Shown here: in pieces, positions 1 through 64,000 of the stretch
How positions within the stretch are numbered: the stretch's first letter is position 1
Layout: each line of letters starts with the position of its first letter
Sequence record: DRR378314_916
Direction: 5' to 3' (one strand)
DNA length: 64,000 bases
Program-made: the position numbers and the translations under genes
Notes under the pieces: model-generated
Seen by the model: only the letters and a program-made list of their open reading frames with translations
Databases searched by the model: none
Told to the model about the DNA's origin: nothing

Positions 1-63
1 GAGGGGGATCGCGATGGCATGGCCATCGCCCCACCCCAGCTCGGGCCGGGGGAGAATTGCCCC

Positions 64-678
64 CTAAACCCCCACCTCCAGCATCGCCTTGTAGGCCGGG
101 CGGGCCTGCACTTTTTCGAGCCAGGCCTTTGTGGCGGGCATGGCCTCCAGCGCGCCCGCGGCGGCGGCGGACTGGACCTGGAAGGCCATCAGGCAATCGG
201 CGGCGGTGAAGGCCTCGCCCGCGAAATAGGCGTGCTTCGCCAGATGGGCCTCGATCGTCTTCATCGCCTTGGCCTGTTCGCCCTCCATCGCGGCGGCCAG
301 CGGCGTGTCCAGCAGGCCGGCATTCATCAGGTAGAAGCGGAACAGGCCCGGCAGGAAGATCGCCCCCTCCGCCGCGTGGACCCATTCCAGATAGCGCGGG
401 AAATCAGCCGAATCCGCGCGCGGGTGAAGCGCATGGTCCGGGTCGTGCCTGGCCAGCAAATATTCGGCAATCGCGCCCGTCTCTGCGATCACTGTGTCGC
501 CATCCTCCAGCAGGGGCGACTTGCCCATCGGGTGGATCTCCAGCAGCGCCGCCGGGGCCAGCCGGGTTTCCGGGTCGCGGCTATGGTGGACAATCTCGTG
601 CGGCACGCCCAGCTCGGCCAGCAGCCAGACAATGCGCTGTGAGCGCGAGGCGTTGAGGTGGTGCAGTTTCAGGCTCAT
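64..678 (-). CDS. glutathione S-transferase family protein
   Basis: 204 aa; N-terminal LHHLNASRSQRIVWLLAELG, HPMGKSPLLEDG, ETGAIAEYL, C-terminal FAGEAFTAADC typical of GSTs. Confidence 0.93.
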   Translation of the reverse strand: MSLKLHHLNASRSQRIVWLLAELGVPHEIVHHSRDPETRLAPAALLEIHPMGKSPLLEDGDTVIAETGAIAEYLLARHDPDHALHPRADSADFPRYLEWVHAAEGAIFLPGLFRFYLMNAGLLDTPLAAAMEGEQAKAMKTIEAHLAKHAYFAGEAFTAADCLMAFQVQSAAAAGALEAMPATKAWLEKVQARPAYKAMLEVGV

Positions 679-728
679 GGTAGGGCTCCCTTGATGGATT
701 CTTCGCGTGGCGACTCTATCTTAGGCGC

Positions 729-2342
729 ATGCAGGCCTTCGCAGAGCTTCTTGACCGTCTTGTCCTAACGCCTTCGCGTAACGGCAAGCTACGCCTGATT
801 GTCTCCTATTTCCGCACCGCGCCAGACCCCGACCGCGGCTATGCCCTCGGCGCGCTGACCGGGGATCTGGACCTGAAGAGCATCAAGCCCGCCGCCATAC
901 GGGAATTGGTGACAGACCGGATGGATGCGGAACTCTTCCGCCTGTCCTATGACTATGTTGGCGATATGGCCGAAACCGTCAGCCTCGTCTGGCCGGGCGA
1001 GCGGCGCGCGAACCGCCCCCCGCCCCTGTCGGAGATTGTCGAGGCGCTGGACGGCGCAACCCGGCCAGAGGCGCAAAGGCTGGTGGCGAACTGGCTGGAT
1101 GGGCTGGACCCGACCGGACGCTGGGCCCTGCTGAAGCTGATCACGGGCGGCATGCGGATCGGCGTCTCGGCGCGCCTCGCCAAGCTGGCGCTAGCGGATT
1201 TCGGCGATGTGGATGTGACAGAGATCGAGGAGATCTGGCACGGCCTCGCCCCGCCCTATGACAGCCTGTTTGCCTGGCTGGAGGGCAAGACCGGCAGGCC
1301 AGAACCCGATATTCGCGCCCCCTTCCGGCCGGTCATGCTGGCGCATCCGCTGGTCGCCAAGGCAGACCGGGACAATCCGGATGCGGTGGACCCCTCGCTG
1401 ATCACGTCAGACGCCTTTGCCGCCGAATGGAAATATGACGGCATCCGCGTGCAGGCCAGCAGCGAGGGCGGCGTCCGGCGCATCTATACGCGGACGGGAG
1501 ATGACATCTCCCACACCTTCCCGGACGTACTGGCGGGGATGGATTTTGAAGGCACGCTGGATGGCGAACTGCTCGTACGCACGGAAGACGGGGAAAGCGT
1601 GGCACCGTTCAATGCGCTGCAACAGAGATTGAACCGCAAGACCGTCTCGAAGAAACAGATGGATGCGCGCCCGGCCTTTATCCGTGCCTACGACCTGCTG
1701 CAGGATGGAGATGAGGATGTCCGCCAGCTGAGCTTTCGGGAAAGGCGCGAACGGCTTGAGGCGTTTATCGCCGCCACGGCCAGCCCGCGCTTTGATCTCT
1801 CTCCCCTTGTCCCGGTCACAACGCTGGAGGACCTCGACGCCCAGCGCATGACACCCCCTGCGCCGGAGATCGAAGGCCTGATGCTGAAACGCTGGGACAG
1901 CCCCTATCTGCCCGGCCGGGTGAAGGGGCATTGGTACAAATGGAAGCGCGATCCCTATCTCGTCGACGCCGTATTGCTGTACGCCCAGCGCGGACACGGC
2001 CGTCGTTCCAGCTTCTATTCCGATTTCACCTTTGCGGTTTGGCGCGATGAAGACGGCGAAGACCGGCTAACCCCGGTCGGAAAGGCCTATTTCGGATTCA
2101 CCGATGACGAACTGAAGCAACTTGACAAATTCGTCCGTGAGAACACGATTGAGCGCTTCGGGCCGGTTCGGTCGGTGACACCGTCTCTCGTGCTGGAAGT
2201 TGCGTTCGAAGGGCTTCAACGGTCTGCGCGTCACAAATCCGGCATCGCGATGCGCTTTCCCCGGATCAACCGTATCCGATGGGACAAGCCCGCAGACGAG
2301 GCGGACCGCCTGGAGACACTTGAGGCCATGTTGCAGGAATAG
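729..2342 (+). CDS. ATP-dependent DNA ligase (DNA damage response type)
   Basis: 537 aa; adenylation motif EWKYDGIR, LDGEL, EGLMLK, WYKWK, OB-fold MRFPRI. Confidence 0.95.
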   Translation: MQAFAELLDRLVLTPSRNGKLRLIVSYFRTAPDPDRGYALGALTGDLDLKSIKPAAIRELVTDRMDAELFRLSYDYVGDMAETVSLVWPGERRANRPPPLSEIVEALDGATRPEAQRLVANWLDGLDPTGRWALLKLITGGMRIGVSARLAKLALADFGDVDVTEIEEIWHGLAPPYDSLFAWLEGKTGRPEPDIRAPFRPVMLAHPLVAKADRDNPDAVDPSLITSDAFAAEWKYDGIRVQASSEGGVRRIYTRTGDDISHTFPDVLAGMDFEGTLDGELLVRTEDGESVAPFNALQQRLNRKTVSKKQMDARPAFIRAYDLLQDGDEDVRQLSFRERRERLEAFIAATASPRFDLSPLVPVTTLEDLDAQRMTPPAPEIEGLMLKRWDSPYLPGRVKGHWYKWKRDPYLVDAVLLYAQRGHGRRSSFYSDFTFAVWRDEDGEDRLTPVGKAYFGFTDDELKQLDKFVRENTIERFGPVRSVTPSLVLEVAFEGLQRSARHKSGIAMRFPRINRIRWDKPADEADRLETLEAMLQE

Positions 2343-2411
2343 AGCGCTTCCACAAGCAAGGCGCAGGCGCAGAGGCCGCGGCGAAAGCCGAGAACAGCCT
2401 CGAGCAAAAAC

Positions 2412-2441
2412 AAAAAAGGCCGGATGACATGCACCCGGCCT
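2412..2441 (-). terminator. intrinsic terminator between the convergent ligase and HU genes
   Basis: AGGCCGG..CCGGCCT stem followed by a T run on the minus strand. Confidence 0.75.
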
Positions 2442-2469
2442 CTTCAAAATTCACTGGAACAGGAAATCC

Positions 2470-2949
2470 CTAGACGGACTCTTTCAGTTCCTTGGAGACG
2501 CGGAAAGCAACTTTCTTCGACGCCTTGATCTTGATGGATTCACCCGTTGCCGGGTTGCGGCCCATGCGTGCCGGGCGCTTGCGCACTTCCAGCGTGCCGA
2601 GACCGTTGAGACGGAAACGTTCGCCCTTCTTCAGGCGCTTCGTGATCCGGTCAGCCAGATCGGAGAAGATCTCTTCCGACTGCTTCTTGGTCAGGCCGTG
2701 AGCCTCTGCCATTTCAGCGGACAGCTGGCGCATCGTCACCGTGGTTGGTGTCTTTGCAGCGGTCGCGCGGGCAGCCGTAGAACGCGTAGCGGTTTTCGGC
2801 GCAGCTGCCTTGCGGGCGGCTGGCTTTTTCGCGGCAGCGGTCTTTGCAGCAGGCTTTTTCGCTGCTGCAGTGGTTTTACGGGCCGTGGTGGTCGCCTTCT
2901 TGGCGGCCGGTTTTGCAGCGGCCTTCTTGGCCGCAGGTGCTTTTGCCAT
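2470..2949 (-). CDS. HU family DNA-binding protein with Lys/Ala/Pro-rich N-terminal extension
   Basis: C-terminal LNGLGTLEVRKRPARMGRNPATGESIKIKASKKVAFR HU signature; ATG at 2949 with GGAA RBS. Confidence 0.92.
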   Translation of the reverse strand: MAKAPAAKKAAAKPAAKKATTTARKTTAAAKKPAAKTAAAKKPAARKAAAPKTATRSTAARATAAKTPTTVTMRQLSAEMAEAHGLTKKQSEEIFSDLADRITKRLKKGERFRLNGLGTLEVRKRPARMGRNPATGESIKIKASKKVAFRVSKELKESV

Positions 2950-3065
2950 GAGCAAATTCCTCTTGTGAGTCTCCGCAGAGACCGCGCCCTATAACGCGAA
3001 AAATGCAGGCTGCATCCCACTTTTTTCATACGCCGCCAATTTGCCCCATTTGAAAAAGGCCTCAT

Positions 3066-3833
3066 ATGAGACGCATGAAAAAGCATCTGCCCCTGATCAT
3101 TCTTCTGTTCGGAATCCTTCAGCCACTATCCGGAGCGCTTGCGCCTGCACTGGGTATTGGCACTCCAATTGGAAACGCCACCCGGGACATGACCCTGCCG
3201 GAACAGCCGCTTCCTGTATTCTTTTCCATTTGGAGCCTGATTTTTCTGGGCTATTTTCTGTTTGGACTCGCCTATTGGCGGGCTCGCGAACCCTGGATGG
3301 ACCGAATCGCTATTCCGCTTGCCTGGGCTGGTCTTTTCAACATTGTCTGGATGCTCAGTGCGCAGCTCATCGCATCTCAGCCCCTGGATTTCCTGCTATT
3401 GTTTCCAATTGCAATCGCAGCCTGGATAGCCGCGTGGCGGGCGGATAGCTTGCGCGAAATGGGGTGGAGCCCCAAGAAAGCGCTTGCGGATTTTGCTTCA
3501 GCCATGCTGTCGGGATGGATCACTGTCGCCGTCGCGATTTCCATTCCCCTGACCCTGCGAACTTTTACCGATATCGGCGCAACGGATTTCCCGTGGCAGA
3601 TGCTCTGGATCACGCTTGTCACAGCATGCCTCGCGGCATGGATGTTTGCCCGTTATATCAGCCGCAGCTGGTGGTATTTCATCGCGCTAGCTTGGGGCGT
3701 GATGGGTATCGTTCTCAACAATTGGCTTGTCACCGGCATGCACTGGCTGGCGATCATGAGCGCAATTGTTCTGGCAATTACAATCTGCCTCCGCCTCTTT
3801 CGCGGGGCAGACGGATCGGTCATACCGGTCTGA
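3066..3833 (+). CDS. polytopic membrane protein of unknown function
   Basis: 255 aa with about 8 hydrophobic, Trp-rich segments. Confidence 0.8.
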   Translation: MRRMKKHLPLIILLFGILQPLSGALAPALGIGTPIGNATRDMTLPEQPLPVFFSIWSLIFLGYFLFGLAYWRAREPWMDRIAIPLAWAGLFNIVWMLSAQLIASQPLDFLLLFPIAIAAWIAAWRADSLREMGWSPKKALADFASAMLSGWITVAVAISIPLTLRTFTDIGATDFPWQMLWITLVTACLAAWMFARYISRSWWYFIALAWGVMGIVLNNWLVTGMHWLAIMSAIVLAITICLRLFRGADGSVIPV

Positions 3834-3895
3834 ACAGCTGGACAGGGCGTGCAAACTGACGCTCTGTTTGCACAATAGTGGATGAGCGGTTCGAC

Positions 3896-5038
3896 ATGGA
3901 CTTCAACGACATTACCCTGCCGGATGTTGATACATCAAACTGGCCCGTCTGGCTGGCCGCGTCCTGGCCCTTCATCGAAAAATGGGGCTTGGTCCTCCTC
4001 GCCTGCATGCTGGTCTGGTTCGTATCGGGCCTGGTCAAGAAACTGGTCGTCGCATTCGGAAAGCGCGTCACAGCAAAGGACAAGTCTTTCGAAGGCTCAA
4101 GCTGGGATATTGCAAGCTCGGTCGCGCGCGTCTTTGCGCTGATCTTTTTGTCGCCCCTGCCCTTGGGCCTTGCCGGCTATGACTGGGAAGCCATCATCAA
4201 TCGGCGTGGGCCGGGCGCTTTCGCGGCAATAGCCATCCTTGTTATCGCGGTCTTGTTCGCGAATTGGGTCGCACGATCCATGCGCAAGATGGGCAATCAG
4301 GCGCATATGAGGCACGGCGCGGACGATACGCTTTTCGCCTTCTCTGCGTCGCTCTTGAAGTACGTCATCTTCGCAATTGCGATTGTACTGGCACTGACGC
4401 AGCTTGGCTTTCCCACGGCGTCGCTCGCGGCCTTGCTGGGCGGCGCGGCGCTCGCCATTGGTCTTGCGCTTCAGGACACGCTGAAGGCTGTGGCGGCCGG
4501 TGTAATGCTGGCGATTTTCCGACCGTTTCGTATCGGAGACTACGTAACGCTCTCAGGTATGGAAGGTGAGATCACCGACATCACGCCCTTCCGCACCACG
4601 TTCAAACAAATCGACAACAAGGTCGTGTCTGTGACGAATGACAAGGTGTGGGGCGATCCTCTGGTCAACCACACACGCCAGACAAGGCGGCGTCTCGATC
4701 TTTATTTCGACATTTCCTATGACGACAATATGGACCACGCGCTGGAAACCCTGCTGGGCGTCGCGAATGGTCATCCGCGTGTACTGGCCAAGGACGAAAC
4801 CTGGGTCGGGGTACACGCATTGGCGGACTGGAGCGTGCGTCTTCGCCTAAGGGCGTTTGTCGCCACACCAGAGTTCGTTCAGGTCCGTGCGGACATCACA
4901 AAAGGCGTTAAAGAGGCCTTTGATCGCGAAGGTATCAGCATTCCCTTTCCGCATCAGGTCAACATGGCCTACCGCCCGCCAGCGCAGCACACCTCGGAAC
5001 AGGCGTCACAATCAGACATTACAGATACTGAAGACTAA
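3896..5038 (+). CDS. small-conductance mechanosensitive channel (MscS family)
   Basis: AIGLALQDTLKAVAAGVMLAIFRPFRIGDYV and GISIPFPHQ motifs; start could be GTG 3878. Confidence 0.9.
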   Translation: MDFNDITLPDVDTSNWPVWLAASWPFIEKWGLVLLACMLVWFVSGLVKKLVVAFGKRVTAKDKSFEGSSWDIASSVARVFALIFLSPLPLGLAGYDWEAIINRRGPGAFAAIAILVIAVLFANWVARSMRKMGNQAHMRHGADDTLFAFSASLLKYVIFAIAIVLALTQLGFPTASLAALLGGAALAIGLALQDTLKAVAAGVMLAIFRPFRIGDYVTLSGMEGEITDITPFRTTFKQIDNKVVSVTNDKVWGDPLVNHTRQTRRRLDLYFDISYDDNMDHALETLLGVANGHPRVLAKDETWVGVHALADWSVRLRLRAFVATPEFVQVRADITKGVKEAFDREGISIPFPHQVNMAYRPPAQHTSEQASQSDITDTED

Positions 5039-5064
5039 TCCCTCCACACAAAAGGAGTCACTAC

Positions 5065-5901
5065 ATGCCCGAAGACCTGACGCTCGAAACCATCTGGAGC
5101 GAATACAGCCCCTTCATCATCTCATTCGGTGTGAAAGTGCTCGGCGCCCTGCTGGTCCTGATCATCGGTCTTCGCATCGCAGGGTGGCTTGCGGGCCTGG
5201 TACGCACCCAAGCGCTGAAGCGCGAAGGCATTGATGATACGCTGGGCAATTTCTTCGCCTCGATTGTTCGGTGGGCCATTACGGCGGCAGTTCTCATCGC
5301 CGTGCTGCAAGTGTTTGGCGTGCAAGCGACCAGCTTCGTGGCCGTCCTCGGCGCACTGACATTGGCCATTGGCCTGTCGATGCAGGGCGCACTCGGCAAC
5401 ATCGCGTCCGGCGTCATGATCATGTTGTTTCGCCCCTACAAGCTGGGCGACTATGTTGAGGCCGCCGGCGTTGGCGGCACGGTGAAGGACATCAATCTCT
5501 TTCAGACGGTTCTGGCCACACCGGACAACGTCAAAGTTCTGGTCCCGAACAGCCAGGCGATCGATGGCGTGATCGAAAACTACTCCGGCTACCCCACGCG
5601 GCGTGCAGATGTCACCTTCGGCATCGACTATGATGACGACATGGACAAGGCCATCGCCATCATCCGCCAGGTTATCGATTCCGACAGCCGCATTCTTCGC
5701 GATCCCGAGCCATTCGTCAAAGTTGTCAATCTGGGCGACAGCTCCGTCGACATCGCAAGCCGTAGCTGGGTGCAGGCCGCCGACTATTGGGACGTGAAGT
5801 TCCATCTCACCAAAGCCGTGAAGGAAGCTTTCGATCGCGAGGGAATTTCCATTCCGTATCCGCACCAGGTCGAAATCCAGAAGCAAGCTGCCAACGACTA
5901 G
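5065..5901 (+). CDS. mscS: small-conductance mechanosensitive channel (MscS family)
   Basis: IGLSMQGALGNIASGVMIMLFRPYKLGDYV, GISIPYPHQ; AAGGAG RBS. Confidence 0.92.
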   Translation: MPEDLTLETIWSEYSPFIISFGVKVLGALLVLIIGLRIAGWLAGLVRTQALKREGIDDTLGNFFASIVRWAITAAVLIAVLQVFGVQATSFVAVLGALTLAIGLSMQGALGNIASGVMIMLFRPYKLGDYVEAAGVGGTVKDINLFQTVLATPDNVKVLVPNSQAIDGVIENYSGYPTRRADVTFGIDYDDDMDKAIAIIRQVIDSDSRILRDPEPFVKVVNLGDSSVDIASRSWVQAADYWDVKFHLTKAVKEAFDREGISIPYPHQVEIQKQAAND

Positions 5902-5919
5902 TTCGCCCAGCCAATCACC

Positions 5920-6291
5920 ATGTCGACAGATCCCAATTCAGAGCTGCCAGAAGTCAAGGTTGAGCCGATACCCGAGGCCCCTCCGCCTCGGGCGCCGGTG
6001 AAAGTGCCGCCCCGACCGCTTCTGGTGCGCCTGTTTGGCATCTCGATATGGGGCTCGCTGAAACTGCTCGCGCTTTGCATTCTCGTGGGTTTTTTCGTGC
6101 TGGCGTCGCAATTCAATCCCGCCAATCCGGACGTGGACATGGGCGCAGCAATTGCGAATGTCGCCAGCACCGCCCTGGCGGCTCTTGGATGGGCAATGCA
6201 GAACTTCTGGAAACCAGCACTGGCCGGCGCGGCCGTCGTGATGCCGATCTGGATTCTGTGGCGGCTCGTCAGCCTGCCATTCAGGAAGTAG
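5920..6291 (+). CDS. small membrane protein, hypothetical
   Basis: 123 aa, Pro-rich N-terminus then two hydrophobic segments; follows mscS closely. Confidence 0.75.
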   Translation: MSTDPNSELPEVKVEPIPEAPPPRAPVKVPPRPLLVRLFGISIWGSLKLLALCILVGFFVLASQFNPANPDVDMGAAIANVASTALAALGWAMQNFWKPALAGAAVVMPIWILWRLVSLPFRK

Positions 6292-6706
6292 CGTCGGCAG
6301 GTGGCCAGAGCTGGGTCTGACAAATCGGACCAATACAGCCCTTCACCTCCAGCACTCCATCCTCCAGCAAGCGGATCTTCGACCCATAGGTCTTGCCTTC
6401 TTTCGGATTGTAGATGGTTCCGCCGGTCCAGCCACTGGCCTTTTGCTTAAAGCCCTCAAGCATGGTCAGGCCAAGGATCTTGTCACCCTCCGCATCGGTG
6501 GCCGTCTCCGGCGTCATGCCCTCGGAAACGCTATCAGGATCGATCCAGACAATGACACCGCAAGGCGTCCCGTCGCCGCAGTCAGAGATGCGGATGTGCG
6601 AGCCCTCCTTCTGCGTCACGAATGTGCCGAACACGTCCAATGGACCCGCCTGAGCCCCTCCCGTGCAGAATGCCGCAACGGCAATCGACAAAAGCAAACG
6701 ATTCAT
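6281..6706 (-). CDS. DUF2147-like secreted protein
   Basis: signal peptide; CGDGTPCGVIVW, WTGGTIYNPKEGKTY, LEVKGCIGPICQTQLW pattern. Confidence 0.85.
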   Translation of the reverse strand: MNRLLLSIAVAAFCTGGAQAGPLDVFGTFVTQKEGSHIRISDCGDGTPCGVIVWIDPDSVSEGMTPETATDAEGDKILGLTMLEGFKQKASGWTGGTIYNPKEGKTYGSKIRLLEDGVLEVKGCIGPICQTQLWPPADATS

Positions 6707-6767
6707 GGGTGCCTCCCTCCTCCAGCGCCCTATACTCTTACCAGAAAATCATAATGGGAGGAATCAC

Positions 6768-7670
6768 ATGGACACGACGAAACTGATGTACCGCGACGGC
6801 CTGATGGCGGGCGAGCGCGTTCTGGTAACCGGCGGCGGTACGGGCCTCGGCAAGGAGATGGCAGAAGGCTTCCTGAAGCTGGGCGCAGAAGTCCACATCT
6901 GCGGGCGACGCGGACAAGTCTGCGAAGATACCGCCAGTGAATTGATGGAAAAACATGGCGGCAAGGTCGTACCGCATGCCTGCGACATCCGCGTGGCCGA
7001 AGCGATCACTGACATGAATGATCACATCTGGGCAAAGCACGGGCCGCTTACCGGCCTGATCAACAATGCTGCAGGCAATTTCATCAGCCGGACCGAAGAC
7101 CTTTCGATCCGCGGCTTCGATGCGATCTCCAATATCGTCTTCCGTGGCACGTTCTACATGACACACGACATCGGCAAACGCTGGATCAAGGAAGGCCATC
7201 GCGGAAATGTCTGCTCGATCCTGACAACCTGGGTCTGGAATGGGGGGCCGTTTGTCGTGCCGTCTGCAATGTCCAAGGCCGCTGTGAACACAATGACGCA
7301 ATCGCTCGCAGTCGAATGGGGACGCTACGGCCTGCGCTTCAACGCCATCGCCCCCGGCCCCTTCCCAACCGAAGGCATGTCAAAACGGCTCGCTCCGGAT
7401 GCTGAGGGGGCAAAGCGTATGGATTCCGGCGCTGCAAACCCAATGGGCCGTGTCGGAGAAATGCACGAACTGGTCAATCTCGCCGTCTTCCTGATCGCGC
7501 CGGGCGCGGAATATGTGAACGGCCAGACCATCGCCATCGACGGCGCGATGTACAATGCGTCCGGTGGCAATTTTGCGCAGCTGACCGCTTGGGGCGATGC
7601 CGAGTGGCAGGCCGCACGCGATGCGATTGAGGCCACCAACGCGAAAGACAAGGCAAAGCGCACGGTCTGA
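6768..7670 (+). CDS. SDR oxidoreductase, 2,4-dienoyl-CoA reductase-like
   Basis: TGGGTGLG, NNAAGNF, PSAMSKAAV, NAIAPGPFPT; GGGAGG RBS before ATG 6768. Confidence 0.88.
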   Translation: MDTTKLMYRDGLMAGERVLVTGGGTGLGKEMAEGFLKLGAEVHICGRRGQVCEDTASELMEKHGGKVVPHACDIRVAEAITDMNDHIWAKHGPLTGLINNAAGNFISRTEDLSIRGFDAISNIVFRGTFYMTHDIGKRWIKEGHRGNVCSILTTWVWNGGPFVVPSAMSKAAVNTMTQSLAVEWGRYGLRFNAIAPGPFPTEGMSKRLAPDAEGAKRMDSGAANPMGRVGEMHELVNLAVFLIAPGAEYVNGQTIAIDGAMYNASGGNFAQLTAWGDAEWQAARDAIEATNAKDKAKRTV

Positions 7671-7745
7671 CTCGTTTCAACTGGACAGGCATGGTGACTT
7701 GGCTAGGCTCCGGGCAGTCTCTTTCCTTCACGGAGCCAGCCGATC

Positions 7746-8486
7746 ATGCCCGACTCCCCCACTGTCCCTCATGCGCCTGGAATTGCGGCGCTCGGCGCGC
7801 GACTTTCCGAGCTCAGTCGCCAACATGAGGGCGCAGTTGTTGCACTGACTGGGTCCGTCGCATCAGGTAAGACGACGCTGGCCAACAAGGTCGCGTCGTT
7901 TCTGGCGAACGCGCACGCCGTGGAAACCGTCTCAACTGACGGATTCCTGTTTCCGAATGATGTGTTGGAGGCGCGCGGACTGACGCTACGCAAGGGATTT
8001 CCGGAGACGTACAATGTCGCTGCGCTGGGAGATGCGATCGAAGCCCTCTCCATTGGCGCAGCAGACTTTCCCGGCTACAGCCATGTTACCTATGACATAG
8101 ACCCTGCATTGACGCAGACGATTACCCAGCCGGACATTCTTATTCTCGAAGGCCTCGGCTTTCAGCCCTTGTCAGCACCCCCCCGTTCAGCGCGCGAGCC
8201 GGATTACCTGGTTTATCTGGATGCCAGTGAGGAAAACCTGCTCGACTGGTACCTGGAGCGCTTTCAGCGCCTCTGGCACGCCGCGAAGGGTGACCCGACT
8301 TCATTCTACGCAAACTTCCTGCACATGTCAGAGACAGAGCTGGTAGAGTTTGCAACATCGGTCTGGGATCGGATCAATCTGCCAAACCTGCGCGATCATA
8401 TCGCCCCCTTGAAAGAGACTGCCGATATCATCGTGTTGAAAGATGCCGATCATGCCATACGCATCACGCATGACAGGATCGGCTAG
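7746..8486 (+). CDS. coaA: type I pantothenate kinase-like P-loop kinase
   Basis: GSVASGKTT, STDGFLFPN, RKGFPETY, YSHVTYDI, ILILEG, INLPNL motifs of type I CoaA. Confidence 0.8.
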   Translation: MPDSPTVPHAPGIAALGARLSELSRQHEGAVVALTGSVASGKTTLANKVASFLANAHAVETVSTDGFLFPNDVLEARGLTLRKGFPETYNVAALGDAIEALSIGAADFPGYSHVTYDIDPALTQTITQPDILILEGLGFQPLSAPPRSAREPDYLVYLDASEENLLDWYLERFQRLWHAAKGDPTSFYANFLHMSETELVEFATSVWDRINLPNLRDHIAPLKETADIIVLKDADHAIRITHDRIG

Positions 8487-8492
8487 GGCTTT

Positions 8493-9629
8493 CTATGCGT
8501 TCGGCGTGATGAGGTATTTCTCGCCGGTGGCCTTGGCATCGTAGGCTTTCAGCGTATCGAGATTCAGGGCCTCGGCCAGAGAAATGCGTTTGGTGTAGTG
8601 GCTGGCAAAGGTCGTGGTCAGTTCGTCAATCACGCGCTTGTACATGCGCGCACGAACTTCCTTGCCAGCCTTCTGCAGGAATGGTGTCAGCAAGTATCCG
8701 CTGAGATTCCACGCAAAGCCCACGCCCGGCGGCACGAGCGTCGGCGACATGTCCAGGCGACCATAGATGAAAACCTGCGTTTCCTGACCGGAGCCATAGC
8801 GCGAATACTCTTTCATCTTGCGGCTTGCGGCCGCTTCCATGGCGATCAGCAATTGACCAGCCAGTGGCCCGCCGCCAATGGCATCAAAGCCGAGTGTCGC
8901 GCCCGTTTCCATCAACGCTGCGATCAGGTCTTCCATGAACGTCGGTGAGGTCGAGTTGACGATATGCTTCGCGCCAATGCCCCGCAGGATTTCGGCTTGC
9001 TCTTCCTTGCGGACGATATTGACCAGCGGGACGCCATCCTTGAGGCAGATCTTGTTGAGCATCTGTCCCAGATTGGACGCCGCCGCCGTGTGGACCAGAG
9101 ATTCATGCCCCATATTCCGCATCGTCTCGACAAAGGACAGCGCCGTCAGCGGGTTCACATAGCAAGAGGCGCCCTGCTCGGCTGAAATGCCGTCTGGCAG
9201 CTCCATCACCTGCGCAACATTCAGCATGCGGTATTCAGCATAGAACTCCCCGCCGAGCCCGGTAACGCGCTTGCCCAACAGGGCCTGAGCCGCTTCGGAC
9301 TCTCCTGCCGCGACCACGGTGCCCGCGCCTTCGTTTCCAACCGGTAGAGACTCACCGATCCGGGCTTTCATGGCGCGCATGCCAGCTTCCGGCACTTTCG
9401 CGGTGATGACCGGGCGGTCCGCGGTGCCGCTTTGTACAGCCGTGCTGATATCACCCGCCCCAACCAACAGGCCAAGGTCCGACGGGTTGATCGGGGTGGC
9501 TTCGACCTTGATGATGATATCTGTCGGGCCCGGCGTAGGAATCTCCACTTCCGCCAGTGACAGCTCCAACTCGCCCTCCGGCTTGATCAGCGTGCGAATT
9601 TGCAGCCCTTTTTCAGGCAATGTCGACAT
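8493..9629 (-). CDS. medium-chain dehydrogenase/reductase (zinc-binding dehydrogenase family)
   Basis: ATPINPSDLG, GNEGAGTVV, HTAAASNLG. Confidence 0.88.
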   Translation of the reverse strand: MSTLPEKGLQIRTLIKPEGELELSLAEVEIPTPGPTDIIIKVEATPINPSDLGLLVGAGDISTAVQSGTADRPVITAKVPEAGMRAMKARIGESLPVGNEGAGTVVAAGESEAAQALLGKRVTGLGGEFYAEYRMLNVAQVMELPDGISAEQGASCYVNPLTALSFVETMRNMGHESLVHTAAASNLGQMLNKICLKDGVPLVNIVRKEEQAEILRGIGAKHIVNSTSPTFMEDLIAALMETGATLGFDAIGGGPLAGQLLIAMEAAASRKMKEYSRYGSGQETQVFIYGRLDMSPTLVPPGVGFAWNLSGYLLTPFLQKAGKEVRARMYKRVIDELTTTFASHYTKRISLAEALNLDTLKAYDAKATGEKYLITPNA

Positions 9630-9655
9630 ATCCAGTTTCCTTCCTTCTAAGTTTA

Positions 9656-10630
9656 TCAGGGACGCAAAACGACTTTGCCCACGACCTCACGGTCCGTGAG
9701 CAATCGGTAGGCTTCGCGCCACTCCTCCAATGGCAATTCAGCGTGAATGCGTGGCCGGGTCTTGCCCTCTGCCGCCCATTTCCAGATCGCTTCCATATTC
9801 TCCTTACCGCGCTGCGGGAAGCGACGGCCATACTCACCCGCCCTTACACCGACCACGGAGAACCCCTTGATCAACGGCATGTTCACTTTCACCTCCGGAA
9901 TACGTCCGGATGTGAAACCAACCACCAGAAGCCGCCCGTCGAATGCGATGCAGCGTACACTCTCATCAAACACATCGCCCCCGACGGGATCAAAGATAAC
10001 ATCTGCCCCCCGCCCAGCAGTCAATGTCTTCACCTTGTCGCGAAACCCCTGGCTGACATTGATCACATAGTCAGCGCCATGTGACAGTACGGTATCGAGC
10101 TTCTTGTCCGAAGCTGATGTGGCGATCACCGTTGCGCCCAACAGTTTGCCCACATCCACCGCCGCCATGCCTACACCGCCGCTTGCCCCGTGCACGAGCA
10201 ATGTCTCGCCTGCCTGCAAGTTTGCCCGGCGTACCAGGGCCACATACGCAGTCAGGTATGCTGCTGGATAGGCCGCTGCCTCTGCAAGTTCCATTGTCTC
10301 TGGAACACGGGACAGCCCCGCCGCCGGCAGCACAGCGTTCTCAGCGAAAGCACCTGTCTTGTTGCCGCCCACGACGCGGTCGCCGGGCGCAAACTCAGCA
10401 ACGCCTTCGCCAACCGCCTCCACAATACCTGCGCATTCCATGCCCTGCGTAAAGGGCAGTTCGGGTTTCATCTGGTACTTGCCCTGGCTCATCAAGAGGT
10501 CGGGAAAGTTCACACTTGCCGCAGAGACGCGAACGAGCACCTCCCCCTTTCCGACCTCCGGAACAGGAATGTCTTTCAGGGACAGGCCTGAAAAGTCGTC
10601 CGTCAGCGTATCACAGACGAGCGCTCTCAT
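9656..10630 (-). CDS. NADPH:quinone oxidoreductase family protein
   Basis: SVNFPDLL, HGASGGVG, DPVGG, VGFTSGRIP. Confidence 0.9.
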   Translation of the reverse strand: MRALVCDTLTDDFSGLSLKDIPVPEVGKGEVLVRVSAASVNFPDLLMSQGKYQMKPELPFTQGMECAGIVEAVGEGVAEFAPGDRVVGGNKTGAFAENAVLPAAGLSRVPETMELAEAAAYPAAYLTAYVALVRRANLQAGETLLVHGASGGVGMAAVDVGKLLGATVIATSASDKKLDTVLSHGADYVINVSQGFRDKVKTLTAGRGADVIFDPVGGDVFDESVRCIAFDGRLLVVGFTSGRIPEVKVNMPLIKGFSVVGVRAGEYGRRFPQRGKENMEAIWKWAAEGKTRPRIHAELPLEEWREAYRLLTDREVVGKVVLRP

Positions 10631-11661
10631 AGTTTGGAGACGAGGTCTTTCACCATGCTTGCAATCTCAAGGCAGGCTTTGCGCGAACCGGGAGAGAAAC
10701 CCGTGAAAGCAGTGAACGCATGCGGCAACGGATCATAGCGTTTGTGCACGACCGGAACCCCGGCCTTTCCAAGACGCTTGGCATATTCATCACCCTCATC
10801 ACACAGCGGATCATGCCCCGCAGTGATCAGGATAGCGGGCGGCAGACCGTCAAGCTCCGCCGTCTGGCCAGGAGAGAGCAACGGATCTGCCATATCGAAA
10901 TCATCCGGCAGGTATTGCTCCATGAACCAGTTCATTGTGTCGGTACTGAGGGAAAAGGTTTCGCCAAACTCGGTTTTTGACGGCAGCTCCTCGACCATGT
11001 CGACCGCTGGATAGATCAGCAATTGGTAGACCGGCAGCGGCTTGTGCTCTCGCTGCATTTCCTGCGAGATGATCGCTGAGAAATTGCCACCCATACTATC
11101 CCCGCCCACGGCAGCCATACCTTCCGGCGCACCATAGTCGCCGGCGTGGCGAACTCCCCATTCATAGGCCGCGATGGCATCGTCGATCCCGGCCGGAAAC
11201 TTGTGCTGTGGTGCCAGGCGATAATCAACCGACAGGACAGGCCCACGCGTGACCGATGCAAGGATAGAGCACCAGGCATGACAGGTTTCCAGATCGCCGA
11301 CGACACCGCCGCCCATATGATAGTAGACGAGCAGAGGGACCGTCGCGTCCTGTCCGGCGGGTTTGTACAGGCGAACGGGAATCTCGTTCCGGTCCGGCCC
11401 AGGAATGGTGAAGTCCTCAGTCGAAACGCCAGGCTCCAGCGGCGCAGCCATCATGGCCAATTGGTCTCGCACGGCGGCCTGCACTGTTTCTGCATCCAGA
11501 GACGACATGGGCGGCGCATTGCGCCCATTCCAGGCGACCAATTGCAATTGCGGCTCCAATACGCGGCCGCGCACTTCGACCGGCTTGCCGCCTGCCATGC
11601 GTACCAGCAATCCGTCCGGAAGCTTGAAGATGAATTTGGTGATCAATTGCTGCAGGCTCAT
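10627..11661 (-). CDS. alpha/beta hydrolase (HSL-family esterase/lipase)
   Basis: HMGGG oxyanion motif, VDYRLAP, GDSMGG nucleophile elbow, DPLCDEG, H in LPHAF. Confidence 0.92.
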   Translation of the reverse strand: MSLQQLITKFIFKLPDGLLVRMAGGKPVEVRGRVLEPQLQLVAWNGRNAPPMSSLDAETVQAAVRDQLAMMAAPLEPGVSTEDFTIPGPDRNEIPVRLYKPAGQDATVPLLVYYHMGGGVVGDLETCHAWCSILASVTRGPVLSVDYRLAPQHKFPAGIDDAIAAYEWGVRHAGDYGAPEGMAAVGGDSMGGNFSAIISQEMQREHKPLPVYQLLIYPAVDMVEELPSKTEFGETFSLSTDTMNWFMEQYLPDDFDMADPLLSPGQTAELDGLPPAILITAGHDPLCDEGDEYAKRLGKAGVPVVHKRYDPLPHAFTAFTGFSPGSRKACLEIASMVKDLVSKL

Positions 11662-11734
11662 GGTCGCCTCCCGTCCTGTCTCGTCGGCGGGAGCTTAGAC
11701 CTGTCTGCCGGTTCACGCCAAGGGGCGTTTAACC

Positions 11735-12361
11735 TTACTTTGCGGCAATCTCCCGCACGCCTGCCAGCAACAGAGCGGCGGCAAACTCTGTTGCGCCTTC
11801 AACGTCTACAGGGCGTCGCATCAGCATATGCTCGCCCATTTCACGCGCGATTCCGATGGCGGCAGCCGTGAGATAAGCGGTGTCGATCTTCGGGCCGTCC
11901 TCGCCAGACAGAACATGCTCCAGATCGGCCCGGATCTCGTCTGCAACCGCCAGCATTTCCGGTGTGTCCACCCGAACGCCGATCAGCGCCAGATGTGGCG
12001 CGCCGTTGCGGATCGGCTCTTCATTTTCTGTCGCAATAAATCCGAAATAGGCCCGGTAGGCGTCATGGACATAGGTCTCGAAATCGGTTGCACAGGCTCG
12101 CACATCCTGCAGCCGGGACCGGAACCGATGAGTGGAATCCTCGGCAATCGCCTCGAATACTTCTTCCTTGGATTTGAAGTAATTGTAGAAGGTGCCCGCC
12201 GCGAGCTCGGTTTCACGGATGATGTCGCGCACCGTCGTTGCCTCGAACCCGATCCGCGCAAATACACGGCGCCCGGCCTCCAGAATCGCCCGGCGGTTTG
12301 CAGCCTTGGACCGGGCACGTTTTCCCGACACGCCGGACAGGGGTTTTGCAATCGATGTCAT
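11735..12361 (-). CDS. TetR/AcrR family transcriptional regulator
   Basis: GFEATTVRDIIRETELAAGTFYNYFKSKE HTH. Confidence 0.93.
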   Translation of the reverse strand: MTSIAKPLSGVSGKRARSKAANRRAILEAGRRVFARIGFEATTVRDIIRETELAAGTFYNYFKSKEEVFEAIAEDSTHRFRSRLQDVRACATDFETYVHDAYRAYFGFIATENEEPIRNGAPHLALIGVRVDTPEMLAVADEIRADLEHVLSGEDGPKIDTAYLTAAAIGIAREMGEHMLMRRPVDVEGATEFAAALLLAGVREIAAK

Positions 12362-12421
12362 ACACGCTTTTCCTTGAGGAAGCCCCGCATCATGGCCAAG
12401 GCGTCATCACGCGTCAACTTT

Positions 12422-13108
12422 TTAGACAGTTGAGCCGAGCTCATCCATCCCCGCACCGATTTCGCGGTCTCGCCTGTGCTGGCGATAGGCAGACAAGGCG
12501 ATGCCGAACACGACTCGCATCAGGATCAGCAACAGCACCCCAAAAAGCGGCTCATCCGAGCCAAAGGCGAGCAACGCGCCGAGAATGATGGCGACGTGCA
12601 GCGTTACGATACGCCCATACGGAGAGAACATTTCCGTCGCCAGATTGGCCTTGCGAAACTCGCCGCGTATCAGGAAATCGCTGACATAGAACACGCCATT
12701 CATGATCAGGATTGCGAGCACGAAGTATGCCATCCCCTGCCCGGACCCGAGGGCCCAGGAAATCAAGTCACCGACGCCAGGACTTCCCACACCGCCATCC
12801 TCTGCAAAGGCGCGCAGGAACACGCCGTGGCCATAACAGAACATGCCATAGTGAACGGTGAAGAACGGCACCATGAAAATTGCGCCGAATACATTCGCGA
12901 CATTCGCAAAGCCGGTGGCGACAATTCGCAACACGGTGAACAATCCGATCACCAGATTCTCCAGCCAATAGAGTGCGACAAGCGGCGTCGCCCCCCATCC
13001 AAAGACCAGAACGGCGACAATCGGCAACAGGTCAACGACCAGTGACGCCACCGCCAGAGGGTCGCGATAGGTCCGCGCGATCAGGTCTGGATCGAAGAAA
13101 AATTTCAC
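12422..13108 (-). CDS. membrane protein (DUF6498-like)
   Basis: YWLENLVIG, FFTVHYGMFCYGHG, PYGRIVTLHVAII; multiple TM segments. Confidence 0.75.
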   Translation of the reverse strand: MKFFFDPDLIARTYRDPLAVASLVVDLLPIVAVLVFGWGATPLVALYWLENLVIGLFTVLRIVATGFANVANVFGAIFMVPFFTVHYGMFCYGHGVFLRAFAEDGGVGSPGVGDLISWALGSGQGMAYFVLAILIMNGVFYVSDFLIRGEFRKANLATEMFSPYGRIVTLHVAIILGALLAFGSDEPLFGVLLLILMRVVFGIALSAYRQHRRDREIGAGMDELGSTV

Positions 13109-13704
13109 TCGATTTCAAGGCTCGGAACAAGTTCAGGCATCGGCTCGATCGTCGGCTCGTAGCGGAACTCATGCCCCGGCTTCCAGCCGTCACGCGTCTC
13201 AAACTCCGAGACAGAGACGAGCGCCCCATCCTCCGTCAGACGCCCTGTCGAGCGTACGCCGATGATGTCGTTCAGGCCGGTGACCGTCTCGTATGCCGTC
13301 CAGCTACCATCGTCGTTCAGCGTGAAACTGCCGGACGTCCTGAAGCCGGCACTGGTAATGTAGACATAATCCAGTTCGCCCGAAGCGCGATTCTTCTGAA
13401 CATAGGTGACCCCACCATAGGACCCATCGGCCAGCACATGGCGATTCACCAGAACAGAGCCGCCGAGATCCCAATTCCATTCAGAATAATCAGCAGGCTG
13501 TCCCTGCGCCTTGTCGGCGTCACCCGGCTCACCATACCAGCGCGTGCCAACCAGGCTCGCCAGCATGCCGAACTCGCCGGCGATCGCACTGTCTTCAATG
13601 ATCGGAGCGCTTGTTGAAACCGGCGCCGCTGCAGGGTTTTCGGCCGTCGCGCATGCGCCCAGCATCATCACAGAGGCCGCTCCGGCTATCCACAGTCCCC
13701 TCAT
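13105..13704 (-). CDS. hypothetical lipoprotein
   Basis: lipobox LGAC; beta-rich body; GGGGAG RBS. Confidence 0.8.
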   Translation of the reverse strand: MRGLWIAGAASVMMLGACATAENPAAAPVSTSAPIIEDSAIAGEFGMLASLVGTRWYGEPGDADKAQGQPADYSEWNWDLGGSVLVNRHVLADGSYGGVTYVQKNRASGELDYVYITSAGFRTSGSFTLNDDGSWTAYETVTGLNDIIGVRSTGRLTEDGALVSVSEFETRDGWKPGHEFRYEPTIEPMPELVPSLEIE

Positions 13705-13721
13705 GTCTCGTCTCCCCGTCC

Positions 13722-14423
13722 CTAATAGGCTTGAGCATACTCATAGGGAGGAAATGTGAAAGGGTCGCGCGGTGACAAACCCTTGGAGCCCCTGGGATTG
13801 TTGTAATTGCCCGTCAGGATTTCGTAGTGGATATGGATGGCTGTGGCGTTGCCGCTGGATCCCATGAAACCTACGGGCTGACCAAAGCCGATCTCTCCAC
13901 CCTTCTGAACGCCGGGCTGAATGTAGGCAAGATGGGCGTAGCGCGTGTAGACGCCGTTGCCATGATCAATCAGCACCATATTGCCATAACCGGTTGAGAC
14001 CCGCGCTTCGATGACCCGTCCCGGTGCAGCCGCATAGATTGTGCTCGCCGGACGCGACTGCAGATCAATCCCGTCATGACGACGCCCGAACCGCTGGCCG
14101 AAACCCGATGTCAGGCAAACATCATTCGCGGGCGCCGCAGCCAGCGGTACACCGTTCACCACCACAATGGGCTTGTAGTTTATCACCCAGCCATCCTCAT
14201 CCACGAGCGGTGAATTGGAGACACGAATGCCATAGCAGGCCCGCAGATACGCGTTCGGCTCAAACGGCCCTTGTGCGGCTGCTCCGGCCGCAGGGGCCGG
14301 CGCAGGCTGCGGGCGCGAAACCGTGGATTCAGAAGGGTAATGCACCTTTACCGGCGCCGGAGATGCGCAGGCAGCCAGGAAAAGCGTCGCAGAAATCAGG
14401 GGCAAACGGGTCATGGACACCAT
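13722..14423 (-). CDS. M23 family metallopeptidase lipoprotein
   Basis: lipobox LAAC; HDGID, YAHL, HIHYE motifs. Confidence 0.9.
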   Translation of the reverse strand: MVSMTRLPLISATLFLAACASPAPVKVHYPSESTVSRPQPAPAPAAGAAAQGPFEPNAYLRACYGIRVSNSPLVDEDGWVINYKPIVVVNGVPLAAAPANDVCLTSGFGQRFGRRHDGIDLQSRPASTIYAAAPGRVIEARVSTGYGNMVLIDHGNGVYTRYAHLAYIQPGVQKGGEIGFGQPVGFMGSSGNATAIHIHYEILTGNYNNPRGSKGLSPRDPFTFPPYEYAQAY

Positions 14424-14446
14424 TTATGCCCTGAAACCGGTTAACA

Positions 14447-15778
14447 TCAGGCAACGACGCGGGCTCGCTTCGCGCCCCGTTCGATTTCCTTCATCAGGTC
14501 ACGACAATAAAGATTGAAATCGACCTGCATCCGGTGACGCGGGCTGTCGTAGAAATGACCAAGATGCTGCTTCTCGTCCTCTTCGGTAATCCGGTCCATC
14601 TCCGATTCTGACGGAAATGCGTAATCCCCATTCAGCGCCGCCGCGACGAGCTTGGATTGTTGCTCAGCGAAGTTCACGAGTGTCGGCAGCGGCTGTGCGA
14701 GACCCAGGAAGAAGATGGTTTCCCGTCCCGGCTTCACCATCCGCTTGAACAGGGGGAAGACGTTTTCCTTCGGCGTCAGGTCATCCTGCTTCAGGAACGG
14801 GAAGGTCACATTGTAGCCAGTCGCCCAGACAATCGCGTCTATCTTCTCTCTTGTACCATCCGTGAACACAACACCATCGCCATCAAGGCGTTCAATACCC
14901 GGTTTCGGAGAAATGTCTCCACAGCCGACCCGCGTCAGGAATTCACCGGATACGGAGGGGTGACCATCCAGCGGTTCATGATCCGGCTTCGGAAGTCCGT
15001 AGTCTTCCATCATGCCAATCGTCTTCTTGATCTTCTTGCGGGCAAGCGCCCGCCCGATTTTCGATGGCAACCATGCCGGAAGCACGGCCTTGTCCGCTGG
15101 CTGGCCATCCATGTATTTCGGCATCACCCATACGCCGCGGCGCATTGAAATGAACAACCTATCCGCGAGCGGCTTCTGGGAAAGTTCCGAGGAAATATCC
15201 ATGGCGGAATTTCCACCGCCAACCACCATGGCCCGCTTGCCGCGGAAGTCGAAAGGCTCGAATGGATCCGTGTAATTGTGGGAATGGACCTGATACCCGT
15301 CAAAGCTTCCGGGATATTCCGGCATGCGCGGATCCCAGTGATGACCATTTGCCACGATTACCGCATCATACTCCCGGCTTTCGCCGGTCGACAGCGTCAC
15401 CTTCCAGCGTCCGCCCGGCAAATCCTCTACTTCGGTTACGGCCGTGTTGAACGTGATCGTCTCCCGCAAACCAAAATGATCGACATAGTCGTGAAAGTAC
15501 TGAAGCAGCTGCGCATGATGCGGAAAATCCGGCCAATCCTCCGGCACCGGATAGTCCTCAAAGGCCAGTCGCCACTTGGACGTGTCGATATGCAGGGATT
15601 GATAGCAGGACGACGCGCCATTGGGATTTTTGTAGTACCAATTGCCGCCAATATCGTCTGACATCTCAAAGCAGTCATATGGGATGCCATAATCCTTGAG
15701 GCGCTTGGCCATCGTAAACCCGGAACATCCCGCTCCGATGATACAGGTCATTGGCTTTGTAGCTCCGTCGAATGGCAT
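14447..15778 (-). CDS. flavin-containing monooxygenase (FMO family)
   Basis: IIGAGCSG, DIGGNW, FDGYQVHSHNY FMO motif, VVGGGNSA, ATGY; GGAGG RBS before ATG 15778. Confidence 0.92.
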   Translation of the reverse strand: MPFDGATKPMTCIIGAGCSGFTMAKRLKDYGIPYDCFEMSDDIGGNWYYKNPNGASSCYQSLHIDTSKWRLAFEDYPVPEDWPDFPHHAQLLQYFHDYVDHFGLRETITFNTAVTEVEDLPGGRWKVTLSTGESREYDAVIVANGHHWDPRMPEYPGSFDGYQVHSHNYTDPFEPFDFRGKRAMVVGGGNSAMDISSELSQKPLADRLFISMRRGVWVMPKYMDGQPADKAVLPAWLPSKIGRALARKKIKKTIGMMEDYGLPKPDHEPLDGHPSVSGEFLTRVGCGDISPKPGIERLDGDGVVFTDGTREKIDAIVWATGYNVTFPFLKQDDLTPKENVFPLFKRMVKPGRETIFFLGLAQPLPTLVNFAEQQSKLVAAALNGDYAFPSESEMDRITEEDEKQHLGHFYDSPRHRMQVDFNLYCRDLMKEIERGAKRARVVA

Positions 15779-15869
15779 CTCATTTTCCTCCAGGTGAGCC
15801 TTTTGTTTTCGCTCTTTTCCTGATGATGTTATCCGGGCAGAACGACTCGTCAAATGAATGAGGGCCAAT

Positions 15870-16349
15870 ATGAGCGATGACGCCACGTCACCTCCCGAAC
15901 CTTGGGAACTGATGCAAGAGAACATCGAAATGCTAAGCGGCGGTATCCCGTGGGGACGGCGCATGGGCTTCCGTTTCACCAAGATCGAAAAAGGGCACTC
16001 ATGGGGGATTCAGCCCTGGAAAGAGCGCTTGGTAGGCGATCCGGATACGGGCGTTATTCATGGCGGTGTCCTTACGGCATTCCTTGATAATCTGTGCGGC
16101 ACCGCCGCCAGCTCGGCGCTGTCCAAACCGCGCTTTGTCGCCACGCTCGATTTGCGGATCGACTATATGCGCCCTGCTGAACAGGGTCGGGACATCATCG
16201 GCGAGGCCGAATGCTACCACCAGACCCGCAATATCTGCTTCACACGCGCCTGGGCTTATCATGAGAGCCGTGACCGGGTGATCGCCACAGCCGCAGGCGC
16301 GTTTGCAATCAACAAGCCGCGTTCGCTCGACAGTATGAGGGCCATGTGA
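15870..16349 (+). CDS. PaaI family thioesterase
   Basis: GVIHGGVLTAFLDNLCG, ATLDLRIDYMRPA. Confidence 0.9.
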   Translation: MSDDATSPPEPWELMQENIEMLSGGIPWGRRMGFRFTKIEKGHSWGIQPWKERLVGDPDTGVIHGGVLTAFLDNLCGTAASSALSKPRFVATLDLRIDYMRPAEQGRDIIGEAECYHQTRNICFTRAWAYHESRDRVIATAAGAFAINKPRSLDSMRAM

Positions 16350-16789
16350 TGGCGGAGGATATGAAGCTGACCGAAGCCAGCCGGGCAGACGAAGTCCGCG
16401 CTTTCGTGGACCGCACACCGCTGGCGCAGGAAATGGGCCTGCGCTGCGAAGTGATGGGCGATGAGATGACGATGATCATGCCGTATCAGGAAAAACTGAT
16501 CGGCAACTTCATGATCAAGGCCATTCATGGCGGCGCTATCGGAGCGTTCCTTGAGATCACGTCTCAAGCCCAGGTTTTCCTCGTAACAGAACATCTGCTG
16601 CGCCCGCCTCGCCCCATCAACCTCACGATTGATTACCTGCGCCAGGGCCACGCCAAGGATCTCTACGCCCGTGCAGAGATCACCAAGATGGGCCGCCGCA
16701 TGTGTTCTGTCCGTGCCGAAGCATGGCAGGATGAGCGCTCGAAACCCGTCACCACCCTGATGGCGCATTTCATGGTATCAGGAGATTAG
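16349..16789 (+). CDS. PaaI family thioesterase
   Basis: AIHGGAIGAFLE, INLTIDYLR; start overlaps upstream stop (TGATG). Confidence 0.9.
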   Translation: MAEDMKLTEASRADEVRAFVDRTPLAQEMGLRCEVMGDEMTMIMPYQEKLIGNFMIKAIHGGAIGAFLEITSQAQVFLVTEHLLRPPRPINLTIDYLRQGHAKDLYARAEITKMGRRMCSVRAEAWQDERSKPVTTLMAHFMVSGD

Positions 16790-16819
16790 GGTGCATCAGA
16801 AGCGAAGGGCGAACTGGTT

Positions 16820-17278
16820 ATGAAACATGCGCTAATAGCGCTCGCCTTTTGTGCTGGATGCACATCCACTCAGTTGCAGGCTGCCTCGCCGGCCGCTCCT
16901 CCAGACCATCCACTTGAGTGGATTACCGGCTGCTGGATCAGCGAAAGCGGCGCGGCCAAAGAGGTCTGGTCAGACGCCGAAGCGGGGTATCTGTTCGGCT
17001 ATGCGCTTACGCTTAAAGAGGGAGGCGTCAGTTTCTTCGAACAGATGCGCATCCAGCCCGGTCCGCTCTATGTGCTGAATGTTTATCCCAAGGGGATCGG
17101 TCCCTCGAAATTCGTCGAAAGCCTGCAAGGCGACCAATCCATCACGTTCATCAACGCTGCGCACGATTATCCCCAATTGATTCATTACCAGCGCCTGGGG
17201 GACGAACTGCACGCCCACATCGCGCTGGAGGATGGCACCAACCGTCGCGATTTTGCCTATCAGTCCTGTATGGATTGA
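16820..17278 (+). CDS. DUF6265-like lipoprotein
   Basis: signal/lipobox; LEWITGCW, FFEQMRI, FINAAHDYPQLIHY. Confidence 0.75.
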   Translation: MKHALIALAFCAGCTSTQLQAASPAAPPDHPLEWITGCWISESGAAKEVWSDAEAGYLFGYALTLKEGGVSFFEQMRIQPGPLYVLNVYPKGIGPSKFVESLQGDQSITFINAAHDYPQLIHYQRLGDELHAHIALEDGTNRRDFAYQSCMD

Positions 17279-17302
17279 CGAAAATTCCGGCGGGTCTGGC
17301 TC

Positions 17303-18172
17303 TTAGTCGCCGAGACGCTCCACCTTCACCGGCTCACCATCGAACAGGGCCATGTATTGCTGCTTCAACGTATCCCGGAACAGATTTTGCGGAATGGTGA
17401 CATGATAAGCGCCCTCCGCATACGACCCTATATCATAGGGCGCAAAGTGAACGGCATACCCACCAAATTTTCCCGGCTTGTCGGAAGGCACAAAGTTTGT
17501 CTCACCGGCCAGAACCATATCTGCACTGACCAACTCCCGCGCTTCGGCCTCAAAACGTTCAAGCTGTGACGCGCTGCCACTCTTGGCGGCCTTTTGCTTG
17601 GCGATCTCCTGCCAGACGACAGGCATATGAGCCTCAATGGCGGCCTGCGGTTTCTGGAAGAATCGGCTGAGGCGCATCGGCTCCCCCGTCGTGGCATCAT
17701 ACAGTCGACCAGCGGTAAAATAGTTGCCATGGGCGCCGCCGGTAAATGTGTAGTGAAACCCTTCAAGGCTCATGATGTTTCCAGCTTCGGCAACAACATC
17801 CCATTTTATGCGGAGCCCATAGGCCCGGAAATAGTCCGGATCGGCTTCACGATAAGCCTTGGCGTCTTCGGACATGGCCTCGATCCTGATCTGGGCACTT
17901 TCGACCAGATCCATTCCGATTGCAGGCGCCTTCGCAAAGGCCGCCTCATCAATCTCGACTTCGGCCAGCAGATAATCTTCCTCGACGATAATCTCACGCG
18001 GCAGATCATCGACCGATGCAATGGTCGCCACGTCGAGCGACGCATCATCTCCGCCAGCCTCACCTGGGCCATCTTGAGTTTCGGACACATCCGAAAGATC
18101 CCGAACCTTCTTCTGGCATCCCGTCGTCAGCAGGACAGCCCCTGCCAGTGCTGCCAGAACAAGCTTCTTCAT
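17303..18172 (-). CDS. DUF3298/RsiV-like lipoprotein
   Basis: lipobox TTGC; YTFTGGAHGN and FAPYDIGSYAEG motifs. Confidence 0.8.
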   Translation of the reverse strand: MKKLVLAALAGAVLLTTGCQKKVRDLSDVSETQDGPGEAGGDDASLDVATIASVDDLPREIIVEEDYLLAEVEIDEAAFAKAPAIGMDLVESAQIRIEAMSEDAKAYREADPDYFRAYGLRIKWDVVAEAGNIMSLEGFHYTFTGGAHGNYFTAGRLYDATTGEPMRLSRFFQKPQAAIEAHMPVVWQEIAKQKAAKSGSASQLERFEAEARELVSADMVLAGETNFVPSDKPGKFGGYAVHFAPYDIGSYAEGAYHVTIPQNLFRDTLKQQYMALFDGEPVKVERLGD

Positions 18173-18184
18173 TCGGGACCTCCG

Positions 18185-21100
18185 TTAAAGGCTGAGCAGT
18201 TCGGCATCTCCGCCCTGCGCGGTGATGTTTACCGTCAGAGTGCGCTCAGTTGCAAACCGATGCAAGTAGTGAGGGCCGCCCGCTTTCGGGCCTGTGCCAG
18301 AGAGCCCCTCGCCGCCGAATGGCTGAACACCCACAACTGCGCCTGTCATCGTGCGGTTCACATATGTATTGCCGACCGGACACGCTTCGCGCACTTCGCG
18401 CTGGAAGCTTTCGAGACGCGAGTGGACACCAAGTGTCAGGCCATAGCCCTTCCCTTTCAGAGCAGCGCCAACCTCAGCAATATCGTCCGGGTCGTAGCGC
18501 AGCACGTGAAGGATCGGTCCGAACTTCTCCTCGGAAATCTGGTCGATGGATTTCAGCTCGATCAAGGCCGGGCCGAAGCCATATCCCGTTTCGCCGATCT
18601 TTCCGGCCGGAATCTGGTGTAAAACGGTCGCCTCTTCCTTCATCGTCTGAACATAGGCCTGCAGCGATGCACGTGACTCGGCATCGATCACTGGCCCAAG
18701 ATCCGTGCGGGGCAACCCGGGATCATCCACGATCAGCTCATTCATCGCACCGATCAGTCCCTTGATCAGCTCATCAGCGGTATCGTCCGGCAGGAACACG
18801 ATGCGGAGTGCCGAGCAACGCTGGCCAGCTGAACCGAAAGCTGACTGGATCACATCGTCGATGACCTGCTCGCGAAGCGCGGTGGTGTCCACAAACATGC
18901 CGTTGAGACCGCCCGTCTCTGCAATCAACGGAATGATCGGGCCCTCACGGTCTGCCAAAGTCATGTTGATGATGCGCGCCGTCGTCGTTCCACCTGTAAA
19001 GCAAACGCCCGACACGCGAAGATCACTGATCAGCTTTGCACCCACACTCTCACCGCCGCCCGGCAACAGGTGCAGCGCTTCAACAGGCAAGCCAGCCTTC
19101 TGAAACAACTTCACCGCTTCAAACGCGATCAGTGGGGTCTGCTCTGCTGGTTTCGCAACGACCGAATTTCCTGCCGCGAGCGCCGCCGCTATCTGCCCTG
19201 TGAAAATGGCGAGAGGAAAATTCCAGGGGCTGATGCAGCAGAAGACGCCCCTGCCGTGAAGGGAGATATGGTTCGTCTCTCCTGTTGGTCCCGGCAGTTT
19301 CTGGGCAGTGGTAAACTCGGCCTCAGCCTGCATTGCGTAGTATCGGCAGAAATCGATGGCCTCCCGCACTTCGGCAATTCCATCAGCGAGCGTTTTGCCT
19401 GCTTCGCGTGCCATGAGCGCGATAAGGCGCTCGGCATTCTCTTCAAGAATATCCCCCATCGCGCGCAGATGCTTCGCTCGTTCGGCGCCCCCAAGCGCGT
19501 CCCAAGCCGGTTGGAATTTCACCGCAGCGTCCAGTGCCTTGTCGATATCGTCTTCCTGCGCCTCTCGGCAGCTGCCCAGAACCGTTTCGGTATCAAACGG
19601 CACACGGACCATATCGCCGCCGCCGGTCACAGCTTTTCCGGAAACGATCGGGCCAGCGGCAATGGCGGGGCTGTCGCGGAAGCTCTTGATCGCTGCGGCC
19701 ATGTCATCGCGCACGCTGCGCTGGCTGAGATCCAGGCCAGAGGAGTTGCGACGTTCGGCACCGTAGAGGCGCGGCGGAGTTGGAATGCGAGGATGGCGCC
19801 GGGGCCCGACTTCAACCTTCACAATCGGGTCGGCGACAACCTGTTCCGGTGGCACGTCCGGGTCGAGGAAGGAATGAACGAAGCTGGTGTTGGCTCCATT
19901 CTCCAGCAGGCGCCGGACCAGGTACGGCAACAGATCCTTGTGGGCTCCGACCGGCGCATAGACGCGTACACGGCGACCAAGTCCGGCCGCGCCGTAGAGC
20001 GCTTCGCCCATCCCATGCAGGCGCTGGAATTCGAACGCCGAATTGCCAATCTCTTCCGACAGCATCTCAATTGCTGCAACCGAGTGTGCATTGTGGGTTG
20101 CGAACTGAGGATAAATCGCATCTTTCGCTTCCAGCATCTTTCGTGCACAGGCCAGGAAATGAAAGTCCGTGCCCGCCTTCGTTGTGAAGACCGGAAAGTT
20201 CGCATACCCCTCGATATGCGCATGCTTGATTTCGCTGTCCCAATACGCCCCTTTGACCAGGCGCACCATGAAGCGATGCCCTGTCTGGGCGGCCAAATCC
20301 TTCACACGTTCGATCACATCGCCCGCACGCTTCTGATAGGCCTGAACGGCCAGACCAAGACCATTCCAATCCTTCAGTGATGGCTCGCGCGCCAGTCGGT
20401 CAAGGATTTGCAGGCTGATAACCAGACGGTCTGCCTCCTCTGCATCAAGACAGAGATTGATATTCGCCTTCGCAGCACGTTCACACAATTCGAGCACGGA
20501 TGGATACATTTCATCCATGATCTGGGCCCGGTTCACCGCTTCATACCGTGGGTGAAGGGCGGACATTTTAACGGAAACGCCATTCGCTTGTTCGGGCGGC
20601 GTTGACGGGTCCTTGTCAGCGGCCACGCCGTCAATCGCATTCTGATAGGCTTTCAGATACCGGATCGCATCGTCTTCCGTACGCGCACCCTCCCCCAGCA
20701 TGTCAAAGCTGAAATGCGCAGCATCCCCGGCCTTCACCATCCGGCGCCCGCGCTTCTGAGCGTCTTTCACCGTGCGACCGAGTACGAATTGCTCGCCCAT
20801 GATGCGCATCGCCTGCATCATGGCGGCGCGGATAACCGGTTCACCGCTTTCGCGGATCAGTCCCTGAATGAATTTTGCTGGTCCCTTTTTCAGGCTGGCG
20901 GGCACACCAATCACCTGCCCGGTCAACATCAGACCCCATGTCGAGGCATTCACCAGCCAGGATTCCGACTGCCCCTGATGGGCGCTCCAGTCGCCGGAAC
21001 GGATCTTCTCGGCAATCAGTTCGTCGCGCGTCTCGGCGTCCGGCACGCGCAGCAAGGCTTCCGCCAGGCACATCAGCGCGAGGCCTTCCGCATTGGACAG

Positions 21101-21319
21101 GCCGAACTCCTCCAGGAAGCTTTCCATCATGCCTTTGTCACGGCCGCGGGCGCGCGCTGTCTCAACCAGTTCGAGCGCCCGACGCATCGTCGCCTGTCGC
21201 AAATCGTCTGAGAGTGGCGCCTGTTTGAGCAGGTCCTCCAGCAGGGCCTCCTCGTCAGCAAACTTGATACGGTCGAGGGAGTGCCAGTCGATTTTGTCCA
21301 GCGCGAGCGTGTCAGCCAT
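18185..21319 (-). CDS. putA: bifunctional proline dehydrogenase / glutamate-5-semialdehyde dehydrogenase
   Basis: 1044 aa; SFDMLGEGA, RLVKGAYWDSE, RRLLENGANTSF, ISPWNFPLAIF, SAGQRCSALR. Confidence 0.97.
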   Translation of the reverse strand: MADTLALDKIDWHSLDRIKFADEEALLEDLLKQAPLSDDLRQATMRRALELVETARARGRDKGMMESFLEEFGLSNAEGLALMCLAEALLRVPDAETRDELIAEKIRSGDWSAHQGQSESWLVNASTWGLMLTGQVIGVPASLKKGPAKFIQGLIRESGEPVIRAAMMQAMRIMGEQFVLGRTVKDAQKRGRRMVKAGDAAHFSFDMLGEGARTEDDAIRYLKAYQNAIDGVAADKDPSTPPEQANGVSVKMSALHPRYEAVNRAQIMDEMYPSVLELCERAAKANINLCLDAEEADRLVISLQILDRLAREPSLKDWNGLGLAVQAYQKRAGDVIERVKDLAAQTGHRFMVRLVKGAYWDSEIKHAHIEGYANFPVFTTKAGTDFHFLACARKMLEAKDAIYPQFATHNAHSVAAIEMLSEEIGNSAFEFQRLHGMGEALYGAAGLGRRVRVYAPVGAHKDLLPYLVRRLLENGANTSFVHSFLDPDVPPEQVVADPIVKVEVGPRRHPRIPTPPRLYGAERRNSSGLDLSQRSVRDDMAAAIKSFRDSPAIAAGPIVSGKAVTGGGDMVRVPFDTETVLGSCREAQEDDIDKALDAAVKFQPAWDALGGAERAKHLRAMGDILEENAERLIALMAREAGKTLADGIAEVREAIDFCRYYAMQAEAEFTTAQKLPGPTGETNHISLHGRGVFCCISPWNFPLAIFTGQIAAALAAGNSVVAKPAEQTPLIAFEAVKLFQKAGLPVEALHLLPGGGESVGAKLISDLRVSGVCFTGGTTTARIINMTLADREGPIIPLIAETGGLNGMFVDTTALREQVIDDVIQSAFGSAGQRCSALRIVFLPDDTADELIKGLIGAMNELIVDDPGLPRTDLGPVIDAESRASLQAYVQTMKEEATVLHQIPAGKIGETGYGFGPALIELKSIDQISEEKFGPILHVLRYDPDDIAEVGAALKGKGYGLTLGVHSRLESFQREVREACPVGNTYVNRTMTGAVVGVQPFGGEGLSGTGPKAGGPHYLHRFATERTLTVNITAQGGDAELLSL

Positions 21320-21545
21320 AAAGAATCCGGTTCAGTTCGTGTGAGCCTTGGGGCGAGAGATCAATTTTCAGCCTGAATCGACACAAACCGGGCAAGTTCT
21401 GCCCTGATCTGAGCCTACTCAGAAATTTGTATATCTTTTCAAATGTCCCAATGCGAGAGAAGTTCAACGCAGAGGCGCCTCTTTACGCAGTCGGCCAACG
21501 CGGTCACATTGGCGCCCGACTGCTGGGGCTGTTGAAGGAGCGCTC

Positions 21546-22652
21546 ATGCGCATCATGCTCGTAACCGACGCCTGGGATCCGCAGGTTAATGGTGTCGTGC
21601 GCACCATGAAGCGCGTGATCCAGGAAACCGAGGCGATGGGCCATGTCTGGGAGATCGTGCATCCCGGCCAGGGGTTTCGGACGATGCCATTGCCCACCTA
21701 TCCGGAGATCAAGCTGGCCCTGTTCGCCCGCCGCCGGATTGAGGATCGGTTCCACGAGTTTGAACCAGACGCGATACATATCGCGACAGAAGGCACACTC
21801 GGTATGGCAGGGCGGGCCATGTGCCTGACCGTGAAACACCCCTTCTCGACCGCCTACCACACACGCTTTCCTGAGTATGTCTCAGCGCGTCTGCCGATTC
21901 CGACGCGGGCTGGCTATTCCTTTGTACGCTGGTTCCACAAGTATTCGGGCAAGGTCATGGTGCCGACGCCGTCCATGGTGAAAGAGTTGGAAGCGCAACG
22001 ATTCATAAATCTCGTCGCCTGGAGCCGCGGCGTCGATACCGAGATGTTCAACCCGTCTCGCCGTATCGAGGAAGGCCAGCCAGGCGATCCTTTTGAAGGG
22101 CTGCAACGTCCGATCTTCCTGAATGTCGGCCGCGTGGCGGTAGAGAAGAATATCGAAGCGTTTGCCGAACTGGATTTGCCCGGCACAAAAGTCATTATCG
22201 GAGACGGCCCGCAACGCGAAGAGCTTCAGAAACGCTACAAGGACGTTGTTTTCCTGGGGGCGAAATTCAACGAGGAACTCGCCGCATGCTATGCAAGCGC
22301 AGACGTGTTCGTTTTCCCAAGCCTGACAGACACGTTCGGTCTGGTAGTGTTGGAGGCCATGGCATCGGGCACACCCGTCGCAGCCTATGACGCGACCGGC
22401 CCTCGCGATGTGATCCCCGGCTCAAATGCTGGAACGATTACCGCCGTTGGGGGAAATCTCTCCGAGGGCGCTGTGGCGTGCCTGGCGCTTAGCCGCGAGA
22501 CCTGCCGCACCTATGCCGAGACATATAGTTGGCGAGCCTGCGCAGAAGCCTTCATCGAAAACCTGCAGCCACTGCCCGCGCCAGCCCGCAAACGATTCTG
22601 GCAGAAATTGCGGCTGCGACGGAAGAAGAAGCCGGTCCTGCCGACGATCTAA
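21546..22652 (+). CDS. GT4 glycosyltransferase, resembling Agt-type glycolipid synthase
   Basis: MRIMLVTDAWDPQVNGVVRT, VGRVAVEKNIEAF, FPSLTDTFGLVVLEAMASG. Confidence 0.88.
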   Translation: MRIMLVTDAWDPQVNGVVRTMKRVIQETEAMGHVWEIVHPGQGFRTMPLPTYPEIKLALFARRRIEDRFHEFEPDAIHIATEGTLGMAGRAMCLTVKHPFSTAYHTRFPEYVSARLPIPTRAGYSFVRWFHKYSGKVMVPTPSMVKELEAQRFINLVAWSRGVDTEMFNPSRRIEEGQPGDPFEGLQRPIFLNVGRVAVEKNIEAFAELDLPGTKVIIGDGPQREELQKRYKDVVFLGAKFNEELAACYASADVFVFPSLTDTFGLVVLEAMASGTPVAAYDATGPRDVIPGSNAGTITAVGGNLSEGAVACLALSRETCRTYAETYSWRACAEAFIENLQPLPAPARKRFWQKLRLRRKKKPVLPTI

Positions 22653-22658
22653 AAGGGA

Positions 22659-23765
22659 CTAACGTGTCTCGCGCTTGCTTTTGCGAGCCAGTTGTTCGGC
22701 AATCTCCTGTTGCGCGATACGTACATCGTCCGGGAGCGGAATCAGGCCTTTCTCCAGCAGATACCCATCTGGGCCCATGGCCTGATCTGACACAAACTCA
22801 CGCACGAATTCCGCCAGGCCGGGAACTAGCGGCAAATTCTGGTCCTTCACGTAAATATACATGCTGCGCGACAAGCCATACTCGCCCGAGGCAATCGCTT
22901 CGAACGAAGCCTCCACGCCATCCAGCCGGGCCGCCTGAACGCGGTCGCCATTCTGTTCCAGGAATGAATAGCCCAGCACGCCTACGGCCGTTGGCGTCTT
23001 GATGAGAGACTGGATGATCGCCGTATCGTTTTCGCCAAGATCAATCCACGCGCCATCGGTGCGGATCGTATGGCTGCGCAGCTTGAAGGCAGCAGGATCT
23101 GACTGCTTCAGCGCGACAAGATCAGGAAAGGCCAACGCCCCCTGCTCCATGCCCAGTTCAACGAAGGCATCCCGAGTGCCTGACGTTGGCGGCGGTCCCA
23201 GCACCATGATCGGTTCATTTGGCAGGTCGGGATTGATCGCAGCCCATTTCTCATAGGGGTTTGCCTGAAAACCACCCTGCCCATCCGGCACCTCCGCCGC
23301 CAGCGCCAGGAAGACGTCTTTCTTGGAAAGCTCCAGCGGGGGCGCAGACCGCGCATTCGCCAGCACAATGCCATCAAATCCGACGGACAAAGCCGTCACA
23401 TCCGTGATCCCGTTACTCGCACACAGCGCCTGCTCACTCTCCGTGATCGAGCGGGAGGCATCCGAAATGGATGGCCGGTCCGGCCCTATCTTCTGGCAGA
23501 ATGTCTTGAAGCCGCCCCCTGTCCCCGTTGTTTCGACAATAGGCGTTGGGAACCGGGTCGTGGCGCCAAAGCGTTCGGCAACAGTCGTCGCAAACGGCGC
23601 AACAGTGGACGACCCCACAATACGGATCTTGTGCGTCCCGTCCGCAGCAATCGGCGGCGGCGGGATAACGTCTCCGGTCTCAAGCTCGGAGAGATCGGTT
23701 CGCCCACAGCCCGCCACAACGACCAGCAAAAGCGCGACAAGACAGTGGCCGTATCTGGCAATCAT
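22659..23765 (-). CDS. pstS: phosphate ABC transporter substrate-binding protein
   Basis: lipobox VAGC; VGSSTVAPF, ETTGTGGG, GPPPTSGTRDAF motifs. Confidence 0.88.
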   Translation of the reverse strand: MIARYGHCLVALLLVVVAGCGRTDLSELETGDVIPPPPIAADGTHKIRIVGSSTVAPFATTVAERFGATTRFPTPIVETTGTGGGFKTFCQKIGPDRPSISDASRSITESEQALCASNGITDVTALSVGFDGIVLANARSAPPLELSKKDVFLALAAEVPDGQGGFQANPYEKWAAINPDLPNEPIMVLGPPPTSGTRDAFVELGMEQGALAFPDLVALKQSDPAAFKLRSHTIRTDGAWIDLGENDTAIIQSLIKTPTAVGVLGYSFLEQNGDRVQAARLDGVEASFEAIASGEYGLSRSMYIYVKDQNLPLVPGLAEFVREFVSDQAMGPDGYLLEKGLIPLPDDVRIAQQEIAEQLARKSKRETR

Positions 23766-23900
23766 TCGGGAACAAACTCCGGTAGCAAAAGCAGGACCCC
23801 ACAACGCGTAGGAGGGGCTGTACTGGCCTTAAATCAAGGCCCTAATTCGTTCAATGGCATGTGTCGGTGACAGAAATTTCAGCCGACACAAAATTTTTTC

Positions 23901-23929
23901 TTGCGTCCCGAAAAAGAGTCCCCTACATG
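23901..23929 (+). promoter_or_regulatory. putative sigma70 promoter of ornithine decarboxylase
   Basis: TTGCGT-N17-TACATG with upstream A/T tract. Confidence 0.5.
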
Positions 23930-23943
23930 CCCGTTTCGAAATC

Positions 23944-24029
23944 GATGTGGCGGACATCTGGGCCAACCCTTAAACTGGGGGCCCCCTGTACTAACGCCCA
24001 AAGCTGGTTAAAAGCCCTTTGGAGGTTAG
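23944..24029 (+). promoter_or_regulatory. structured 5' leader, candidate cis-regulatory RNA of ornithine decarboxylase
   Basis: three consecutive hairpins; the last covers the GGAGG Shine-Dalgarno. Confidence 0.5.
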
Positions 24030-24034
24030 GTGTC

Positions 24035-25228
24035 ATGCACTCCTATGCTACTCCCTATAATATTGTTGCCGATGAGCAGCCTGACCTGCCTGTGTGGTGC
24101 TTCCGCCCAGAGCGTGTAACGGCTGCTGCGAAATGGTTCCGGGAGAAATTCCCGGGCGAGCCGTTCTATGCGGTGAAAGCCAATCCGGGCGAGCATGTGC
24201 TCGAAGCCCTTTGGGAAGCTGGTGTACGCAGTTTCGACACGGCCTCGCTGCCGGAGATCGAACTGATCCACCGCAAATTCCCGGGCGCCCGCATGGCATT
24301 CCTTCACCCGGTGAAGAACCGCCGCGCCATTCAGCGCGCCTATCATGAATTCGGCGTACGCATCTTCGTCACCGACACGATGCAGGAACTCTACAAGATT
24401 CTTGAGGAAACTGGCTACGCCAAAGACCTCACGATCATTGTACGGATTGCTGTATCCTGCGATGGCGCAGCCCTGCCGCTGGCCGGAAAATTCGGCGCAA
24501 GCGCCGAAGATGCGACAGAGATCCTGCGCGAAGCCCGCCGCTATGCGGACGAGTTGGGCGTGTCCTTCCATGTCGGCAGCCAGGCCATGAAACCCACCGC
24601 CTGGTGGACCGCCATGGCGGACGTCTCCCGCATCATCATCGCGGCATCCGTCACGGTTGACATCGTGGATGTTGGCGGCGGCTTCCCATCGATCTATGCG
24701 GACAATCCGCCCCCGTCGCTGGAAGACTATGCCGCCATGGTGGAGCAGGCCTTCGAGAACATGTACGTTCTTGAAAACGCTGAATTGTGGTGTGAGCCCG
24801 GCCGTGCGTTGGTCGCAGAATCCGAAAGCCTGCTGACCCGTATCGAGCAGGTTCGTGACGACGCGATCTACATCAATGATGGCTCCTATGGTGCCCTCTA
24901 CGATGCTGTGCACGAACGTTGGTCATTCCCGATGCGGGCCCTGCCCGGTGACGGACGCAATCTTGGCCGCCTGGTGGAGTACACCGTTTACGGACCGACA
25001 TGCGATTCGACTGACAAGTTCCCGGCAAAGGTCTGGCTGCCCGCCGGCCTCGTGGAAGGTGACTATGTCGAATTCGGAAACCTCGGCGCTTATGGCCGCG
25101 CCATGTCCAGCCGCTTCAATGGCTTCGGCGCAACCGAAGTTGCCCGCGTCCATGATGCTCCTTGGCCGAGCCTCTACAATGCGGTTGGCGCAGAAGTGAT
25201 CTCGATCGGCGCGTCCGGCACACGCTGA
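24035..25228 (+). CDS. ornithine decarboxylase (fold type III PLP enzyme)
   Basis: PFYAVKANP, SFHVGSQ, DVGGGFP, EPGR, GPTCDS; GGAGG RBS before ATG 24035. Confidence 0.92.
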   Translation: MHSYATPYNIVADEQPDLPVWCFRPERVTAAAKWFREKFPGEPFYAVKANPGEHVLEALWEAGVRSFDTASLPEIELIHRKFPGARMAFLHPVKNRRAIQRAYHEFGVRIFVTDTMQELYKILEETGYAKDLTIIVRIAVSCDGAALPLAGKFGASAEDATEILREARRYADELGVSFHVGSQAMKPTAWWTAMADVSRIIIAASVTVDIVDVGGGFPSIYADNPPPSLEDYAAMVEQAFENMYVLENAELWCEPGRALVAESESLLTRIEQVRDDAIYINDGSYGALYDAVHERWSFPMRALPGDGRNLGRLVEYTVYGPTCDSTDKFPAKVWLPAGLVEGDYVEFGNLGAYGRAMSSRFNGFGATEVARVHDAPWPSLYNAVGAEVISIGASGTR

Positions 25229-26046
25229 ACGTTTGGAAACCCGTATCGCCTGAGGACAAGCGCCAGATCCGGCACGTCTTCAGGCGAAGACGTCAGCCAG
25301 GCTTGTCCACCAATCCCGCGCGCTTCGGTCTCCGGAGGCAGAACACGGATCGTCTGCCGGGCAATTGCCGCGCCTGAATCAATGTAGCTGACGGGTCGCG
25401 GCGCGCTCGCCACAAGTTGTGCACGGACAAGCGGGAAATGCGTGCAAGCCAGCACGACCGTATCAATCCGGTCTCCGCCCTCTGCGTCAAACAGGGGCGC
25501 CTGCGCGGTTGCGAAGGCATCAATCGGCAGATCTTCGCCCCGCGCATGTGCCTCAGCCAGCTTTACCAGTTCGATGCTGCCATGCATCACAACGTCAACA
25601 TCCTGGGCGAACTGAGAGATCAGCTCCGCCGTATAGGCTCGCCGCACCGTGCCGGGCGTTGCAAGCAAGCCGATGGTGCGGGACTGGGTCAATTGCGCCG
25701 CTGGCTTGATGGCCGGCACCGTTCCGACAACCGGAATATCCAGCACCGCCCGCACGTCAGCCAATGCGAGCGTTGAGGCTGTATTGCAGGCAATGACGAA
25801 AACGTCTGGCTGGACCTGGTCGCACAATGCCTTGGCAACCTTCGGCAAACGCTCACGCAGGGCATCGTCCGACTTGTCGCCATAGGGGAAAAAGGCGGAG
25901 TCTGCCGAGTAATGGATGCCCAATGCTGGCCCAAGCGCCCGGATTTCCTCGACAACGGTCAATCCCCCCATGCCGGAATCGAACACCAACACCCGCCCAC
26001 GCGCGGGAGACGGAACGAAATTCGGGGGGAGAGCATCAATGGCCAT
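25174..26046 (-). CDS. murI: glutamate racemase
   Basis: FDSGMGGLTV, IACNTAST, VLACTHFP. Confidence 0.95.
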   Translation of the reverse strand: MAIDALPPNFVPSPARGRVLVFDSGMGGLTVVEEIRALGPALGIHYSADSAFFPYGDKSDDALRERLPKVAKALCDQVQPDVFVIACNTASTLALADVRAVLDIPVVGTVPAIKPAAQLTQSRTIGLLATPGTVRRAYTAELISQFAQDVDVVMHGSIELVKLAEAHARGEDLPIDAFATAQAPLFDAEGGDRIDTVVLACTHFPLVRAQLVASAPRPVSYIDSGAAIARQTIRVLPPETEARGIGGQAWLTSSPEDVPDLALVLRRYGFPNVQRVPDAPIEITSAPTAL

Positions 26047-26101
26047 TAGGTATTCGGTGTTGGCATGTTGGTGTGGCGGAATCGGGGCGTTCCAGCCGCT
26101 C

Positions 26102-26117
26102 TGGCACGAGTCTTGTT
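26102..26117 (+). promoter_or_regulatory. possible sigma54 promoter
   Basis: TGGCACGAGTCTTGTT: canonical -24, imperfect -12 (TTGT). Confidence 0.35.
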
Positions 26118-26169
26118 GTGCAGCGCAGCATGAAAGGGTATGTCTGGTTCAGGACCATAAGGAAACATC

Positions 26170-26475
26170 ATGCTTGATTTTTGGCTAACTCCCTGGCGCG
26201 CCGGGCTATCCATGACGGCCGCAACGCTGGAAACCATGATAGCTGCGCAGAAAAGCGCGTCCATTCTGGCCCCAAAAGGCGTGGCCACGCCCATGACCGA
26301 GGACACTCTACGGGATGCCTTCCAGATCGCTGCGGATGTGAATTTGCGCCGCTGGGAGGATACGGCTGGCGCACTGCAACGCCTGCCGAACTGGATGCAT
26401 GAACTGCACGCCATGCCGGGCAATATGGTGACAGACTGGTTCGACGCCGCACGCCGGGGCACGGGCAAACCCTAG
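26170..26475 (+). CDS. small hypothetical protein
   Basis: 101 aa, AAGGA RBS, fills the gap between murI and the kinase. Confidence 0.65.
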   Translation: MLDFWLTPWRAGLSMTAATLETMIAAQKSASILAPKGVATPMTEDTLRDAFQIAADVNLRRWEDTAGALQRLPNWMHELHAMPGNMVTDWFDAARRGTGKP

Positions 26476-27857
26476 TCTGACGGCTCGTCTTCTCGCGCCG
26501 CCGGAAGCCAGACTCCGAAGGCAGACCCCTCCCCGATCCGGGTCTCAACTGAAAACCCGCCGCGATGGTGCGCCATGATGTGTTTCACGATGGCGAGACC
26601 GAGCCCCGTGCCGGTGATCTTGCCGCCGCGACTCTGATCTGCGCGATAGAAGCGCTCGCCAAGGCGCGGCAGGTGTTCGCGCTCGATGCCGGGCCCCTGA
26701 TCCTCGACCCGCATCCAGATCGCCCGCTCTTGCGTGCCCGGCCGACCCGCCGCAGGGAGCAGCGTCATGCGTTCGCTGCTGGCCCAGCTCTGAGCCGCCT
26801 TGATCCGCGCGTCCGCCATGCCCGGCGCCATGCCGAAGCTGAGCGTGACCTGCCCGCCCGCCTTCGAATACTTCAACGCGTTCGAAACGAGGTTTTCCAC
26901 CACTTGGATCATCTCATCCCGGTGGGCGATCACGGGCAGCGGCCCCTCATCGGATTTGACGACCAGATTGACCCCCTTCTCCGCCGCAATGGCGCTGAAG
27001 GCATGCGTTGCATCCGACACGATATGTCGAAACTCTTCCCGCTCGCGCGGAGACACATGTTCAGAGGACTCAATACGCGACAAGGACAACAAATCGGCGA
27101 TCAAACGCGACATGCGTTCCGTTTCACCCGCCATGATAGCCAGGAATCGATCCCAGGAATCCTTGTCGTCCTTGGCGGGCCCACGCATCGTTTCGATGAA
27201 GCCCGACAGAGCCGTCAACGGTGTGCGCAATTCGTGGCTGGCATTGGCAAGGAAGTCAGATCGCGCCCGCGCGGCGCGGCGAACAGGTGTCAGATCCTCA
27301 AGCACCACAAGCGTCCGCTTGGCCCGGCCCGGACGTGAAACATGCGCGCGCCAGGTTTCATCCGGCCCACTTTCAACCTCGACCGTCATGGGTTCGACCG
27401 TACCGGTTTCGATGGCGTTCTCAATGGCAGAGAGAAGGCCCGGCGAACGGATCACAGTGCTGGCACGGGGATTTACCCGTCCATCCAGCCGCAAAATGAA
27501 CTCGGCTTCCTCATTCATGGTGACGATGCGTTGATCGTCATCCACCTCGAATGCCGGCAGGGGCAAGGCATCCAGCAAAATGGCTGATTCCGGCGTTTTC
27601 GGCGTTGTGGACAGTGGCTCAACCGCCAGTCGTGGGCTGAGCGGAAGTACGCTCGCAGTCCCCACAAAAATGGCGGTGGCAACCGACACGACCACAAGGA
27701 TCGCCGCGATCACCTCAATGAGGCCGACCGCCCCGGTTATCCACATCAGCAACAGGATGAAGGAGAAGCACCCAACCAGAGTGACAAAATCCCGTGCCCG
27801 ACGCGAAAGAGCCGTACGGGTGGACCGCTTTTCCTCCGCTGACAGGCCGTCGCTCAT
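26472..27857 (-). CDS. phoR: PhoR-like sensor histidine kinase
   Basis: N-terminal TM, PAS-like region, FLANASHELRTPLT, ENLVSNALKY, DQGPGI, RLGERFYR, GTGLGLAIVKH. Confidence 0.8.
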   Translation of the reverse strand: MSDGLSAEEKRSTRTALSRRARDFVTLVGCFSFILLLMWITGAVGLIEVIAAILVVVSVATAIFVGTASVLPLSPRLAVEPLSTTPKTPESAILLDALPLPAFEVDDDQRIVTMNEEAEFILRLDGRVNPRASTVIRSPGLLSAIENAIETGTVEPMTVEVESGPDETWRAHVSRPGRAKRTLVVLEDLTPVRRAARARSDFLANASHELRTPLTALSGFIETMRGPAKDDKDSWDRFLAIMAGETERMSRLIADLLSLSRIESSEHVSPREREEFRHIVSDATHAFSAIAAEKGVNLVVKSDEGPLPVIAHRDEMIQVVENLVSNALKYSKAGGQVTLSFGMAPGMADARIKAAQSWASSERMTLLPAAGRPGTQERAIWMRVEDQGPGIEREHLPRLGERFYRADQSRGGKITGTGLGLAIVKHIMAHHRGGFSVETRIGEGSAFGVWLPAAREDEPSD

Positions 27858-28007
27858 TCATGCTCCTGTTAACAAACTGCCCAAAGACACGTTGTTCGGA
27901 AGCCGCTAATACGCGCGCAGAGATCTGCCAAGCCCCTCGCCGCGTATCGATAAGAAGTGCGATCATTATACAACTACAGTAGATTATTGAAAAACGATAA
28001 TTTATCA

Positions 28008-28036
28008 TTGACAGTCGACTAGGGCAGGCGTATCCG
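28008..28036 (+). promoter_or_regulatory. putative sigma70 promoter of the RND operon
   Basis: TTGACA-N17-TATCCG preceded by an AT-rich tract. Confidence 0.5.
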
Positions 28037-28066
28037 ACAACCAGAACAGGGAGCGATGCCGACGGC

Positions 28067-29521
28067 ATGACACGATCAATTCTTCTTATCAGCTCGGCAA
28101 TTCTGACGGCTTGCGCATCTTCACAGGCAAATTTGCCCGGAATTGACGGCAATCGTGAGGAAATTTTTGCCGTTGCGCCGGATGCACCGGCGGAATGGGC
28201 GAATACCGGCGTCGTGGGCACAGCGCCAACAGGTGACTGGCTGTCGCAATTCGATGACCCCATCATGGAAAGCCTTGTGCGCGAGGCGCTCGCCAACAGT
28301 CCTACCCTGGAATCCCGCGCCGCTCTTGTACGCGCCGCAGAAGCATCCATCCGTACGGCGCGTTCACAACGCCTTCCCAGCGTCGACGGCACGATCAGCA
28401 CCGGCGTCACCTCGAACGCGTTCGAGATCGGCAACGATCTTGAGCGGTCGACCGACGGTATTTACGGCCTTGGCCTCGACGCCAGCTGGGAAGCCGATCT
28501 GTGGAATCGTCTCGGGCGTGGCATCGCCGCCGCGGAAGCAGACCTTGCCGCGAGCGAAGCCGACCTCGCCGCAGCAGAACTGTCCATCAGCGCGCAAACC
28601 GCTATCGCATGGATCAATCTGAATGCTGCCCTCGCGCAGAAACGCGTCGCCGTTCTGACCTATGAAGCGCGTGACCGCGTTCGCATTCTGACCGAGCGCC
28701 GCTTCCAGCGCGGCCTCGCCGAAGCGCTGGATGTCCGCACCGCGCGCAGCACCGTCGCCGGCGCCGAGGCCGATATCGCCCAGCGTCGCCAGGCGGCGGG
28801 AGAAGCCGCTCGCCGGCTTGAAATCCTGCTGGGTCGCTACCCGGCCACTGAAATCGAGGCCACTGCCGAATTGCCAGCGCTTGATCCGCTGATCGTTGAG
28901 AGCAATCCGATGCGCCTTCTGGCCCGTCGTCCGGACGTCGCCAGCGCCGAAGCCAGCGTCGTCGCCGCCGGCCTGCGGGCTGAACAGGCGCGGCTTGCGC
29001 TGCGCCCCTCCCTTCGCCTGACGGGAACGTTCTCGACCAGCGAATCCGAGTTCGCTGACATGGTAGACCCCGAACGCATCGCCGCGCGCGTAGTCGCCAG
29101 CCTGATCCAGCCTTTGTTCACCGGTGGTCGCCTGGATGCGCAGCGCGACACCGCCATCGCCCAAGCGGAATCCGCCATCGCCAATTACGCAAATGCGGCG
29201 CTGACGGCATGGGGTGAAGTGGAAGATGCCATCGCAGCGGACACGTATATCGCCCAGCAGGAAGATGCCCTGCTTCGCGCGCTGGAAGAAGCGCGTCTGG
29301 CCGAAGAGCTGGCCGAGCGCCAATATACAAGCGGCACGATCACCATCTTCAACCTGATCGATGCCCAAACCCGCAGGCTGACGTCTGAAAGCCAGCTCGT
29401 GGCCGCCCGCGCGTCACGTGCCTCGAACCGGGTTTCCTATCACCTCGCCCTCGGCGGCGGTCTCCCCGTGCAAACCGCCGCAACTCCAACACAAGCCCCT
29501 CAAGATAACGCCGCAGAATAG
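28067..29521 (+). CDS. RND efflux outer membrane factor (TolC/NodT family lipoprotein)
   Basis: lipobox LTAC; ASWEADLW, LLARRPDV, LALGGG. Confidence 0.92.
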   Translation: MTRSILLISSAILTACASSQANLPGIDGNREEIFAVAPDAPAEWANTGVVGTAPTGDWLSQFDDPIMESLVREALANSPTLESRAALVRAAEASIRTARSQRLPSVDGTISTGVTSNAFEIGNDLERSTDGIYGLGLDASWEADLWNRLGRGIAAAEADLAASEADLAAAELSISAQTAIAWINLNAALAQKRVAVLTYEARDRVRILTERRFQRGLAEALDVRTARSTVAGAEADIAQRRQAAGEAARRLEILLGRYPATEIEATAELPALDPLIVESNPMRLLARRPDVASAEASVVAAGLRAEQARLALRPSLRLTGTFSTSESEFADMVDPERIAARVVASLIQPLFTGGRLDAQRDTAIAQAESAIANYANAALTAWGEVEDAIAADTYIAQQEDALLRALEEARLAEELAERQYTSGTITIFNLIDAQTRRLTSESQLVAARASRASNRVSYHLALGGGLPVQTAATPTQAPQDNAAE

Positions 29522-29538
29522 CGGCAGGAGAATAAACT

Positions 29539-30804
29539 ATGGGACGCGTCATTTCAGTTCTGCTGCCAATCGGCATCCTCGCCGTGGTCGGTGTCGGCGG
29601 CATGATCGCCTTGTCCGCCATCCAGCCGGAGCCGGAAAAGGCTGAAGAGGCGCGCGGCGGGCTCAACGTTTTTGCCGAACCCGTTCGCCGGACGGATCTG
29701 ACGCTGGTCGTGGAATCCCAGGGCGAAGTGAAGCCGCGCCGCGAAATCATTGTAGCACCGCAGATCTCCGGCCGCATCTCGTATGTCTCACCAGACTTCA
29801 TCGATGGCGGCTTCATCAACAAGGGCCAGCTACTGGTACGTGTCGAAGCGGCGGATTATGAGCTTGCAGTTGTCCGCGCGCAGTCTTCTGTCGCCAGCGC
29901 CGAGCAGGCACTTGCCCGCGAAGAAGCGGAGGCCGAACTCGCCCGTCAGGACATCCTGGATCTCGGCATCTCGGACGCCTCTCCCCTGGCCCGGCGCGAG
30001 CCGCAGCTGGCCGAAGCCCGCGCGTCACTCGAATCTGCCAAGGCACAACTGAAAGATGCCCAGCTCGCGCTTGACCGGACCGCCGTCTATGCGCCGTTTG
30101 CTGGCCGCGTGCGTGAACGCAATGTGGACATCGGACAAGTCGTGTCAGTCGGTCAGTCCCTGGGTCAGATCTTTGCCAATGACGTTGTCGAAGTTGCCCT
30201 GCCTCTGAAGGACGCCGAAATGGGCCGCCTTGGCCTGCCACTTGCCTTCAGCTCAACGAAGGAGAAGCCGGGCCCGGATGTCACCTTCCGCGCAACTGTT
30301 GGCGGTGTGGAACGTGAATGGCACGGTCAGGTTGTCCGGACGGCTGCGGCGGTGAACTCCCAGACCCGTCAGATCAATGTGATTGCCGAACTTCAGGATC
30401 CCTATGGTGCGGGTGCGGACGGTGATGCGCCAATGGCCCCCGGCCTGTTCGTCAGTGCCACGGTGCAGGGCGAAACCCTGAACGATGTGCTGGTCGCGCC
30501 ACGCGGTGCCCTGCGCGGACAGGACCGCCTGTTCATTGGCCTTCCGGATGAAGGCCAGCTGTCCATCCGCAATGTGGAGCTGATCTATTCAGATGCCGAT
30601 GGTGCCTATATCGCCTCCGGTGCCGAGCCCGGCGAGTTGGCCATTGTCAGTCCCATCCAGGCCCCCTTCGACGGCATGAACATTACGGTCATGCAGCGCA
30701 TGGAAGATGGCACGATCAAGGTTTACGAGCCCAAGCGGGCAGATGAGACAATGTCCGGCGATTCCCCAACTCTGGCATCGACCGGTGAGGGAGCAGCGCA
30801 ATGA
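29539..30804 (+). CDS. RND efflux periplasmic adaptor (MFP)
   Basis: N-terminal TM, APQISGRI, coiled coil, YAPFAGRV, PGLFV. Confidence 0.92.
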   Translation: MGRVISVLLPIGILAVVGVGGMIALSAIQPEPEKAEEARGGLNVFAEPVRRTDLTLVVESQGEVKPRREIIVAPQISGRISYVSPDFIDGGFINKGQLLVRVEAADYELAVVRAQSSVASAEQALAREEAEAELARQDILDLGISDASPLARREPQLAEARASLESAKAQLKDAQLALDRTAVYAPFAGRVRERNVDIGQVVSVGQSLGQIFANDVVEVALPLKDAEMGRLGLPLAFSSTKEKPGPDVTFRATVGGVEREWHGQVVRTAAAVNSQTRQINVIAELQDPYGAGADGDAPMAPGLFVSATVQGETLNDVLVAPRGALRGQDRLFIGLPDEGQLSIRNVELIYSDADGAYIASGAEPGELAIVSPIQAPFDGMNITVMQRMEDGTIKVYEPKRADETMSGDSPTLASTGEGAAQ

Positions 30805-33800
30805 GCAGCATTGTCGCCTGGTTTGCTCGTAACGCGGTTGCCGCAAACCTCCTGATGATCGTCGCCTTCGTCGGCGGAGTGTTCGGTTACACCAAGATGG
30901 AACAGGAAATGTTCCCGGTGGTGAACATTTCCGGCGCATCGGTTTCCGTTTCCTGGAATGGTGCGTCACCACAAGACGTTGAAGAACAGATTGTCACGCG
31001 GATCGAAGAAGCCGTTGCCGACATCAACGGCCTCGACCGGATCACATCCATCGCCAATGAAGGCATGGGCGTGGTCAATATCAAAGGCCGTGACGATATC
31101 GACATGCAGGAATTCCTCGACGAGGTGAAACTCCGCGTCGACCAGATCAACAACCTTCCGCAAGCCGCCTTCGAACCTCAGGTTCAACGCTGGGAGCAGC
31201 GCAATGCCTTCATGGGGATCGCCATTCACGGCGACGTTGACCCCCGCACGCTGAAACGTCTCGCAGACAATGTGCGCGACGACATCGCGAATATTCCCGG
31301 CGGCGAGTTGGCGCAATTGCAGGGTGTTATCTCAGAACAGGTCAATATTGAAGTGTCCGAAGACGCCCTGCGTCGCTATGGTCTTAGCTTCAGTGATGTG
31401 GCGAATGCCATTCGCCGGTCATCCCTGAACTCATCGGGTGGGCGCATTGAATCATCGACAGGTGATGTGTCAATCACGGCGCGGCAGCTCGCCGATACAG
31501 CTGACCAGTTCGGCAACATCATCATCCGGCAGACCACCGAGGACGGCACGATCCGCGTCGATGATGTCGCTCAGATCGATGATGGATTCGTTACCGACAA
31601 ATTCAGCGCACAGTTCAATGGCGACCCAACAGCGTTCGTCATGATCCGTTCGCCGGATACGATGCACATCGTCGACTATACGGACAATTTCAAGAAATAC
31701 ATCGAGCAGGCCAACGACCCGTCCAACGGCATCCTGCCGCAAGCCGTGAAGATCGACATTCTCTGGGACGATTCCGAGGCATTCAAGGCGCGGATGGATT
31801 TGATCACGGAATCCGCCATGATGGGCGCCGTGCTCGTGATGCTGGTGCTAGTCCTCTTCCTGCGGCCGACTGTTGCCCTGTGGGTGACCATCGGAATCAT
31901 GACGGCCTTTGCGGGCGGCATTCTGCTCCTCCCCTATTTCGGCGTCTCATGGAACATCCTGTCCACCTTCGCCGTGCTGCTGGTGATCGGGGTGATCGTG
32001 GATGACGCGATCATTGTGGGTGAAAACATTCACCGGGAGATCGAAAGCGGGCGACGCGAAGGGCTCGATGCGGCCATTGTTGGCACCCAACTGGTCCTGA
32101 AACCGGTGATCTTCGGTGTTCTCACTACCATCATCGCCTTCCTGCCCTGGGCATTCATTACAGGCCCGACCCGCATGTTCACGCAGCAGATCACCTTCGT
32201 GGTTGTCGCAGCACTGATCTTCTCGATTATCGAATGCATGCTGATCCTGCCGAGCCATCTGGCGCACATGAAGCAGCAGAAGTTTGACGGGCCGTCGGGG
32301 CGCTTCCTGAAAATCCAGCGTCGCATTGCGGACAGTTTGCTCTGGTTTGCGAACAACATCTACAAACCCGTACTCGAACTCGCGATCCGGTTCCGATACG
32401 CGACCGTGGTCTTTTTCTTCTGCCTGTTCTTCCTTGCAACACAGGTCTCCGGAAAGGGCATTGTGCCATTCAAATTCATGCCGGAAATCGAGGCTGACCT
32501 CATTCAGGTCGACATCGATATGCCGGACGGCACCCCCTATTCCCGCCTCATCCAGATTCGGGACCAGCTACAGGCCGGTATCAAGAAGACCAAGGAAGTC
32601 ACGGATGCGAAGTATCCGGACATTGAAGGCGGGCTTGTCACCGACGCCTCTGTTGTTGCCGCGGATGGTCGGGTGCAGGCATGGGTCGGCCTGCTGCCAC
32701 CGGAAGAACGTCCGCAGGGCGTGCGCTCAAAGGACATTTCCGAGCAGATGCGCAACTATGTCGGCGAAATTCAGGATGCCGAGGAAATCAGCTTCGACTT
32801 CACGTTCAATGATGAACAGAGCGGCGTTCGCTTTGCCTTGAACCACAATGATCTTGACCGCCTGAGGGAAGCCGCCGCAGCCGTGAAGGCGCAGCTTGCG
32901 ACCTATTCCAACACCTACGACATCGGGGACAATCTCTCGTCCGCAGCAGAAGAGATCCGTATCTCGCTGAAGCCCGGCGCCGAAACACTGGGCATCACGC
33001 TAGCCGATGTGTCAGACCAGCTCCGACAGGCTTATTATGGTGAAGAGGTTCAGCGCCTGCCACGAGACGGGGAAGACGTGCGCGTCATGGTGCGCCTGCC
33101 AGAATCGGCTCGGGAAGATCTCGACAGCATCGACACACTTCGCATCCGGACATCTGACGGCCGCGAAATCCCCATCACCCAGGTCGCAGAGTTCAATTAT
33201 GCCCCCGGCATCAACCGCATTGTCCGGCGCAACCGCACACGTTCCGTATCCGTCTATTCCGAAGTGATGGGCGAAGGCGGGCGCGGTCAGATCATGTCCG
33301 CCATGGAAGAGGAATTCTGGCCTGATTTCGCACGCCAGTTCCCGGACGTGCAACGCGGCGAAGCGGGCGGCTTTGAGGAAGAACAGAAATTCTTCAGCGA
33401 AATCGGTCGCCTTATCCTGATCGCCATTGGCACGATGTATATCCTGCTGGCCGTCGCGTTCCGTTCCTATGCCCAGCCGCTCCTGCTGATGATGGCCCTG
33501 CCCTTCGCATATGCTGGTGCGGTCTTTGGGTTGTGGGCCTTTAATACGCCTATGGCGATGTTCTCCTTCTTTGGCATCGCTGCGGCGGCAGGCGTCGTGA
33601 TCAACGACAACCTCGTGCTGATCGATTATGTGAACCGCCGGCGCGACGAAGGCGCAGGCGCGGTTCAGGCCCTGGTCGATGGCGGCGTCTCGCGGTTCCG
33701 TCCGATCCTGCTGACATCGGTCACGACATTCGTCGGCATCCTGCCCCTGATTGCGGAAAAGTCTGTTCAGGCACAATTCCTGAAACCGATGGTCGTGTCG

Positions 33801-34022
33801 CTTGGCTCTGCCGTTGCCTTTGCCCTGTTTGTCTCCCTGCTCATGGTTCCGACCCTGTATGCCGTAGGCGTGGAGATTGGGCGCGTGTTCCGCTGGACAT
33901 GGGGCGGCAAGCCGTTCCGCCAGATTGGCGAAACCTATAGTGGTCAGGTCACCATTGACGAAGATGAACTGATCGGAACCAGCCGCGATAGCACCCTTGG
34001 CCACGCGGCCCCAGCCGAATAG
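30801..34022 (+). CDS. RND efflux permease (AcrB/AcrD/AcrF family)
   Basis: 1073 aa; GVIVDDAIIVGENI, RFRPILLTSVTTFVG. Confidence 0.95.
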   Translation: MSSIVAWFARNAVAANLLMIVAFVGGVFGYTKMEQEMFPVVNISGASVSVSWNGASPQDVEEQIVTRIEEAVADINGLDRITSIANEGMGVVNIKGRDDIDMQEFLDEVKLRVDQINNLPQAAFEPQVQRWEQRNAFMGIAIHGDVDPRTLKRLADNVRDDIANIPGGELAQLQGVISEQVNIEVSEDALRRYGLSFSDVANAIRRSSLNSSGGRIESSTGDVSITARQLADTADQFGNIIIRQTTEDGTIRVDDVAQIDDGFVTDKFSAQFNGDPTAFVMIRSPDTMHIVDYTDNFKKYIEQANDPSNGILPQAVKIDILWDDSEAFKARMDLITESAMMGAVLVMLVLVLFLRPTVALWVTIGIMTAFAGGILLLPYFGVSWNILSTFAVLLVIGVIVDDAIIVGENIHREIESGRREGLDAAIVGTQLVLKPVIFGVLTTIIAFLPWAFITGPTRMFTQQITFVVVAALIFSIIECMLILPSHLAHMKQQKFDGPSGRFLKIQRRIADSLLWFANNIYKPVLELAIRFRYATVVFFFCLFFLATQVSGKGIVPFKFMPEIEADLIQVDIDMPDGTPYSRLIQIRDQLQAGIKKTKEVTDAKYPDIEGGLVTDASVVAADGRVQAWVGLLPPEERPQGVRSKDISEQMRNYVGEIQDAEEISFDFTFNDEQSGVRFALNHNDLDRLREAAAAVKAQLATYSNTYDIGDNLSSAAEEIRISLKPGAETLGITLADVSDQLRQAYYGEEVQRLPRDGEDVRVMVRLPESAREDLDSIDTLRIRTSDGREIPITQVAEFNYAPGINRIVRRNRTRSVSVYSEVMGEGGRGQIMSAMEEEFWPDFARQFPDVQRGEAGGFEEEQKFFSEIGRLILIAIGTMYILLAVAFRSYAQPLLLMMALPFAYAGAVFGLWAFNTPMAMFSFFGIAAAAGVVINDNLVLIDYVNRRRDEGAGAVQALVDGGVSRFRPILLTSVTTFVGILPLIAEKSVQAQFLKPMVVSLGSAVAFALFVSLLMVPTLYAVGVEIGRVFRWTWGGKPFRQIGETYSGQVTIDEDELIGTSRDSTLGHAAPAE

Positions 34023-34094
34023 ACTGGGATCAATCTTGGATACGGGCCTGGCCGCATGCGCGCTGGGCCGCATCCTTTTATTGGAGAGACCTTG

Positions 34095-36317
34095 ATGAAG
34101 AAACTCATGCTCGGGGCCGCATCGATTGCCCTGCTCGCAGCATGCGGCCCAGCCGCTCAGGAAGAAACCGCCACTCCCGCCGAGGCAACGGAGGCGACAT
34201 CCACATCTGCAACAACACCCAACGCAGACGGAAAATATGTGACGCCCGAAGGGCTGGAACTGTCTGCCGCTGATTATTGGGGCGATTGGGGGGTCGACCT
34301 GACCCTTCGGGACGAAACAGTTGATCCGGGCGATGATTTCTACACATACGCAAACGGCAAATGGCTCGACAGCTTTGTCATCCCGAGCGACCGCACACGG
34401 TACGGTGCCTTCACCCTGCTGGCGGAAAAGTCCGAGCAGCGCGTCCTGAACATTATCCAGGAACTTGCCGAAGCCGAGCCTGATCCATCCACGCTCGAAG
34501 GCAAGGTTGCGTCCGTATACAACGCCTATATGGACACAAGCGGGATTGAGGCCGCCGGTCTGGCGCCTGCCACGCCATACCTCAGCAAGATTGAAGGCCT
34601 GTCCAGCCGCGAAGACCTCGCCAAGCTGTTTGCCGCCACCGGGTACTCCTCCCCGATTGCGGGCTGGGTCGATGTCGATTCCAAACAGACCGACCAGTAC
34701 ATCTTCTATGTCACGCAATCCGGCCTCGGCATCGGAGACCGCGACTACTATCTGACCGACAGCGAAAAGAATCTCGAAATCCGCGCAGCTTACAAGACCA
34801 TGCTGGCCACGCTTCTGACTGAGGCTGGTTACGACGATCCCGAAGCGGCCGCCGATCGCGTCATCGCGCTCGAGACCCGCATGGCCGAGGCGCATTGGGA
34901 CCGCGCAGCTGGCCGCAATCGCAACCTCACCTACAACAAGATGACCCGCGCCGAGCTTGAAGCCCTGGCCGGAGACTTCCCGCTGGCAACCATGCTGATG
35001 GATCTCGGCCTGAACGGCGAAGACGAGTTCGTCGTACGTCAGGTTACGCCGACAGCGGAAGAAATCGAGGAGAACGGCCTGACACCGGAACAGGTCGAGA
35101 AGGTTTCGGGCGGCGGCATTGCCGGCCTGTTCGAGATCATGCAGACGGCACCTCTCGAAGACTGGCAGGCTTACCTTGCTGCACACTTCCTGATCGACCA
35201 TGCCGATGTGCTGCCCAAGCGCCTCGATGAGGCGACCTTCGAATTCTACGGCAAGACCCTTGGAGGCGCGGAAGAACAGCGTGAGCGCTGGAAGCGTGCC
35301 GTATCCACCGTCGAAGGCTCCGTCGGTGAAGCTGTTGGCAAAGTATATGCGGACCGCTTCTTCCCTGCCGAGAACAAGGCGGCCATGGACGAACTCGTCG
35401 CCAATCTGCGCCTGGCCATGAACAGCAATCTCGACGAGATCGAATGGATGGGCGAGGAAACCAAGGTCGAGGCACGTGACAAGCTCGCGAAGTTCACACC
35501 GAAGATCGGCTATCCCGAGAATTTCGAGACCTATGAACAGTTGAATGTCGGCCCGGACGCGTTTGCGAACAATATGGCCGTCAATGACTGGGCCTGGAAG
35601 GACATGATCTCCCAACTCGGCCAGCCGATTGACCGCACCGAATGGTTCATGCTGCCGCAAACGGTCAACGCGTATTATTCGCCGAACCGCAACGAGATCG
35701 TGTTCCCGGCCGCAATCCTTCAGCCTCCCTTCTTCAATCTGACGGCAGATCCTGCCGTGAATTATGGCGCCATTGGCGGCGTGATCGGTCATGAAATCGG
35801 TCACGGGTTTGATGATCAGGGCGCCAAGTCTGATGGAAATGGCACGCTGCGGAACTGGTGGACCGCCGAAGACGAGGCCAATTTCAAGGCCAAGACCGGT
35901 GCGCTGGTTGAACAGTACAACGCGCTCTGCCCGCTGGACGAGGGCGAAACCTGCGTCAACGGCTCCCTGACCCTCGGCGAGAACATAGGCGACCTGGGCG
36001 GCCTCTCCATGGCCTACAAGGCCTACAAGCTGAGCCTGGACACCGATGGCGACGGCACAATCAGCGCAGAAGAGGAAGCGCCCGTCATCGACGGCCTGAC
36101 CGGCGATCAACGCTTCTTCCTGTCCTGGGCACAGGTCTGGCGCTCCAAATACCGTGAGGAAGCCACGCGTCGCCAATTGCTGACCGACCCACACTCTCCG
36201 CCGGTCTACCGCGTGAATGGCGTGGTTCGTAACCTCGCCGAATGGTATGACGCTTTCAACGTTACCGAGGATAACGAAATGTACCTGCCTCCGGAACAAC
36301 GCATCCGGATCTGGTAA
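34095..36317 (+). CDS. M13 family metallopeptidase lipoprotein (PepO/neprilysin-like)
   Basis: lipobox LAAC; VNAYY, HEIGHGFD, GENIGDLGG, DPHSP. Confidence 0.95.
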   Translation: MKKLMLGAASIALLAACGPAAQEETATPAEATEATSTSATTPNADGKYVTPEGLELSAADYWGDWGVDLTLRDETVDPGDDFYTYANGKWLDSFVIPSDRTRYGAFTLLAEKSEQRVLNIIQELAEAEPDPSTLEGKVASVYNAYMDTSGIEAAGLAPATPYLSKIEGLSSREDLAKLFAATGYSSPIAGWVDVDSKQTDQYIFYVTQSGLGIGDRDYYLTDSEKNLEIRAAYKTMLATLLTEAGYDDPEAAADRVIALETRMAEAHWDRAAGRNRNLTYNKMTRAELEALAGDFPLATMLMDLGLNGEDEFVVRQVTPTAEEIEENGLTPEQVEKVSGGGIAGLFEIMQTAPLEDWQAYLAAHFLIDHADVLPKRLDEATFEFYGKTLGGAEEQRERWKRAVSTVEGSVGEAVGKVYADRFFPAENKAAMDELVANLRLAMNSNLDEIEWMGEETKVEARDKLAKFTPKIGYPENFETYEQLNVGPDAFANNMAVNDWAWKDMISQLGQPIDRTEWFMLPQTVNAYYSPNRNEIVFPAAILQPPFFNLTADPAVNYGAIGGVIGHEIGHGFDDQGAKSDGNGTLRNWWTAEDEANFKAKTGALVEQYNALCPLDEGETCVNGSLTLGENIGDLGGLSMAYKAYKLSLDTDGDGTISAEEEAPVIDGLTGDQRFFLSWAQVWRSKYREEATRRQLLTDPHSPPVYRVNGVVRNLAEWYDAFNVTEDNEMYLPPEQRIRIW

Positions 36318-36346
36318 ATCTCGTAAACCGTAGGTTTTATTACAGT

Positions 36347-36373
36347 TGGCGGCGCCTGCGGGCGCCGCCATTT
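36347..36373 (+). terminator. putative terminator after the M13 peptidase
   Basis: perfect 10-bp stem TGGCGGCGCC/GGCGCCGCCA, 4-nt loop, short T tail. Confidence 0.6.
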
Positions 36374-36420
36374 ACGTGTTCTGAAGGATTTTTCCGGTAC
36401 ACCCGTGTTAGCGCCGAAAC

Positions 36421-36436
36421 TGGCACATGGGTTGCA
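36421..36436 (+). promoter_or_regulatory. sigma54 (-24/-12) promoter
   Basis: TGGCAC-ATGGG-TTGCA exact consensus, 35 nt upstream of the PilZ gene. Confidence 0.75.
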
Positions 36437-36471
36437 TCGGTGTTCTTGAAGAAATCCTGTCTGGGAAAAAC

Positions 36472-36795
36472 ATGTTCAACAATTTGTTCAAATCGAAGAA
36501 ATCTGCTGCCTCTGCCCCTGCGGCTGAGCGCGTTGAGCGAATGGTTGCCCCATCCCGCGAACGGCCCCGACCAGCGCGCGCATCGGTCTATCGCGAGGCC
36601 AATGTCGTCTATGACACAGGCTACAAGCGCCGCGGCATCGTACTGGATCATTCTGATACAGGCGTGCGCCTTCGCTTTCCCACGAATGAGGGCATGCCCG
36701 AATTTGTAACACTCAACGCCATTGGCGTTGGAATTGTCGGCCCCGCCCGGGTCGTATGGCAAAAGGGCTCTGAGGCCGGTTTTCAACTGGTCTGA
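36472..36795 (+). CDS. single-domain PilZ protein
   Basis: RERPRPAR (RxxxR) and DHSDTG (DxSxxG) motifs, ARVVW. Confidence 0.8.
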   Translation: MFNNLFKSKKSAASAPAAERVERMVAPSRERPRPARASVYREANVVYDTGYKRRGIVLDHSDTGVRLRFPTNEGMPEFVTLNAIGVGIVGPARVVWQKGSEAGFQLV

Positions 36796-36890
36796 TCGCC
36801 CAAGCTCTTTCGCGCCAATTTGGCGGAATCCCTTGGCAAACCTGATTTCAGGGTCTTCAATGCCCTTTCCGCAAAGGAAAGGGACGCAAA

Positions 36891-37130
36891 ATGGCTATCA
36901 TGAAATCAGAACAGATCATGTCGGAATCGACCAAATCCTTCGAGGATGCGATTCAGACTGCCGTCACGCGATTTGACGCCACGGTCAAAGGTCTGGCCTC
37001 GGCCTATGTCAACGAGATGTACACCACCATCAAGAACGGCAAGATCGACAAATACCGCGTCAATCTTCAGATGACGTTCGAAGTCATGCCGCCAAAGGCT
37101 GACGACAAGGCCAAGCGTAAGAAGAAGTAA
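36891..37130 (+). CDS. dodecin family protein
   Basis: SESTKSFEDAIQTAV...YRVNLQMTF. Confidence 0.85.
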   Translation: MAIMKSEQIMSESTKSFEDAIQTAVTRFDATVKGLASAYVNEMYTTIKNGKIDKYRVNLQMTFEVMPPKADDKAKRKKK

Positions 37131-37140
37131 CGCAGCCCAT

Positions 37141-37503
37141 TTGGCAAAAACCGTTGAATCCTGGTTCGAGGGCCTTGAGCCTCAACAGCGCGAAATCGCA
37201 AACGCGCTCAAGGCCCTGATCGAACAGACAGGCCCTGCCCTGTCCTGCAAGCTGGCATGGGGTTTTCCATGCTGGAGCGGGAATGAGCGAATTTTCTCGA
37301 TCGCCGCGTACAAGGACCGGTGCAATCTGCAGCTTTTCTATGGCGCGCAGCTCACCAACACATCGCCAGACCGCATCGAAGGCACTGGCAAGGCCCTGCG
37401 GCATATAAAGGTCCGGTCGGTCGAAGACGTTGATGAAACAGTGAAGCAGATCATTGCCGAAGCAATCCGGCTGGACGCAACCAACCCGCAACGCGTGCGC
37501 TGA
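37141..37503 (+). CDS. DUF1801 domain protein
   Basis: LAWGFPCW, LQLFYGAQL, IEGTGKALRHIK; TTG start. Confidence 0.8.
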   Translation: MAKTVESWFEGLEPQQREIANALKALIEQTGPALSCKLAWGFPCWSGNERIFSIAAYKDRCNLQLFYGAQLTNTSPDRIEGTGKALRHIKVRSVEDVDETVKQIIAEAIRLDATNPQRVR

Positions 37504-37627
37504 CCGGAACGCCATCTCGCAAAATTGATATCCGTCGAACGCCACGTCTTCGCGATCCTCTTGACGAGTCCGGCCCGGAAGCGCTTTGTGTTCGCAACTG
37601 CAAAAAACCGAACCGGAAGGAAACTCC

Positions 37628-38809
37628 ATGTCTGATCAAGATCCCGTCGTTATCGTCGGTATGGGCCGCACGCCCATGGGTGGTTTGCTCGGCGACCTTG
37701 CTGGCCTGACAGCCAGCGAACTGGGCGCCATCGCCATTGAGAAGGCCGTCAGCGAAGCCAAGCTCGCCCCCGGCGAAGCCAATGAAATCATCATGGGCAA
37801 CTGCCTTCCTGCCGGCCAGGGACAGGCCCCTGCCCGTCAGGCCGGGTTCAAAGCCGGTCAGGACAAGGGCCTTGAAGCCACCACAATCAACAAGATGTGC
37901 GGTTCCGGCATGCAGGCCGCTGTCATGGCGCGCAATGCCATTCTCGCAGGCGATGCAAACATCGTGATCGCTGGCGGCATGGAATCCATGACCAACGCCC
38001 CGCACCTGATGCAGGTCCGCAAGGGCCACAAATACGGCACCATGGCCGCACAAGACCATATGGCGCTGGACGGCTTGTCTGATGCTTACAAGGGCGGCCC
38101 CATGGGCGAGTTCGCCGACATGATTGCCGGAGAATACCAGTTCACCCGCGAGCAACAGGACGCCTACGCGCTGGAAACGCTGAAGCGGGCCCAGGAAGCG
38201 ACAGCAAACGGCAAGTTCAAGCGCGAGATTGCCCCGGTCACGATCAAATCCCGCAAGGGCGAGACGGTTGTCGATACTGACGAACTGCCCCGCACAGCCC
38301 GCCCGGACAAGATCCCGAGCCTGCGTCCGGCGTTCTCGAAAGACGGCACAGTGACCGCGGCCAACGCCTCCGCCATTTCCGATGGTGCGGCAGCGCTGGT
38401 GCTGATGCGCGAATCCGAAGCGAAGAAGCGCGGCCTCGAGCCGCTCGCCAAGATCGTCTCCTCGTCCAGCCATGCGCATGAGCCGGAATACTTCACCACC
38501 GCGCCCGTGCCCGCCATGAAAAAGGCGCTCGAAAAGGCTGGCTGGAGCATCGACGAAGTTGAACTCTGGGAAGTGAACGAAGCTTTCGCCGTGGTTCCGA
38601 TGATCGCGATGAAAGAGTTGGGCATTCCCCACGAGAAGCTGAACGTGAATGGCGGCGCCTGTGCCATGGGCCACCCAATCGGCGCTTCTGGCGCACGCCT
38701 GATCGTCACCCTCCTGGCCGCGATGGAAGATCGTGGCCTGAAGAAGGGTATGGCCAGCCTCTGTATCGGCGGCGGCGAAGGCATCGCCATGGCGCTGGAA
38801 CGCTACTAG
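37628..38809 (+). CDS. acetyl-CoA C-acyltransferase (thiolase)
   Basis: INKMCGSG, NEAFA, GHPIGASG, SLCIGGGEG. Confidence 0.95.
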   Translation: MSDQDPVVIVGMGRTPMGGLLGDLAGLTASELGAIAIEKAVSEAKLAPGEANEIIMGNCLPAGQGQAPARQAGFKAGQDKGLEATTINKMCGSGMQAAVMARNAILAGDANIVIAGGMESMTNAPHLMQVRKGHKYGTMAAQDHMALDGLSDAYKGGPMGEFADMIAGEYQFTREQQDAYALETLKRAQEATANGKFKREIAPVTIKSRKGETVVDTDELPRTARPDKIPSLRPAFSKDGTVTAANASAISDGAAALVLMRESEAKKRGLEPLAKIVSSSSHAHEPEYFTTAPVPAMKKALEKAGWSIDEVELWEVNEAFAVVPMIAMKELGIPHEKLNVNGGACAMGHPIGASGARLIVTLLAAMEDRGLKKGMASLCIGGGEGIAMALERY

Positions 38810-38818
38810 GGCGGCCAT

Positions 38819-39889
38819 ATGCTGGATGAAACCCGGATCCTCGACCATTTCGCCGAGCAGGCGCGCTGGTGCGAGGATCTGGGGTCACCGTTTACCGCTG
38901 CGCTGCTCCGGCGGTTTGCAGACGATTTCGACGCAGGCGGCCCCGTTGCAGACATCTGCGGCGACTGGAGCGGCAATCCCCGCAAGGATGCGCTCGGCCT
39001 GCGCCTGACCGGGTACCTGCACCACGCCGTCCTGACAGGTACGGCGAAGGCGCTCGCTGCCACCTATCCCGCCGCGTCACCTGACTGGAACATGGATACG
39101 GTCTGGCGAGAGGCGCGAACGTGGCTTGAGAACCATCCGGAGGATGCGCGCGCCTATCTGAAGAGCCCTCCGCAGACGAATGAAACGCGCCGGTCCATCG
39201 CGCTTCTGCCCGGCTTTCTGGAGCTGGCCACCAAGTTCCGCATGCCCATGCACCTGCTGGAACTGGGCGCCAGCGCGGGCCTGAACCAGAATTGGGATCG
39301 GTTCACCTATGACGGCGGCACATGGCAAAAGCCCGGCCCCAGCGATGTTACCATTTCCACCGTCTGGAACGGCCCCGCCCCTGCCCACCTTGAAGCTGCG
39401 CCCCTGATCCAATCCCGCGCTGGGTGCGATCTGAACCCGATAGATGTGTCTGATGAAGCCGCCTATCTGCGCCTCAAATCCTATATCTGGCCAGACCAGG
39501 CCGGGCGTCTTGCGCGGCTCGATGCAGCTGCCGACCTTGCCCGCCAGAGGGGCGTGCGGATCGAACAGGCCGACGCTGTCGACTGGTTGACGGATCGACT
39601 CGCAAACCGCCCGGCGGAAGGGCTGACCGTCGTTTATCACTCCGTTTTCCTCGTCTATCCGCCCAAGGAAGACATCGCCCGCATCATGCGGCTGATCGAG
39701 GAGGCGGGCGCGGCGGCCACGGCAGACGCGCCGCTCGCCTGGCTATGTTTCGAACCGGAATCCCTGTTTGGAGGAGACCGCACATCCCCGCGCATGCAGA
39801 CACGGCTTCAGAGTTGGCCCGATGGCAGCGCACGCACACTGAACGAATCTGATGGCCACGTCACCTATATTGACGTTCTGGACGACTAG
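38819..39889 (+). CDS. DUF2332 family protein
   Basis: PQTNETRR, ELGASAGLN, GCDLNP, SYIWPDQ, VVYHS. Confidence 0.85.
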   Translation: MLDETRILDHFAEQARWCEDLGSPFTAALLRRFADDFDAGGPVADICGDWSGNPRKDALGLRLTGYLHHAVLTGTAKALAATYPAASPDWNMDTVWREARTWLENHPEDARAYLKSPPQTNETRRSIALLPGFLELATKFRMPMHLLELGASAGLNQNWDRFTYDGGTWQKPGPSDVTISTVWNGPAPAHLEAAPLIQSRAGCDLNPIDVSDEAAYLRLKSYIWPDQAGRLARLDAAADLARQRGVRIEQADAVDWLTDRLANRPAEGLTVVYHSVFLVYPPKEDIARIMRLIEEAGAAATADAPLAWLCFEPESLFGGDRTSPRMQTRLQSWPDGSARTLNESDGHVTYIDVLDD

Positions 39890-40989
39890 TCCTGCGGGGC
39901 TGCGCCATAGGCCGCTGCGAGATCCTCTGCCAGAACATTCAGGGCCTGCACGCCCTTTTCGCTGAAACTGTTCGTGTTGACGATCACGACCACTCCTGCA
40001 TCCGGGTAGAGCCTCACCGTAGACAACCACATCGTGTTTGACCCGCTGTGCCCAAGCGCAGCGCCAGATGGACTGTCGGGAACCACGCCCCAGCCCAGCG
40101 CATAGTCTGACGCCTCGTCCGGATAGGGCATGAGCAGCTTCGCTTCTGTTTCATCCGGCGTCAGGAAACTGCTGAGCAGCCGTGCATGCGCCTCCAATGG
40201 TACATGCAACGTGCCCGCCGGGGCCAACGCAGGCGGATTGTCCGCATCCAGACCAGCGCCCTGCCCTTTCAGCCCGCCGAACAGACCTTTCCGGTGGCCT
40301 TCAATGCCCTCTGGCGGCGGACCAAAGCCCCATCCCTCGCCAGACGGAACCAGCTCTGCCAGGAACAGGGATTCGTAATTCTCATGCCCCATGCGCTCAG
40401 CGATACGGTCCAGCGCCGCGCCGGCCACCATGTATCCGTAATTGGAATAGGTGAAGCTGCCCGGCTCGGTCTTGGGCGGTTTGGCGAGTGCAGCCCTTGC
40501 CAAACTGGTCCGTTGCGCCTCCAACGTATTTGAAGACGCCCGGCTGGTCAGGAACCAGGTCACACCCGGATTGGCGGCCATCCCGCTGCGATGCGCCAAC
40601 AGGTCTTCAATTGTGATGTCCGACCACGCCGCATCCATTTCATCGGCCAGGTCCGGCAGCAATTCCGGCAGCGTCGCGCCCCATCTGGCCTCCCCTCGCT
40701 CAACGAGACGCCCATAAAGCAAAGCGGTCAGCATCTTGGTATTGGAGCCGATATGCCAGGCATCATCCGGTTGCGCTGCGTCCCCCTTGCCCCGGACGCG
40801 ATCGCCCGTCACGGCGAGCGCAAGGATCTGCCCATCCGCATCCGCAACCACTGCGCCAAGCGCGACCAGACCCGCCTTGTCGCGCACCGTTTCGAGCTTC
40901 GCAGCCAGGTCTTCGGGCGACATCGATTCGCTCCAGGCAGGCATCGCCAATGCCAGCGCAAACAAGAATGAGAACAGGCATTTCAGCAT
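39886..40989 (-). CDS. serine hydrolase, beta-lactamase-like family
   Basis: signal peptide; GSNTK (SxxK), LLAHRSG, YSNYGY, HSGS. Confidence 0.9.
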   Translation of the reverse strand: MLKCLFSFLFALALAMPAWSESMSPEDLAAKLETVRDKAGLVALGAVVADADGQILALAVTGDRVRGKGDAAQPDDAWHIGSNTKMLTALLYGRLVERGEARWGATLPELLPDLADEMDAAWSDITIEDLLAHRSGMAANPGVTWFLTSRASSNTLEAQRTSLARAALAKPPKTEPGSFTYSNYGYMVAGAALDRIAERMGHENYESLFLAELVPSGEGWGFGPPPEGIEGHRKGLFGGLKGQGAGLDADNPPALAPAGTLHVPLEAHARLLSSFLTPDETEAKLLMPYPDEASDYALGWGVVPDSPSGAALGHSGSNTMWLSTVRLYPDAGVVVIVNTNSFSEKGVQALNVLAEDLAAAYGAAPQD

Positions 40990-41020
40990 GTCGCGCACCT
41001 CCGCATGCGCGCACCGCCAA

Positions 41021-41521
41021 TCAGGCTGAGGTCGGTTTCTTGATATCCTCAACCAGGTCCAGCGGCAGCGCCGTTGTGCGTTTTGCAACGCGAATTACGA
41101 TGCGGGACTGAACATCTGACACCAGCGCCGAGCCGAGCAGATTGTCCCGCAGGAAATTGTCATAAGCGTGCATGTCTGTCGTGATGATGTGGATCATGTA
41201 GTCCACCGCGCCCGTCACGGTCATGCACTCGATCACTTCGGGCCACGCCTGAACCATTTGCTCGAACGCATCGAGGTTTTCCCGGCTCGGCAACGCCAGT
41301 TTGACGCTGGCCATCACTTCAAAGTTGAGTCCGAGCGAGGAATTGTCCAGAAGGGTCACCCGGCCCGTGATGAAGCCCGCCTCTTCCATGCGCTTGATGC
41401 GACGCCAACAGGGTGATGAAGACAGGCCTACGCGGTCGGCGATCTCGGCAACGGACAGGCCGGCGTCATGCTGAACAATGTCCAGGATTCGCGCGTCGAC
41501 GGCATCTAGTTCTTGGGGCAA
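41021..41521 (-). CDS. Lrp/AsnC family transcriptional regulator
   Basis: LDAVDARIL, VGLSSSPCWRRIKRME, TGAVDY. Confidence 0.93.
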   Translation of the reverse strand: MPQELDAVDARILDIVQHDAGLSVAEIADRVGLSSSPCWRRIKRMEEAGFITGRVTLLDNSSLGLNFEVMASVKLALPSRENLDAFEQMVQAWPEVIECMTVTGAVDYMIHIITTDMHAYDNFLRDNLLGSALVSDVQSRIVIRVAKRTTALPLDLVEDIKKPTSA

Positions 41522-41649
41522 TCTTTGCTCACTTTCTTGCGTATCTTGGTAAATTTAACCCCGCAATAGCAAATATCACGCAAGATAGGCAAGCAATTTC
41601 ACTTAATTTACCCAATAATATGCCTAAACCCTCATTTCATAGGCATATC

Positions 41650-44600
41650 ATGCAACATCGTGAAGTTACGCTGGACGACAAATACAAGCTTGTCGAGGGA
41701 AAAGCGTTCATGACCGGCATTCAGGCGCTGGTCCGCCTACCACTTGATCGCAAACGTCTCGATCTGCGTCAGAATCTGAACACGGCCGGCTTCATTTCCG
41801 GGTATCGCGGCTCGCCACTGGGCGGCTACGACCAACAATTGCGCGCCGCGCAAAAATGGCTCGACGCGCACGATATCAAGTTCTGGGAAGGCCTGAACGA
41901 AGACCTTGGCGCAACGGCCGTCTGGGGCAGCCAGCAGCTCGGCCTGTTCCCCGGCGCAAAATATGATGGCCTGTTCGGCATCTGGTACGGCAAGGCCCCG
42001 GGTGTCGACCGCACAGGTGACGTGTTCAAACATGCCAACGCTGCCGGCGCCTCCGATCATGGCGGCGTGCTGGCGATCATCGGCGACGACCATAATTGCA
42101 AGTCTTCGACTCTTCCCTCGCAGTCAGAATACGCCATGGCGGACGCCGAAATCCCCGTCCTCAACCCGGCCTCGATCCAGGATGTACTGGATTACGGCAT
42201 TCATGGCTGGGCGATGAGCCGCTTTTCCGGCGCATGGACCGGCCTCGTAGCCCTCGCTGACACGATGGATTCCGGTTCGGTCGTCAGCGTCGATCTCGAC
42301 CGCTTCAATTTCATCCAGCCCGACTTCCAATTGCCGGAAGACGGCGTGCATTTGCGGCGCGGCGACAGCCCGCTCGACAAGGAACGCCGCCTGCGTCAGG
42401 TGAAGCTGCCCGCTGCGCAAGCCTATGTGCGCGCCAACAAGCTGGACCAGGTCATCCTGCCTTCGCCGAAACCCCGTGTCGGTGTTGTCGTGACGGGACA
42501 AGCTGCCCGCGATGTGTTCGAGGCACTCGCGGCGCTCGGCCTGTCACCGCAGGATGCAGGACGCCTGGGTCTCTCCGTGTACAAGGTGGCCATGCCGTGG
42601 CCGCTGGAACCGGAAGGGATCCGGGCGTTCTGCAAAGGTCTGGAACGCGTGGTCGTGATCGAACACAAGCGCCCGCTGATCGAAGACCAGTTGCGCTCGG
42701 TGCTGTATGACCTGCCAGATGGCCAGCGCCCGACGGTGGAAGGCAAGCGCGACCGCGAAGGCCGCCCCCTCCTCTCCGACATTGCCTCCATCTCCATCCC
42801 CGAAATGGCCGAAGCACTGATGAAGATCCTGCCGGAAGGCTGGGATACCTCACGGGCCAAGGCCTATTTCGACCGCATCGGCCGCGCCGGGGAAGCCGCA
42901 CGCACCAATGCGACGGAAACCCTCCGCACACCGCATTACTGTTCCGGCTGCCCGCACAATTCCTCCACCGTCGTGCCGGAGGGCTCTCGCGCGCTGGCAG
43001 GCATTGGCTGTCACTATATGGCGAATTTCATGCCGGACCGGAAAACCGACATGACCAGCCAGATGGGCGGCGAAGGCATCGCCTGGGTCGGCCAGCACTG
43101 GGCGACGGACGAACCGCACGTCTTCGTCAATCTCGGCGACGGCACCTACTCCCATTCCGGCAGCCTTGCCATCCGCGCCGCGGTCACCTCCGGCGCGAAC
43201 ATGACCTACAAGATTCTGTATAACGACGCCGTCGCCATGACCGGCGGCCAGCATGTGGAATCCGGCCAGACCCCGGCCCAGATTGCCCAGCAGGTCGAAG
43301 CCGAAGGTGTCGAAACCATTGTCATCGTCACTGAAGACCCGACCCGCTACGCCAACGTCAAACACATTCCGCGCCGCGTGAAGATCTACGACCGCGAGGA
43401 GCTGGACGAGGTCCAGAAGATGTTGCGCGAAACGCCGGGCGTCTCCGTCATGATCTACGACCAGATCTGCGCCACGGAAAAACGTCGCCGCTCCAAGCGC
43501 GGCCTGCGCGCACCGGACCGCACGCGCGTCGTGATCAACACCGAAGTCTGCGAAGGCTGTGGTGATTGCTCGATCAAATCGAACTGCCTGTCGGTTGAGC
43601 CGGTCGAGACCGAACTTGGCCGCAAGCGCCGGATCAACCAGTCAACCTGTAACACGGACCTGTCCTGCCTGCGGGGCTTCTGCCCGAGCTTCGTGACCAT
43701 TCAGGATGGCGAACCGGCCTGGCAGGACCAGCCGCGTCCGGAGTTTGACGATGCCGGCCTGCCCCTGCCCGAAACGCCGGGACTGTCGGAGCCTTGGAAC
43801 GTGCTGTTCACCGGCGTCGGCGGCACAGGCGTCACCACCGTCGCCGCCGTGCTGGCAATGGCCGCGCATGTGGATGGCAACGCCGCCTCCAGCCTGGACA
43901 TGACCGGCCTTGCCCAGAAGGGCGGCCCGGTGCTCAGCCATATCCGCTTCGCGAAAGAGCCGGAGATGATCTCCACCGGCAAGGTTCCTCCGGCCAGCGC
44001 AGACCTGATCATCGCCTGCGACCTTGTCGTGGCGGCGGGCGGGGACGCGCTGAATTTGATGGATGTTGGCCGCACCGCCGCCTATGCGAACTCCGACGTC
44101 ACCCCGACCAGCGAGTTCATCCGGGATCGGTCAAAGCGTTTCGAGAGCGACCTCCTGGCCGCGCGCGTGAAGCGTCAGGCCCGTGACTTCGGCGCATTTG
44201 ATGCCGAGGCGCTGGCAGTCGGCTATCTCCACGATGCGATCTATACGAACATGATCATGGTCGGATACGCCTGGCAGAAAGGCCAGGTTCCGATCAGCCT
44301 GCGGGCGCTCTACCGCGCGATCCGCCTGAACGGCACGAAGGTGGAAGACAACATGTCCGCCTTCAACATTGGCCGTATCGCCGCCGCTGATCCGGACCGT
44401 CTTCTGCCCCAGACGGACCCGCGCGGCCATATCGAGGAGAAAACCCTCGACGAGCTCATCGCGGACCGGGCCAGCCGCCTGACCGCCTATCAGGACGCCG
44501 CCTATGCGGAAAAATATCGCAGCATCGTGGCGCAGGTCCGCGCCGCAGAACATGCCGCAGGATTGGGTGAGAAACTGACCCGAGCCGCCGCCACCTATGC

Positions 44601-45111
44601 CTACAAGCTGATGGCCTACAAGGATGAATACGAAGTCGCCCGTCTCTACACGGATGGCAAGTTCGCCGAGTATGTGGCCAGCCAGTTCAAGGGCGGCAAG
44701 ATGCGCCTCATGCTGGCCCCGCCGATCCTCGCCAAGAAGGATGCCGAAGGCCATTTGAAGAAGAAGCATTTCGGCCCGTGGATGTTCCGCGTCTTCAAGC
44801 TGATGGCGAAGTTCAAGGGCCTGCGCGGCACGCGGTTCGACCTGTTCGGCTACACCGAAGAACGCCGCATGGAGCGCCAGCTGCGCGATGAGTATCTCGC
44901 CGGCCTGGCCCGTATTGCGCAGGAACTCTCCGCACAGAACCATGCCCTTGCCATCGCGCTCGCCGAAATACCGGACGAGATCCGCGGCTATGGCCACGTC
45001 AAGGACGCGGCGGTCGATGTTGCGAAGGCGAAAGAGGCAGAGCTCTGGGCCGGTTGGCCGGACGGCACAATGCCCAAGGCAAAGACCACGCTGATCGCGG
45101 CGGCGGAGTAG
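41650..45111 (+). CDS. indolepyruvate ferredoxin oxidoreductase family protein (fused alpha/beta)
   Basis: SGYRGSPLGG, CSGCPHN, GDGTYSHSG, CEGCGDC ferredoxin motif, GLAQKGG. Confidence 0.93.
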   Translation: MQHREVTLDDKYKLVEGKAFMTGIQALVRLPLDRKRLDLRQNLNTAGFISGYRGSPLGGYDQQLRAAQKWLDAHDIKFWEGLNEDLGATAVWGSQQLGLFPGAKYDGLFGIWYGKAPGVDRTGDVFKHANAAGASDHGGVLAIIGDDHNCKSSTLPSQSEYAMADAEIPVLNPASIQDVLDYGIHGWAMSRFSGAWTGLVALADTMDSGSVVSVDLDRFNFIQPDFQLPEDGVHLRRGDSPLDKERRLRQVKLPAAQAYVRANKLDQVILPSPKPRVGVVVTGQAARDVFEALAALGLSPQDAGRLGLSVYKVAMPWPLEPEGIRAFCKGLERVVVIEHKRPLIEDQLRSVLYDLPDGQRPTVEGKRDREGRPLLSDIASISIPEMAEALMKILPEGWDTSRAKAYFDRIGRAGEAARTNATETLRTPHYCSGCPHNSSTVVPEGSRALAGIGCHYMANFMPDRKTDMTSQMGGEGIAWVGQHWATDEPHVFVNLGDGTYSHSGSLAIRAAVTSGANMTYKILYNDAVAMTGGQHVESGQTPAQIAQQVEAEGVETIVIVTEDPTRYANVKHIPRRVKIYDREELDEVQKMLRETPGVSVMIYDQICATEKRRRSKRGLRAPDRTRVVINTEVCEGCGDCSIKSNCLSVEPVETELGRKRRINQSTCNTDLSCLRGFCPSFVTIQDGEPAWQDQPRPEFDDAGLPLPETPGLSEPWNVLFTGVGGTGVTTVAAVLAMAAHVDGNAASSLDMTGLAQKGGPVLSHIRFAKEPEMISTGKVPPASADLIIACDLVVAAGGDALNLMDVGRTAAYANSDVTPTSEFIRDRSKRFESDLLAARVKRQARDFGAFDAEALAVGYLHDAIYTNMIMVGYAWQKGQVPISLRALYRAIRLNGTKVEDNMSAFNIGRIAAADPDRLLPQTDPRGHIEEKTLDELIADRASRLTAYQDAAYAEKYRSIVAQVRAAEHAAGLGEKLTRAAATYAYKLMAYKDEYEVARLYTDGKFAEYVASQFKGGKMRLMLAPPILAKKDAEGHLKKKHFGPWMFRVFKLMAKFKGLRGTRFDLFGYTEERRMERQLRDEYLAGLARIAQELSAQNHALAIALAEIPDEIRGYGHVKDAAVDVAKAKEAELWAGWPDGTMPKAKTTLIAAAE

Positions 45112-45114
45112 ACC

Positions 45115-45453
45115 CTAGTCTACTTCGTCCACCCGCACATCAATGATCGTGCCTTTCTTGCCGAGCTTTTCGAGCGTCTTCTCGATGTCGTCGGATTCCA
45201 CCGTGCGCGTATAGGTCTTTGTACCGCCGCTGAATTTCTTCACCTTGACGGTCAGCTTCACGTCGCGTTCCGGCCCGTCCAGCGCGTCGCCGGTGGCGCT
45301 CACCACGCCGGAGCCAACCTTGTAGGCGCCCTTGGCCGTGCCCTCGACCACATCGCCCGCCACGCCGACAGGCACGGTGACGATCTTGGTGGCAAGACAG
45401 GCTGGCAGGGTGGCAATCATGCCCGCAACAAGCGCAAAACGAAGGACAGGCAT
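45115..45453 (-). CDS. small lipoprotein, hypothetical
   Basis: lipobox LPAC then LATKIVTVPV; AGGAG RBS. Confidence 0.75.
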   Translation of the reverse strand: MPVLRFALVAGMIATLPACLATKIVTVPVGVAGDVVEGTAKGAYKVGSGVVSATGDALDGPERDVKLTVKVKKFSGGTKTYTRTVESDDIEKTLEKLGKKGTIIDVRVDEVD

Positions 45454-45552
45454 GGCGAAATCTCCTCAAGGCTTGCGCCATGTTAAACCAGAGGAGTGTT
45501 GAGGCGAGGTTACGGTTTGGTCAGCTCATTGCGCGCCGGACCCGCCGCAAGT

Positions 45553-45637
45553 CCGCTCATCCCGGCGAAGGCCGGGACCCAGCCGGATCCGAGATGAGCG
45601 TGCAAATCTGGGCCCCGGCCTGCGCCGGGGTGAGCGG
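45553..45637. repeat. intergenic composite palindrome (REP/CIR-like element)
   Basis: CCGCTCATCCCGGCGAAGGCCGGGACCCAG ... CTGGGCCCCGGCCTGCGCCGGGGTGAGCGG: two inverted arms, each itself a hairpin. Confidence 0.75.
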
Positions 45638-45649
45638 TCAAAAAAGGCC

Positions 45650-47242
45650 CTACCCCCGCGCAAGAGACTCGTCGATCAGGCGCGCGGTGTTCTCCACGCC
45701 ATAGAGCGCGGCGAAGCTGCCGAAGCGCGGGCCCTGGCTCTGGCCCAGCAGCACTTCATACAGCGCCTTGAACCATTCGCGCAGATTCTCGAACTCATGA
45801 TCCTTCCCGACAGAGAAGGTCAGCGTCTGGAGATTTTCGGATGTCCGCTCTCCGTCAAACGCCTTGAGCCGCGCGGAGAGGTCTTCCATCGCGGCGCGTT
45901 CGGCATCGGTCGGTGCGCGATAGGTCTTCTGTGGCAGGACAAAATCGCGATAATAGCTCATCGCATAGCCCGCCAGCTGGTCCAGCAGCGGGTGCGTCTC
46001 CGGTGAGGCTTCCGGCGCATATTGCGAGATGAAGCCCCAGAGCTGGCTCCTGTCTTCCGGGTTCGCCACCGCGACGAGGTTCAGCAGCAGCGCAAAGCTG
46101 ACCGGCGTCGTCTCTGCCGGCGGCTTGCCGGAATGGATGTGCCAGACGGGGTTCTCGATCTGACGCTCGGGCGCCTCGCTCGGATACTTCTCAAGGAAGG
46201 TGAGATATTCATCCACGGCCTTCGGGATGACATCGAAGTAGAGCTTCTTCGCCACGCGCGGTTTCTGGAACTGGAACAGGCTGAGGCTCTCATCCGGGGC
46301 ATATTTCAGCCAGTCCTCGACCGAGATGCCATTGCCCTTGGTCTTGGAGATTTTCTCGCCCTTCTCGTCCAGGAACATCTCATAGACATATTGCTCCGGC
46401 GGGCGCTTGCCCAGGATGCGCGTGATCTTGGAATAGATCGGCGCATTCGCCTGATGGTCCTTGCCGAACATTTCAAAGTCGACGCCAAGCGCGGCCCAGC
46501 GCATGCCAAAATCGGGCTTCCACTGCATCTTTACATGGCCACCCGTCACCGGCAGCGTGAATTCCTTGCCGCTTTCGTCGTCAAACGTGATCGTGCCATT
46601 CTCTCCGTCAACGGATTTCATCGGCACATAGAGCACCTCCCCCGTCTCCGGATGGATGGGCAGGAACGGGCTGTAGGTCGCCTGCCGCTCCTCGCCCAGC
46701 GTCGGCAGCATAACATCCATGATGTCCTGATACTTGCGCGCGGCCTCGCGCAGCATGTCGTCAAACCGGCCGGATTTGTAGCATTCCGTGGCCGACAGGA
46801 ATTCATACTCAAAGCCGAACTGGTCGAGGAAGGCACACAGCCGCGCATTCATGTGCGCGCCATAGGAGGCGTGCGTGCCGAACGGGTCTGGCACAGCCGT
46901 CAGCGGCTGTTGCAGATAGGCTTCCAGGCTTTCCGGGTTCGGCACGGTCGGGGGCACTTTGCGCATCCCGTCCATGTCATCGGACACACAGATCAGGCGC
47001 GTTGTGTACTTGCCGCCGGTCAGCGCCTCAAACGCATGGCGCACCATCGTCGTGCGCACCACTTCGCCGAACGTGCCGATATGCGGCAGGCCGGACGGGC
47101 CATAGCCGGTCTCGAACGTGACCGGGTCATCCGCCGTGCGCTGGCCGGCCTTGATCTGCTGCTCCACACGCTGCTCCAGCTTGCGGGCAAGCTCGAACGG
47201 CCAGGCCTTTGCGGATTGGGCGAGCGCGGAAAGATCGGTCAT
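45650..47242 (-). CDS. lysS: lysine--tRNA ligase, class I
   Basis: [15 protein letters not shown] (HIGH-like), KISKTKGN (KMSKS-like), GPRFGSF. Confidence 0.96.
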
Positions 47243-47460
47243 CGGGAATGTCAGTCATGCTTGAGTGAAAACAGGTCCGCCGGACCTAGAGGCCACGGGG
47301 GGCGCGGTCAAGCTGAGACAAATCATCAAGAAGCATATAGCTGAAATCGATTGTGGCCATTGCTTAATAAATTGAATGCCTCATCGAGTACCCAATGAAT
47401 GGAATTCAAATAGCTTCTTCACCGAGTGCTTTCGACCAGTGACCGTGACATCACGGTTTT

Positions 47461-48114
47461 TTAGGCGAGCCTGCCAATCTTTTTCTGCATTATCCAAGCA
47501 GCACTGTCGCCCTGACCGCTCAGTGTTAAAATGAGTTCGTACGGCACGTCGTGTAGATACTTTAGATTGCCTGGCTTTCCGTAACTAATCTTAACGTGAA
47601 TATCGATCATCGCCTTCACGACCTCGCCCGGTTCAAGTTGCTTCCAGTTTCGAGAGAATACCGGCCCCCGCAGTAATTGCTGACCCAGTGGGCTCACAAT
47701 AGCGGTTTTCAAAATATCAACTCTCTCTTCACCCGTTCTACCGTTCATGGACCAAATCACTTCCGACGCGTCCACTTGTATCGGAAAGTTTCCCAAGTTC
47801 TTTATTAGGAGAACGCCTTGAACTTTTTGGATGTCTCCCTCCCCCCAATGATGCGGCTGAGCTGCCTCAACAACGATCTTGAATTTTGGGGAGGATAGTG
47901 CGCGGCGAATTGAATTCTGAGCCAGTATCACCAAGACAAGTGCGACTACTCCCAGCACTCCCAAGAACGTCCAGAGAGGCGGCGATCTTTGCAGTATACC
48001 CAGCAAGATTGCCGCCACGGTTGCTGCTGCTAACCAGAACCACGACGACATCAGCACCTGAATAACGGCTTCGTCTCGCCCCAAGCGCCAGAACCAAGAG
48101 AACGCCTTTCGCAT
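47461..48114 (-). CDS. AT-rich orphan membrane-anchored protein
   Basis: 217 aa open frame, two N-terminal hydrophobic helices, composition visibly AT-richer than neighbours. Confidence 0.6.
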   Translation of the reverse strand: MRKAFSWFWRLGRDEAVIQVLMSSWFWLAAATVAAILLGILQRSPPLWTFLGVLGVVALVLVILAQNSIRRALSSPKFKIVVEAAQPHHWGEGDIQKVQGVLLIKNLGNFPIQVDASEVIWSMNGRTGEERVDILKTAIVSPLGQQLLRGPVFSRNWKQLEPGEVVKAMIDIHVKISYGKPGNLKYLHDVPYELILTLSGQGDSAAWIMQKKIGRLA

Positions 48115-48173
48115 GATCCAACCTAAACGCGATTCTTGTCGCTTATCAACGAGACAGCTTTGGAATCAGAGTA

Positions 48174-48237
48174 AGTAAAAAATATTTGACATGTCAAAAA
48201 TCTTTGACCATATGGGTCATGTAAGAAATTTTTGACA
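48174..48237. promoter_or_regulatory. three 18-bp operator-like imperfect palindromes
   Basis: AGTAAAAAATATTTGACA (48174), TGTCAAAAATCTTTGACC (48192), TGTAAGAAATTTTTGACA (48220). Confidence 0.7.
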
Positions 48238-48249
48238 TGGAGACATCAA

Positions 48250-48672
48250 ATGTCCTTTCACGAAAAATCGGCCTGGATCATGGGCCTGATGCTCTCGCTC
48301 ACCGGGCTCTGGTACATCAATCAGGTGTGGAGCCGGTCAGAGGCGCTGGGCGAGACCATTGGCCCGAACATCGTATTGATCGCCGTGGCGACCGGCATGC
48401 TGGTCTTCGGCGCCATCATCAGCCACATCATCATCGCGGCCAGCAGCCCGGATGAGGCCAATGACGCAGAGGATGAGCGCGACAAGCAGGTGCTGCGCCG
48501 CGCGGGCAATATCTCCGGCTATGTGCTGGGCTTCGGCATCTTTGCGGGCCTCTGGCACTATTACTTCCTCGCCGATGGCAACATGCTGTTCCACATCGCG
48601 GTGGCCAGCCTGATCGCGTCGCAAGTGGCCGAATATGCCCTCACCATCCTGTTCTATCGCCGGGGCGTGTAA
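48250..48672 (+). CDS. membrane protein (DUF2178-like) associated with an XRE regulator
   Basis: MSFHEKSAW, four TM segments, EDERD motif; GGAGA RBS. Confidence 0.8.
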   Translation: MSFHEKSAWIMGLMLSLTGLWYINQVWSRSEALGETIGPNIVLIAVATGMLVFGAIISHIIIAASSPDEANDAEDERDKQVLRRAGNISGYVLGFGIFAGLWHYYFLADGNMLFHIAVASLIASQVAEYALTILFYRRGV

Positions 48673-48674
48673 GC

Positions 48675-48902
48675 ATGGCCAAACGCCCCCCTATCCTGAA
48701 CCGTGTAAAGGCCCTGCGAGAGGCCCATGACGGGATGAGCCAGGCGGCCCTGGCCAAAGAGATCGGCGTGACGCGGCAAACCGTGATCGCCATCGAACAG
48801 GGCCGCTACTCCCCCTCCCTCGAAAGCGCCTTCCGCATCGCCCGGGTCTTCGGCGTCAGCCTTGATGACGTGTTCCAATGGGACGAGACCGCCGAAAGCT
48901 GA
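48675..48902 (+). CDS. XRE/Cro-type helix-turn-helix regulator
   Basis: MSQAALAKEIGVTRQTVIAIEQGRYSPSLESAFRIARVF. Confidence 0.92.
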   Translation: MAKRPPILNRVKALREAHDGMSQAALAKEIGVTRQTVIAIEQGRYSPSLESAFRIARVFGVSLDDVFQWDETAES

Positions 48903-48980
48903 CCACCCCTCGGGACACAAAGATCAAATTTCACCGATCCATTTAGACGCCCGGAAACCAAGATGCGGTAGCGGTCAGGC

Positions 48981-49778
48981 ATGAATTTTCTCGGGATCAA
49001 CAAGCCAGCGGGAAACCGGGTTTCCTATGCGAACGCGGCCATGGTCGCGCTCATTTCGCTGCTCGCGACATGGGCGGTGACCGGGTTCTCGATCCTGGCG
49101 AACCCGTTTGGCACATCCTACGATCACATCGACCAGGCGATTTTGAACGAGTTCTGGTTCTGGACGGCATTCTCCTCCACGGTCATCCCGGTCGTTGTCT
49201 CCTTTCCAATTGCCATCCTGCTGCAACGTGGGCGTATCAAGTTGCAGGATGCCTTGGACGAATTGGCGGTCGCCCATGCCGAACTTGCCCATCGCTCCCG
49301 CGTGGACGCGCTCACCGGCCTGCTCAATCGCGGCGCATTCCTGGCTGAGGTCGAAGACCGTCTGGAACTGCACGGCGCGATGCTGATGGTTGATGTCGAC
49401 CACTTTAAGACGATCAATGATACGTTCGGCCACGGCGCCGGGGATGACGCGTTGCGCGTAATCTCAAAGGCTCTGGCAAGCAAAGCGCGACCGACAGACC
49501 TTGTCGGCCGGCTCGGGGGCGAAGAGTTCGCTGTCTTCCTGACGGGCTGCAAGGATGAGGCAACCGCGCAGGAACGCGCCGAAGACATACGCCAGGGCAT
49601 TCACGCCATTCGCTTTGAACCCGAGCCGGGCAAACTGCACGCGATTACCGCCAGTATCGGGGTCGCCATTGCCCTGCCGCGCAGCCCGATCGAGGATGTC
49701 ATCCTGCGCGCCGACAAATCGCTCTATCGCGCCAAGAATTCTGGCCGCAACCGGGTCATTCTGGACAGCGCAGCCTGA
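48981..49778 (+). CDS. membrane-anchored diguanylate cyclase (GGDEF)
   Basis: two TM segments; DALTGLLNR, DVDHFKTIND, RLGGEEF; RPTD (RxxD) upstream of the active site. Confidence 0.93.
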   Translation: MNFLGINKPAGNRVSYANAAMVALISLLATWAVTGFSILANPFGTSYDHIDQAILNEFWFWTAFSSTVIPVVVSFPIAILLQRGRIKLQDALDELAVAHAELAHRSRVDALTGLLNRGAFLAEVEDRLELHGAMLMVDVDHFKTINDTFGHGAGDDALRVISKALASKARPTDLVGRLGGEEFAVFLTGCKDEATAQERAEDIRQGIHAIRFEPEPGKLHAITASIGVAIALPRSPIEDVILRADKSLYRAKNSGRNRVILDSAA

Positions 49779-49837
49779 GTCAGTTCGCGGCATGGCGCAC
49801 AGGCCATTCCGCATGTGCAACAAAGCGCAAAAACCTG

Positions 49838-49877
49838 ATTGACATTCATTCGCATCTTCGTGCAAATGGTTCGCATG
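49838..49877. promoter_or_regulatory. putative tandem Fur-type boxes upstream of bfd
   Basis: ATTGACATTCATTCGCATC and GTGCAAATGGTTCGCAT resemble the Caulobacter-type Fur box; overlaps TTGACA -35. Confidence 0.5.
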
Positions 49878-50075
49878 ATCATTTGCGTCTGCAACCGTAT
49901 CAACTGCAAAAGCGTCCGCTCCGCCGTGGACGCCGGTGCGCGCAGCCCAAAGGCTGTGCAGGCGCATCACGGGTGCAAATTCCAGTGCGGAAAATGCAGC
50001 TGCTCGATCGGTGAAATCATCTCCGAAGAGATGGACCGCCGCCCGGTCGCCCCGGCCCTGATCGCCGCGGAATAG
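49875..50075 (+). CDS. bfd: bacterioferritin-associated ferredoxin
   Basis: MIICVCN...CGKC 2Fe-2S motif, directly upstream of bfr. Confidence 0.88.
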   Translation: MIICVCNRINCKSVRSAVDAGARSPKAVQAHHGCKFQCGKCSCSIGEIISEEMDRRPVAPALIAAE

Positions 50076-50107
50076 ACCGACATCTGCCTTTGAAATCGCT
50101 ACGCTTT

Positions 50108-50186
50108 TAGACATCGCGCGACAGATCGCGACACGATGCGACATACGGCGACGCCTGCAGACACGCCCCGCGACAGCGCATGACAG
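50108..50186 (+). repeat. degenerate 10-bp-period tandem array (GCGACA core)
   Basis: GAC at 50110, 50120, 50130, 50140, 50150, 50160, then 50172, 50182. Confidence 0.6.
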
Positions 50187-50307
50187 GGCGCTGCAATTGT
50201 GTCGCACTTTCACATGCAATTGTTTTTATTGGATTTTTTCTTGATCCGGTGGCACAATCACCCTAGGTGCTGGCCCATAAACATAATCCACGCAGGAGAG
50301 CTCCCCC

Positions 50308-50799
50308 ATGAAAGGCGACCCAAAGGTCATCGACTTCCTAAACAAGTGCCTGAAGAACGAACTGACGGCGATCAACCAGTATTTCCTGCACTCGCGCATG
50401 CTGCATGATTGGGGCGTCAGCAAGCTGGGCGACTATGAGTACAAGGAATCCATTGAAGAAATGGAGCATGCCGACTGGCTGATCGAACGCATCCTGTTCC
50501 TCGGCGGCCTGCCGAATTTGCAGGATCTCGGCAAGCTGCGCATCGGGGAATCGGTCCACGAAATCCTCGAATGCGACCTGAAACTCGAAAACGACGCCAT
50601 CCCGCTGCTGAAAGACGCAATGGAATATGCCGAAAGCGTCCGCGACTATGGCAGCCGCGACCTGTTCGGCAAGATCCTCAACAATGAGGAAGAACATGTC
50701 GATTATCTGGAAACCCAGTTCGACCTGATCGAGCGCATCGGCATTGAGCGCTACACAATGCTCCAGTCCGAAGCCAACGGCTCGAAGGCGCAGGATTAG
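50308..50799 (+). CDS. bfr: bacterioferritin
   Basis: MKGDPKVI, NELTAINQYFLH, EEMEHAD, EEEHVD. Confidence 0.97.
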   Translation: MKGDPKVIDFLNKCLKNELTAINQYFLHSRMLHDWGVSKLGDYEYKESIEEMEHADWLIERILFLGGLPNLQDLGKLRIGESVHEILECDLKLENDAIPLLKDAMEYAESVRDYGSRDLFGKILNNEEEHVDYLETQFDLIERIGIERYTMLQSEANGSKAQD

Positions 50800-50806
50800 T
50801 CAGGCC

Positions 50807-50839
50807 GAGGCGCTGCGCCCTTGCGGGAAGCAGCGCCTT
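50807..50839. terminator. hairpin between the convergent bfr and pheT genes
   Basis: AGGCGCTGC...GCAGCGCCT stem. Confidence 0.55.
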
Positions 50840-50846
50840 GCCTCTC

Positions 50847-53240
50847 CTACCCTCTCAGAACGCCGCCTGTGCCCTTGGCGACCGAGGCAACGACCTTGTC
50901 CATCAGGGCTTGGATGTCTTCATCCTTCAGCTTTTCCTGCGGCTGCAGCGTCATTTCGAACGCGACCGATTTCTGCCCTTCCGGCACGCCTGTGCCCTCA
51001 TAGACATCAAACACGTCAACGCGGGTGATCAGCTTCTTGTCCGCGCCCTGCGCATGGCGCACCAGGTCTGAGGCCGGCACGGCACGGTCGACCACAAAGG
51101 CAAGGTCCCGGCGGATCGGCGTCAGCTCGGCGCGCTCGAATACCGGCTTGGTTTTGGTGTTCTTCGCCTTCATCTGCGGCAGCGCGTTCAAATTCAGCTC
51201 AAAACCATAGACCGGCCCATCCACGTCCAGCGCCTTCAGCACGCCGGGATGCAGCTGGCCGAAATGCGCGACGGTCACTTTCGGGCCGAGCTTCAGGCTC
51301 GCCGCCTGCCCCGGATGCCAGTGCGGCTGGGCGGGCGCAGCAACCTGGAACCGGTCACCCGGCTGGCCCAGCGCATCCAGCACCGCGAACAAATCCGCCT
51401 TCGCGGCATAGGAATCATAGGCCGCCGGCGTGCCCTGCCAGTGGCGCTCATTGAACGGACGCACCAGCGCAGCCACAACGGTGCGCTGGTCTTTCGGGCC
51501 ATCGCCCAGATAGATCGGCCCGGCTTCGAACAGGCGCACGCCGCGCTCACCATGATTGGCCGCGCGCTGCGCCGCCTTGGCCAGATTTCCGAGCACGGAG
51601 GGGCGCATATAGTCGAGATCGCTGGCGACAGGATTGGCCACGACCAGCGCATCGCTTGTCTTGCCAAACAGCGCCGCATCATCCCTCGCCATGAAGCTCC
51701 AGCTGACCGCCTCAAGGAAGCCTCGGGATGCCATCACCCGCCGGGCCGCACGCACGCGGGCCTGCATCGGTGTGGTGATCGCCTTCACGCCGCCTTCAGG
51801 CGCTGGCAGCGATGTTGTCGGCAACTGGTCAAACCCGACCAGCCGAGCCACTTCTTCCACAATGTCCGCAGACTGCTCCATGTCGAACCGGAACGTTGGC
51901 GGCGTCAGATACCAGGCGTCTCCCGCATCCTCGATGCCAAACTCCAGATCTTTCAGCATCCGCCGCATGTCGGCTGGCTTCACGCTGAGGCCTGTCAGGC
52001 GCTCGACATCTGCTGGATAGAAAGTGACTTTCTTGGTGTTGACCGGCGCTTCGCCAGCCAGGTTCGGCTTCGACACAACGCCGCCGCCATACTCCACGAT
52101 CAGCGCAATGGCGAGGTTCAGCCCGTCCATACAGCTATGCGGATCTACGCCGCGCTCGAAACGATAGCGCGCATCGGAATGAATGCCGGTTGCGCGGCCC
52201 GTGCGGGCTGTGCGCAGCGGATCAAACCATGCGCTCTCAATGAACACGTCGACCGTCTCATCCGACACGGCGGTGGACTCGCCCCCCATCACGCCGCCCA
52301 GACCGATGGCGCCGCTATCATCTGCGATGACACACATCTCTTCGGAGATGTCATACGTCTTGCCATCCAGCGCGGCGAGCTTTTCGCCCTTGCGGCCAAG
52401 ACGCGCCACGACCGGGCCCGACAGCTTTGCGGCGTCATAGGCATGCAGCGGACGAGCCCGATCAAGCGAGATGTAATTCGTCACATCGACCAGCAGGGAT
52501 TTCGGCTGAATACCAACGGCCTTAAGACGCTGCTGCATCCAGTCCGGCGACGGACCATTCTTGACACCCACGATTACGGCGCCCGCGAAGACCGGACAAG
52601 CCTCCGGCGCGTCCAGCTGGATCTGGACCGGGCATGGCTTGGTGCCAACAACTTTCTTGAGCTCCGTGCGCAGGAAGCGCCCTGCCCCGGCCGCGGCCAG
52701 ATCGCGTGCGATGCCCTGTACGCCCAGCCAGTCGGGACGGTTTGGCGTCACCTCAAAATCAATCACCGGATCATTCAGGCCCAGCGCATCCGCGGCAGGC
52801 GTGCCCAGCGCGATGGACTCGTCCAGATCGGCGATGCCGTCATGGTCTTCCCCGGCTTCGAGTTCCTTGGTGGAACACATCATGCCGTAGCTTTCGATGC
52901 CGCGAATCTTGCGCGGCTTCTTGTCCAGCGCGAAATCGAGCCCCGGAATGAACGTGCCGAGCGGTGCATAGATTGCCGTCATGCCAGCGCGGGCATTCGG
53001 CGCGCCGCAGACGATCTGCTTTTCACCATCAATCGTGTCGACCGTACACACGCGCAGCCTGTCCGCATCCGGATGGGGTTCAGCAGCCTTGACCTTGCAA
53101 ACCGTGAAGGCGGCAAGCTTCTCGCGGGGGTCTTCGACCTCTTCCACTTCGAGACCGGCTTTCAGCATCAGGCCCAGAATATCGTCCAGCGTCGCCTTGG
53201 TGGCGAGGTGGTCGTTCAGCCAGGAAAGGGTGAATTTCAT
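50847..53240 (-). CDS. pheT: phenylalanine--tRNA ligase beta subunit
   Basis: MKFTLSWL, HPDADRL, VTPNRPD, RFERGVD, RRDLAFVV, FDVYEG. Confidence 0.98.
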   Translation of the reverse strand: MKFTLSWLNDHLATKATLDDILGLMLKAGLEVEEVEDPREKLAAFTVCKVKAAEPHPDADRLRVCTVDTIDGEKQIVCGAPNARAGMTAIYAPLGTFIPGLDFALDKKPRKIRGIESYGMMCSTKELEAGEDHDGIADLDESIALGTPAADALGLNDPVIDFEVTPNRPDWLGVQGIARDLAAAGAGRFLRTELKKVVGTKPCPVQIQLDAPEACPVFAGAVIVGVKNGPSPDWMQQRLKAVGIQPKSLLVDVTNYISLDRARPLHAYDAAKLSGPVVARLGRKGEKLAALDGKTYDISEEMCVIADDSGAIGLGGVMGGESTAVSDETVDVFIESAWFDPLRTARTGRATGIHSDARYRFERGVDPHSCMDGLNLAIALIVEYGGGVVSKPNLAGEAPVNTKKVTFYPADVERLTGLSVKPADMRRMLKDLEFGIEDAGDAWYLTPPTFRFDMEQSADIVEEVARLVGFDQLPTTSLPAPEGGVKAITTPMQARVRAARRVMASRGFLEAVSWSFMARDDAALFGKTSDALVVANPVASDLDYMRPSVLGNLAKAAQRAANHGERGVRLFEAGPIYLGDGPKDQRTVVAALVRPFNERHWQGTPAAYDSYAAKADLFAVLDALGQPGDRFQVAAPAQPHWHPGQAASLKLGPKVTVAHFGQLHPGVLKALDVDGPVYGFELNLNALPQMKAKNTKTKPVFERAELTPIRRDLAFVVDRAVPASDLVRHAQGADKKLITRVDVFDVYEGTGVPEGQKSVAFEMTLQPQEKLKDEDIQALMDKVVASVAKGTGGVLRG

Positions 53241-53243
53241 CGT

Positions 53244-53864
53244 CTATTCCACTTCAGCGGTCATATCGGTTTCGGGCTTGGGCGCGTAATTCGCCAACGC
53301 CTCAAAGACATCTTCGTCGCTGCGTTCGCAGCGTTTGACAGGCTCGGCGCGCGACATGGTCGTCCCCATGTTCAGGCCAGTCGCGGTCCAGCATTTGTTG
53401 AACACCGAACAATAACAAATCTCCACATCCAGCGCGCTCCAGGCCAACGCGGCCGCATCGCGGTCGGCGACGGATACGCGTTCGCGAGACCAGTCCACCC
53501 GCAGAGGGATCACTTCTTTACCCGGCGCTATGGCCCTGCCGATCAGGCTTGACCAGGATTGTTGGTATCCAGATGGAAACTTGTCTGCATACGGGGTCAG
53601 ACTTTTGACGGGCACCCCGCCCTTCGACACATCGACACGCTCGATCAAAGCCGGGCCAACCCCGCTGTTCGAGATGCGCAGCCCCATTGAGACCATCTCG
53701 GGGGAAGATGACACAAAACCCTCGATCTGTACGACAGGATAGACGGCGCCATGCTGCTGCGCGCGCATCACGCGGCCCTGGTCCCAGGCGATGAAGACGG
53801 CAATCGCGCTGGTCAGCACCGCGCAAATTGCAATCAGCATCTCAACCTTGTTGCCATTGCCCAT
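53244..53864 (-). CDS. hypothetical membrane-anchored protein inside the pheS-pheT operon
   Basis: 206 aa; N-terminal TM, NSGVGPA, CYCSVFNKCW; 10 nt after pheS stop, 3 nt before pheT start. Confidence 0.8.
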   Translation of the reverse strand: MGNGNKVEMLIAICAVLTSAIAVFIAWDQGRVMRAQQHGAVYPVVQIEGFVSSSPEMVSMGLRISNSGVGPALIERVDVSKGGVPVKSLTPYADKFPSGYQQSWSSLIGRAIAPGKEVIPLRVDWSRERVSVADRDAAALAWSALDVEICYCSVFNKCWTATGLNMGTTMSRAEPVKRCERSDEDVFEALANYAPKPETDMTAEVE

Positions 53865-53874
53865 GGACGTGTCC

Positions 53875-54951
53875 TCAGCTCAAGCCGCCACTGACGCTCG
53901 GCGTACTCCACGGCGCAAAGCCATAGTGGCGCGTCCATTGCGGGTCAGCCTCGAAGTATGGGCGCAGGTCCGGCATGCCGTACTTCAGCATGGCCAGGCG
54001 GTCGACACCCATGCCGAAGGCAAAACCCTGATATTCGTTCGGGTCGATGCCGCAATTGCGCAGTACGTTCGGATGCACCATGCCGCTGCCGAGGATCTCC
54101 ATCCAGCTGTCGCCGGCGCCAATCTCGATCGTCTCGCCCTTGCGAGTGTATTTCACGTCCATCTCTGCCGATGGCTCGGTGAAGGGGAAGAAGTGCGGGC
54201 GGAAGCGCGCCTCGACATTATCCACTTCGAAGAAGGCCTTCACGAAGTCGATCAGGCAGCCCTTCAGATGGCCCATATGGATGTTCTTCTCGATCACGAG
54301 ACCTTCGACCTGATGGAACATCGGCGTGTGGGTCGCGTCCCAGTCATTCCGATAGACCCGGCCGGGCACCAGAATGCGGATCGGCGGCTTCTGGCTCATC
54401 ATCGTGCGGATCTGAACCGGAGACGTGTGCGTGCGCAGAACCTTCGCCTCATCGCCTTCCAGTGCATGCATGAAGAAGGTGTCGTGCGTCTCGCGCGCCG
54501 GGTGGCCTTCCGGAAAATTCAGCGCGGTGAAATTGTGCCAGTCGTCTTCAATGTCCGGCCCTTCGGCGACGGTGAAGCCCATATCGCCGAACACGGCGGC
54601 GATTTCCTCGAACACCTGCATCACCGGGTGCAGTGCGCCGGCAACCGGGCCAGCCTTCGGTGGCAGGGACAGATCAACCGTCTCGCTCGCCAGCTGGGCC
54701 TCAAGCGCCGCGGCCTCCAGCGTCTCCTTGCGGGCGCGGATCGCGGCATCAACGCGAGTCTTCAGCGCGTTCAGCTTCGGGCCATTCTCCTTGCGCTCCT
54801 CGGGGCTCATCTTGCCCAGGGAACTCATCAGGCCAGACACCCTGCCCTTCTTGCCAAGCTCGGCCACACGCACCTGTTCCAGCGCGGCAAGATCGGCAGC
54901 TGCCTCAACTGAGGCGAGCGCCTCTTTCTCGATCGTCGTGATATCGGACAC
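53875..54951 (-). CDS. pheS: phenylalanine--tRNA ligase alpha subunit
   Basis: [39 protein letters not shown] start. Confidence 0.98.
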
Positions 54952-55023
54952 TGGGGTCGCTTCCCTTTACTGTTCGAGCGGGCTTTTTAGGCGCTTCGGC
55001 GGCGCATGCAAACGCCCTTAAAG

Positions 55024-55052
55024 AAAAAGCCCGGCTTTGACGGCCGGGCTTT
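55024..55052 (-). terminator. intrinsic terminator of rpmI-rplT
   Basis: AAAGCCCGGC/GCCGGGCTTT stem followed by T run on the minus strand. Confidence 0.8.
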
Positions 55053-55075
55053 GTCACTTGTGCCTTTCAGGCAGG

Positions 55076-55438
55076 TTAAGCGAGGGCAGCCTTGGCCTGT
55101 TTGACCAGGGCGCCAAATGCTTCCGGCTCGCGCACGGCAATGTCGGCCATGACCTTGCGGTCGACCTCGATGCCGGCTTTCGTCAGGCCGTTGATGAACT
55201 GGGAGTAGTTCATCTCGTCATCATGGATGCGCACAGCGGCGTTGATGCGCTGGATCCAGAGCGAGCGGAACTTCCGCTTCTTCACCTTGCGGCCGACATA
55301 GGCGTACTGACCGGCTTCCCAGACGGACTGGTGCGCGATGCGGAACGTATTCTTGCGGCGGTTACGGAAACCCTTTGCCTGCTTCAGAATTTTCTTGTGG
55401 CGGGCGTGGGCGGGAACTTTGTTACGTGAACGGGGCAT
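55076..55438 (-). CDS. rplT: 50S ribosomal protein L20
   Basis: [37 protein letters not shown]. Confidence 0.97.
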
Positions 55439-55475
55439 CTAGGCCTCCTAAATCAAGATCTGAACGGAAACGGGC

Positions 55476-55679
55476 CTAGAGGCCGTAGGGCAGGAATTTC
55501 TTCACAACGCGAGCCACATCAGCTTTCGCAGCGACTTTCGTGCCGCGGTTCTGGCGGATGTACTTGGAATTGTGGCTGATCAGACGGTGACGCTTACCTG
55601 CGACGCCGTGCTTCAGCTTTCCGGTTGCCGTGATCTTGAACCGCTTTGCAGCGGCCTTTTTGGTCTTCATCTTCGGCAT
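55476..55679 (-). CDS. rpmI: 50S ribosomal protein L35
   Basis: MPKMKTKKAAAKRFKITATGK. Confidence 0.97.
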   Translation of the reverse strand: MPKMKTKKAAAKRFKITATGKLKHGVAGKRHRLISHNSKYIRQNRGTKVAAKADVARVVKKFLPYGL

Positions 55680-55775
55680 TTCATGTCTCCTGTATGCGAG
55701 CTCTCACCGTAAAGGCGGCCCAAGGTTCATGAGCTGGAGGGCATGCCGTTCGCCCAAACCGCTCGGAAGAGGCGG

Positions 55776-55804
55776 CTTATGACGGATCAGGACCGGAGAA
55801 TCAA
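55776..55804 (-). promoter_or_regulatory. putative sigma70 promoter of rpmI-rplT
   Basis: TTGATT-N17-CATAAG on the minus strand. Confidence 0.55.
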
Positions 55805-55908
55805 GAGGCCAATATGCTGTTACTGCGGGGGATTTCGCATATGGCTTGCCGCAACTTGCCAGCAACCGTAAGGTCCACCCTTGTTATAAAGTTTCAGGGG
55901 CAGATTTC

Positions 55909-57420
55909 ATGCGCACACTCCTCCTCGCCGCCTGTATGGCGGTCTTCGCCTTGCCGGGCCTTGCCGACGACACCGCCAATGGCAAGACAGACCCTGCCGA
56001 CATCCCGGACGCGCAGGTGTTCACGTCTGACCACTCGCTGCGCCTCGGCTCAAAAACCGTGAAATACAGGACCGTCGCCAGCGAAACCTATCTGCGCAAC
56101 GAAAAGGACGAGCCGACGGCCTCTGTCTTTTCTGTCGCCTATGTCGACACCGGCACGACCAGTGCCGCGCAGCGCCCGGTGACCTTCGTGTTCAATGGGG
56201 GGCCGGGCTCTGCCTCGCTCTGGCTGCACATGGGCGCCTTCGGGCCGAAACAGGTCCTCACCCCGTCAGACGCCTCTGATGTGGGCGCACCGCCCTACAC
56301 GATGCGGGACAATCCAAACTCCCTGCTGGATGTCACCGATCTCGTTTTCATTGATCCGGTCGGCACGGGCTATTCCCGCCCGCTGGGTGAGACGGAGGGC
56401 AAGGAATTCTACGGCGTGAATGAGGATGCCGAGAGCATCGCTGAATTCATCCGCATCTGGCTGACCGAGAATGGCCGCTGGAATAGCCCGAAATACCTCG
56501 CCGGCGAAAGCTATGGCACCACGCGGGCCGCCGCACTGACCGAAAAGCTGCAAGGTGGCTGGAACGGCATCGGCCTGAACGGCGTGATCCTGATATCCGC
56601 AATCCTGGATTTCCAGACCGCCCGTTTTGCGCCGGGCAATGACACCGCCCACCTCGCCTTCTTCCCCACCGAAGCCGCCACCGCCTGGCATCATGGCAAG
56701 GCCAACAAGGCCAAGTGGAACAATGATTTCGACACCTTCATCGACGACGCGCGCAATTATGCCACCGACACGCTGGCCCCTGCCCTGATCCGTGGCTCAA
56801 CGCTGAGCGAAGCCGACGAGATTCGCATCGCGCAGGAAATGAGCGATTTCATCGGCCTGTCACCGGAATGGATTCGTCTTGCCAATCTGCGCGTTGATCC
56901 GCATCGCTTCCGCAAGGAACTCCTGCGCCGCGAAGGCTATACGGTTGGCCGCTTCGACAGCCGCTACAAAGGCGTGGACAGCGAAGGCACGGGCGAGACG
57001 CCAGAGAATGATCCGTCCGGCTACGGCATGGATGTCGCCTATGTCGCCGCGATCAATGACTATCTGACCCGTGAATTGAAGGTGGACTTCACCCGTCCGT
57101 ACAAGGTGCTGACAGGCGAGCCAGGCTCCCAGTGGAACTGGAGCGTCAACCAGCAGGGCTGGCCATCCTATGTCAATGTCGCCCCCTGGCTCGGCAAGGG
57201 CATGCGGGAGAACACCGATCTGCGCGTCCTGCTGGCCTCCGGCTGGTATGATCTGGCCACGCCATTCTTCGGAGCAGAAATGTCCCTACGCAAGAATGGC
57301 GTCGTGCTCGATCGGGTCGAGTTCGACTATTATGATTCCGGCCACATGATGTATCTCGCCGAAAGCGACGGCAAGAAACTGTCCGATGACGTGCGGGACT
57401 TCATCCGCGCCGGTCAGTAG
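55909..57420 (+). CDS. S10 family serine carboxypeptidase
   Basis: signal peptide; FNGGPGSAS, IDPVGTGYS, GESYG, YDLATP, SGHMMY. Confidence 0.93.
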   Translation: MRTLLLAACMAVFALPGLADDTANGKTDPADIPDAQVFTSDHSLRLGSKTVKYRTVASETYLRNEKDEPTASVFSVAYVDTGTTSAAQRPVTFVFNGGPGSASLWLHMGAFGPKQVLTPSDASDVGAPPYTMRDNPNSLLDVTDLVFIDPVGTGYSRPLGETEGKEFYGVNEDAESIAEFIRIWLTENGRWNSPKYLAGESYGTTRAAALTEKLQGGWNGIGLNGVILISAILDFQTARFAPGNDTAHLAFFPTEAATAWHHGKANKAKWNNDFDTFIDDARNYATDTLAPALIRGSTLSEADEIRIAQEMSDFIGLSPEWIRLANLRVDPHRFRKELLRREGYTVGRFDSRYKGVDSEGTGETPENDPSGYGMDVAYVAAINDYLTRELKVDFTRPYKVLTGEPGSQWNWSVNQQGWPSYVNVAPWLGKGMRENTDLRVLLASGWYDLATPFFGAEMSLRKNGVVLDRVEFDYYDSGHMMYLAESDGKKLSDDVRDFIRAGQ

Positions 57421-57436
57421 TCCAGGCAGGAAACTC

Positions 57437-57713
57437 GCGTCAGACTGGGGATGGGCTGCCCGCTTGTCCCCGGCCTGAACGCAAGCGTTACCGGCGATTC
57501 CGCCTTCCCAATCCGACAGCCATTCGCGTCGTGCATTCTGTCCCCGTCATTCCGGTGCCTGGCGTCATCGGAATGGGGATTTGACGAATCCCGGTGAGCG
57601 GAAGAGGCAGGGTCGCTACCTGTATACTTCCTGACTACCTCCTGTTTCGCGGCCTCGTCTCTCCGCTCGCAACACACAAAAAAACCGGAGGGCTGGTGGC
57701 CCGTCCGGCTTTT
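57437..57713 (+). ncRNA. candidate structured non-coding RNA
   Basis: three long hairpins whose G-U pairs favour the + strand, a CU-rich loop and a terminal terminator-like hairpin; no credible ORF. Confidence 0.4.
57678..57713. terminator. bidirectional intrinsic terminator downstream of infC
   Basis: A7-CCGGAGGGC-loop-GCCCGTCCGG-CTTTT. Confidence 0.8.
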
Positions 57714-57737
57714 CGTGCTGGCTTGTGTCAGCGGCAA

Positions 57738-58277
57738 TCAGCGTGGTGCGAGCACCATGGTCATCTGACGGCCTTCGAGTTTCGGCTCCAGTTCCACTTT
57801 CGCCGTTTCCTCGAAATCGGTCTTCACCCGGTTCAGCAATTCCATGCCGAGATGCTGGTGCGCCATTTCACGTCCGCGAAAACGCAGGGTGACTTTCACC
57901 TTGTCGCCGGCCTCGAAGAAGCGCGCCATCGCTTTGGCCTTCACGCCATAATCATGCGTGTCGATGTTCGGGCGCATCTTGATCTCTTTGAGTTCGGAAG
58001 ACTTCTGCTTTTTCTTCGCAGCGGCCTTCTTCTTGCGCTCTTCGAACCGAAGCTTGCCATAGTCGAGAATCTTGACGACGGGCACTTCCTGGTTGGGAGA
58101 TACCTCCACGAGATCCATTGCGGCTTCCCGGGCTGCGTCCAGCGCAGCCGTCAGGGGCATCACGCCCTGCTTTTCACCGTTCTCATCAATCAAGAGAACC
58201 TTGGCGGCGCGAATGTCATCATTGATACGTGGGCCGGCGGACTTCTGTGGTCCCCCGGTGTCTGGTCTGCGAGCTAT
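57738..58277 (-). CDS. infC: translation initiation factor IF-3, ATA start codon
   Basis: [39 protein letters not shown]7-ATA in frame gives [20 protein letters not shown]. Confidence 0.95.
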
Positions 58278-58374
58278 GGCGAATCTCCTTTATCGCTGTT
58301 TCAGTTATGCTGAATATGCCCATTATTGTTGGGATCTTCAAGGCGGACGGCCATTCTACACTTCAGCCGCCACG

Positions 58375-59409
58375 TCAAGATGGCAGCACACCCAGCGCGC
58401 GGACCGACTGCCACACATCATCCACGCTCAGTTCGGCCAGCGTCGGCGCGGAATTGATGATGATCGTCTTCGCGCCGCGCGGGGCGGCATGGTCGGGATT
58501 GCTCTCTGTCAGGGCGAACAGGGCGACGCCGGGCGCCCCGGCAATCGCGGCCATGTGCATCGGGCCGGTATCATTGCCCACGACAAACAGCGCCTTCTCC
58601 GCAAGGGTCACGATCTGGAACAGGTCCGTGCGCGTGGTCAGGCTTTTGGTGCGTGGTTCCTTTCGCACGATCTCATGGGCCAATTGGCCCTCGGCCTTGC
58701 CGCCAATGATGACCGGCGTGATGCCCGCATCTGCAACCCGTTTCGCCAGTTCAGCATAGTTCTCGACCGGCCAGCGCTTTGCCTCCCGATGGGCGGAAGC
58801 GCCGGGAATCAGCAGCATGTAGGGTTCTTCCAGGCTGAAATAGGCCGGCTGAAGGCGCGGCGCATCTCTCAGCTTCGGGCGCACCCAGGACAGGTCCGGC
58901 TTGGGCGCGCTATTGCCCAGCCAGCGGCCATCCGGTGCGACGCCCGCCACTTCCAGCTGCTCGGCCAGACGGTCAATTGAGTGCATCGTCTTGCGCTCGG
59001 CATTGTCATGAAAGAAGGCCGCCTTCTCATGATGGCCGGACCAGAGCGGTGCCTTGCCGGTCTTGTTCAAGGCAGTGAAATAATTCTTCGTCCGGCCGCT
59101 GGTCTGGAAATCATAAATGATATCGTACCTTGCCTTGCGAATGCGCGAGATCAGAGCCGCCGTGGCCTTCATCGTTTCCGGGCGACCATCCGTCTCCACG
59201 GCATCGACATAGGGGCAAAGCTCGGCAAATCCCTTGTAGGGCGGCGTGGTCAGCAGCGTGATGCGCGCTTTCGGGTGATGCTCACGCACAGCTTTCATCG
59301 CGCCGAGGGCCAGCACGAAATCGCCCAGCGCGCTGAGCTTGATCACAAGAACATTCTCGGCAGCCTCGCCCGGATTGACCGGACTGGCCGATTTGACCGA
59401 TTTCGCCAT
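58375..59409 (-). CDS. GT9 glycosyltransferase (heptosyltransferase-like)
   Basis: IKLSALGDFV, IPGAS..AKRWP, GNDTGPMHMAA. Confidence 0.92.
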   Translation of the reverse strand: MAKSVKSASPVNPGEAAENVLVIKLSALGDFVLALGAMKAVREHHPKARITLLTTPPYKGFAELCPYVDAVETDGRPETMKATAALISRIRKARYDIIYDFQTSGRTKNYFTALNKTGKAPLWSGHHEKAAFFHDNAERKTMHSIDRLAEQLEVAGVAPDGRWLGNSAPKPDLSWVRPKLRDAPRLQPAYFSLEEPYMLLIPGASAHREAKRWPVENYAELAKRVADAGITPVIIGGKAEGQLAHEIVRKEPRTKSLTTRTDLFQIVTLAEKALFVVGNDTGPMHMAAIAGAPGVALFALTESNPDHAAPRGAKTIIINSAPTLAELSVDDVWQSVRALGVLPS

Positions 59410-59426
59410 TCGGGCCTCGATTTCCC

Positions 59427-60587
59427 CTATTCCAGCAAGGTCTTATAGACCCCGAGGGTCGCGGCCTGAAGCCCCCGTTTTGAGTAATGTTGCCGAATAT
59501 GCTGCTGACCGGCCCGTCCCATGCCATCCCGGGCCAGCGGACCGACCGACAACAACGCCCGGATCGCCCCCGCCAGCGACTGCGCATTGCCCGGCTCGAC
59601 CCGCGCGCCGGTCTCCCCTTCGATCACTGTTTCGCGCCCGCCGCCATGATCTGAGACGATCACCGGCTTTGCCATCGCAGACGCCTCCGCCGCCACACGC
59701 CCGAAGGCTTCGGGCCGCACGGAGGGGGCCAGCACAATATCGCTCGCCAGATAGGCCGCCGGCATGTCCGAAATATGCTCCGACATGATCACACCGCGGT
59801 CGAGCCCATGCGCGACCACAGCCTGTTCCAGCCGCTCGACATAGCCCTTGCGCCCCTGTGCATCACCCGCCAGCACAAGCACCAGCTTTTCCCGCTCGTC
59901 TGGCGCCAGCATCGCCAACGCCTCAATGGCGACCAATTGGCCTTTCCATTCCGTCAGCCGTCCTGGCAGCAACAGGATCATGCGTGGATCGTCCACCAGG
60001 CCGAGCCCCTCGCGAATGGCTTTCACCCGCGCCACTGGCACCGCGGTCGGGTCGAATGCCTCAAGGTCCACGCCGCGCGGAATGGTGACAACCTTCTCAA
60101 ACGGCACGCCATGCTCTGTCTTCACATGCTCGGCAATCCATTGCGAATTCGCGATCACCAGATCCCCCTTCGCCATGACGGAATTGTACCGCTTCTTCAG
60201 CTTGGTCTTGCCGGAATAGGCGCCGTGATAGGTGGTGACAAAGGGCACGCCCATCGCCTGCGCAGCCCAATAGGCGCTCCAGGCTGGCGCGCGCGAACGG
60301 GCATGGACCAGATCCACATGCTCCTGCGCGATCAGGCGCTTCAACTTGCCCTCATTCAGTTTCAACGTGATCGGATTCTTGGATTTCGCGTCCATCCGGA
60401 TCAGTTCCCCGCCCAGCGCCTCGAACGCCGCTTCCTGCCGTCCGCCCCGGCTGGCCAGCAACGCGCGCCCGCCCGCCTGAATGATGGCTTCGGTGACTTC
60501 CAGCACAGTCCGCTCTACCCCACCGGCAGAGAGTTCCGGGGCCACTTGCAGGATGGTCTTGCCGGTCAGGTCCGGAAAATCGGGCAA
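59427..60587 (-). CDS. GT4 glycosyltransferase
   Basis: GGVERT, HARSRAPAW, PGRLTEWKG, PEAFGRVAAEA. Confidence 0.92.
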   Translation of the reverse strand: MPDFPDLTGKTILQVAPELSAGGVERTVLEVTEAIIQAGGRALLASRGGRQEAAFEALGGELIRMDAKSKNPITLKLNEGKLKRLIAQEHVDLVHARSRAPAWSAYWAAQAMGVPFVTTYHGAYSGKTKLKKRYNSVMAKGDLVIANSQWIAEHVKTEHGVPFEKVVTIPRGVDLEAFDPTAVPVARVKAIREGLGLVDDPRMILLLPGRLTEWKGQLVAIEALAMLAPDEREKLVLVLAGDAQGRKGYVERLEQAVVAHGLDRGVIMSEHISDMPAAYLASDIVLAPSVRPEAFGRVAAEASAMAKPVIVSDHGGGRETVIEGETGARVEPGNAQSLAGAIRALLSVGPLARDGMGRAGQQHIRQHYSKRGLQAATLGVYKTLLE

Positions 60588-60642
60588 GGCGAATTCCCTC
60601 CACTCGCTTGACAGGCGAAACAGATGGAGGAACGGGAGAGGA

Positions 60643-61401
60643 ATGACAACGTCCTATTTCACCTCACCCGAAGGCCGACGCCTTGCCTATCGCGCCACGG
60701 CCCCTTCCCGATCCGGTCTCACCTTTGTCTGGCTGTCCGGCTTCAAATCCGACATGAGCGGCACCAAGGCCACCGAGCTGGAAAGCTGGGCCATTGAAGC
60801 CGGGCACGGCTTTCTCGGCTTTGACTATTCCGGTCATGGCGAGTCCGATGGCGCATTCGAGGACGGCACCATCTCTGACTGGCGCGCCGATGCGCTCGCC
60901 GCAATCGACGCGCACAGCGCCGGGCCGGTCGTTCTGGTCGGCTCCAGTATGGGCGGTTGGATGGCGCTGCTCTCTGCCCTCGCCCGCAAGGACCGCGTGG
61001 CGGGACTCGTCCTGATCGCGCCCGCGCCGGACTTTACCGAAAAACTGATGTGGCCGGAATTCTCCGCCGAGGCGCAGGCCGAGATCATGGAAAAAGGTTT
61101 CACGCTGCGCCCGTCCGATTATGACGAGCCCTACACCATCACCCGCGCCCTGATCGAGGATGGCCGCACCTGGCAGATCCTGGACGCGCCGATCGAACTG
61201 AATGTGCCGGTACGCATTCTCCAGGGCATGCAGGATGTGGATGTTCCGTGGAAACATGCCGAACGGCTGGTCACCGCAATCACGAGCGACGACCTCGTCT
61301 TTACCCTGATAAAGGATGGTGACCACCGCCTGTCACGCGATCAGGACATTGCGCGACTGAAAACGACTTGCGGCGATATTGCGGCGGCGCTCATCGACTG
61401 A
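60643..61401 (+). CDS. alpha/beta hydrolase
   Basis: GFKSDMSGTKA, DYSGHGES, GSSMGG, DGDHRLSR. Confidence 0.92.
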   Translation: MTTSYFTSPEGRRLAYRATAPSRSGLTFVWLSGFKSDMSGTKATELESWAIEAGHGFLGFDYSGHGESDGAFEDGTISDWRADALAAIDAHSAGPVVLVGSSMGGWMALLSALARKDRVAGLVLIAPAPDFTEKLMWPEFSAEAQAEIMEKGFTLRPSDYDEPYTITRALIEDGRTWQILDAPIELNVPVRILQGMQDVDVPWKHAERLVTAITSDDLVFTLIKDGDHRLSRDQDIARLKTTCGDIAAALID

Positions 61402-61419
61402 CCTTTCCCCGAGTTAATC

Positions 61420-61444
61420 GGAACAATGGCCGCGGCCAAACATT
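61420..61444 (+). promoter_or_regulatory. putative EcfG/SigT general stress promoter
   Basis: GGAAC-N16-CATT upstream of a PfpI-family gene. Confidence 0.55.
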
Positions 61445-61536
61445 GATTTTGTGCAGGACGGGATGATCCGTCCGCCCGCGCTCCCTCACCACGGGTCGCA
61501 GCGTGGTTGCAACACAAGATCAAGGAGACATGCTTC

Positions 61537-62115
61537 ATGTCAAACCAACGCGCACAAGGTCGAAAAATGGCAATCCTCGCCGCAGACGGTTTTGAGGAAA
61601 TCGAGCTGACCAGCCCGAAGGAAGCCATTGAATCCGCAGGCGGTGAAACCAGAATCGTATCGATGGAAAAAGGCTTCATCCACGCCAACCAGCACCGCGA
61701 GCACGGCGACAAATACAAAGTTGACCTCTCGCTGGACGAGGCCAAGGCGGAAGACTTCGACGCGCTGCTTATCCCCGGCGGCCTGTTCAGCCCGGACGCT
61801 CTGCGCACGAACGAGACGGCGAAGCAATTTGTATCGGACTTCTTCAATCAGAAGAAACCTGTCTTCTCCATCTGCCACGGCCCACAAGTCCTGATCTCAG
61901 CGAATTTGGTCAATGGCCGCGAGGTCACCGGATTCCCGGCGATCCAGCAGGATCTGAAGAACGCAGGCGGTATCGTCAGAGACGAATCCGTCGTGGTCGA
62001 TGGCGGACTGGTCACCTCCCGCTCCCCGGACGATCTGGGAGATTTCAACGCGAAGATCGTTGAAGAAATCTGTGAAGGCAAGCACGAGCGCCAGCGCGAC
62101 TCGGTCACCGCATAA
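61537..62115 (+). CDS. PfpI/DJ-1 family protein (type 1 glutamine amidotransferase-like)
   Basis: DGFEEIEL, IPGG, ICHGPQVL, TSRSPDDL; AAGGAG RBS. Confidence 0.93.
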   Translation: MSNQRAQGRKMAILAADGFEEIELTSPKEAIESAGGETRIVSMEKGFIHANQHREHGDKYKVDLSLDEAKAEDFDALLIPGGLFSPDALRTNETAKQFVSDFFNQKKPVFSICHGPQVLISANLVNGREVTGFPAIQQDLKNAGGIVRDESVVVDGGLVTSRSPDDLGDFNAKIVEEICEGKHERQRDSVTA

Positions 62116-62137
62116 CAGAAACGAATCCCCTTGACCT

Positions 62138-62162
62138 GCCCCCTCTTAATGAGGGGGCTTTT
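62138..62162 (+). terminator. intrinsic terminator after the PfpI gene
   Basis: GCCCCCTC-TTAAT-GAGGGGGC-TTTT. Confidence 0.8.
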
Positions 62163-63017
62163 CTATGCTCCGTCCTCTGATTTCCAGACGGCCGCCAACC
62201 CCTCCCGATAGGTCGGGAATGCCGGTTGCCAGCCAAGCGCAGACTTTGCCCGCGCATTCGAGACGCGCTTGCATTCCGCGTAGAAACTCCGTGCCATCGG
62301 GCTCAGCCCTGCCTCTTCGAATGGCACTTCCGGGGGCGGCGCAATGCCCATCAAGTCGGCCGCATAGGCAGTCACATCCTGCGGCGGCGCAGGCAAATCA
62401 TCGCACAGATGGAAGATGCCGTGCAGATTCGGCCGTTCAAACAGCGCGTCCAGTCCGCTCGCAATATCGTCGACATGCACGCGAGAGAACACCTGTCCCG
62501 GCTTCACCGCACGATGCGCCTTGCCGTCCCGCAATTTCTGGAAGGGAGACCGCCCCGGCCCATAAATGCCTGGCAGGCGGACAATCCGCGCCGCGCCGTC
62601 CGTCGAGTCCATCCATTGCCGTTCTGCCAGAACGCGCGCGCGGGCGCGGTCAGATCCCGGATTGACCGGACTCCACTCCATCGCCCAGCCGCCATTGAGG
62701 TCTCCATAGACACCCGTTGTGGAGAGATAGGTAACGCTGGCCGCGCCGGGCTCAGCGTAGGTCGCCGCACGCGCGGCGGGGCAGCCGTCTGCATCCGGCG
62801 GCAAGGTGACCAGCCAGTGCGCGCCTTCGGGAATGTCCGGCAGGCCTTGCCCGTCCCAGACCTGCGCGGCGATACCATCTGCTTTCAAGGCCGCCGCCTT
62901 TTCTGCGCTGCGAACGGTGCCCGCAACGCCAATTCCACGGGATTTCAGCCGCCCTGCCAGCTTCAGGGCGCTATAGCCCAGCCCGAAAACAAAAAGCAGA
63001 GATGTCGTATCTGTCAT
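62163..63017 (-). CDS. NAD-dependent epimerase/dehydratase-like atypical SDR
   Basis: FGLGYS, YLSTTGVYGD, RLPGIYGPGR, FSRVHVDD. Confidence 0.9.
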   Translation of the reverse strand: MTDTTSLLFVFGLGYSALKLAGRLKSRGIGVAGTVRSAEKAAALKADGIAAQVWDGQGLPDIPEGAHWLVTLPPDADGCPAARAATYAEPGAASVTYLSTTGVYGDLNGGWAMEWSPVNPGSDRARARVLAERQWMDSTDGAARIVRLPGIYGPGRSPFQKLRDGKAHRAVKPGQVFSRVHVDDIASGLDALFERPNLHGIFHLCDDLPAPPQDVTAYAADLMGIAPPPEVPFEEAGLSPMARSFYAECKRVSNARAKSALGWQPAFPTYREGLAAVWKSEDGA

Positions 63018-63079
63018 TTGCGCTGGCCGCTCCTGTCGGGTCTAAGACCCCGTACTACAGTTTCCGGAGCCTTTGATCC

Positions 63080-63760
63080 ATGTCCATCCTTGCCCTGGCC
63101 GTTGCTTCCTTCGCCTTGTCGCAATCTGCAGCCAGCGCCACAGTCGACACGCGCGAGGCAGAACGGCTGAAGGCGTGTGTCGCCAAAATCGAGGTGGACG
63201 CTGAAGAAGCCTATGAGGATGGGCTCGTCTGGACCTATCAGGGCAACCGCCCCGGCGCGCGCCAGTGCACCGCCCTCGCCCTGATCGCGCTGGGCCGTGA
63301 GGATGAAGGGGCGGCGCGCCTTGAACAACTCGCCAACTCCGTGGATGGCGGAACGATAGAGCAACGCGCCGAATACCTGACCCAATCGGGCAATGCCTGG
63401 CTTCAGGCCGGCGCACCGGAAGCGGCCATCGTGACGTTCACCAACGCACTGAAACTGAAGCCCGGCGTGCCGGATCTTCTGGTCGACCGCGCCAGCGCGC
63501 ATTTGATGCTCGGCAATTGGGAAGATGCCAAATCTGATCTCGACAGTGCCCTGTCACGCGCGCCAAGCATGGCCATTGCGCGCCAGCTTCGCGCCGAAGC
63601 CCATCTCAATCTCGACCAGCTGGACCTCGCCATGACGGATATAGACGCCGCCATGGCTGCCGATCCGGAAAACATCGACACGCTGGTCCTGCGTGGGCGT
63701 GTGCGCGAGGCCATTCGCCTGTCCGAAGTGCGTGTACTCAGCCCGGATATTGTGGACTGA
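63080..63760 (+). CDS. tetratricopeptide repeat protein
   Basis: signal peptide, repeated TPR-like helices (ALKLKP, ALSRAP, AMAADP). Confidence 0.85.
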   Translation: MSILALAVASFALSQSAASATVDTREAERLKACVAKIEVDAEEAYEDGLVWTYQGNRPGARQCTALALIALGREDEGAARLEQLANSVDGGTIEQRAEYLTQSGNAWLQAGAPEAAIVTFTNALKLKPGVPDLLVDRASAHLMLGNWEDAKSDLDSALSRAPSMAIARQLRAEAHLNLDQLDLAMTDIDAAMAADPENIDTLVLRGRVREAIRLSEVRVLSPDIVD

Positions 63761-63769
63761 GTTTCAGTC

Positions 63770-64000
63770 CTATTCCGGCTCTGGCAGAGCCATCAGGCCC
63801 CGGGCGGCCATCCATCCCACGAACTGGTCAAACCAGGCGTCCGCTGTTGCGCCGCGCTTGTACGATCCGAAACCGTGTCCCCCATTTTCATAGAAATGCA
63901 GCTCGACCGGCTTGCCTGCGGCGACCCATGAATCGACGAGGCCAAAGCCCTGCCGCCCGAACAGGGAATCATCCGCCGCCAGAGCGGTAAACAGCGGCGG
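63770..64000 (-). CDS. alpha/beta hydrolase, C-terminal part (truncated by window end)
   Basis: own translation: PPLFTALAADDSLF...PVELHFYENGGHGFG...PEPE*. Confidence 0.8.
   Translation of the reverse strand, partial: PPLFTALAADDSLFGRQGFGLVDSWVAAGKPVELHFYENGGHGFGSYKRGATADAWFDQFVGWMAARGLMALPEPE

Follow-up and report, generated by a model that had tools for sequence, protein, structure and literature searches.

A predicted small RNA gene convergent to infC belongs to a structured, multi-copy family in Hyphomonas

In the DNA stretch analysed here (64,000 nt of the record DRR378314_916, referred to below as the window), we are fairly confident that the gap between an S10 serine carboxypeptidase gene and infC carries, on the + strand, an independently transcribed sRNA gene that is one member of a family. 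It is likely, and we say this with a little less assurance, that the element (~57546–57714, +) is the gene of a base-pairing sRNA of ~170 nt that represents an undescribed Hyphomonas family and is probably Hfq-dependent; on the base-pairing and Hfq mechanism taken by itself, our judgement is evenly balanced. The initial annotation of the gap had proposed a single multi-hairpin ncRNA of ~280 nt. All of its stems were found at or near the positions given for them, but they make up two separate features and not one unit: the conserved unit is only ~170 nt long, and hairpin 1, which is situated upstream of a promoter-like motif, appears to act as the terminator of the peptidase gene. The two flanking genes named there were confirmed by Pfam matches. 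The features to which the text refers are the following (window coordinates, strand, description).

55076–55438, −: rplT (Pfam)
55476–55679, −: rpmI (Pfam)
55846–57420, +: S10 serine carboxypeptidase gene (Pfam Peptidase_S10, E = 1.6e-13), upstream of the sRNA and co-oriented with it
57437–57482, +: hairpin 1 with its outer pairs (core 57445–57473), a G+C-rich stem of 12 bp
57512–57517, +: putative −35-like element TCCGAC, part of a conserved motif
57534–57539, +: putative −10-like element CATTCT, at a spacing of 16 nt from TCCGAC and ~7 nt before the first hairpin of the sRNA
57546–57714 (about), +: predicted sRNA of ~169 nt with both ends predicted, the conserved unit in the alignment of 21 copies (A1)
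57548–57575, +: SL1, hairpin 2 of the initial annotation, CAUUCCGGUG/CAUCGGAAUG, 10 bp with an 8-nt loop
57576–57592, +: SL2, GGGAUU/AAUCCC, 6 bp with a 5-nt loop
57594–57670, +: SL3, hairpin 3 of the initial annotation, a basal stem that closes off an inner hairpin plus a long unpaired stretch
57608–57622, +: SL3a, a hairpin inside SL3 (stem CAGG/CCUG) that has the conserved loop GUCGCUA; across the family, both-sided change was seen in each of the 4 pairs
57623–57648, +: unpaired C/U-rich stretch, CUUCCU ... ACCUCCU, the probable seed
57671–57684, +: A/C-rich single-stranded spacer AACACACAAAAAAA
57685–57713, +: intrinsic terminator (hairpin 57685–57709) with one bulged G, preceded by A7 and followed by UUUU
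57738–58289, −: infC (IF3; Pfam IF3_N and IF3_C), convergent to the sRNA

Folding of the element and the strand it favours

The gap extends over 317 nt from the peptidase stop codon to that of infC, the latter at a distance of 22 nt from position 57715, where the covariance-model core ends. When compared with shuffled sequences, the whole gap folds beyond chance (z = −3.65 on the + strand and −2.25 on the − strand), and the 169-nt unit within it reaches a minimum free energy (MFE) of −75.5 kcal/mol with z = −4.38 on the + and −3.18 on the − strand. Folding of alignment A1, which comprises 21 distinct copies, with RNAalifold yielded a consensus of 35 pairs, and compensatory changes were found in 12 of them. 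In a larger alignment (A6) 51 members were aligned to the covariance model and the pairs were counted with a hand-written structure. In this set 94.6% of the cells pair, compared to 36–47% when the partners are slid by 1–3 columns, in an alignment that is fitted to the structure of the model and leans towards it. Both-sided change was observed in 10 of the 25 pairs, with 125 such cells, among members that are related to each other, against a mean of 41 in the shuffles; 0 of 500 shuffles reached the observed values. The covariation in relatives is thus visible in both data sets, and the comparison shows that, as judged from the aligned sequences, the architecture has been kept by compensatory changes in 51 copies that belong to six subfamilies and occupy many unrelated loci.

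The individual stems of the initial annotation fared differently in this comparison. Its hairpin 2 does exist, but over 57548–57575 and not over 57541–57579, the outer CCCC/GGGG extension being not conserved; the pairs of the remaining SL1 helix change on both sides in relatives, and one of them occurs as GC (8), UA (5) and CG (4). The GGGATT/AATCCC stem (57576–57592) is present as well, though not as a competitor of hairpin 2: SL2 is a conserved helix of its own, kept with compensatory changes from GC to CG, and the D subfamily has an equivalent hairpin. The long hairpin 3 is found at 57594–57670, but the comparison supports only ~9 basal pairs and the inner hairpin at 57608–57622 instead of a stem of 20 bp. 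The basal stem is paired in 96.9% of the cells (51 members) and shows both-sided change in 4 of its 9 pairs. The loop of the inner hairpin SL3a is nearly invariant as GUCGCNA across the family, and its stem is longer in the D subfamily, where it covaries (ACGA/TCGT, ACAG/CTGT, ACATA/TATGT). The C/U-rich stretch that follows is largely free of pairs in both the MFE and the centroid structure; it varies between species and subfamilies and is C-rich in every subfamily. In one MAG copy linked to infC (L057:1085–1233) SL1 is absent, missing exactly between two CATGG repeats, which points either to an artefact of assembly or to a natural deletion variant.

The bidirectional terminator was found where it had been proposed. 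The A run before the hairpin and the UUUU after it make it usable in both directions. It has the form of a Rho-independent terminator with a U tail, though this tail consists of only 4 U. Its helix is paired in 94.1% of the cells among the 51 members, one pair being GC in 24, AU in 19 and CG in 3 cases, and in all aligned members the same two helical segments flank the unpaired, bulged G. A simple terminator scan flagged no terminator at the element, which is explained by the bulge. Just past the U run (57714–57722 in the window, and in most paralogues) the word GTGCTGG is conserved across the subfamilies, though the RNA should end earlier; the CCGGCA ahead of SL3 would be a possible pairing partner for it.

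The G-U wobbles that the initial annotation had taken as a sign of selection on a + strand RNA are borne out at the level of the family: the consensus pairs contain 68 G.U cells, which pair only on the + strand, against 9 A.C cells, which pair only on the − strand, and this excess favours the + strand. The alignment folds with −36.9 kcal/mol and 35 pairs on the + strand and with −31.0 kcal/mol and 27 pairs on the − strand, where, in the consensus fold of the reverse-complemented alignment, SL1 and SL2 vanish. Among the 21 members 16 fold better on the + strand, while 5 fold slightly better on the − strand.

The opposite orientation has some points in its favour. The structure could be an element of the infC-rpmI-rplT transcript, either of the infC 3′ UTR or of the leader of the L35/L20 genes, with the + strand features being incidental. 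Two loci (L004 and L006) have the element placed between infC and the rpmI leader with everything on one strand, in the window rpmI and rplT are found on the − strand only 2 kb away, and the − strand itself folds beyond chance (z = −3.18 for the unit). Against this, a − strand transcript would meet the terminator first, directly after infC, and the rest of the element would not be transcribed; the paralogues are found at loci unrelated to infC or rpmI; the wobble asymmetry (68 to 9) and the loss of SL1 and SL2 both run counter to a − strand RNA; and the element stays with infC where the peptidase gene parts infC from rpmI. We consider this reading very improbable. A coding reading was rejected, as L002 does not preserve the 107-aa open frame found on the − strand.

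Promoter-like motif and transcription

A −10-like hexamer precedes the first hairpin by ~7 nt in every subfamily, being CATTCT in the window and CATAAT, TAATAT or TATTAT elsewhere, and TCCGAC or a close variant stands 16 nt further upstream. Within the 130 nt upstream of the core, the pattern TCCN[AG]C-N15-17-[TC]ANNNT was found in the sense orientation in 40 of the 51 members and in the antisense orientation in 1 of 51, with 1.1 predicted from shuffles; the pattern was defined post hoc from the same, related sequences, and the count is a matter of consistency rather than independent proof. A scan for the strict sigma-70 consensus flagged no promoter at the element.

Upstream of this motif lies hairpin 1, which is present at 57437–57482 as the initial annotation had it and begins 17 nt past the stop codon of the peptidase gene. 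Hairpins of different sequence are found at the same place in L002 and L003. In L003 the hairpin is then followed by TTTT, and in the window it has no U run. Judging from this position, outside the conserved part of the gap and upstream of the conserved promoter-like motif, hairpin 1 is a predicted terminator-type hairpin of the S10 peptidase gene and no part of the sRNA.

The initial annotation had left it undecided whether the regulatory RNA that it postulated is independent or 3′UTR-derived. The structure, the strand asymmetry and the promoter-like motif support an RNA whose function would be regulatory, and the independent alternative is favoured by the motif also preceding paralogues whose loci are unrelated. 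That the RNA is here mainly processed from the 3′ UTR of the peptidase mRNA, and is not made from its own promoter, seems to us scarcely credible. The peptidase gene is indeed located upstream on the same strand, and the lack of a U run after hairpin 1 in the window makes read-through possible; however, the unit and its motif are the same in genomes that have no co-oriented peptidase gene upstream, and in L003 the TTTT after hairpin 1 speaks against read-through. Some processing of this kind could coexist with transcription from an own promoter.

The stretch is present in metatranscriptome contigs of two studies, these being contigs that carry neither strand nor ends and for which DNA carry-over is possible. 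Library X1 has contigs on 56900–58288 with none over 57487–57499, library X2 has a single contig of 1381 nt over 56926–58300, and libraries X9 and X15 contain chiefly infC pieces, many of them from other organisms. Only the occurrence of the stretch in RNA libraries is drawn on here, and neither the gap in coverage nor the depth serves as evidence.

In the D subfamily the conservation extends ~110 nt further upstream of the promoter. With up to 3 mismatches, this D upstream motif was found solely before sRNA copies in G081, G082 and G093; no protein gene in these three genomes is preceded by it, so that it gives no clue to a regulator. In this common upstream part the D copies (L095, L108–L114, L118 and L119) have the word TTATCC..CAC, found again at the −35 position, and two CAGGAA words spaced by 10 nt, which look like a putative regulator binding site.

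Neighbours, copies and distribution in Hyphomonas

The genus Hyphomonas and related bacteria are marine, form stalks and divide by budding. The genome nearest to the window (G001) is 97–98% identical to it over the gap region, and a 211-nt stretch that was compared is identical to an H. atlantica record. When a 601-nt query spanning the gap was compared across the Hyphomonas genomes, full-length matches were confined to G001, G011 and G008, where the peptidase gene is present too; G017, G022, G006, G020, G010, G012 and G007 match the part from ~57533 to 57723. The neighbour on the other side of the element varies and may be the S10 peptidase gene, the gene of an I78-inhibitor lipoprotein or the rpmI leader: the element directly follows infC and precedes the conserved rpmI leader in L004 and L006, and it stands behind a small I78 lipoprotein gene overlapping the infC stop in L009, L011, L010 and L013. 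In many Hyphomonas genomes the unit thus stays with infC while its other neighbour changes.

Some peculiarities of this region may be recorded here. The S10 peptidase gene, which separates infC from rpmI in no genomes but those of the window, G001, G011 and G008, interrupts a region from infC to rpmI-rplT that is contiguous elsewhere. In other Hyphomonas genomes infC is followed by a gene for a 128-aa I78 peptidase-inhibitor lipoprotein (L009:1660–2046), the start of which overlaps the infC stop (ATGA), so near the same spot one lineage carries a peptidase and another a peptidase inhibitor. The infC frame is open over 183 codons, its first ATG, GTG or TTG would give only 151 aa, and the IF3_N match starts from profile position 13; presumably this short product within a longer open frame fits the unusual start codon known for infC. 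Upstream of rpmI (window ~55680–55845, −, e.g. 55750–55775) the stretch …CCGCTCGGAAGAGGCGG… recurs in front of rpmI in L004 and L005; in the scan of the 64-kb window it had no Rfam match, and it may represent a conserved L35/L20 operon leader.

For the search in further genomes a covariance model (R1) was built from SL3 and the terminator. It has only 19 pairs and no proper terminator helix, because MAFFT shifted the terminator arm in several rows. The sRNA core of the window scores 113 bits with this model. Matches to R1 were obtained in 39 of 80 Hyphomonas genomes (26 of the 51 high-quality ones), with 1–9 copies per matching genome and mostly 1–4; G001 has 2, the infC copy and another one at C12. 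The highest numbers belong to two fragmented MAGs, G081 with 9 and G093 with 8 copies, some of which are located at contig ends (e.g. G081:C42:3-128 and G093:C146:1-76) and in this resemble near-identical repeats at which assemblies break. In a draw of 151 genomes from the whole order, searched with the stricter filters of Infernal, R1 matched 7 of the 11 Hyphomonas genomes and 0 of 140 from 39 other genera. The family is restricted to Hyphomonas among the genomes searched. When all species genomes were scanned for the exact pattern, 29 loci were obtained: 21 belong to Hyphomonas, Hyphomonadaceae or alphaproteobacterial MAGs, and the other 8, from unrelated groups, look like coding sequence.

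The copies were sorted by eye into six subfamilies, which have in common the plan of three hairpins, the GUCGCNA hairpin, GCGGC, the terminator and, on the 3′ side of SL3, a flank that resembles CGCUACA; subfamily B departs from the plan in having only one 5′ hairpin. Their placement was evaluated at 41 loci, with the real frame chosen by GC3 and with some miscalls, for example of the small I78 gene after infC. The gene past the terminator is convergent in 27 of the 41 loci, several of which are orthologous, making the independent contexts fewer, and in 22 of those 27 the convergent stop codon is 2–28 nt from the end of the core. In the remaining 14 the frame call is mostly unreliable, or a gene begins past the terminator. 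The upstream gene is co-oriented in 30 of the 41. The typical order is therefore that of the window, gene, sRNA, convergent gene, which fits a terminator used from both sides.

A repeated or mobile DNA element could show a similar placement; REP-type repeats also tend to sit behind genes. Were the family an element of this kind (REP/BIME- or MITE-like) inserted between convergent genes, its hairpins would matter as DNA or as terminators only. Such a reading could appeal to the 9 and 8 copies of G081 and G093, some at contig ends, to a cassette of ~330 nt that is common to the copies while their flanks are unrelated, and to the end of the cassette lying 2–28 nt from a convergent stop codon in 22 of the 41 loci. 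As in REP/BIME, the copies are extragenic, form hairpins, often stand behind converging genes and occur more than once. We nevertheless hold it to be quite improbable. The initial annotation had itself named degenerate copies of a REP-like repeat as a possible explanation, but G001 holds a single BLAST copy (the others have E of 0.08 or worse) and only two by the covariance model, and with at most 9 copies elsewhere the numbers remain far below the tens to hundreds per genome that REP/BIME palindromes reach. The unit of 170–330 nt is much longer than a palindrome of 20–40 nt, visual inspection of an alignment of 14 copies revealed no terminal inverted repeats, a promoter-like motif is kept in front, and the same site is occupied in different species, e.g. 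in L109 and L113. The diverged copies keep their pairs by compensatory changes and with a G.U asymmetry, which implies selection on a + strand RNA and sets them apart from REP/BIME. An empty site was sought for one D copy and none was recovered, its two flanking genes not being neighbours in other genomes.

Candidate mechanism and relation to known RNAs

If the element is a base-pairing sRNA, its action may be pictured as follows. Transcription would start from its own promoter, with TCCGAC and, after 16 nt, CATTCT placed ~7 nt before the first hairpin, and would end at the terminator, which would also serve the convergent infC. The RNA would then act in trans, its C/U-rich stretch pairing with the purine-rich ribosome-binding sites of mRNAs, and this pairing, probably with the help of Hfq, would alter the translation or the stability of the target mRNAs. 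In other bacteria an unpaired C-rich stretch is a usual mark of a seed, and the CUUCCU ... ACCUCCU of the window has the letters of what we take to be the anti-Shine-Dalgarno end of 16S rRNA at its 3′ end. Since the C-rich stretch differs from one subfamily to the next within a constant scaffold, the siblings probably differ in their targets. An hfq gene is present in G001 (104 bits), and ProQ was not found there. A search with RNAduplex, in which the C/U-rich stretch was compared with all 50-nt windows of the 64-kb window, made no ribosome-binding site stand out; apart from the trivial antisense match, the energies were ruled by G+C content.

This null result, and the constancy of certain parts, could also be expected from a scaffold RNA that acts by binding a protein. 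The near-invariant parts, namely the loop GUCGCNA, the GCGGC a few dozen nucleotides later and the terminator with its bulged G, would in this case form the platform or the tertiary fold, and the C-rich stretch would be only a linker. The CGC of the loop and the downstream GCG (in GCGGC) are kept in 48 of the 51 members and may possibly form a pseudoknot, and the subfamilies, though diverged in their other parts, are unusually uniform in the terminator sequence and its bulged G. On the other hand, the loop-to-GCGGC pairing shows no both-sided change among the 51 members, the C-rich stretch is kept unpaired in every subfamily, no conserved neighbouring protein gene accompanies the copies, and ProQ was not found in G001. 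We regard a protein-binding scaffold, the chief competitor of the pairing mechanism, as unlikely.

A tentative extension of the base-pairing reading, which we put forward as rather doubtful, combines both kinds of features. The unit would be a self-contained cassette of regulatory region, promoter, scaffold and bidirectional terminator that has been multiplied to as many as nine copies per genome, each within a few bases of the stop codon of an unrelated, convergent gene; its constant scaffold, with the GUCGCNA hairpin, a possible pseudoknot to GCGGC and the bulged-G terminator, would dock a dedicated partner protein and its C-rich guide would be exchanged from one subfamily to another, giving 'programmable' regulators under one signal. 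With a defined gene, a motif, a covarying structure and siblings whose different C-rich stretches invite the mapping of targets, the family offers a well-supported starting point. It would also illustrate that an sRNA gene can at the same time terminate the gene next to it, here the essential infC, and that such a gene can spread within a genus.

As to known families, the 64-kb window gave 0 matches at the gathering score to the 4227 models of Rfam 15, which include alphaproteobacterial sRNAs and ribosomal-protein leaders, and at E up to 10 only chance-level matches to eukaryotic or viral families appeared; the paralogues had no match either. The statement of the initial annotation that no SRP, tmRNA or RNase P signature is present therefore holds, and no known RNA family matches the element. 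Readings as 6S, SRP, tmRNA, RNase P RNA or a riboswitch were rejected on this ground and because the downstream gene is convergent. A 5′ leader or riboswitch needs a co-oriented downstream gene, whereas infC is convergent, as is the downstream gene in 27 of the 41 loci. A full-text search of a collection of papers, judged by titles and the beginnings of abstracts, gave no description of a Hyphomonas sRNA; one paper tabulates REP counts for H. jannaschiana. We conclude that the family is previously undescribed and that the kind of element is ordinary.

Its closest likeness in kind is to AbcR1/2 and the CcsR 'cuckoo' RNAs, the alphaproteobacterial, Hfq-dependent and anti-Shine-Dalgarno RNAs. Like these, the Hyphomonas element is intergenic, with a putative promoter of its own, several hairpins, an intrinsic terminator and sibling copies, and it has unpaired C/U-rich motifs that are probably complementary to ribosome-binding sites. 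Unlike them, it matches no Rfam model, those of these families included; its C-rich stretch is placed inside a long hairpin beside the GUCGCNA hairpin and not in simple apical loops; and its copies are dispersed, not in tandem, and confined to one genus among the genomes searched. The sibling families Qrr1–5 of Vibrio and LhrC1–5 of Listeria, whose members have a promoter type in common, resemble the Hyphomonas family in having two to nine paralogues with a common scaffold and a conserved upstream control region. There is no homology to either, and in contrast to both the putative pairing stretch of the Hyphomonas RNAs differs between the subfamilies while the scaffold is constant; with LhrC the family shares, in addition, candidate pairing motifs that are C-rich.
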